Source of the DNA: Phyllobates terribilis
Taxonomy: Eukaryota
Length of the DNA: 64,000 nt
Reading direction: 5' to 3'
NCBI RefSeq assembly: GCF_046119375.1
Contig: NW_027362769.1
Span: 174,034,001-174,098,000, forward strand
The translations under genes were made by a program, and so were the position numbers. The stretch's first letter is position 1. Each line of letters opens with the position of its first letter. Below, in pieces: positions 1 through 64,000 of this stretch. A model generated the notes under the pieces. The model worked only from the letters and a program-made list of their open reading frames with translations. It was not told the DNA's origin and did not search any database.

Positions 1-771
1 ATACTGTCCCAATCTTATGGAGCATCGCATTTTGGTGTTGTAGGATGTGTGAGGATGCAGGACGTCATGTCTCTTACTGATTTCCCTGGCTGTCAGGCAA
101 CGCAGGATGCTGCTTTGTCTGGCACCAAGCAGTGGTGGAATTATGTTCAGTCTGCTGCTGAAGCTAGCAGGGAGTGGCTGTCTGGGGATGATTGGGAGGT
201 AATCAACACCTGATCATTAGGCGGGCTATTTAATCCTGCTCACTGCTCAGTTCTTTGCTGTTTATTGCAGTTCCTGTGTGCTGTGGTGGTGAGTGGTGCT
301 AGCATTAGTGTTGCTATCTTTTCAGGGGTTTTCTCATTTTCTCTTCTGGTTACACTTCCTGGGGTTCTTGCAGAGGTACTTACCTGGTCATTGATTAGGC
401 ACCAGCCGCGTCACCAGACACCAGCTGTACGACGACAATGGGTCTGAGAAGGGCTCTGCCAAAGTCCCCCTTCCACTTACTGTGAGCTGGGTGAAGAGTA
501 TTGCCGGCCCTCAAGGGCTCGCCTAGCTGGGCAGCTTCTGCCAAGTGCGTATGTGTCTGCAACTTTGCTGGTTTGCTGCCAGTCTTTTTGGGTCCCCTCT
601 GCAAAGCGCATAACAGAATAAACAGCCATATATAAAGGTGCATCTCACTAAATTAGAATATCATCAAAAAGTTAATTTATTTCAGTTTTTCAAAACAAAA
701 AGTGAAGCTTACATATTATATATATGTGGCACCCCAGGGGTCTGGTTTCCACAGTAACAAGCAATGTTATG

Positions 772-1227
772 TGACCCAAAACACACTTCCAAAAGCACTA
801 TAAAATGGTTTTAGAGAAAGCACTGGAGACTTCTAAGGTGGCCAGCAATGAGTCCAGACCTGAATCCCATAGAACACCTGTGGAGAGATCTCAAAATGGC
901 AGTTTGGAGAAGGCACCCTTCAAATATCAGGGACCTGGAGCAGTTTGCCAAAGAAGAATGGTCTACAATTCCAGCAGAGCATTGTAAGAAACTCACTGAT
1001 GGTTACCGGAAGAGGTTGTTCGCAGTTATTTTGGCTAAAGGTTGTGCAACCAAGTATTAGGCTGAGGGTGCCAATACTTTTGTCTGGCCCATTTTTGGAG
1101 TTTTGTGTGAAATGATCAATAATTAGATTTTTGCTTCATTCTCTTTTGTGTTTTTTCCTTGCAAGCAAATTAAATGAAGATAATAAGACCAAAGAATTTG
1201 TGATTGCAATCATTTTCAGAAAGAAAA
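772..1227 (+). mobile_element. Fragment (transposase C-terminus plus partial right TIR) of the same Tc1 family as 14299-15934
   Basis: About 10 mismatches in ~455 bp against ~15425-15880; ORF 848-1060 reads [12 protein letters not shown]...KGCATKY. Confidence 0.9.
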
Positions 1228-1341
1228 CGCCTAGCTGGGCAGCTTCTGCCAAGTGCGTATGTGTCTGCAACTTTGCTGGTTTGCTGCCAGTCTTTTTGGG
1301 TCCCTCTACAAAGCGCATAACAGAATAAACAGCCATATATA

Positions 1342-4300
1342 AAGGTGCATCTCACTAAATTAGAATATCATCAAAAAGTTAATTTATTTCAGTTTTTCAA
1401 AACAAAAAGTGAAGCTTACATATTATATATAGTCATTACAAACAGAGTGATCTTTTTCTAGTGTTTATTTCTGTTAATGTTGATGATTATGGCTTACGGC
1501 CAATGAAAACAAAAGTCGTTATCTCAGTAAATTAAAATAATTAACAAAAAACACCTGCAAAGGCTTACTAAACATTTATAAAGGTCCCTTAGTCTGTTTC
1601 AGTAGGCTCCACAATCATAGGGAAGACTGCTGACGTGACAGATGTCCAGAAGGCAGTCATTGACACACTCCACAAGGTCCCAGGGTGTGGAGGAAGAGTG
1701 GAGAGGCCACAATCCAAGCTGCTGGAGGTCTAGTGTGAAGTTTCCACAATCAGTGATGGTTTGGGGGCCATGTCATCTGCTGGTGGAGGTCCACTGGGTT
1801 TTATCAAGACCAAAGTCAGCGCCGCCGTCTACCAGGACATTTTACAGCACTTCATGCTTCCCTCTGCCGACAAGCTTTATGGAGATGGAAATATCATTCT
1901 CCAGCAGGACTTGGCCCCTGTCCACACTGCCAAAAGTACCAATACCTGGTTTACACACAACAGTATCACTGTGCTTGATGGGCAGCAAACTCGCCTGACC
2001 TTAACCCCATAGAGAATCTATTATAGAGAATCTATGGGGTATTGTCAAGAGGAAGATGAGAGACCCCAGACCCAACAATGCAGATGAGCTGAAGGCTGCT
2101 ATCAAAGCAACCTGGGCTTCCATAACCCCTCAGCAGGGCCACAGGCTGATCGCTCCATGCCACATTGATGCAGTAATTGATGCACAAGGAGCCGACCAAG
2201 TATTGAGGGCATTTACTGAACAGACATTTCGGATTTTAAAAACATTTTTCAAGCTGTTGTTATAAAGTATTCTAATTTACTGAGATAATGACTTTTGTGT
2301 TTTCATTGGCTGTAAGCCATAATCATCAACATTAACAGAAATAAACACGTGAAATAGATCACTCTGTGTAATGACTCTATATAATAGATCCCTCTGTGTG
2401 TAATGACTCTATATAATAGATCCCTCTGTGTGTAATGACTCTATATAATAGATCCCTCTGTGTGTAATGACTCTATATAATAGATCCCTCTGTGTGTAAT
2501 GACTCCATATAATAGATCCCTCTGTGTGTAATGACTCTATATAATAGATCCCTCTGCGTGTAATGACTCTATATAATAGATCCCTCTGTGTGTAATGACT
2601 CTATATAATAGATCACTCTGTGTGTAATGACTCTATATAATAGATCCCTCTGTGTGTAATGACTCTATATAATAGATCACGCTGCGTGTAATGACTCTAT
2701 ATAATAGATCCCTCTGCGTGTAATGACTATATAATAGATCGCTCTGCGTGTAATGACTCTATATAATAGATCGCTCTGCGTGTAATGACTCTATATAATA
2801 GATCGCTCTGTGTGTAATGACTCTATATAATAGATCCCTCTGTGTGTAATGACTCTATATAATAGATCACTCTGTGTGTAATGACTCTATATAATAGATC
2901 CTTCTGTGTGTAATGACTATATAATAGATCCCTCTGTGTGTAATGACTCTATATAATAGATCCCTCTGTGTGTAATGTCTCTATATAATAGATCCCTCTG
3001 TGTGTAATGACTCTATATAATAGATCCCTCTGTGTGTAATGACTCTATATAATAGATCCCTCTGTGTGTAATGACTCTATATAATAGATTGCTCTGTGTG
3101 TAATGACTCTATGTAATAGATCCCTCTGTGTGTAATGACTCTATATAATAGATCCCTCTGTGTGTAATGACTCTATATAATAGATCCCTCTGTGTGTAAT
3201 AACTCTATATAATAGATCGCTCTGTGTGTAATGACTCTATATAATAGATCCCTCTGTGTGTAATGACTCTATATAATAGATCCCTCTGTGTGTAATGACT
3301 CTATATAATAGATCGCTCTGTGTGTAATGACTCTATATAATAGATCCCTCTGTGTCTAATGACTCTATATAATAGATCACTCTGTGTCTAATGACTCTAT
3401 ATAATAGATCACTCTGTGTCTAATGACTCTATATAATAGATCCCTCTGTGTCTAATGACTCTATATAATAGATCCCTCTGTGTGTAATGACTCTATATAA
3501 TAGATTCCTCTGTGTTTAATGACTCTATATAATAGATTCCTCTGTGTGTAATGACTCTATATAATAGATCGCTCTGTGTGTAATGTCTCTATATAATAGA
3601 TCACTCTGTGTGTAATGACTCTATATAATAGATCCATCTGTGTGTAATGACTCTATATAATAGATCCCTGTGTGTGTAATGACTATATAATAGATCCCTC
3701 TGTGTGTAATGACTCTATATAATAGATCCCTCTGTGTGTAATGACTCTATATAATAGATCCCTCTGCGTGTAATGACTTTATATAATAGATCCCTCTGTG
3801 TGTAATGACTCTATATAATAGATCCCTCTGCGTGTAATGACTCTATATAATAGATCCCTCTGTGTGTAATGACTCTATATAATAGATCCCTCTGTGTGTA
3901 ATGACTCTATATAATAGATCCCTCTGTGTGTAATGACTATATAATAGATCCCTCTGTGTGTAATGACTCTATATAATAGATCCTTCTGTGTGTAATGACT
4001 CTATATAATAGATCCCTCTGAGTGTAATGACTCTATATAATAGATCCCTCTGTGTGTAATAACTCTATATAATAGATCCCTCTGTGTGTAATTACTCTAT
4101 ATAATAGATCCCTCTGTGTGTAATGACTCTATATAATAGATCCCTCTGTGTGTAATGACTCTATATAATAGATCCCTCTGTGTGTAATGACTCTATATAA
4201 TAGATCCCTCTGTGTGTAATAACTCTATATAATAGATCCCTCTGTGTGTAATGACTCTATATAATAGATCACTCTGTGTGTAATGACTCTATATAATAGA

Positions 4301-4505
4301 TCCCTCTGTGTGTAATGACTCTATATAATAGATCCCTCTGTGTGTAATGACTCTATATAATAGATCCCTCTGTGTGTAATGACTCTATATAATAGATCCC
4401 TCTGTGTGTAATGACTCTATATAATATAGGAGCTTCACTTTTTATATTGAAGAACTGAAATAAATTAACTTTTTGATGATGTTCTAATTTAGTGAGATGC
4501 ACCTG
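1342..4505 (+). mobile_element. Internally deleted Tc1-like DNA transposon with long TIRs; the right TIR is expanded by a satellite
   Basis: Left end (a)AGGTGCATCTCACTAAATTAGAA after TA; right end TTCTAATTTAGTGAGATGCACCTG at 4505. Transposase fragments VMVWG, QQDLAPVHTAK, NADELKAAIKATW. An extra copy of the left end starts at 635. Confidence 0.88.
2354..4426. repeat. 32-bp tandem array GATCCCTCTGTGTGTAATGACTCTATATAATA, about 65 copies
   Basis: Directly visible, highly homogeneous; embedded in the right TIR of the Tc1 element. Confidence 0.97.
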
Positions 4506-4578
4506 TGTGTGTATACACATATATAATAATAAATAATATATATATTATTATATATATATATATATATTTTTTTAAAAT

Positions 4579-7500
4579 ATGGATCCGGTCAAGCAGCTTA
4601 CTGACCAGATGCAGAGTCTTCTGGGAATGTTCCAGGATTTGGCGGGCACCATGAACCAGCACAGTCAGACCCTGGCTCAGAGATTTCTCCCCAACACAGG
4701 CGAGTTCTAACCCCAGTCCTGCTGAGGGGGTCATTCATATAGAACCTAAGGTGCCCCTGACAGATTTTTTGGAGGGAGATCGGAAACTATTTAATAATTT
4801 TAAGAAAAGGTGCAAATTATATTTCCAACTTCGCCCTGTCTCCTCCGGGAATGAAGGTACTTGGGTAGGTCTTGTTATTTCCCTTCTTAGAGGGGATCCT
4901 CAGGCTTGGGCATTTTCATTACCCTCATACTTTCGTCTGTGGATTCATTTTTTAAGACTATGGGGCAGATTTATGATGAACCAGACCAGGTGGCCTTAGC
5001 TGAATCCCATCTTAAGGCATTGTATCAGCAGGACCTTACTGCGGAGGACTACTGCTCCCATCCCAGGGAGAACCCATGCAGCTTAGTGGAGTTGGTACCT
5101 CTCAGGAGTCAAGGCTGCAAAGATGGCGTCGGTGACAGTGTCTTTTATGTAGTTCCTCGCGCCATCTGGTTCGTGAGTGTCCACATCTGGAGCCGGCGGG
5201 AAACGACCACACCTAGCTGGGTTTGGGGATCCCCAGTTAGGCGCTCATGTACCCCTAGCACAGAAATTACTGTTAGCTATTGTCATCACGTTTAGCAGTA
5301 GGAGTGTGGAGGGTTATGCTTTTGTTGACTGCGGAGCTGAGATAATTTTTTTAAATGCTTTCGTGGCCAAGGAGTTGGAGGTACATCTTATCTCCTTGGA
5401 TGCTTCTATACATTATCTTCTCTTGATAACTCTCCCCTTGCCCAGAGTATTGGGTATCGCACCGCTGAACCGGTATCTACCACCACTGGTTATCTGCATA
5501 AGGAAGACGCATGCCTTTTTATTTTACAGGATCTTCCTACTGCTGTGGTGTTAGGTCTCCCTTGGCTTCGCACTCATATCCCTATTATTGGCTGGCAAAG
5601 GGGGGATAATGTTAAGTGGTCCTCTAACTGCCAAACCCTTTGCATTATCAAGCCTCCTAAAGTAGTAAGTTCTACCTCCCAGGTCCCGTGGTATGTGGCA
5701 GAATTCCCATAGGTGTTCTCCAAAGAGGCCTCCCAGAAATTACCTCCACATAGAGCTTATGACCGTTCCATCAAGATCATTGAGTGGGCAAAGTTGCCTA
5801 AGGGCAGAATTTGAAGAATGGGTTTATCCGCCCTTCTAATTCCCGGTTGGAGCAGGGTTATTTTTTGTGGCCAAAAAGGATGGTGGCTTGAGACCGTGTA
5901 TTGACTATCATGAGCTCAATCGCATAACTATACGTAATCAGTACCCTCTTCGACTCATCCCTGACCTCTTTAACCAACTGGTGGGGGAAAGTTGGTTTAC
6001 TAAGCTGGATCTCCGAGGGGCTTACAATCTTGTCTGCATCAAGGAGGGGGATGAGTGGAAAATGGCCTTCAATATCCCTGAGGGTCATTATGAGTATTGT
6101 GTCATGCCCTTTGGGCTCTGTTAATGCACCAGCTATGCTTCAGATGCTTGTAAATGATATTTTCCATGATCTTTTGGGTATTTGTGTTATTGTTTACATC
6201 GATAACATCCTCATCTTCTCCAGTGACTTGGCTGCACATAGTGACCATATATGCGCACCGTCCTGAAAAGATTGAAGGATCATTATTGTGAAGACCCAGG
6301 GTCTTCCGTGTGCATAACGCTACTCAGACAATACAGGGTGAGGGTAAAACAGCGTGGCAATACTATATTGAACCACAAAGCGGACAATAAACACACAGAA
6401 CAGTCCCAGCAAATACCCAAGATGGTACAACATTACACAGTCTCACCCTTCCTTCTCTGTCCGCCTGGGATAGAACAGCTGCAACTTTGGAGACTTCTAG
6501 GGCCGACTACCTCAACCAGTGGCCCCCCACTTCTGGTGGGCCCCCACAGAGAAGAGGTAGCTGTAAGCTTAGGAAGCTAACAGTCCATCGAGGTACAAGA
6601 CCAGGAGACCCGAGGGTCCCAACCTGGCCTCTGCGAGAGTTTCTGTGGGTTGCAGGCGACCGGTGGGTCCCTCCTGGCAGCCCCAAACAACATATCCATG
6701 GGGCCAGGTGACGGAGAAGATCCATATCTTTCCAGTCAGGGCCGTACCCTTAGGCTAGAATCATGTAAAATACAATTCTGTGTCTCTTTGGGTAATGCCA
6801 TGCAATCCATCTGCTGTCCTGAAGGATGTCTCTCATTCTCCTTGTAAAGTCTTTGAGATGCTCCTTGATTCTCTGTCCCAAGTCTGACTGCTACAGAAGT
6901 ACATGTCCTTTTTAAGTACACATCCACAGGTCAAGAGATAAAGGTGCAGGGCTCAGCTATCATTGTTTTAGCTAATCTATTTACATAGTTGGTATCACAG
7001 GGGCTGTTGTAAATAGCCATCTAGCTGGCTTTTAGTACAATTGGTCATTATCATAGTAAACATGATTGTTTCCAAAGGAATAGAATTCAACATTCAGGGT
7101 TATACAAATACTTATCTGTTCTTATTGACAAGACAGAAATACACAAAGATAATAGAGTATTTCCCTTGGATTAACAAATCTAAATGTCTGGCTTTTTAAG
7201 ATTTTAGGCTGTATTGTCACAATTCTCTTTATGTCAAAAAAAGAAAAAATGTGTTTTCAAAGTGCAGGAGTTGGGATTCCTGGGACTCATTCTGTCCCCC
7301 ACGGGGTTTCGGATGGATCCCGAGAAAGTGAGGGCGGTGTTGGAATGGGCTTAACCGGTAAACCACAAGGGATTGCAGCATTTTTGGGGGTTTGTCAATT
7401 ATTACCGGAGGTTTATTAAGGGGTTTTCCAAGGTGGTGAAACCTCTCTCCAATCTTACCCATGAGGGGACAGACATGTCTAATGGCCTCAATAGACTGGA

Positions 7501-9350
7501 GGGCATTGAGGCCTTTAATACACTTTAGAAGGCCTTTTCCACCGCTGCAGTTTTGGTCCAGCCTGATGTCAATAGGCCTTTTGTGGTGGAAGTGGATGCC
7601 TCTGAGGCAGGGGTGGGAGCGGTGCTCTCCCAGGGTTCCACCACTCTAACACATTTGAGGACTTGTGAGCTTTTTTCTCGTAAATTCTGTCCTCCAGAGC
7701 TCAATTGTGATATTTTCAATTGTGAACTTCTTGCCATAAAGTTAGCTCTGGAAGAGTGGAGGCATCTCCTTGAGGGAGAAAAGCACCCATTCGTGGTGCT
7801 TACTGACCATAAGAATCTGTTTTTTTACAGAATGCTAAGATACTGAACTCGAGACAAACCCGATGGGCCTTTTTTTTTTACCAGATTCAATTTTTTCGAT
7901 CTCTTACCTCCCTGGGACCAAGAATGTTCGGGCAGATGCTCTCTCAGAGTCTTTGTCCTAGTGAGTCTGAAATTACGGAACTTGATTTAATTCTTTCTAG
8001 GGGCATTGTAGTCTCTTCTGTCAATGTGGGAGATGGGTAAGGCTCAGGGGATGGCTCCGTCCAGCACACCTCATGATAAATTATTAGTTCCGGTGCAGTT
8101 GCGGTTGGACTTACTCAGTGTCATGACTCGATCACAGCGGAACACGCAGGCATTAAGAGGGGACTTGTCACCTGTTGAGCAGAAAGTATTGGTGGCCGTC
8201 CTTGGTTGGGTAAGGATGTTGAAGCTTATGTTAAGACATGCGAGATCTGTGCCAGGAGCAAGGTGCCTGGCGTTGCCCCGGCTTGGAAACTTCTCCCTTT
8301 GCCAATTCCTGTAGGTCCTTAGTTACACATATCCATAGACTTCATTACGGATCTCCCTGCCTCCAAGGGTATGACTACGGTGTGGGTTATTGTGGACCGA
8401 TTTTCTAAACAATACCATTTGGTTCCTTTGGCTCAGTTGCCAAGTACGCAGGACTAAGTAGATTTTTTCCTTGTTCAGGTGGTAATATTACTTGGGGTTC
8501 CTATGAATATTGTCTCTGATCGCCGGTCCCAGTTTGTCTCCAGATTCTGGAGGGCTTTCTGTAAACGCCTCGGGTCGGAACTCTCGTTTTCATCAGCATA
8601 CCATCCACAAACTAATGGGCAAATGGAGCGAACCAACCAGTGTCTTGAGTCCTATCTAAGATGTTTTTGCTCCCATACTCAGCATGATTGGGGATCATAC
8701 TTAGCATTGGTAGAGTTCGCCCTAAACAATAGACAGCACGAGGGCTTGGGAATGTCTCCCTTCTTCTATAATCTAGGTCTCCTTGTTTTAATGGAAGGGA
8801 TGATGTCCTTACGGCGGTCTCTGCTACTATCCATCACATCTGGAAGGTTTGGAAGGAAGCCATGTCCATCTCAAGAAATCAGGGGAGAGCATGAAGAGGC
8901 AGGCTGATAAGGTTGCAAACTCAGAATGGGGGACAGAGTTTGGGTGTCTACTAAGAATTTCCAGATTAAGGTATCATCTCCTAAGCTCGTACCCAGGTTT
9001 ATAGGACCATTTCCCATTATCGAGGTTGTCAATAAAGTGGCTTTTCAGGTAGGCCTGCCTTCCTCTATGCAGGTTCCCAATGTTTTTCACAAGACATTAT
9101 TAAAGAAGGTGGTTACCCCACTTGTGACCCAGTATCCTACTCCTTCTAATCTGGTAGATAATACTGAGGAGGTTGAGATAGAATGTATTGTGGACTCTCG
9201 TAGAGTTTGGAACTCCATTCAGTATTTGATTCATTGGAAGGGATACGGTCCTGAGGAGAGGTCCTGGGTCTCGAGAGGTAATATACATGCCAATCGTCTC
9301 ATCACTGAGTTCCATAAGAGATTTCCAGACAAGGTGGGTGGTGAGAGACT
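4579..9350 (+). pseudogene. Disrupted gag-pol (gag, protease, RT, RNase H, integrase, chromodomain) of the chromovirus
   Basis: Domains in Gypsy order spread over many short ORFs (4751, 5177, 5867, 6030, 7553, 8479, 8926) with stops and frameshifts; RT is split by the 6287-7221 insertion. Confidence 0.9.
6287..7221. mobile_element. Solo LTR (935 bp) inserted in the chromovirus RT
   Basis: TG...CA termini; flanks ATTAT (6282-6286) and ATTCT (7222-7226) form a 5-bp TSD with one mismatch. Removing the insert restores the RT reading LKDHSLYVKKEK. Confidence 0.8.
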
Positions 9351-9377
9351 GGAGGTCTCTCCTAGGGAGGGGGGAAC

Positions 9378-10078
9378 TGTAAGGAATCGTAGTTCTGTGC
9401 TCCCACCTGGGAATGGAGCAGGTCCAGTGCTACGCTACTCCAGTCGCAGGCGCCGCCATTGTCCTGACCCTGGAGGCAGAGCTGCTACACGTGCACGGAG
9501 ACTCTCCCAATCTTATGGAGCATTGCGTTCTGGTGTTGCAGGATGTGTGAGGACGCAGGACATCGTGTCTCTCACTGATTTTCCCGGTTGCCAGGCAACG
9601 CAGGACACTGCTTTGTCTGGCACTAAGCAGTGGTGGAATTAGCTGTCTGGAGATGATTGGGAGGTATTCAACATCTAATCATTAGGCAGGCTATTTAATC
9701 CTGCTCCCTGCTCAGTCATTTGCTGTTAATTACAGTTCCTATGTACTTGGTGGTGAGTGGTGCTAGCATTAGTGTTGCTATCTTTTCAGGGGTTTTCTCA
9801 TTTTCTCTTCTGGTTACACTTCCTGGGGTTCTTGCAGAGGTACTCACCTGGTTCTTGACTAAGCACCAGCCGCATCACCAGACTCCTGTTGTCCAGCTAC
9901 AGTGGGCTTGGGAAGGGCTCTGACAAAAGCCCCCTTTCATTTACTGGGAGCTGGGTGTAGAGTATTTCCGGCACTCAAGGGCTCGCCTAGCTGGGAAGCT
10001 TCTACCACGTGCGTCTGTGGCTGCGCCTTTGCTGGTTTGGTGCTAGTCTTGCTGGGTCCCGCTGCACAGCGCATAACA
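9378..10078 (+). repeat. 3' LTR of the chromovirus (701 bp)
   Basis: Starts TGT directly after the PPT and ends GCATAACA like the 5' LTR at 615; lacks a ~34-bp segment that the 5' LTR has. Confidence 0.88.
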
Positions 10079-11318
10079 AATAGTGTATGAAAATAATATA
10101 GGGTACTTAGTTAACATAATTTTGATAAAAAAAACTTAAAAGCCATCCCACCACGTGATGGTGACCCTAATCGGGACGGTCCTAACATCTAGTATTAAAA
10201 TCTTACGATGTGTCAAATGACGTAATGTGAATAAGGGCTGAGAAGAACTGAGACCCGGCTAATGGACACGCAGTCATGGGGAACTATATGAATGTAATGT
10301 CCAGCTCAAGGAAAAGGGAAGCCATACAGAGTGCAAAAATAAAAACATAAAGAGATGAACTGGAATAAATGTTTTTTTTTTTTCAAAATTATGTTAATTA
10401 AGCACCCTGTATTATTTTCATGCACTATTGCTATTTATTTATTGCAGGGTATTTGCTTATTTTCGCTTTTATCTTAGGTTTTGAACTTGAACATGTAAGT
10501 GTATACCGTATGTAAGGCTGTGTTCTCAGGTTTTGTAACTAATGTCTTTTTCCTGTTGCAGATTTATTGTGCAAAACATTTGCTGCATATAATAATTGAA
10601 GCAAAGTGGATGTGGTTTCGTGAATACTCAAGCCCATTCTGCATTTAAAAACACTGTTGAATTGAATCCTCTGATGCATTTTTCCCCTATAGGGTTTTAT
10701 AAGGAACGTGAAAAAAGTACACACAAAAAAATGCAGTTGTGTTTTTAAGCGAAGAATTCCAGTGTTTCTACATTTAAAATCTGCTGCATCGAATTTGCAC
10801 CAAAAAAGGGGAACATGCATAAAATAAGCTGCAAAAATGCAATATTCATAGCAGACTGCTACTGCGTATTTTGGTGCGGACACCTACAAAAAAATGCAGC
10901 TGAAAAAAAATCAGCGTTTTTTATATGTTGGAAAATTACTTAACATAGGGATTGGGGGAAGGAACTCCTGTTAATCATTCTGGGCTGGAGTCACACAAGT
11001 TTGGAAAGTTTTTAATAATGTGAATTCCTCGTCTGACTTTGCTGTAAGAAAGCTGGGTGACTACCTCCATGATAGCTGTGGTGGACGGTTGCTCCATGAG
11101 AAAAGCTGGGTGACAACCATCCCTATCGGACATGTAATGGCAGCCACATTGCTTCTCGACAAACTTTTCCTGAAACTTTCCTCTTCCCTGGACTTGTAAT
11201 AGGAAGGGTTAAGAGTTACACAACGCTCCTTATAATAGTGAGCCCAGGGGTGGACTCAGGAGGCAGGTTGTTTGGTATTAATATGTGGGTGTAGAGAGGA
11301 AACAATCAGTCCTGTAAG

Positions 11319-29511
<18,193 letters not shown>

Positions 29512-29720
29512 TATTGATGAGAAAATAAAAATGTCTGTAAATTATTTGATCCCGGAGAGAGAGGATCTGAACACAAATGATGGAGGATTTCATTACTGGG
29601 ATGAGGATCAGCGTGGAAACCGGACGACTGCGCACAGAGGAGGCGAAAGTAACAAGACCGTGACCGCTCCACGTCCCAGGGAGTCATCTATAGAGGGGAA
29701 CCAGCCAGGATGTGTATATA

Positions 29721-31893
29721 CAGAGGGGAAAATAAGTATTTGATACACTGCCGATTTTGCAATTTTTCCCACCTACAAAGAATGGAGAGATCTGTAATTT
29801 TTATCGCAGTGTCACGCAAGGTGTGTGAAAGACTAAGTGCAACAGAAAGGGAAGGGGGGAAGGGAGCCCAGACTCTAGGGAAAGGGGGGGGTGAGTGGAC
29901 ACCTCCTAGGCTGATCTGATATCACCCTGTCTCCACTAATGTCCCTATATTGGTTCCTCACTAATCGCCGCACGCGAACCTAAACCCTGTATTTCCCTAG
30001 CGCTTGGCCCTGGATAGGGAAGGGGGGATGAGCACTAGTCAGTCCCCACTAACAACTAAAGACAACAAGGGGCACAAACAAGGGGGAAAGTAGCTTAGCT
30101 TTAGCCGACTTCAGAGAGATAACTCCAAGCGTCCTTCTAGCACCACAGAGGAAGATAGTATTCTGAGAGCTCCAAGCATTCACAAGGAAACATGTGAGTA
30201 TCACCGGCACCTCCCTGCTGCAAAGTGAAACTAAACACCCAGGCCAGGGTGTCAATTAGCAGGAAGGAAGTAGCCGATGGGTCCTAGAGTAAAACAGCTA
30301 GGAAGGTGTCTGTAATGCCAAACGAAGAGATCTTCTGCAACCAACTGCAGGGCGACTGTCTGTCACATCTGAGACACCCGTGACACGTAGGTACACTTCA
30401 ACTGTGAGAGACAGAATCTAAAAAAAATCCAGAAAATCCAATTGTATGATTTTTACATAATTAACTTGCATGTTATTGTATAAAATAAGTAATTGATACA
30501 ATAGAAAAACAGAACTTAATATTTTTTCCAGAAACCTTTGTTACAATTCCAGAGGTCAGACGTTTCCTGTAGTTCTTGACCAGGTTTGCACACACTGCAG
30601 CAGGGATTTTGGCCCCCTCCTCCATAAAGATCTCCTGATCTTTCAGGTTTCTGGGCTGTCACTGGGTAACATTGTGTTTCAGCTCCCTCCAAAGATTTTC
30701 TATTGGGTTCAGGTCTGGAGACTGGCTAGGACACTCCAGGACCTTGAAATGCTTCTTACGGAGCCACTCCTTAGCTGCCCTGGCTGTGTGTTTCAGGTCA
30801 TTGTCATGCTGGAAGCCCCAGCCACGACCCATCTTCAATGCTGTGACTGAGGGAAGGAGGTTGTTGGCCAAAATCCCTCGATACATGACCCCATCCATCC
30901 TCCCTTCAATGCGGTGCAGTCCTGTCACCTTTGCAGAAAGGCACCCGCAAAGTATGATATTTCCTCCACTATGCTTCACGGTTGAGATGGTGTTCTTGGG
31001 GTTGTACTCCACTTTCATCTTCCTCCAAATACGGTAAGTGGAGTTGAAACAAAAAATTTATATTTTGATCTCATCTGACCACATGACCTTCTCCCATGCC
31101 TCCTATGGATCATCCAGATGATCATTGACGAACTTCAAACGGGCCTGGACATGTGCTGGCGTGAGCAGGGGGACCTTGCGTGCCCTGCAGGATTTTAATC
31201 CATCACAGTGTAGTATGTTACTAACCGTAATGTTTGAGACTGTGGTCCCAGCTCTCTTCACGTCATTGACCAGGTCCTCCCGTGTAGTTCTGGGCTGATT
31301 CCTGACCTTTTCCAGAATCATCTTTACCCTGCGAGGCGAGATCTTGCCTGGACCCCCAGACCGAGGAAGATTGACAGTCATCTTGTGTTTCTTCCATTTT
31401 CTAATAATTGTGCCAACAGTTGTTGTCTTCTCACCAAGCTGCTGCCTATTGTCCTGCAGCCCATCCCAGCCTTGTGCATGTCTACAATTTTGTCCCTGGT
31501 GTCCTTAAACAGCTCTTTGGTCTTGGCCATGGTGGAGAGGTTGGAGTGTGATTGAGTGTGTGGACAGGTGTCTTTTATACAGGTAACGAGTTCAAACAGG
31601 TGCAATTAATACAGGTAATGAGTGCAGAGTAGGAGGACTTCTTAAAGAAAAACTAACAGGTCTGTGAAATCCAGAATTCTTGTTGGTTGGTCGGTGATCA
31701 AATACTTATTTCATGCAATAAAATGCAAATTAATTATGTAAAAATCATACAATGTGATTTTCTGGATTTTATTATTAGATTCTGTCTCTCACAGATGAAG
31801 TGACCTACGATAAAAGTTACAGATCTCTCCATTCTTTGTAGGTGGGAAAACTTGTAAAATCGTCAGAGTATCAGATACTTATTTTTCCCACTG
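29721..31893 (-). mobile_element. Decayed Tc1 (DD34E) transposon just downstream of CYP27A1, interrupted by a solo LTR
   Basis: TA flanks; TIRs CAGAGGGGAAAATAAGTATTTGATAC and its reverse complement; ORF pieces 31378-31605, 31103-31381, 30659-31018 ([13 protein letters not shown]). Confidence 0.92.
29810..30385. mobile_element. Solo LTR (576 bp) in the left TIR of the Tc1 element
   Basis: 7-bp inverted termini TGTCACG...CGTGACA; flanks CGCAG and CGTAG form a 5-bp TSD. The intact right TIR shows the target was CGTAG. Confidence 0.85.
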
Positions 31894-32004
31894 TATATAC
31901 ACATAATATATAAGTCATCTGTGTAAGCCCCAGACATGTACGGCACAGTGATGTCACAGGCTCAAGAGCCATTATCAAAGGGTGTTTGCGCTGATACTGG
32001 TTGT

Positions 32005-32669
32005 TTAAAGAGTAACTGACATATAAAGTTTTATTTCATAATAATCATTAATACGCATTAAAATAAGTAACTTTGTAATAGATCTTGTAAGAAAATCCCA
32101 CTTCTTTCTCCTCCTGGACTGAGCCTCCATTCTAAAGATTCCAAATCTAAAATCTGTCTTCACTGAGTATAGACTTTCCCATTACTGAGATAGGATGTGA
32201 CCATTGGTGCTCATAAGATTCTATGAGGAGGGCGGAGCTAGAGGCAGACACAGAAAGAGAGGGAGGAGCTAGAGGCAAAGAGACATACAGATAGGGAGGA
32301 GCTAGAGGCAGATACATATAGAGAGGGAGGAGCTAGAGGCAGACAGAGGGGGAGGAGCTAAAGGCAGATACATACAGAGAGGGAGGAGCTAGAGGCTGAT
32401 ACATACAGAGAGGGTGCAGCTAGTTTGATACAGACATTCTGCTGCAAATTCTCCATAGAACTTTCTGAGCACCAACTGTCATCTCCTACTTCAGTAATGA
32501 GAAAATCAATATTCACTGCAGAGTTTACCAGTGCATTGAGTTATCAATTTATCAGTCCACGGGGAGAAAGAAGCGGATTACTCTAAGATATATTATAACG
32601 TTTCTTATTTTCATGTGTATTATTGATTATGGTGAAAAAAAAAAAAATTAAACTGTGGTTACTCTTTAA
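32005..32669. mobile_element. TTAA-targeting MITE (T2/Kolobok-like) with an internal ~31-bp GGGAGGAGCTAGAGGCAGA repeat
   Basis: TTAA-AGAGTAAC ... GTTACTCT-TTAA termini and extended subterminal inverted similarity; internal repeat about 32225-32420. Confidence 0.7.
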
Positions 32670-33088
32670 CCCTTTATGTCCCTTCTAGACAGTACGGGGA
32701 GCACTTGGTGAGAATTCCTCATGGGACGGGGGATTGTGGTGTATAATAAAAAAAAAATGACATTATGGTAATGTGAGATGGGAGAAAAAGCTATGTAAAT
32801 ACTTTTATGCCCAAAAGACCCCAAACGATTCTTCTGGGACTAGTAGATGTTACATTTATAAATTAATTAATTAATAAATATTAATATATATATGAAAAAT
32901 GTGTTTTGAAGTATAAAAAAAAACAAGCAAAATAAAGAAGAAAGAAAAAAGAATATAAACACAGATGAGTCTGCGGCGCGGCCATATGAGGGATATTTCT
33001 GCCTTCGTCATACACAGGATGGTGCGAGCGGCTGTAATGAAGAAGGAGATAAATGACCCCATTGCCCCAGAGAGGAGGCAGTACGGCA

Positions 33089-33167
33089 CTGGAGGGCGGC
33101 GGGAGCTGGAGGGCGGCGGGCGCTGGAGGGCGACGGGCGCTGGAGGGCGGCGGGCGTTGGAGGGCGG
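33089..33167. repeat. 17-bp GC-rich tandem repeat (CTGGAGGGCGGCGGGCG) x5 containing GC boxes
   Basis: Units at 33089, 33106, 33123, 33140, 33157; GGGCGG is present in four of them. Confidence 0.85.
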
Positions 33168-33445
33168 CTGCCATGTTCTCAATAACTTCAGCTTTTGCTG
33201 GAGAGATGATTTTCATTCACTCCAGCCGCGCCCCACAGACCCCCAATGCTACGCGACACAGAGACGCCATTCTGTACTGTATGTACACAGCTTTATCACT
33301 CATGACAATTGACAACAGTCAAAGATGGCGTGGGGAGGGATGCTGGTGGTAGTAGTGCCATGACAGCATGGTGGTGGTAGTGTGATAGCATTGGCAGTGA
33401 GATGATAATGGAGGGATGATGGTGGTAAAGACATTAGATGATGGC

Positions 33446-34023
33446 GTTGCTAAGGTAATAGTGTTGCTAGGGTGCTGATGTTATTAGGGTGATGATAGTG
33501 TGATAGCATTGCTAAGGTTACTAAGCTGATGGTCCTGGTAAGAGGATGGTGTTGCTAGGGTGATGGTGTTACTAGGAGCGTGGCATTGCTATGGTGATAA
33601 GGTTGATAAGGTGATGGTGTTGGTAGGAGCATGGTGTTCCTAGGGTGATGGTGCTGGTAGGGTGATGGCGTTGCTAGGGTGATGGTGCTGGTAGGGTGAT
33701 GGCGTTGCTAGGGTGATGGTGTTAGTAGGAGCATGGTGTTGCTAGGGTGATGGCATTGGTAGGAACATAATGTTGCTAGGGTGATGGCGTTGCTATGGTG
33801 ATAGCGTTAGTAGGAGCATGGTGTTGCCAGGGAGATGGTATTGCTAAGTTGATGGTGTTACTAGGGTGACGACATTAGCAAGAGCATAGTGTTACTAGGG
33901 TGATGGTGTTGCTACGGTGATAGTGTTGCTAGGATGATAGTGTTGCTAGGGTGATGGTGTTGCTAGGGTGATAGCCTTGCTAGGGTGATGGTGTTGCTAT
34001 GGTGATAGTGTTGCTAGGGTGAT
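33446..34023. repeat. 17-bp tandem repeat GGTGTTGCTAGGGTGAT; each unit resembles an RFX X-box
   Basis: 28 units in exact 17-bp register from 33551 to 34023, plus degenerate units from 33446. The repeat is certain; the regulatory role is inferred. Confidence 0.9.
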
Positions 34024-34437
34024 GGCGGTGGCGGTGGTAGCAGGATGGCGTCGTTGTGGGGCTGCTCCGCAGGATCTGGACTTCTGTTCTCTAGCACACT
34101 GTCCTAGTCTTTCTGCAGACTTTCATTGCAGGTTAACCCTTTGCAGTGCATGGAGTGAGATCAGCAGCTAATAGATCCGCAGCTTACTTCCAGCCTCATC
34201 ATATCCGCTGCCTTGATGTTCACTTCCTGCACGTTATCTGGTGCCGCAGCTCTGCCGCACTGTGAGGACAAATTACCCCACTCTGCGCAAAAGTCTAATC
34301 ATGGGCAGGAAGGGGTTAAAGCAAGAATGTTTCCATTGCAGTTCTGACTCTCACCATAAGATGGCGGCGCTGCACAGACACTGACAGACCCAGAGCATTG
34401 TGGATATGGAGACGGATCTGGTTGCCAAGGAGCGGAC

Positions 34438-34596
34438 GCAGCCGGAGTACAGGAGGCCCCCGCAGCCGGAGTACAGGAGGCCCCCGCAGCCGGAGTACAG
34501 GAGGCCCCCGCAGCCGGAGTACAGGAGGCCCCCGCAGCCGGAGTACAGGAGGCCCCCACAGCCGGAGTACAGGAGGCCCCCGCAGCCAGAGCAGAG
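34438..34596. repeat. 24-bp tandem repeat GCAGCCGGAGTACAGGAGGCCCCC, 6 full units plus a partial one
   Basis: Units at 34438, 34462, 34486, 34510, 34534, 34558, 34582. Confidence 0.92.
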
Positions 34597-34929
34597 GACA
34601 CCGCGGAGGTGAGGCTGTGTGCACACCAGGAGCAGCAGAGGTAAAGCTGCGCCATGTGCAACATATGGAGGAAAGTATGTGCCCCCTGTGCGGCCGCTCA
34701 TGTTCTCCCCCCATGTCTGTATGGAGCTTGTGCACCATCATGGGGGGCAGATAAGGGTCTTCCCCAAACTGTTCCCACAAAGCTGAAGCTACAATTGTCC
34801 TCAATGTCTTGTGTTAAAGATTAAGAATTGCCATCACTGGAGCTGATCCGCCATAGCACTATCCTCCTCCACCATCTGTACAGGGGCACAATGCAGTCAG
34901 GGGGTAACATCCTCCTGGAATCACCAAAC

Positions 34930-35280
34930 CTAGACCCCTCCATCAGACGCAGATAGAGAAGTGCGATCCGTCACTGCACAGAACACGTCTCCTCCAGTCC
35001 AGTGTTGGCGGCTTTACACCACTCCATCCGACGCTCAGCATTGTGCTTGGTGATGTACGGCTGCATGCAGCTGCTCGGCCATGAAGCTCCCGGCGGGGGC
35101 GCAGTGTTTGTGCTGATACCAGAGGAGGTCTGGACTCTGCAGTTATGGGGTAAGCAGAGCGGTGGGGACTTTTCTGCCTTCTGCTCCTCAGCACTCGGCC
35201 CCCCACTAATGTTACGGGGTCTCCACTTTGTGGCTGAGTTGCTGCGGTTCCTTCCACTTCTCAGTAATATCACTCACAGG
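34930..35280 (-). mobile_element. Highly decayed Tc1 transposase remnant
   Basis: Minus-strand translation QPYITKHNAERRMEWCKA resembles the Tc1 KP.I...NA.RRLEWCKA segment. Confidence 0.5.
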
Positions 35281-35416
35281 TGATGGGGGAAGAATCAGGA
35301 GGAAGAAATGTCATGGACGGACTGTCACCCCGGTGGCTCCTATTACAGGACCGTGCTGTATCAGGGAGCTCCGCACCACCGGCCGCTCTGTCACATGGTA
35401 GTAAAGGCGGCATGTC

Positions 35417-38011
35417 GGGGGGGGTGGATGTTATACACCGGGGGGGCGAGGGGCTGGATGTTATACATCGGGGGTGAGGGGCCAGATGTTATACACTGGG
35501 GGGCGAGGGGCTGGATGTTATACACCGGGGGTGAGGGGACAGATGTTATACACTGGGGGGTGAAGGGACAGATGTTATACACTGGGGGGTGAGGGGACAG
35601 ATGTTATACACTGGGGGGTGAGGGGACAGATGTTATACACTGGGGGGTGAGGGGACAGATGTTATACACAGGGGGGTGAGGGGACAGATGTTATACACAA
35701 GGGGGTGAGGGGAAAGATGTTATACACCGGAGGGTTAGGGGCCAGATGTTATACACTGGGGGCGAGGGGACAGATGTTATACACCGGGGGGGTTAGGGGC
35801 CGGATGTTATACACCAGGGGATAATAATGGGGCCGGAGGTTATACACTGGGGGGCGAGGGGACAGATGTTATACACCGGGGGGCAAGGGGACAGATGTTA
35901 TACACTGGGTGGTGAGGGGACAGATGTTATACACCGGGGGGGGGGGGTGAGGGGACAGACGTTATACACTGGGGGGTGAAGGGACAGATGTTATACACTG
36001 GGGGGTGAAGGGACAGATGTTATACACTGGGGGGTGAAGGGACAGATGTTATACACTGGGTGGTGAGGGGACAGATGTTATACACTGGGGGGTGAAGGGA
36101 CAGATGTTATATACCGGGGGGGTGAGGGGACAGATGTTATATACCGGGGGGGTGAGGGGACAGATGTTATACACCGGGGGGTGAGGGGACAGATGTTATA
36201 TACCGGGGGGGTGAGAGGACAGATGTTATACACTGGGGGGTGAAGGGACAGATGTTATACACTGGGGGGTGAAGGGACAGATGTTATACACTGGGTGGTG
36301 AGGGGACAGATGTTATACACCGGGGGGGTAGGGGCCGGATGTTATACACCAGGGGATAATAATGGGGCCGGAGGTTATACACTGGGGGGCGAGGGGACAG
36401 ATGTTATACACCGGGGGGCGAGGGGACAGATGTTATACACTGGGTGGTGAGGGGACAGATGTTATACACCGGGGGGGGGGGTGAGGGGACAGACGTTATA
36501 CACTGGGGGTGAAGGGACAGATGTTATACACTGGGGGGTGAAGGGACAGATGTTATATACCGGAGGGGTGAGGGGACAGATGTTATACACTGGGTGGTGA
36601 GGGGACAGATGTTATACACCGGGGGGGTGAGGGGACAGATGTTATACACTGGGGGGTGAAGGGACAGATGTTATATACCGGGGTGGTGAAGGGACAGATG
36701 TTATACACCGGGGGGTGAGGGGACAGATGTTATACACCGGGGGGGGTGAGGGGACAGATGTTATACACCGGGGGGGTGAGGGGACAGATGTTATACACTG
36801 GGGGGTGAAGGGACAGATGTTATACACTGGGTGGTGAGGGGACGGATGTTATGCACCAGGGGATAATAATGGGGCCGGAGGTTATACACTGGGGGGCGAG
36901 GGGACAGATGTTATACACCGGGGGGCGAGGGGACAGATGTTATACACTGGGTGGTGAGGGGACAGATGTTATACACCGGGGGGGGTGAGGGGACAGACGT
37001 TATACACTGGGGGTGAAGGGACAGATGTTATACACTGGGGGGTGAAGGGACAGATGTTATACACTGGGTGGTGAGGGGACAGATGTTGTACACCGGGGGG
37101 GTGAGGGGACAGATGTTATACACTGGGGGGTGAAGGGACAGATGTTATATACCGGGGGGGTGAGGGGACAGATGTTATATACCGGGGGGTGAGAGGACAG
37201 ATGTTATACACTGGGGGGGTGAAGGGACAGATGTTATACACTGGGTGGTGAGGGGACAGATGTTATATACCGGGGTGGGGTGAGGGGACAGATGTTATAC
37301 ACTGGGTGGTGAGGGGACAGATGTTATATACCGGGGGGTGAGAGGACAGATGTTATACACTGGGGGGGTGAAGGGACAGATGTTATACACCGGGGGGGTG
37401 AGGGGACAGATGTTATACACTGGGGGGTGAAGGGACAGATGTTATATACCGGGGGGGGTGAGGGGACAGATGTTATACACTGGGTGGTGAGGGGACAGAT
37501 GTTATACACCGGAGGGTTAGGGGCCGGATGTTATACACTGGGGGCGAGGGGACAGATGTTATACACCGGGGGGTTAGGGGCCGGATGTTATACACTGGGG
37601 GCGAGGGGAAAGATGTTATACACCGGAGGGTTAGGGGCCGGATGTTATACACTGGGGGTGAGGGGACAGATGTTATACACCGGGGGGTTAGGGGCCGGAT
37701 GTTATACACCAGGGGATAATAATGGGGCCGGAGGTTATACAGTGGGGGGCAAGGGGACAGATGTTATACACCGGGGGGCGAGGGGACAGATGTTATACAT
37801 TGGGGGGCGAGGGAACAGATGTTATACATTGGGGGGCGAGGGGACAGATGTTATACACTGGGAGTGAGGGGACATGTACACTGGGGGTGAGGGGACAGAT
37901 GTTATTCATCGGGGGGGCGAAGGGACAGATGTTATACACTGGAGGGCGAAGGGACAGATGTTATACACTGGAGGGGTGAGGGGCCGGATGTTACACACTG
38001 GGTGGTGAGGG
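35417..38011. repeat. G-rich ~29-30-bp minisatellite (GGGGGGTGAGGGGACAGATGTTATACACT), left part
   Basis: Directly visible; continues at 42603-44106 beyond the LTR element. Confidence 0.95.
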
Positions 38012-41000
38012 TGTTAAAAGGCTCGGATGCCGCACACAGCACGCAGAGAGTATGGCAGAGGTTTAATTCAAGATTTGGTTTCTCCACGCAGGGAGTGTAA
38101 ATTTAAGTAACACAACAATAAAACAGTAAAATCGGACAATAAACGATTGTGGTTTAACTATAACACGGAAAGGATGAACAATTCGGCACAGTCCCAAAAG
38201 TTCAGGCTGAATAAGAGAAGGTAGATTACTGGAGGCTTGCACTTATCTGTCCTTTAGCGATAACTACGTCCGTCTTCAGACACTCACTCCGGAGGGTGTC
38301 CGTCTTCTGGCGGCAGTGGGCGGTCTCGGGTCTCACCCACTGGGCCCCCAGTCCTTTTGACCACACGACAGCGGTCACGACTCCTTTAAGAGCCGCAGCA
38401 AGCTCCTCCGGCGTACAACAAACTGCGTTAGGATCACTAATCCGTAGGTCACCGTCAGATGTCTGGAAAACTGTGGTGATGCAGGTAACTAACGATCACT
38501 TTCTGTAGGCCCTGTTCAGACCGCACGCCCCTTGTTTTGCGGTAAGCTGTGTCACCCGTTCATCCGTCACCGCAGACAGGTCAGCACGTCTCTATTTCAC
38601 CGAGGACAGAGCAGCACGTCTCTCTCTCGTTGTCGGCAGGTCAGACTGTTTCTCCCCAACTGCCGGTCTGCTCTCCACAACCAACTGTCTCTTTCGCGCG
38701 AGCCCAGACACCTCATTTCCTCTCTTCCGTCCCTCTCCTCTCTCCCCTAGCACTGTCCAGGAAGTCCCCCGTGCACTCTTAATCCCATCCCCTGGCAACA
38801 CTGGGCAGGACCCTGGCAGTTCCGGCGCCGGAGCTCCGCACCTGTCCCTAGGCAAGTCTTCCTTTTTACACTCCCGCTCCCTTTGAGCTCGCCATTCCAC
38901 GGGCAAGAGTTTTTTCACCAGGCGCTCACACTCTCTGACCTCTTGGATGATACGTTGCCAGATGAACTGATCCTGATTGTAGCGGATAGGCGGCACACCA
39001 GCCGTGGATCATTCGGACCGGCTTAACGCAGTTGGAGCGCAGGGTACTTGAGAGTCGCTGGGGTTCCCAACTTCGCCCGGCCCAGACTGACGGAGCGGTG
39101 GGCCCTTCTCTCTCGTGTGGGAAGCTGTGGGCGATGTGAGACTGGGGATCGCAGCCACTATCATCTCTTCCAGGCGTTTCATGGTGCCTATGTTCCTTAA
39201 ACTTCTGCTGCACCAACCTCCGAAGAGTCTGCAACCGGTGCCGATGCTCCCGGACCCAGGTAGATGGGCCCGTCCGGGGCCAGTCCTCCACGGGATCTAG
39301 TTCGAGCTCGGTGATCTCCCTACCCTTTTGTCCGAACAGCAGGGTGTAGGGGGTGAATCCTGTGGCACTATGTACCCGGTTATTATAGACCCACACCAGC
39401 TCGGCCACAAACTCCGGCCATCGTACCTTCCAATATTCTTCCAAGGTTCGAAGCATCTGGATCAAAGTTCTGTTGAAGCGTTCACAGGACCCATTCCCTT
39501 GCGGATGGTAAGGGGTGGTCCTAGACTTCTCGATCTTGTATAGCCGGTGCAGCTCCTCCATCACCCGTCCTTGGAAACAAGCTCATTGATCGGAGTGAAT
39601 TCTCTTCGGACAGCCATAGACCCTGATGAAGTCCCGACAAATAGCCTGGGCAGCAGATTCAGCTGTCTTATCCCTGGTCGGAGTTACCACCGCAAATTTC
39701 GTGAAGTGGTCGGTCATGACCAGGCAATGTCCATACCCGAGATGCGCCGGCCCGATGGTCAGGTAGTCGATCATCAACACCTCTAAGGGCGCAGCCATCA
39801 AAATGGTCTGGACGGGGGCCCGCTGCTCTGGGGTTTTCACCAACTCACAACTCCGGCACTTCTGGCAGACGTTCTCCACTGCAACTCTTAGCTGGGGGTG
39901 GTACACCAGTCTGCAGCCACTGGAAGGTCTTCTCGGGTCCAAAGTGTGCTCCCCACTCGTGTGCTTCCTTGGCCAGTGTCCCGATCACACTCTGGAACCA
40001 CTACTTGCCATGTGGGGCCGAACTCCCGTACCACCTGGACCCGTCTGTACAACAAGCCGTCCTGCAGGCTCAGTCTCTCCCACTGCCGCAGCATCTTCAG
40101 CCCCTCTGGCGTCAGGGTCCCCCTTTCTTCACGGTTAGGGACTTGTTTCAAAGCCACCCACTGTCGCAACCGCGCAATCTCTCCATCCATTTGCTGTATC
40201 CGTACCCACTTGTCCCTGGGCCGCCCCAACACGTGTCCTTCTTTCACTTCCCCGATCTGTCCCGGCGTAGCGGACAACGGGCTGCCAACCCTCCGGAAGC
40301 TGGGCACCTCTTCGGCCTCCAGTTCTTCGTCTCGGTCACGGTCGGGGTCCTCATGGGTCACCCTGAAGAGGGCATCAGCATGCGTGTTTTCAGCCCTAGG
40401 CCGGTAGGTGATCTTATATCGGTACCGAGCCATGCGAGCCACCCATCGTTGTTCCAGGGCTCCCAACTTCACGTTCTCCAGATGAGCCGACGGGTTGTTG
40501 TCTGTCTTCACCAGCACTTCAGACCCCGACAAGTACTCCGCAAACTTTTCTGTCATTGCCCACACTAGGGCCAACAACTCCAGTTTAAAGGAGCTGTAAT
40601 TGTCTGGGTTCTTCTCCGAGTCTCGGAGGGAGCGACTCGCATATGCTATCACCCGCTCTCTCCCCTCCTGCTACTGCGACAGCACGGCCCCTAGACCAAG
40701 GAGACTTCCATCGGTGTGAAGAACGAAGGGCTGAGAAAAGTCCGCGTAGGCCAGTATGGGAGCTTCCATCAGGGCCATCTTCAAGGCCCTGAAGGCCTCC
40801 TGTTCTCTTCCCAATTTCACTGTTCGATTTTTCGAGCCCGCAGGTATCCCTTGAAGGAGCTCCAGTAGCGGATTAGCGATGCGCGTGAAATTTTTCACGA
40901 ATCTGCAGTAATACCCTGCGAGTCCTAGGAAGGCCCGCACGTCCTTTACAGTCTTCGGGGTGTGCCACTCTTCTCGCATTTCTTGGATCTCCCGCCGCAT

Positions 41001-42602
41001 CTCTCGGGCCTATTCTGGTTCGGCCGTGGGCGACGGGGGCACTGCATTGCCCCGCACCATCCCTGCCAGGCTCACTACCCCTATCTCCTGTTCCCTCACG
41101 CGGGCCTCTGCCCCGCCTCCAGAAATGTCATACGCGGGTTGGTGCGCAAGCGCTCTCGCAAGGCCTGTCTTAGCTGCGCATCTCTGAGGCTACAAACTGG
41201 TCCCGAAGTACTAGGTCCGGGGGCCCCACTCCCACGTCTTCTAGGTTCGTTTTCCTAGTGATGTAAGTGTACGCACTCTGTAGGGCGTTGACATATTGGG
41301 TCACAGTCTCCCCCTCCCTTTGTGCCTGTTGGAACAGTCGCATCCTTAACTCTGCCACATTAGTAGGGTCCCCATGCATTTCTTCTAGGATCCGTACCAC
41401 CTTTTCCACTGTATTTTGGTCAGTGGGGGAACGAAACATTACTGACATTACTAGCTTCTCCTTCTAAAGCCAGCAAAGCTATCTCTGCTTGCATATCGGG
41501 GGTCATTGGGTGCATCCGTAACATGCTCTTAACCCGTTCTACCCAATCCCACAGCATCATGTTGTCTCCGGTAAACTTTGGGAGATTATTCAACATGGCG
41601 CCCAGGGGCAGGCTAGCTGTAGGGGCTCTTGCGCTGGCCTGTTCTGCCATGCCTGCAACTGCGTCTGGGGACGACATCCTGCCGACTACGCCAAATGTTA
41701 CAAGGCTCGGATGCCGCACACAGCACGCAGAGAGTATGGCAGAGGTTTAATTCAAGATTTGGTTTCTCCACGCAGGGAGTGTAAATTTAAGTAACACAAC
41801 AATAAAACAGTAAAATCGGGCAATAAACGATTGTGGTTTAACTATAACACGGAAAGGATGAACAATACGGCTCAGTCCCAAAAGTTCAGGCTGAATAAGA
41901 GAAGGTTGATTACTGGAGGCTTACACTTATCTGTCCTTTAGCGATAACTACGTCCGTCTTCAGACACTCACTCCGGAGGGTGTCCGTCTTCTGGCGGCAG
42001 TGGGCGGTCTCGGGTCTCACCCACTGGGCCCCCAGTCCTTTTGACCACACGACAGCGGTCACAATTCCTTTAAGAGCCGCAGCAAGCTCCTCCGACGTAC
42101 AACAAACTGCGTTAGGATCACTAATCCCGGGTGCGTCCTCACCCGTAGGTCACCGTCAGATGTCTGGAAAACTGTGGTGATGCAGGTAACTGAACGATCA
42201 CTTTCTGTAGGCCCGGTACAGACCGCACGCCCCTTGTTTTGCGGCAAGCTGTGTCACCCGTTCATCCGTCACCGCAGACAGGTCAGCACGTCTCTATTTC
42301 ACCGAGGACAGGGCAGCACGTCTCTATTTCACCGAGGACAGGGCAGCACGTCTCTCTCTCGTTGTCGGCAGGTCAGACTGTTTCACCCCAACTGCCGGTC
42401 TGCTCTCCACAACCAACTGTCTCTTTCGCGCGAGCCCAGACACCTGACTTCCTCTCTTCCGTCCCTCTCCTCTGTCCCCCAGCACTGTCCAGGAAGTCCC
42501 CCGTGCACTCTTAATCCCGTTCCCTGGCAACACTGGGCAGGACCCTGGCAGTTCCGGCGCCGGAGCTCCGCACCTGTCCCTAGGCAAGTCTTCCTTCTTA
42601 CA
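38012..42602 (-). mobile_element. Internally deleted Ty3/Gypsy LTR retrotransposon inserted in the minisatellite
   Basis: LTRs at 38012-38870 and 41696-42602 (TGT...ACA, highly similar); tRNA-Ser PBS at 41676-41693; PPT about 38871-38885. Gag fragment (LPKFTG), RT thumb/RNase H (VRAFLGLAGYY, TDGSLLGLGAVLSQ, IAYASRSL, YSSFKLELLAL), integrase (VLMIDYL, IHSDQ, GNGSCERFNRTL). No protease or RT palm seen. Confidence 0.93.
41676..41693 (-). other. Primer-binding site complementary to the 3' 18 nt of tRNA-Ser
   Basis: The plus strand reads ATCCTGCCGACTACGCCA, the 3' end of vertebrate tRNA-Ser including CCA, 2 nt from the 5' LTR. Confidence 0.88.
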
Positions 42603-44106
42603 CTGGGACAGATGTTATACACTGGGGGTGAGGGGACAGATGTTATACACTGGGGGTGAGGGGACAGATGTTATACACTGGTTGGTGAGGGGACAGATGT
42701 TATACACCGGGGGGTGAAGGGACAGATATTATACACCAGGGGGGTGAGAGGACAGATGTTATACACAGGGGGGGTGAAGGGACATATGTTATACACTGGG
42801 GGGTGAGGGGACAGATGTTATACACTGGGGGGTGAGGGGACAGATGTTATACACCGGGGGGTGAGGGGACAGATGTTATACACCGGGGGGTGAGGGGACA
42901 GATGTTATACACTGGGGGGTGAAGGGACAGATGTTATACACTGGGGGGTGAAGGGACAGATGTTATACACTGGGGGGTGAAGGGACAGATGTTATACACC
43001 GGAGGGTGAAGGGACAGATGTTATACACTGGGAGGGTGAGGGGCCGGATGTTATACACCGGGGGGTGAGGGGACAGATGTTATACACCGGGGGGTGAGGG
43101 GACAGATGTTATACACCGGGGGGTTAGGGGCCGGATGTTATACACCAGGGAATAATAATGGGGCTGGATGTTATACACTGGGGGGGGCGAGGGGCCAGAT
43201 GTTATACACCGGGGGATTAGGGGCCGGATGTTATACACCAGGGGATAATAATGGGGCGGGATGTTATACACTGGGGGGTGAGGGGCCAAATGTTATACAC
43301 TAGGGGGTGAGGGGACAGATGTTATACATTGGGGGGTGAGGGGCCGGATGTTATACACCGGGTGATAATAATGGGGCCAGATGTTATACACTGGGGGGTG
43401 AGGGGAAAGATGTTATACACTGGGGGCGAGGAGCCAGATGTTATACACTACGGGGTGAGGGGACAGATGTTATACACTGGGGGGTGAAGGGACAGATGTT
43501 ATACACTGGGAGGGTGAGGGGACAGATGTTATACACCGGGGGGTGAGGGGACAGATGTTATTCACTGGGAGGGTGAGGGGACAGATGTTATTCACTGGGA
43601 GGGTGAGGGGACAGATGTTATACACCGGGGGGTGAGGGGACAGATGTTATACACTGGGGGGTGAGGGGACAGATGTTATTCGCCGGGGGGTTAGGGGCCG
43701 GATGTTATACACCAGGGGATAATAATGGGGCCGGATGTTATACACTGGGGGGGGTGAGGGGACAGATGTTATACACTGGGGGGTGAGGGGACAGATGTTA
43801 TACATTGGGGGGGGGGTGAGGGGCCGGATGTTATGCACCAGGGGATAATATTGGGGCCGGATATTATACATTGGGGGGTGAGGGGACAGATGTTATACAC
43901 TGTGGGGTGAGGGGAAAGATGTTATACATTGGGGGGTGAGGGGCCGGATGTTATACACCGGGGGATAATAATGGGGCCGGATGTTATACACTGGGGGGTG
44001 AGGGGAAAGATGTTATACATTGGGGGGTGAGGGGCCGGATGTTATACATTGGGGGGTGAGGGGCCGGATGTTATACACCGGGGGATAATAATGGGGCCAG
44101 ATGTTT
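42603..44106. repeat. G-rich ~29-30-bp minisatellite, right part
   Basis: Same unit and orientation as 35417-38011. Confidence 0.95.
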
Positions 44107-44878
44107 TACTCTTAAGGAGAATTTCCCATAATGATCACAGTCAGCGTGGCACCATACACAGTACTGGTCAGAGTTCCCCTATAAGCAGTGTCATCATTTT
44201 CTCCTCTTGCCCCGTATACAGTATTAGGGTAGTTTCACACGACCCGATGTCTCCACATTTGTTAAAACCGGTCTGATTATTCTGACCAGACTGATCAGAG
44301 CGTCATCAGTTTTTCTCAGACGTGGAAAGAGAAAAATAAGCGTCTCCACCGTCTCCATTCTGTCAGATGACATCCGAATGCCGTCCGATTCTTTTCACGG
44401 CCCCGTACATTTGCATCGCTGATTTTGATCCAACACTCTTATCAAAATTGGACAGATCTTCGATTTTTCTCCACGACCCTCTTGGTCCGAGTAAAATGTT
44501 GGTCATGTACACAACCCCATAGAATATCATAGGTACGAGTGCTACGAGTGAGAACCATGGAGGGCACTCGTATGAGAAAAATCGGTGGTGTGATCGCGCC
44601 CCAAGTCAGAGCTTCCACGACAGCCACGGTTCACACGTCTGCTCTGGTGTCAGCAGAGATTATCCCGTTACCCCTCCAGTATAAGAGACGACTGCTGTTT
44701 TCACTACTGGGGGCTCGTGTTGTCTCTTTTTATAGGAGACCCCCAGATATTGTAAGGAGGGAGAGGTGTGACGCCGTACCTCCCTAGTCCATACTTATCT
44801 ATCAGATGGCACGCCGTCAGGCCGCAGACCCTTCTATGTTCCTATGTAAGTGGTGCCGTTATCTCTCAGGTCTCACCC

Positions 44879-47800
44879 ATGATGGCGTCCGGCGGCAGCA
44901 CAACCAAGGTAGAGATTTCTGAGCCTCTGAAGCCTCTGCGTGCGAATGCGGAGGCCGTGGAGTTCATGTCCAGCGTGGGTGAGTGCATCCTGAGATCCCC
45001 CCAGCTGTCACCGGACTACAACTCCCAACATGCCCCATAGATTGATGGTATGTATGTTTCTCCAGGGCTGGATGAGCTGCGCCTCTGTCTGTTTTCCGAG
45101 TCTTTACAGTCCTCGGCTGAGCTCGGCTCCTTCTCCGTCAGTGTCCAGTCCACTTACTACGAGCAGGACGGACGGGAGGATGAGAAGTGTTTCCTCGTCC
45201 ACATCAGCAGCCACAACTCAGTGGACGACGTTCCCTGCGGAAGCTCCATCACCGGTAAGTGCAGAACACACGCACATATTGATCCACAAGGCCGAGTTAT
45301 CGTATATATTTGCACATTTCTTCCCGTAGATTTATGACTTTTTTTATTTTTGCAGCTTATATCTCTCTACAGCTGGAAACGCTGGAGCAGCAGCAGCACG
45401 AGTTTATCAAGGTACCGCACCATCAATAATGCATTATTGGGACCAAAAATAAGATCACAACCCAGCGAAACACATTCATTATCGATCGCGTAATAATGGA
45501 AACCATAAGTGTGAACAGAGCCTTAACGCCTTCTCATCCTGATCTGTAGTTTTCACATTGATTCCCTTAAGTGGCAGAGATGTAAATGTTCAGTGCTGGA
45601 GTGGAGTTGAGCCGGCACCATGAAGAGCAGCTGTAACGTCCGGCTGCAGTGACCAGGATCACAGATAACTTCTATCTATTCTATAAATTCTGTAGTTTAA
45701 TACCAAAGTATTAAATACAGTAAAACGTTTAAAAAAAAAAAGTTTTTAAAAATATGAAAAAAAAGTTCAATTTACCCCCTTTTTGCCCCATTAAAAATAA
45801 AACAATAAAAAAAATATTTGGTATCGCTGCGTTCGTAAAAGTCTGATATATCAAAATATTAAATAAATTTATCCGGTAACCTATGTAACGAAAAAAAATC
45901 AAAACACCAGAATTACATTTTTGGGCCTAAACAACATTGCAATAAGAGGCATCCAAATGGTATCAATAAAAACGTCAGCTCAAAAAATAAGCCGTCACCC
46001 AGATCCTGAGAAATGAAAATCATACGGGTCTCGGCGATAAAAGCTAATTACAAATTTGCACATTTTTTTTCACCACTTAAATAAAAAAAATATATATATA
46101 TACATGTTTGGTATCTGCGAACTGGAACTGAGCTGGGGAATCATATTACCAGGTCAGTTTTACCATATAATGAACAAGTAAAATAAAGAAAACCCATAAA
46201 AAAAAATTGTGGAATTGCACTTTTTTTTTTTGCAATTTCACCGCACTTGGAATGTCTTTACCGTTTTCCAGTACACGATATGGTAGAATGAATGGTGTCA
46301 TTCAAAAGTACAACTCGTCCTGCAAAAAAATAAGCCCTCGTACGGCCATGTTGACGGAAAAATAAAAAAACTTATGGCTTTTGGAAGAGGGGGAGGAAAA
46401 AAAATAGAAAACAGAAAATCGCCCAGTGGGTGAAGGAATTAAAAAGCCAAAAAAAAAGTGAAATTTTGGTATTTTTTTTCTACCTCTGCCTCTTTTGTAG
46501 CCTCTTTTGTGAATGCAAAAAGTGAGGAACAAATAAAAGGAGTGTGGCTGCAAAGTTGGTTTGCTGTCTGTAGATGCATAGACCCGCATAAGAGCTGTAT
46601 ACACAAAACGATAGATTTTTTATGACTCTATACCGCCATCGTCCAGTGCTCCCAATAGACCGTTTTCTCTCCATTTTTCAGCTGACAGGACATTCACTGG
46701 ATAAGAAAACTGACATGAAGAGACGCGGTGACCAGATGGTGATCAGCAGAGTCATCACCGAGGGTCAGGTGAGTGCGGAGGAGTCGCCCCCTCACTATGT
46801 GCACCCCTATAGGGGCCATTCCTTTATAGGTTAGGATATATTCACATGATATGGGTAATTTATAGTTTTGACACATTTTTTACTTTTTGATTTTCATACG
46901 CTGCAAAAAAATGTTAATATTCTGTGGGAAAAATTACGGCAACGGAATCCGAAAACTATTGTTTCCCCTAGAAATACTTTCAAAAAGGGGATGTCAGTAC
47001 AGCAAACTTATATAACGGAAGAGTCACCCCTATCACGACCCCTTAGTCAAATATAGCTTTGGGCATCATCCATTATATCCTGGGTTTTTTAGGACAACAG
47101 CATCCAGTAATCGTTAGGTTTAGGCCAGGTACATGCGGATGCAACATCATCAATGCCTGTCACCCTCCAGATACAGAAGTGAGCAACACCGGACAACCCC
47201 TTTAACAACCCTTTGGTACAATAATAAGAGCTTTAAGCTTCCCTCCGCAGCAAGCCCGCCAGGAATCAAAGTCCTACAATTTGAGTTCGCTGACTGGGTT
47301 CATCTCAGAGGCCTCGAACCTGCTGATCATGCGGCTTCTTGCAAGGAGGAAAACCCCAAAAATCCTGGATTTTCTGACCTTGGATGCGGAGATGAACCTG
47401 TGCGTCTCGTCCTATGTAAGTTGTGTGACACAAGCTGTAACTGTCTCATTGTCCTGCGGAGCTTTATAGCGTACCGTATGTGGTTTGTGTTTTACAGCGA
47501 GAGCTCGGCTCCCGTCCTCAGATCATCGGGAAAAACTCCGTAGAAGTTTATGGCATAGAGCGATCGATTCACTCAGACGATCTGCCCATCACCTGGCAGT
47601 GCTGCTTCCTACCCGACGGGTAACAGATATCGGATCAATTGTATTATTTATTTTTTATTTCTGTAAGGGCTTGTTCAGACGAGTGTGTATTCGGTCTGTG
47701 CGCTGTTAGTGTGTGCCACAAACCGCGTACGGACCCATTATACGTGACAGTACACATGGACGATCATAGAAAAAACTGCAGCAAGCACTACTCCTAGTCC

Positions 47801-49999
47801 ACAATGCAGACTGGCACACGGAGCTGCACACAGAGCCAGTCATGTCTGCAATATGTGGATGTGACTGGTGCGTTTTCCAACACCCGTCCTAAGACCCCAT
47901 TCACACGTCCGTGTTTCTCAGAAAAGCAGCTAAACTTTTTACGATCCTTCACACTCTCAATCCATTTCAAGATAGATGGGTCCAAGTAACAACTAGAGCA
48001 AGGGATGAGACGCATGCAAAACTTTATAATTTTTATAAAAGTTTTCAAGTTATCCTTTATAATCTATAGGCATGTACAGATGTCCATTTGTTGATCCGGT
48101 CACAAACTCCCACTCACACAACGCACAATTTTCAGGGCGCGCTCCGTCACCCGCAGCTTTCTCATTACTCTGTTTTCTCATTCTTTTTTTTTTATATTCA
48201 CTTGTCGATGAATAATAATTCTGTATTTATTCGTCTGTATTATTATGCGTCCGGTGATGGTAGCTGAACCCGGCTCTTGGCTGGTGCTAGTTGTATTATT
48301 GAGTACATACTGTATATCCCACCTCGCTGGTGCTGATTTTATTAGTGTCCCATGTCGCCATCAGTTCATTCTTACCTTTACTTGGTTACAGACATATGAC
48401 GAGTCGCATCCAGGTCGGATCTCCTGTTACCCTGAGAATCACACAGATGCCGGTCCTCTCAGAGCCAGGTATTAAGAGATCTTCACGGCCGGAAAGTCAG
48501 CGAGTTAATCCTTTTATCAAGAGATGTGCGAACCTTAGGGGATGTGCACACGTTATGTATTTGGTGCAGAAATTTCTGCATCTCTAGGCCAGAAGACGCA
48601 TCGTAAAATATGCTCGTTTTTGATGCTTTTTTCCCCACTTATTATTATGGGTGAAATCTGCAGCAAAAGAATTTAAGTCTGCTCCAAATCTGCACGTCAA
48701 AAATAAGCAACGTATGCATTAGACTTCAGGATTCTCATTCATTTTTGCTGGCACCATGAAACCCTTTCAGGTTGTGTGACAACACTACGCGGAAAAAAAA
48801 CGTGCCAGAAACGCAATGTGTGCACACAGCCTAAAGGAACCTTTGCCTGATACAAAAGTGGCTGCACTAAACAGCAAAGTATCAGGTCTGGGTTATGAAT
48901 TTGTACAGGCTACAAATGACAGAAGTAAACGGCATACGACAGACCCCCATTGACTATTATGGGGTCTATTGGGTTTCTGTTATGGGGTCTATCATTTTCC
49001 TGACGAAGGCGGTAACGCAGATGTGAACAGCGCCTTAATTTTACTGCCACCTAAGTCATCTGAACTGTGCCTTGTGGCTTTAAAGTTAGGCAAAGTTGTA
49101 ATATTTTGACTCCGCCACTTTGTAGAAAACAACGACTTGATGCTCTCAAATCTGTTCGCAGACGAAGAAGATCCCAAACCAGTGTTTGTAAAGAAGCCCC
49201 TAATCTGGGAGGAGGACGCTCAGCTGTACTCGCAGTTCCTGGAGAGAAAGGTGCGCAGACGTGGGACTGCTGAGGGACGTTCCCATCTCAGCCATTCGAG
49301 GCTTACATGGAAATACCTAGAATCCGCTGAGTAGATTGTCCTAGGACAAACGTTGTTTCCGTAACTCCTGTTCACTTCTTTAGTAATTGTGGTAAACTCC
49401 ACCATTTTCATAATCCTAGCGGTCACATGTAGATTAAAATGAGAATACCCCCTTTAACTGCCGGAGAACTACAAAGCTCAGCATGCAATGTAAGCCAGAA
49501 ACTGGCCACAGAGAGCTGAGATTTGTAGGTTTTTTTGTCACGTTAGTTTTTTTTTTTTTTGCATGGATGACTGTATGATTTTGGGCTGCGAACTTTACCA
49601 GATGGAGGCTAAAAGTGCCTCCTTTTCAGCCTCCATCTGTACGCTGTGCGGCTGCTTACTGTTACCTGCACTTCCCTGTACAGAGGGGCCACCGCAAGAA
49701 AACATGCAATATATTGTTTCTGTAATGTTTCCTCATGGTGGACCACTGCCCCATTCCTCCAGCATTGCTTGTACTTTCCACAGGAAGAACTAATGTCCGA
49801 TCACGAGACGTACCTGCGACGACATCCAGAGATGAAGACTCTCCTTGGGGACTTCATGCAGTTCTTACTCCTCAGGAAGCCGGAGGACGTTGTTACTTTT
49901 GCAGCAGAGTATTTTGGGCCGTTCTCCTCGGCACAGGAGCGCGGCGAAACTTTCCAATCCTCCACAATCTCTAGTCCATTTCAAGAAGGGTCCAAGTAA
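44879..49999 (+). CDS. CATIP: Ciliogenesis-associated TTC17-interacting protein (C2orf62), 9 coding exons, 366 aa from the ATG at 44879
   Basis: Exons 44879-44978 (acceptor before 44870), 45066-45254, 45356-45411, 46682-46768, 47251-47415, 47498-47619, 48392-48468, 49162-49250, 49784-49999. All GT-AG, phases consistent, 1101 nt. Peptides ANAEAVEFMSS, GFISEASNLL, RIQVGSP, KKPLIWEED and YLRRHPE..DFMQFLLLRKPEDVVTFAAEYFGPF align by recall to human CATIP. The true first exon and start codon are uncertain. Confidence 0.92.
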
Positions 50000-50290
50000 T
50001 AACCGGTGCTAGGAATGTGACGCACGCAAACGTTTCCAAGGTTATATTTGTAAAACTTTATCATATATAAAATACAGTGAGATTTCTGGCTCAGAGTTCA
50101 ATTAAAGGGATTTTGCTGCATATATAAAATATAATTTCACAAATGGCACCAAAAACATCCAGAGAAGCCCAAACTTTTTCTGTTGGTGTAAATGTGATTT
50201 TGATTGTGTCTCAGGAGGGCGTCAGATGTTTGCAGCCCTACTGCTTACAGCATTAATACTTGCCATAAAGGAAGTACCGTACTAATGATC

Positions 50291-50296
50291 AATAAA
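50291..50296 (+). terminator. Candidate CATIP polyadenylation signal
   Basis: AATAAA about 290 nt after the CATIP stop codon; motif only. Confidence 0.4.
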
Positions 50297-52078
50297 AACG
50301 TTACTATGTGATCTGTCATCGTGCGCAGTTTTCTCACCAGATCGTCCGTTTCTCCTCCTCTTCGTCTTGTCGCTATATAATGTCTGAATGAAAGCAGCGA
50401 CGGAGACAGGATTTTTCGTAGAGAAGCACAGACCCTGCTGTGTCCTCCAATTAATCTTAACATTGAATCCTATGGCAGCGAGACGTCCAGACTGACCTTC
50501 ATCTGCTGCAGACCTACAGCTGCCAGCGCGGTTAATGCCGCTCTCATGGCTCACAGGTACGTGTAGTTTTGCAAGAGCTGTAGGTTGGGGTTCTCCAATT
50601 TACAGCAAGGACCTGAGGCCAGCTTTAATTTCACAATATAACTTGCCAACTTTGGGCCAGAGAGGTTAATTCCCAAAAAATAAAAGTGATCCCTCATCCG
50701 TTGGATAGGATCACCGAGGGTCTGACCACTTGGACCAACAGCGAACCCAAGAATGGGGCAGAGGCACATTCTCCATCTTCCTTCGACTTATTATCTATGT
50801 ATTTATCAAGTGGTCATTTCCAGCAGTCCCATAAGCAGTGAATGGAGCAGAAATCGGGAAAGCCCACCTTCTCTCTATCCAGATCCCCCCCTGCCCTTGG
50901 CATCACTGGGGGTCTCAGTGGTCAGGCCATTTATCCAATCGTTTCTCAGATTTCATGTTTTTTTTTGCGACACATGAACATAATGTAAAGTGGTAAATTA
51001 CAAAAAAACACACAAAACTTTTCATGAATTTCCTTTTCCAAAATTCTAATCCCTCTGCTTTTTAAAGACAGGCAGTTATACTATATACGTAGTAAAAAAA
51101 AAAAAAAAAAAATTGTGGCATATTTATGCATATACTTTATATCGCTATTGATTTCTAAACATCCTTTTATTTTTTTTTTAGGATTTCGGACACCTTATAA
51201 CCCTTGCTAGTAAATAGTGGCATAGTGGCCTGCAAGGGAAAACAATATACAGACCCCAGTAATAAAAAAAAAAAAAAAAAAAAGGAAGAGGGGCCCAAAA
51301 TAATGGAGGAATGTGACGATATGATTTTTCAACTGCAGCGAAATGCTTTCTTCTCCCAAAAAAACAGCTCCACCCCTGTGCACAGGCTGCTTATGGTATT
51401 GCAGGTCCATTCACTTTAATGGGGCCCAAGTTGCAAAATGGTGGTGGTTTTGGAAGAGTTTCTCTAATCATAGACACTCTCGAGAGATGGGAATGGCAGG
51501 ATTTAGAAGTACCGGCCGTATTAAACCTTGGTGGGTTTTGGTAAGGCAAGTGTGAATATTATTTTTTTTTCAACATATTGGGCATTTAAAATAAAAAAAT
51601 TAGTTCTGGACGAGTCTTTAAGTCTTTTGTGATTAGAGGGGGGGTGGGGGAGAAGAGGACGTGGATGGGAAATAAAACATTCAGGATCCAGTTAATAATA
51701 AATGCACTTTTATTATCTGACGAGGCGACGATACACGTCTATAAATAAAACCTCATTATGAGGCAGCCATGGTTCCTTCTGGAACAGAACGCTCCTTTCC
51801 GGACCCCGCAGCCCCCGAAGGGCCGCGCTCATAGTCTGGAGGTCATTAATTACTGATGGAGGCTGCAGGTTACTATCTGCTAAAATGGATCATCCAAATA
51901 TATATTTTTCCGATTATAACCGCATTATTCCGATGTTTCTTTCTCCATCCGATCGGCTGCGGGATGGAAGAGAATTCTGGGTTGTTCACCTTACTTATAC
52001 TGAGCCTTAAAAGGGGTAAACCCATCTCCAAGATCCTATCCCAATATATAATAATATTAGCAAATACCTCCAATTAGA

Positions 52079-52261
52079 AATGTAGTCTAGTTCTTCTGAT
52101 AAGCTGTGTCACTTACCCCATGTGCAGGGCACTGCAGTAGCTTCGTATCTATGGTTACGAGAACTGTCACTATATGAGTGGTTGTAACTATGGATACCTA
52201 AGCTTCTGCAATGCCCTGCACATGGGGGTGACATAGCTTATCAGAAGAACTATAGTACATT
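52079..52261. repeat. Palindromic MITE-like hairpin (~80-bp arms)
   Basis: AATGTAGTCTAGTTCTTCTGATAAGCTGTGTCAC...CCCATGTGCAGGGCA pairs with TGCCCTGCACATGGG...GTGACATAGCTTATCAGAAGAACTATAGTACATT. Confidence 0.8.
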
Positions 52262-52905
52262 TTCCACCCCAAAAAATAGCATCACCCCTTTTCTACAGGT
52301 TTTACTACAGCTCAGCTCTATTAAGCTGAATGGGGATGAGCTGCAATGCCTTAGACAACCTGTAGCCAGGGGTGGTGCTGTAGGTCAAAGAAAGCAGCCA
52401 TGTTTTTGTAATCGTTGACAACCCCTTTAATAATGCATTGGCCCTAAGGATGGTGTAATAAACACAACTGCGCTCTGCCTGGACCATTTAAAGGGGAAGT
52501 GTATTCAGCAGAGCGGTCAGCAGTCACCCTTCTTGATGTCCACATGTAGGAATACCTGAACCATCATAAAATAAAAGAAACAACTTTCTTATAGGCTTCG
52601 TGTATGAATTCCTCTCCATTTTCAAGATTTCTGCTTGCTGTCAGCAAACCAGAGTTGACCCCTAGAGCCGTCCCGATGACGTCCACGTGCAGCGTCTTGT
52701 ACGCTGTTCTACATGGTCCAGGATAGGACTGAAGCTAAACCCCTGGGTGGAAGCAGTAGTGTTTCCGTTCACTTACAGCAAGCAATGATTTTGAAAATGG
52801 CAACACAGTGTATTTGAAGAGAGGCGAAAACTCCCAATTAACAACGTCTGATTCTATTTCGCCAAAACTGGACAATCCTTGGTAAAACGTGTCCCTGGAG
52901 GTCCG

Positions 52906-55900
52906 TTACACAGTCAGGGAGGGAATGTTCTTGACGGCGGCCCGGGGGTCATTTTTGTGCATCATAAAATGACCTTGCACTTGGGCGGCACTGATCTGCT
53001 CCAAGGCTCGAAGGGCCGAGTCCGCGAACTCCTCAGCAGCAGAACCGGGCTGATCCGGGTAAAACCTCTGGAACATCTGGGCGAGCTGCCACCGGGTGCA
53101 GTGTCCGATAAACTGCTTGACATCCACCCGGCCTGGTCGGATCAGCGCTGGGTCCAGCCTGCAGAGACAGAAAAGCGTCAGGTCCCACGCACGACTCAAA
53201 TCCAGGCATTTTATACAATTTAACAGGACCGATGGTGCACGACCTGGGATCATTGCAAATGGACCGATGGGGATCAATGAAGCGGCACCTGGAGCAGTGG
53301 GAAATATATTTAAAGGGAACAGTCAGCAATATTTTGATTAGGGAACCAGATGTACTTCATCCGCTGACCAAGGAAGAGCAGCGAATGTGCAAGAATTAAA
53401 ATTGTTGCACGCTGATTCCATCCGAAACTTCCTCTGCTTCACTTCCCAAAAAAGTTGCCTTTAATTAAGTTCCCTTACTGCTCTGTGCTTTGTTAAAGTG
53501 CCCCCCACCCCCACACTAAACAGATTTGGTCCATTGATGGAGCAGCATGCAACGAGACTCAATCTGCAGCCTCCATGTAGCAACTCTGCACTTGCGCCAC
53601 TTTCCCTTGTCATGAGCCAGGTTTGCTGCACATTTAGAAAAATAGTGAGAAAGTGGACAATCCCTTTAAAATTCCAGAATATTCCCTTTAAGGGGGTAGC
53701 TAATTACTTCTGCATGGGTGAAAATCTCCTTGCTGGGACCCGCACCGATCACCAGAGCGGAGCACATGCTCCTCCGCGGCTGCATTCATTCTCTATGGCG
53801 GAGAGCAGCGCTCGGTGCAGTGAACCAGTACCAAAAAAGAACTAGATTTCCTAGAAGGCACATCCGTGAAGGTTTTGTATGTTGATGCCTTCCAAGTGGT
53901 AGCAGAACTCTGAATGCAGCTCTGCAAGTGATTACATGTATAAAACAATGTAGCACAAGGTCAGTAAAAGACAAGAAAAAAAAAAGCAAAAGGATCTGCA
54001 AATGCAGATGATTAAGTGCACTGAACCGACTGATACATTGTAACTAACTATCAGAGAGAGGCGTATGCTCATGCATTTTAGTCTTATGGATTTTCCAGAC
54101 TGCATACAATAGTAACAAACCCTCAGCTGTGAGAAATGTTAGGCTGGAATAAACGATCAGCCTCTAAGTATGTTCCTATTCGCTGGCAGCAAGCAGAGAT
54201 TTTACAAATGGTGTGTTTAGAAACCACAACAAAGTATATGAGGGACATTTCACTATCACACCTGTCAATGTGATTAGTTGTCATAAACACGATGCGAGCC
54301 TCAGTGGAAGCGACGCCGTCCAGAGCGTTCAACAGACCGCTGAACGTCAACCGGCCGAAGCCCTGATAGGCGGCGGGATCTGAAAGAGAAGAGATACGGA
54401 AATAATCTGCAGCCCCCGACGTAGGAAAAACGGACAGTGCATGAGGAACAGTCAGGAACGTATCTAGCAGCCAGCTTACTGACTGTCACCAAAAACAGCT
54501 AGCAGAACTGTGATTACAGCTCCAGGACTAGTACACAGTGACTGCACCAGCAGAATAGGGAGTGCAGCTCTGGAGTATAATACAGGATGTAACTCAGGAT
54601 CAGTAATGTAATGTATGTACACAGTGACTGCACAAGCAGAATAGTGAGTGCAGCTCTGGAGTATAATACAGGAGGTAACTCAGGATCAGTAATGTGTGTA
54701 CACAGTGACTGCACCAGCAGAATAGTGAGTGCAGCTCTGAAGTATAATACAGGATATAACTCAGGATCAGTGGTATGTACACAGTGACTGCACCAGCAGA
54801 ATAGTGAGTGCAGCTCTGAAGTATAATACAGGATGTAACTCAGGGTCAGTAATGTAATATATGTACACAGTGACTGTGCCATTTGCACACATTATGTAAT
54901 GTGTTGTTATATGACACAGGAGAATGTAGGTAACAATATGATATACAAGTCCTGGACACTTACTCTGCTTGGCCAGATCTCGACTAACAAAAGCAGCGTC
55001 CACGTCCTCTAGCAGGATGATGCTCTGCTGCGGAGCGACGCTCAGCAGGTGATTGAGGCGATCGTCTGAGAGGCTGTTGTCGCTCAGGCTCATTAGACAG
55101 ATGCTATACTCCAGCTCCCCGGCTAGAGCTGTGCTGAAAGAACATAGAGACAGCGGCGTCCATGACACAATGTAACCAGGGAGCAAAACAGAGAACTTTC
55201 CAAACGTCATCCCCTGAAATAACGACCCCCTGTCCTGCGGTCACCAGTACGTCACATCCATAATCCCAACCTATTAGTCACAATTGTACTTACATAAAAC
55301 TGCTCTTCCCACATCCAGGCGGCCCATACAGGAGATATCCGCGTCTGTACGGGATCCCTGAGATTTATAGTAAGGTGATAGGAAAACATGACAATAGAAT
55401 TTCCCAGATTCACTGACACAATGTGATCTCCCCAATCTCGGAGTATCGGGTACTCGCCTCGGTCGCTGTACCACTTGGGATTGTCGATAAATCCTTTCAC
55501 ATCCTGAACAATCTTATCAGAAATCCCTTCTTCTAGCACCACAGAGGTCAGGGGGCGTCTGCGCCTTGGGAAACCAAATGGTCGCCATTCAGCACCCAGA
55601 GCCGTGTACATGATCGTCTTCCCCTCCTGCTGACGAAGAGCAAGTTCTCTAGCTACAAAATAAAATTACAAGGACAGAAGTAAACCCGTATTCTACACGA
55701 GGCTGTAATATTCTTATACTAGTACAAGCAGTTTCTGGTAGTGAAATCTTTAATCACGTAGGGGGCAGTATTATAGTAGTTATATTCTTGTACATAGGGG
55801 CAGTATTATAGTAGTTATATTCTTGTACATAGGGGCAGTATTATAGTAGTTATATTCTTGTATATAGGGGGCAGTATTATAGTAGTTATATTCTTGTACA

Positions 55901-58783
55901 TAGGGACCATTATTATAGTAGTTATATTCTTGTACATAGGGGCAGTATTATAGTAGTTATATTCTTGTACATAGGAGCAGTATTATAGTAGTTATATTCT
56001 TGTACATAGGGGCAGTATTATAGTAGTTATATTCTTGTACATAGGAGCAGTATTATAGTAGTTATATTCTTGTACATAGGGGCAGTATTATAGTAGTTAT
56101 ATTCTTGTATATAGGGGGCAGTATTATAGTAGTTATATTCTTGTACATAGGGACCATTATTATAGTAGTTATATTCTTGTACATGGGAGCAGTATTATAG
56201 TAGTTATATTCTTGTATATAGGGGACAGTATTATAGTAGTTATATTCTTGTACATAGTGTGCAGTATTATAGTAGTCATATTCTTGTACATAGGGGGCAG
56301 TATTATAGTAGTCATATTCTTGTACATAGGGGACAGTATTATAGTAGTCATATTCTTGTACATAGTGTGCAGTATTATAGTAGTCATATTCTTGTACATG
56401 GGAGCAGTATTATAGTAGTTATATTCTTGTACATAGGGGACAGTATTATAGTAGTTATATTCTTGTACATAGTGTGCAGTATTATAGTAGTCATATTCTT
56501 GTACATAGGAGCAGTATTATAGTAGTCATATTCTTGTACATAGTGTGCAGTATTATAGTAGTCATATTCTTGTACATAGGGGACAGTATTATAGTAGTCA
56601 TATTCTTGTACATAGGGGGCAGTATTATAGTAGTTATATTCTTGTACATAGTGTGCAGTATTATAGTAGTCATATTCTTGTACATAGGAGCAGTATTATA
56701 GTAGTCATATTCTTGTACATAGTGTGCAGTATTATAGTAGTCATATTCTTGTACATAGGGGACAGTATTATAGTAGTCATATTCTTGTACATAGGGGGCA
56801 GTATTATAGTAGTCATATTCTTGTACATAGGGGGCAGTATTATAGTAGTCATATTCTTGTACATAGGGGGCAGTATTATAGTAGTTATATTCTTGTACAT
56901 AGGGACCATTATTATAGTAGTTATATTCTTGTACATGGGAGCAGTATTATAGTAGTTATATTCTTGTACATAGGGGACAGTATTATAGTAGTTATATTCT
57001 GGTACATAGGAGCAGTATTATAGTAGTCATATTCTTGTACATAGTGTGCAGTATTATAGTAGTCATATTCTTGTACATAGGGGGCAGTATTATAGTAGTC
57101 ATTCTTGTACATAGGGGGCAGTATTATAGTAGTCATATTCTTGTACATAGGGGGCAGTATTATAGTAGTCATATTCTTGTACATAGGGGGCAGTATTATA
57201 GTAGTCATATTCTTGTACATAGGGGGCAGTATTATAGTAGTCATATTCTTGTACATAGGGGGCAGTATTATAGTAGTCATATTCTTGTACATAGGGGGCA
57301 GTATTATAGTAGTCATATTCTTGTACATAGTGTGCAGTATTATAGTAGTCATATTCTTGTACATAGGGGGCAGTATTATAGTAGTCATATTCTTGTACAT
57401 AGGGGGCAGTATTATAGTAGTTATATTCTTGTACATAGGAGCAGTATTATAGTAGTTATATTCTTGTACATAGAGGCAGTATTATAGTAGTTATATTCTT
57501 GTACATAGGGGGCAGTATTATAGTAGTTATATTCTTGTACATAGGGGACAGTATTATAGTAGTTATATTCTTGTACATAGTGTGCAGTATTATAGTAGTC
57601 ATATTCTTGTACATAGGAGCAGTATTATAGTAGTTATATTCTTGTACATAGGGGGCAGTATTATAGTAGTTATATTCTTGTACATAGGAGCAGTATTATA
57701 GTAGTTATATTCTTGTACATAGGGGGCAGTATTATAGTAGTTATATTCTTGTACATAGGAGCAGTATTATAGTAGTTATATTCTTGTACATAGGAGCAGT
57801 ATTATAGTAGTTATATTCTTGTACATAGTGTGCAGTATTATAGTAGTCATATTCTTGTACATAGGAGCAGTATTATAGTAGTTATATTCTTGTACATAGG
57901 GGGCAGTATTATAGTAGTTATATTCTTGTACATAGGAGCAGTATTATAGTAGTTATATTCTTGTACATAGGAGCAGTATTATAGTAGTTATATTCTTGTA
58001 CATAGGAGCAGTATTATAGTAGTTATATTCTTGTATATAGCAGCAGTATTCTAGTAGTTCTATGCTTGTACATAGGTATCATAGCTTTATTATATCAGAC
58101 TCCTTTTTTTTTTTATACCTTCTTGTAGTATATTGAAGAAAATGTCCCTATTGGTCCCTATTGCAGTAAAGGTAACAGACTCCCAGGGGGTGCCTGTGTG
58201 TAAGTCAATCATCTGTTTCTCACGATTTCTCTCTATGCGAATCCACTTATTTCGGTACCTTAAGATAAAGACATATTGAGACATTTTAGAATTCCTGTCT
58301 GGACATGTTGCAGCAGTTGATTAATCATTTTTTGAGTATTTATAGATTTTTAGCCTTTTCTGTCTCATTAGCACTTTATTCGCTTCCTCTGGACATATTG
58401 GTTGACAATAACTACAGCCGCCATTACATTATCTTCATAATAAACCTGTCAGGTGGCACCTACCAAATGAAGTGATTTCCAGGACTGGGCACAAAGTCAA
58501 ATTTAGTGCTGACCCGGCCGCTCTCGTGCTGCAGATACGACGTTTCCACGCTCAGGTGTTGCGTGCGTTTTGCGTGATGAGAGATCCAGCTCAGCAGCCA
58601 ATGGTAGCTCTTATCTTTACTGGGGACCTCCAGCGTGATCATGTAATGCCTCCTGAAGGCCACCATTCCTAGCTGGGCACCTTTACGAGCTAATGCCAAA
58701 GCTGTGCCCACACCAACCAGACCGAACCCAGCACCAAAGTAAGGGTTATCCTTCAGCGCCGCCAGGAAATCTGATAGCGGCAT
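52906..58783 (-). CDS. BCS1L: Mitochondrial chaperone BCS1 (AAA ATPase, complex III assembly), 7 coding exons, 419 aa
   Basis: Exons (minus) 58783-58464, 58258-58119, 55652-55458, 55357-55294, 55133-54964, 54379-54262, 53158-52906 = 320/140/195/64/170/118/253 nt, 1260 nt total. N-terminus [22 protein letters not shown], Walker [10 protein letters not shown], Walker [30 protein letters not shown]. The intron at 55358-55457 has a GC donor. Confidence 0.97.
54527..54876 (-). repeat. 86-bp satellite, about 4 units, BCS1L intron 5 (reverse complement of 11841-13000)
   Basis: GTACACAGTGACTGCACCAGCAGAATAGTGAGTGCAGCTCTGGAGTATAATAC repeats. Confidence 0.93.
55759..58077. repeat. 35-36-bp satellite (GGGGCAGTATTATAGTAGTTATATTCTTGTACATA) filling BCS1L coding intron 2
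   Basis: Directly visible, about 65 units. Confidence 0.97.
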
Positions 58784-60308
58784 TGTGACAGGTGACGAAG
58801 CTGATGGGAGTTACAATTCTCTTCTCTGCTTCATTCTGTCAAGATAACGGGAGAAAAGGGTCAGCATTACAGTAGGAGAAAAAAATAAACTTCCTGATAT
58901 AGTCTCTACCAAGTTCTGCATTAGTCAAGACCCCAGTGTCATTGGGTCCACGGTGCTTCTTTGTCAAATGATCGTGGCAAGTGACTTAATATCGGCTGGC
59001 AGACGGACGTCACATAAGATCTCGTCAATAGCGAACCAAGTGCACTGAGATTTTGGAAAAATACAGGACATGTGGGGTATCTAGAGAAACAGAAGAATTG
59101 GAATGAAGAATTTCACATCTTTTATTTTCTAAAATGTAAGCCAACCCCTTTAAAAACTCACTTTCTCACTTTAAAGTGGATTTCTACAGTAGACTTAATA
59201 TATGTGCCGTATTTTAATGAAATCATTTCATCCAGAATACGCCGAAAATACACCACAAAGGAAGGGCACCCACTCAGGATCCTGCATCGCCAGCAGCGGT
59301 TGTCAGCTGACACCGGACTGCAACAGCCCGAATCAGAGTTAGCTCCCATCCCGGCAGTGTAACCCCAGAAATGCTGCGGTCAATTGCTGCTGCGGCATCT
59401 AAGGGGTTTGATAGAGGGAGAAGGATCGGTCGGTCGTGCCCCTGAGATTGGGCAGTGGGGTGCTGATGGCTTGCCAGGTCAGTAGGGACTGAATGTGGCC
59501 CCTGAGTTTGCCATGGACATTAGCCCATCAGGCCCGGCAGTGGGGTAACACATTGCACTCTACAAGTACGTAAACCACCTCATAAACAAGACTAATCTAA
59601 ACTGCAAAAAGAGTAAAAATGTCTAAAAAATGCTTCATTATAGGACCCAAAAAAAAGAATAGTAAAAACAAGTACTTATAACAAGTGCTATAAATTACAC
59701 CACATGGCGAACGCTGTACGGCTGCGTGCACACAGGGCGCATTTCATGCAGATTTTCTGCACATTTTTCATCCAGGACAGCAATGTGGAAAGGATGTTAC
59801 AACTGTCTAGGTAGAATCTGCTGCATCCTGCAATGCAGATGGTAGATAACCCTCATGACCACAGGTATAATAAAAAAGTCTAAAAACACTGAGAGAATAG
59901 CAGTTTATATTCATCACGTCACCTGCAAAAAAAAAAAAAAAAAAAATCAAAATGCCATATAGACCCCAAACTGGTAGCGGGAAAACAGATGAACACAGTA
60001 TCTCAAATAAACAGTCGCTCATCTGGCTCCAAAAAAAGAAAAAAAATGTTATAGACTTAAAAAAATACTTAATTCATGAAAGAAGCTAAATAAAAAAATA
60101 TATATATATGTATAAAAAAAAAAGTCCCCCAAAAAGTCATTTTACATCCTTAATGGGTTAAAATAAACTAATTGCCATGGAAACAGCGCTGTAAATGTTA
60201 CAAATAGCAACAATTTGTATCTAATTAAAGTGCAGTCCCCAGAAAACATGGCTGCGCCCCTCCAGCCTAGTACATGACTTCACCTCTCTCTGGCCAGTGC
60301 GGCATCAC

Positions 60309-60700
60309 CTGTGTCCGGGGAGAGGCCGGATCCCGCCTGCAGAGGTCACAGCTCCGTCTCTGCTCCAGCGTGACGTGTCCACCGCTTCCTGCTCGGTGCG
60401 TTCCACGCCTCTTTTGAATTTTTCATCTGCGTTCCACGCCTCTCTAAGATGATTTCGCCCTAATCCAATGGTATGCGTCACTTCCTCTGCGTTTCACACA
60501 GCTTTTCCGGTTGCGTTCCAACACTTCTGTCTTCTCCGGTGTCAGAGGAACAGAGGAGACCGGGGAATAAAAACTGTAGGCAAAAAAAAAAAAAATCTGA
60601 AGACTCCTATAGACTGTGGCATCAACCGGAACCGTGAGAGCAGAAACTAAACGTGGAGCAAAGATGTCCAGAGGCCTCCAGAGACCAGGTACAGATGGTT
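60309..60700. promoter_or_regulatory. Probable bidirectional promoter with the non-coding first exon of BCS1L (minus) and the first exon of a plus-strand gene
   Basis: CpG-rich unique DNA between two satellites. Minus-strand donor CAG/GTGATG at 60309/60308; BCS1L acceptor before 58800. TGACGTG at 60371, CCAAT at 60465-60469, ETS-like ACTTCCT and TTCCGG; plus-strand donor CCAG/GTACAG near 60688. In mammals ZNF142 is head-to-head with BCS1L, but no ZNF142 coding sequence is visible here. Confidence 0.6.
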
Positions 60701-60830
60701 ACCCGGGTAACAGCGAGAGCTCAGCTGTCTGTGAGGAAACCCGGGACAGACTTGTTATATACAGCATAGGATATATATATTATACCAGACATACCAGGGC
60801 AGACATGTAATAATATCTGTAATATCATAC

Positions 60831-63800
60831 CCCCATGTACAAGAATATAACTACTATAATACTGCCCCTATGTACAGGAATATAACTACTATAATACTGC
60901 CCCCTATGTACAAGAATATAACTACTATAATACTGCCCCTATATAGAAGAATATAACTACTATAATACTGCCCCCTATGTACAAGAATATAACTACTATA
61001 ATACTGCTCCTATATAGAAGAATATAACTACTATAATACTGCCCCTTATGTACAAGAATATAACTACTATAATACTGCTCCCTATGTACAAGAATATAAC
61101 TACTATAATACTGCTCCTATGTACAAGAATATAACTACTATAATACTGCCTCCTATGTACAAGAATATAACTACTATAATACTACTCCTATGTACAAGAA
61201 TATAACTACTATAATACTGCCCCTATGTACAAGAATATAACTATTATAATACTGCCTCCTATGTACAAGAATATAACTACTATAATACTGCTCCTATGTA
61301 CAAGAATATAACTACTATAATACTGCCTCCTATGTACAAGAATATAACTACTATAATACTACTCCTATGTACAAGAATATAACTACTATAATACTGCCCC
61401 TTATGTACAAGAATATAACTACTATAATACTGCTCCCTATGTACAAGAATATAACTACTATAATACTGCCCCTATGTACAGGAATATAACTACTATAATA
61501 CTGCCCCTATGTACAAGAATATAACTACTATAATACTGCCCCCTATGTACAAGAATATAACTACTATAATACTGCTCCTATGTACAAGAATATAACTACC
61601 ATAATACTGCTCCTATGTACAAGAATATAACTACTATAATACTGCTCCTATGTACAAGAATATAACTACTATAATACTGCTCCTATGTACAAGAATATAA
61701 CTACTATAATACTGCTCCTATATACAAGAATATAACTAATATAATACAGCCCCTATGTACAAGAATATAACTACTATAATATTGCCCCCTATGTACAAGA
61801 ATATAACTACTATAATACTGCCCCTATGTACAAGAATATAACTACTATAATACTGCCCCCTATGTACAAGAATATAACTACTATAATACTGCTCCTATGT
61901 ACAAGAATATAACTACTATAATACTGCCCCCTATGTACAAGAATATAACTACTATAATACTGCCCCTATATAGAAGAATATAACTACTATAATACTGCCC
62001 CTTATGTACAAGAATATAACTACTATAATACTGCCCCTATATAGAAGAATATAACTACTATAATACTGCCCCCTATGTACAAGAATATAACTACTATAAT
62101 ACTGCCCCCTATGTACAAGAATATAACTACTATAATACTGCCCCTATATAGAAGAATATAACTACTATAATACTGCCCCTATATAGAAGAATATAACTAC
62201 TATAATACTGCCCCCTATGTACAAGAATATAACTACTATAATACTGCCCCTATATAGAAGAATATAACTACTATAATACTGCCCCCTATGTACAAGAATA
62301 TAACTACTATAATACTGCCCCCTATGTACAAGAATATAACTACTATAATACTGCCCCTATATAGAAGAATATAACTACTATAATACTGCCCCTTATGTAC
62401 AAGAATATAACTACTATAATACTGCTCCCTATGTACAAGAATATAACTACTATAATACTGCTCCTATGTACAAGAATATAACTACTATAATACTGCCTCC
62501 TATGTACAAGAATATAACTACTATAATACTACTCCTATGTACAAGAATATAACTACTATAATACTGCCCCTATGTACAAGAATATAACTATTATAATACT
62601 GCCTCCTATGTACAAGAATATAACTACTATAATACTGCTCCTATGTACAAGAATATAACTACTATAATACTGCCTCCTATGTACAAGAATATAACTACTA
62701 TAATACTACTCCTATGTACAAGAATATAACTACTATAATACTGCCCCTTATGTACAAGAATATAACTACTATAATACTGCTCCCTATGTACAAGAATATA
62801 ACTACTATAATACTGCCCCTATGTACAGGAATATAACTACTATAATACTGCCCCTATGTACAAGAATATAACTACTATAATACTGCCCCCTATGTACAAG
62901 AATATAACTACTATAATACTGCTCCTATGTACAAGAATATAACTACCATAATACTGCTCCTATGTACAAGAATATAACTACTATAATACTGCTCCTATGT
63001 ACAAGAATATAACTACTATAATACTGCTCCTATGTACAAGAATATAACTACTATAATACTGCTCCTATATACAAGAATATAACTAATATAATACAGCCCC
63101 TATGTACAAGAATATAACTACTATAATATTGCCCCCTATGTACAAGAATATAACTACTATAATACTGCCCCTATGTACAAGAATATAACTACTATAATAC
63201 TGCCCCCTATGTACAAGAATATAACTACTATAATACTGCTCCTATGTACAAGAATATAACTACTATAATACTGCCCCCTATGTACAAGAATATAACTACT
63301 ATAATACTGCCCCTATGTACAAGAATATAACTACTATAATACTGCTCCTATGTACAAGAATATAACTACTATAATACTGCTCCTATGTACAAGAATATAA
63401 CTACTATAATACTGCTCCTATGTACAAGAATATAACTACTATAATACTGCCCCCTATGAACAAGAATATAACTACTATAATACTGCCCCCTATGTACAAG
63501 AATATAACTACTATAATACTGTCCCCTATGTACAAGAATATAACTACTATAATACTGTCCCCTATGTACAAGAATATAACTACTAGAATACTGCTCCTAT
63601 GTACAAGAATATAACTACTAGAATACTGCTCCTATGTACAAGAATATAACTACTAGAATACTGCTCCTATGTACAAGAATATAACTACTATAATACTGTC
63701 CCTATGTACAAGAATATAACTACTATAATACTGTCCCTATGTACAAGAATATAACTACTATAATACTGCTCCTATATACAAGAATATAACTACTATAATA

Positions 63801-64000
63801 CTGCTCCCTATATACAAGAATATAACTACTATAATACTGCTCCCTATGTACAATAATATAACCACTATAATACTGCTCCTATGTACAAGAATATAACTAC
63901 TATAATACTGTCCCTATGTACAAGAATATAACTACTATAATACTGTCCCTATGTACAAGAATATAACTACTATAATACTGTCCCTATGTACAAGAATATA
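60831..64000. repeat. 35-36-bp satellite in the opposite orientation (TATGTACAAGAATATAACTACTATAATACTGCCCC), runs off the window end
   Basis: Reverse complement of the 55759-58077 unit; about 90 units visible. Confidence 0.97.

What the first reader, a model, noticed from the sequence alone, without database searches (positions are those of the whole stretch)
33446..34023. Tandem array of RFX X-box motifs immediately upstream of the probable CATIP promoter
Seen: 28 units in exact 17-bp register with no indels (33551-34023). About 18 units (including two upstream at 33446 and 33463) carry GTTRCY, and about 15 carry a full 14-bp element such as GTTGCTAGGGTGAT or GTTGCTATGGTGAT. On the other strand these read ATCACC-CT/AT-AGCAAC, and the unit at 33857 (GTCACC-CT-AGTAAC) fits the consensus GTNRCC-N0-3-RGYAAC exactly; CCTAGCAAC is the classic X1 core. 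The array ends ~180 bp before a CpG-rich unique segment with splice donors (34200-34640), the best candidate for CATIP's first exon, which has another GTTGCCAAGG at 34421. Established: RFX factors control ciliary genes through proximal X-boxes, and CATIP is a ciliogenesis gene. Inference: a minisatellite acting as a multivalent, copy-number-variable RFX promoter element, or as an RFX sink.
Basis: partly seen in the sequence, partly recalled or inferred. Interest (0 to 1): 0.75.

Follow-up and report, generated by a model that had tools for sequence, protein, structure and literature searches.

The report
RFX-motif minisatellite upstream of frog CATIP
A 17-base tandem repeat whose units look like binding sites for the cilia regulator RFX sits just upstream of the first exon of the cilia gene CATIP in the golden poison frog. 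It is missing from two related frogs, and nothing yet shows that the animal uses it.

Summary
TRF finds a 17-bp array at 33439-34025 (34 copies). 28 units lie in exact register; 1 is an exact match and 14 are one-mismatch matches to GTNRCC-N0-3-RGYAAC.

I first doubted it, because CATIP coding starts at 44879. A frog transcript contig and the Ranitomeya RefSeq protein then showed that 34386-34640 is a non-coding first exon, spliced 34640|44870. The window is Phyllobates terribilis.

That exon carries a conserved X-box at 34421. Its orthologue is an exact X-box in Eleutherodactylus coqui. Mouse Catip is RFX2-bound and RFX2-dependent. So this is an RFX-type promoter, and the array lies 360-950 bp upstream of the mapped transcript 5' end.

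Function is not shown:
- The array is absent from Engystomops and E. coqui.
- 10 of 28 units have a broken half-site.
- Motif positions are no better conserved than the other positions.
- A quarter of the window is tandem repeats.
- About 0.3-0.5% of random 17-mer units would be equally X-box-like.

The same scan has flagged other X-box-like minisatellites in this genome.

Verdict: a real, lineage-specific minisatellite able to bind RFX. It is most likely neutral or a modest add-on to the promoter.

The parts
33439..34026 (+). 17-bp G-rich minisatellite, about 34 units. Consensus GTTGCTAGGGTGATGGT. Two interspersed unit types: A with GGGTGAT, which is X-box-like, and B with GGAGCAT, which is not.
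   Evidence: TRF; register listing; unit matrix; 24 copies within 3 mismatches, all inside the array. G 233 versus C 52; CpG 8 versus TpG 99.
33857..33870 (-). The only unit that matches GTNRCC-N2-RGYAAC exactly.
   Evidence: Consensus scan.
33891..34026 (+). The eight units nearest the promoter. They are the most uniform part of the array (0-2 differences from consensus). Seven of the eight keep GTTRCT.
   Evidence: Per-unit distances.
34386..34640 (+). CATIP exon 1, non-coding. The 5' end is approximate: it is the point where homology with the transcript contig begins. Donor at 34640|34641.
   Evidence: L002 nt 4-76 aligns to 34386-34458 at 78%, E 4e-11, collinear with all downstream exons. 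E. coqui 7716-7772 is 85% identical. The R. imitator RefSeq N-terminus equals the translation of 34617-34640 plus 44870 onward.
34421..34433 (+). Conserved proximal X-box (site 2). The left half GTTGCC is perfect. The right half has 2 mismatches in this species.
   Evidence: Four-frog alignment: GTNRCC is kept in all four and varies only at the N and R positions. The orthologue in E. coqui is an exact X-box and the only hit in 5 kb.
34400..34413 (+). Decayed upstream X-box-like site (site 1). It begins GTTGCTAT in the Logan transcript and in Engystomops, GTGGATAT here, and carries a 3-nt deletion in E. coqui.
   Evidence: Alignment.
34437..34598 (+). Young 24-bp array (6.8 copies, 96% matches) inside exon 1. 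It lengthens an upstream ORF. The other frogs have a single copy.
   Evidence: TRF; ORF 34400-34612; alignments.
34641..44869 (+). CATIP intron 1, 10.2 kb. It holds 29-bp minisatellites and an LTR retroelement. The same intron is about 2.2 kb in Engystomops and E. coqui.
   Evidence: Splice mapping; TRF; retroelement ORFs.
44870..44978 (+). CATIP exon 2, carrying the start codon at 44879.
   Evidence: Translation. It is identical to the N-terminus of P. terribilis XP_073503498.1 (P0158). All hyloid CATIP proteins start here.
45066..49999 (+). The remaining CATIP coding exons: about 45066-45251, 45355-45411, 46680-46768, 47248-47415, 47500-47619, 48391-48468, 49159-49251 and 49782-49999.
   Evidence: Transcript mapping; P0158 exons are 98.6-100% identical where aligned exon by exon; Pfam CATIP_N and RIIa hits.

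Best explanation
This is a lineage-specific, G-rich 17-bp minisatellite. It grew by slippage or unequal exchange in the 0.36-0.95 kb upstream of the mapped 5' end of the non-coding first exon of CATIP in Phyllobates terribilis. About half of its units are near-consensus RFX sites, with a perfect AGCAAC half-site (CCTAGCAAC) and a weak second half. That build resembles validated X-boxes such as the DYX1C1 one. The promoter itself is of the RFX type: a conserved X-box sits at the 5' end of exon 1 (34421). The array is an evolutionary add-on. Its motif content is most likely incidental and not maintained by selection. RFX dimers could still occupy it whenever the promoter is open, in testis or multiciliated cells. 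In that case it would add at most a modest, copy-number-dependent contribution. Shown here: the array, its motif content, the exon structure, the conserved X-box, and the array's absence in two other frogs. Inferred: neutrality, and opportunistic binding.
For: The array and its motif counts are confirmed. Exon 1 and its splice junction are established. The conserved X-box at 34421 is an exact X-box in E. coqui. No 17-bp array lies upstream of the orthologous exon in Engystomops. E. coqui has unrelated 25-bp arrays there instead, and neither of those upstream regions has any X-box hit at one mismatch or fewer apart from the conserved site. 10 of 28 units have a broken half-site. Mean information content is 1.41 bits at the half-site positions and 1.38 elsewhere. 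CpG 8 versus TpG 99 points to germline methylation and CpG decay. Tandem arrays make up 25% of the window, and a random 17-mer unit reaches one mismatch or fewer with probability 0.003-0.005. So many such arrays are expected genome-wide. The scan noted two other X-box-like minisatellites in this genome (not checked here).
Against: The other 10 minisatellite families in the window are all 2 or more mismatches from an X-box. Only this one is X-box-like, and it sits at an RFX-type promoter. The eight units nearest the promoter are the most uniform and keep the motif. In this species the ancestral proximal sites are weakened: site 1 is lost and the right half of site 2 has 2 mismatches. That pattern would fit compensation by the array. 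The units match the consensus at least as well as the EMSA-validated DYX1C1 X-box.
Confidence: 0.5

Rival explanations
1. The array is a working homotypic cluster of RFX sites. RFX2 or RFX3 occupy many units in spermatids or multiciliated cells and raise, or buffer, CATIP transcription in proportion to copy number.
For: There are 15 sites at one mismatch or fewer, 360-950 bp upstream of the mapped transcript 5' end. The promoter is RFX-type. Mouse Catip is a direct RFX2 target. X. laevis C2orf62 is in the multiciliated-cell gene list. The units share GTTGCTAGGG or GTTGCTATGG with validated X-boxes. The conserved proximal sites are weakened in this species.
Against: There are no binding, chromatin or expression data for this frog. 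The array is not conserved in two other hyloid frogs. The motif positions show no extra constraint. CpG decay suggests the array is methylated in the germline. RFX sites that drive promoters usually lie very close to the start site.
Confidence: 0.3
2. The array was seeded from the promoter's own X-box sequence. A duplicated copy of the site 1 / site 2 core expanded, so its RFX likeness is inherited rather than accidental.
For: The exon-1 core of the Logan transcript aligns to 1.5 array units with local score 15, reached by 0 of 1000 dinucleotide shuffles. Ancestral site 1 and site 2 share the pattern GTTGCYAWGG with the unit.
Against: Unrelated human X-box probes also score 12 against the array (14 and 51 of 1000 shuffles). 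The window's own core and the E. coqui core score only 10, which is not significant. The flanks of the array share nothing significant with the core. The orthologous core is still in place, unexpanded, about 360 bp downstream.
Confidence: 0.1
3. The true start site lies further upstream, so the array is inside an intron or a transcribed leader rather than in the promoter.
For: The Engystomops GenBank models place an extra exon (L001 6790-6858, with a good GTAAGT donor) about 850 bp upstream of the X-box exon. Sequences resembling splice acceptors precede 34386. A second Logan contig carries a different 5' exon on the same acceptor.
Against: That extra exon has no detectable homologue in 31.5-34.7 kb of the window. 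The longest transcript contig ends at the equivalent of 34383-34386. The evidence behind the Engystomops models is unknown.
Confidence: 0.15
4. The array works through something other than RFX, for example KLF-type CACCC boxes, which occur once per type-A unit on the minus strand, or the DNA structure of the G-rich strand.
For: GGGTG (CACCC on the other strand) occurs 16 times in the array and ATGGCG 4 times. The G/C strand skew is strong.
Against: These cores are short and common: GGGTG occurs 161 times on the plus strand of the rest of the window. GGG runs are 14 nt apart, too far for a canonical quadruplex (read directly from the sequence).
Confidence: 0.05

Closest known systems
Single proximal X-boxes of ciliary gene promoters (DAF-19 targets in C. 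elegans; human DYX1C1 and DCDC2; mouse RFX2 targets including Catip)
   Same: The same motif class. The array units share their first 10 nt with the validated DYX1C1 and DCDC2 X-boxes. The gene is a known direct RFX2 target in mouse. A conserved single X-box is also present here at 34421.
   Different: Known functional X-boxes are single or paired, conserved, and within about 100-250 bp of the start site. The array has about 15 copies, lies 360-950 bp upstream, and is not conserved in two other frogs.
Promoter VNTRs and microsatellites whose units are transcription-factor sites (for example the INS VNTR, the PIG3 pentanucleotide p53 element, GGAA repeats bound by EWS-FLI1). Cited from my own knowledge.
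   Same: A tandem array next to a promoter, in which each unit carries a factor's motif. Copy number could tune output.
   Different: In those cases binding and copy-number effects were measured. Here nothing is measured. I found no paper describing an RFX-site minisatellite.
MHC class II X1 box (RFX5-type half-site). Cited from my own knowledge.
   Same: The core CCTAGCAAC is identical: one strong half-site and a weak partner.
   Different: The X1 box works with the X2 and Y boxes and the RFX5/RFXAP/RFXANK complex. The array has no such partner boxes.
Other motif-bearing minisatellites noted by this scan in the same genome (X-box-like arrays s1-211424 and s1-209225; CTCF-motif array s1-230093)
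   Same: The same genome and the same kind of object: a minisatellite whose unit resembles a factor's site, next to or inside a gene.
   Different: Those windows were not readable here, so I could not test whether the units are related.

Membership tests
RFX X-box cis-element | Matches the imperfect palindrome GTNRCC-N0-3-RGYAAC | tested here: met
   1 exact and 14 one-mismatch sites in the array. The consensus unit is 1 mismatch away, and only 0.3-0.5% of random units do as well. No curated RFX weight matrix was available, so the match is to the consensus only.
RFX X-box cis-element | Lies close to the start site of the regulated gene | tested here: inconclusive
   The array spans -947 to -360 relative to the point where homology with a frog CATIP transcript begins. 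The start site is not mapped in this species, and an upstream exon cannot be excluded.
RFX X-box cis-element | Conserved in orthologous promoters | tested here: not met
   Engystomops and E. coqui have no such array and no extra X-box hits upstream of the orthologous exon. By contrast, the single site at 34421 is conserved in four frogs.
RFX X-box cis-element | Occupied by RFX proteins, with gene expression dependent on RFX | not testable with these tools
   Only indirect evidence exists: mouse Gm216 (Catip) is RFX2 ChIP-positive and down 2.43 log2 in Rfx2-/- testis, and X. laevis C2orf62 is in a multiciliated-cell gene list.
Minisatellite / VNTR | Head-to-tail copies of a 10-100 bp unit at a single locus | tested here: met
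   TRF: period 17, 34.4 copies. No copy occurs elsewhere in the window. No terminal inverted repeats suggest a transposon.
Minisatellite / VNTR | Copy number varies between individuals | not testable with these tools
Promoter VNTR acting as a transcription-factor site array | Factor occupancy, and expression that depends on copy number | not testable with these tools
   There are no ChIP, ATAC or reporter data for this species.

The most novel reading that the evidence does not exclude
Binding-site turnover through a minisatellite. In the poison-frog lineage an X-box-bearing 17-mer expanded into a homotypic RFX cluster with variable copy number. That cluster now carries much of CATIP's RFX input, while the ancestral proximal X-boxes decay: site 1 is lost and site 2 is reduced to a half-site. 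Together with the other X-box-like arrays noted in this genome, this would make minisatellite expansion a recurrent route for rewiring ciliary promoters.
Probability: 0.12. Interest if true: 0.65.

Novelty: new member of a known kind. Interest (0 to 1): 0.4.

Why it matters
If RFX binds the array and output scales with unit number, this would be a natural, copy-number-variable dosage control on a cilia and sperm gene. It would also be a clear case of regulatory-site turnover by repeat expansion, testable in Xenopus embryos with simple reporters. If the array is neutral, the locus is a useful caution. In a genome where a quarter of the sequence can be tandem repeats, arrays that look like good binding sites will fall next to matching promoters by chance. 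Either way, the work defines CATIP's distal non-coding first exon and its conserved X-box in hyloid frogs.

Tried and rejected
(1) My first reading was that the promoter link was wrong, because CATIP coding starts at 44879 and CpG observed/expected is higher at 44-46 kb than at 34-35 kb. Transcript and RefSeq evidence overturned this.

I used only local alignment and translation.

(3) Dendrobatid genomic DNA (D. tinctorius, R. imitator), and also Hyla sarda and Pelobates fuscus: the loci were found, but no DNA was returned because the files are too large.

(4) A search for partial N-terminal CATIP products, meant to recover poison-frog transcript contigs, found nothing.

(5) Transposon origin: no inverted repeats and no other copy of 32.6-35.4 kb in the window.

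(6) Selection on the motif within the array: none visible.

(7) Descent of the array from the promoter core: the significant score for one species is largely what any X-box gives.

(8) An 11-mer shared between window 33073 and the start of the Engystomops exon has E 0.06. I treated it as chance.

(9) The 5' 92 nt of the second transcript contig (L003) match nothing in the window or in the other loci.

(10) I found no paper linking CATIP or C2orf62 with RFX in its main text, and none on RFX-site minisatellites. The Xenopus RFX2 paper's held supplements do not list the gene.

Exons were checked one by one against proteins that the tools returned.

Full report
**Observation.** TRF reports an array at 33439-34025: period 17, 34.4 copies, 68% matches.
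- Cutting the sequence every 17 bp from 33551 gives 28 units with no indel.
- The consensus unit GTTGCTAGGGTGATGGT has 24 copies within three mismatches, against 0.16 expected, and all of them lie inside the array.
- Against GTNRCC-N0-3-RGYAAC, the unit at 33857 matches exactly on the minus strand.
- Fourteen further sites differ at one position, nearly always an A in place of the first G. Each such site has a perfect AGCAAC half and a weaker ATCACC half.

**Anatomy of the array.** Two unit types are interspersed. Type A carries GGGTGAT and is X-box-like. Type B carries GGAGCAT, usually with G at unit position 5, and is not.
- Ten of the 28 in-register units have a broken GTTRCY half-site.
- Mean information content is 1.41 bits at the six half-site positions and 1.38 bits at the other eleven, so there is no sign of extra constraint on the motif.
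- The plus strand is strongly G-rich (G 233, C 52).
- There are 8 CpG against 99 TpG. The CpGs sit at the unit junction in the GGC|G variants, which looks like CpG decay.
- The eight units nearest the promoter (33891-34026) are the most uniform.
- No inverted repeats flank the region, and nothing in 32.6-35.4 kb recurs elsewhere in the window.

**Species and gene.** Pfam CATIP_N hits the ORF at 45050-45337.
- A profile-free search with that exon, followed by a word search with a full-length orthologue, returned many frog CATIP proteins.
- The P. terribilis RefSeq protein XP_073503498.1 (P0158) is 98.6-100% identical to the window wherever it aligns exon by exon. The window is therefore from the golden poison frog.
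- Coding starts at 44879, and all hyloid CATIP proteins start there.
- CYP27A1-like exons lie upstream at about 21-25.7 kb.
- BCS1L lies tail-to-tail downstream, as it does in Ranitomeya.

**Is 34.2-34.64 kb the first exon?** I first thought not. Coding starts 10.9 kb away, an LTR element and large minisatellites lie in between, and CpG observed/expected is higher at 44-46 kb than at 34-35 kb. Two independent lines overturned that view.
- Transcript evidence: a 1252-nt transcript contig from a public frog RNA run (L002) carries the full CATIP coding sequence. It maps collinearly on the window. Nucleotides 4-76 align to 34386-34458 (78%, E 4e-11), nucleotides 124-233 to 44867-44979, and the rest to every downstream exon.
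- RefSeq evidence: the Ranitomeya imitator RefSeq protein begins MCTPGTAEVSH, followed by MMPSG. The window reads VCTPGAAE at 34617-34640 and VSPMMASGG from 44870.
- Together these fix the junction at 34640|44870. Exon 1 is non-coding here; the ORF inside it stops at 34610.
- The same exon lies 2.2 kb upstream of the ATG exon in Engystomops and in E. coqui. Intron 1 has therefore grown to 10.2 kb in this frog.

**The promoter is of the RFX type.** In a four-frog alignment the 5' end of exon 1 is the conserved block.
- At window 34421 every species keeps GTNRCC, with changes only at the N and R positions.
- In E. coqui the site reads as an exact X-box (GTTGCC-A-AGCAAC), the only hit in 5 kb. 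In P. terribilis the right half has two mismatches.
- A second site 21 bp upstream begins GTTGCTAT in the transcript species and in Engystomops. It has decayed in P. terribilis and in E. coqui.
- Mouse Gm216 (Catip) is RFX2 ChIP-positive and falls 2.43 log2 in Rfx2-/- testis (PMC4498915, S1 Table).
- X. laevis C2orf62 is in the multiciliated-cell gene list of PMC5245798.
- RFX sites normally lie very near start sites.

**Motif quality.** The EMSA- and reporter-tested human X-boxes of DYX1C1 and DCDC2 read GTTGCTAGGG and GTTGCTATGG over their first ten bases (PMC5024701). These are identical to the two commonest array variants. No curated weight matrix was available, so this comparison is with the consensus and with validated sites only.

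**Is the array more than chance, and is it used?**
- A random 17-mer unit comes within one mismatch of the consensus with probability 0.003-0.005. The other ten minisatellite families in the window are all at least two mismatches away. This array is therefore unusual.
- However, 25% of the window is tandem arrays. As a rough inference, a genome built like this should hold thousands of X-box-like arrays, and several should fall next to RFX-type promoters by chance.
- The scan has already noted two other X-box-like minisatellites in this genome. I could not examine them.
- The array is absent upstream of the orthologous exon in Engystomops. E. coqui has unrelated 25-bp arrays there instead.
- Descent of the unit from the promoter's own X-box is not supported beyond what any X-box would give.

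**Limits.**
- The start site is therefore inferred by homology only.
- The Engystomops GenBank models include a further upstream exon, which has no homologue in the window.
- A second transcript contig carries a different 5' exon on the same acceptor. Alternative or more distal start sites therefore remain possible.
- Poison-frog genomic DNA could not be fetched.
N runs in L004 were left as they are.

**Verdict.** The functional claim is plausible but unproven. My estimates are about 50% that the array is a neutral by-product, about 30% that it contributes measurably as an RFX site cluster, and about 12% for the stronger reading in which binding sites turn over through repeat expansion.

Noticed in passing
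window 34437-34598: A young 24-bp array (6.8 copies, 96% matches) lies inside CATIP's non-coding exon 1. It stretches an upstream ORF to 70 codons (from GTG; 68 from its ATG) with a repeated eight-residue peptide. The other frogs have one copy. The uORF's ATG is kept in three of the four frogs.
   Followed up: partly
window 33085-33168: A second array of the same 17-bp period, but CpG-rich (4.9 copies, 91% matches), lies 270 bp upstream of the X-box-like array. By eye its unit resembles a version of the main unit before CpG decay. The relation is unresolved.
   Followed up: partly
window 38000-42400: An LTR retroelement sits on the minus strand inside CATIP intron 1. It has integrase and reverse-transcriptase ORFs at about 38.6-41.7 kb and direct repeats near 38.1-38.6 and 41.7-42.4 kb. 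It is bracketed by two blocks of the same 29-bp minisatellite (35427-38011 and 42605-44109).
   Followed up: no
window 9587 and 60698: Two exact palindromic X-boxes lie elsewhere in the window. One is inside a retroelement ORF. The other is 130 bp before the 35-bp satellite that starts at 60830.
   Followed up: no
window 34358-34369: AAGATGGCGGCG, which I recognise from my own knowledge as a YY1-type core, lies about 20 bp upstream of the point where transcript homology begins. It aligns with a similar stretch in E. coqui.
   Followed up: no
L001 134-1909 and 9932-11707: The Engystomops contig carries the CATIP 5' exons twice, 9.8 kb apart. This is either a real tandem duplication or an assembly artefact.
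   Followed up: no
L003 1-92: A second frog CATIP transcript contig has a different 92-nt 5' exon joined to the same acceptor. It has no match in the window or in the other loci.
   Followed up: partly
whole window: About 25% of the 64 kb is tandem arrays from about a dozen families, with periods of 17 to 86 bp.
   Followed up: partly
L005 9933 and 8147: In Nanorana parkeri an X-box-like site (1 mismatch) lies 68 bp upstream of the CATIP start codon, and an exact X-box lies 1.85 kb upstream. No homologue of the hyloid exon 1 was found within 10 kb.
   Followed up: no
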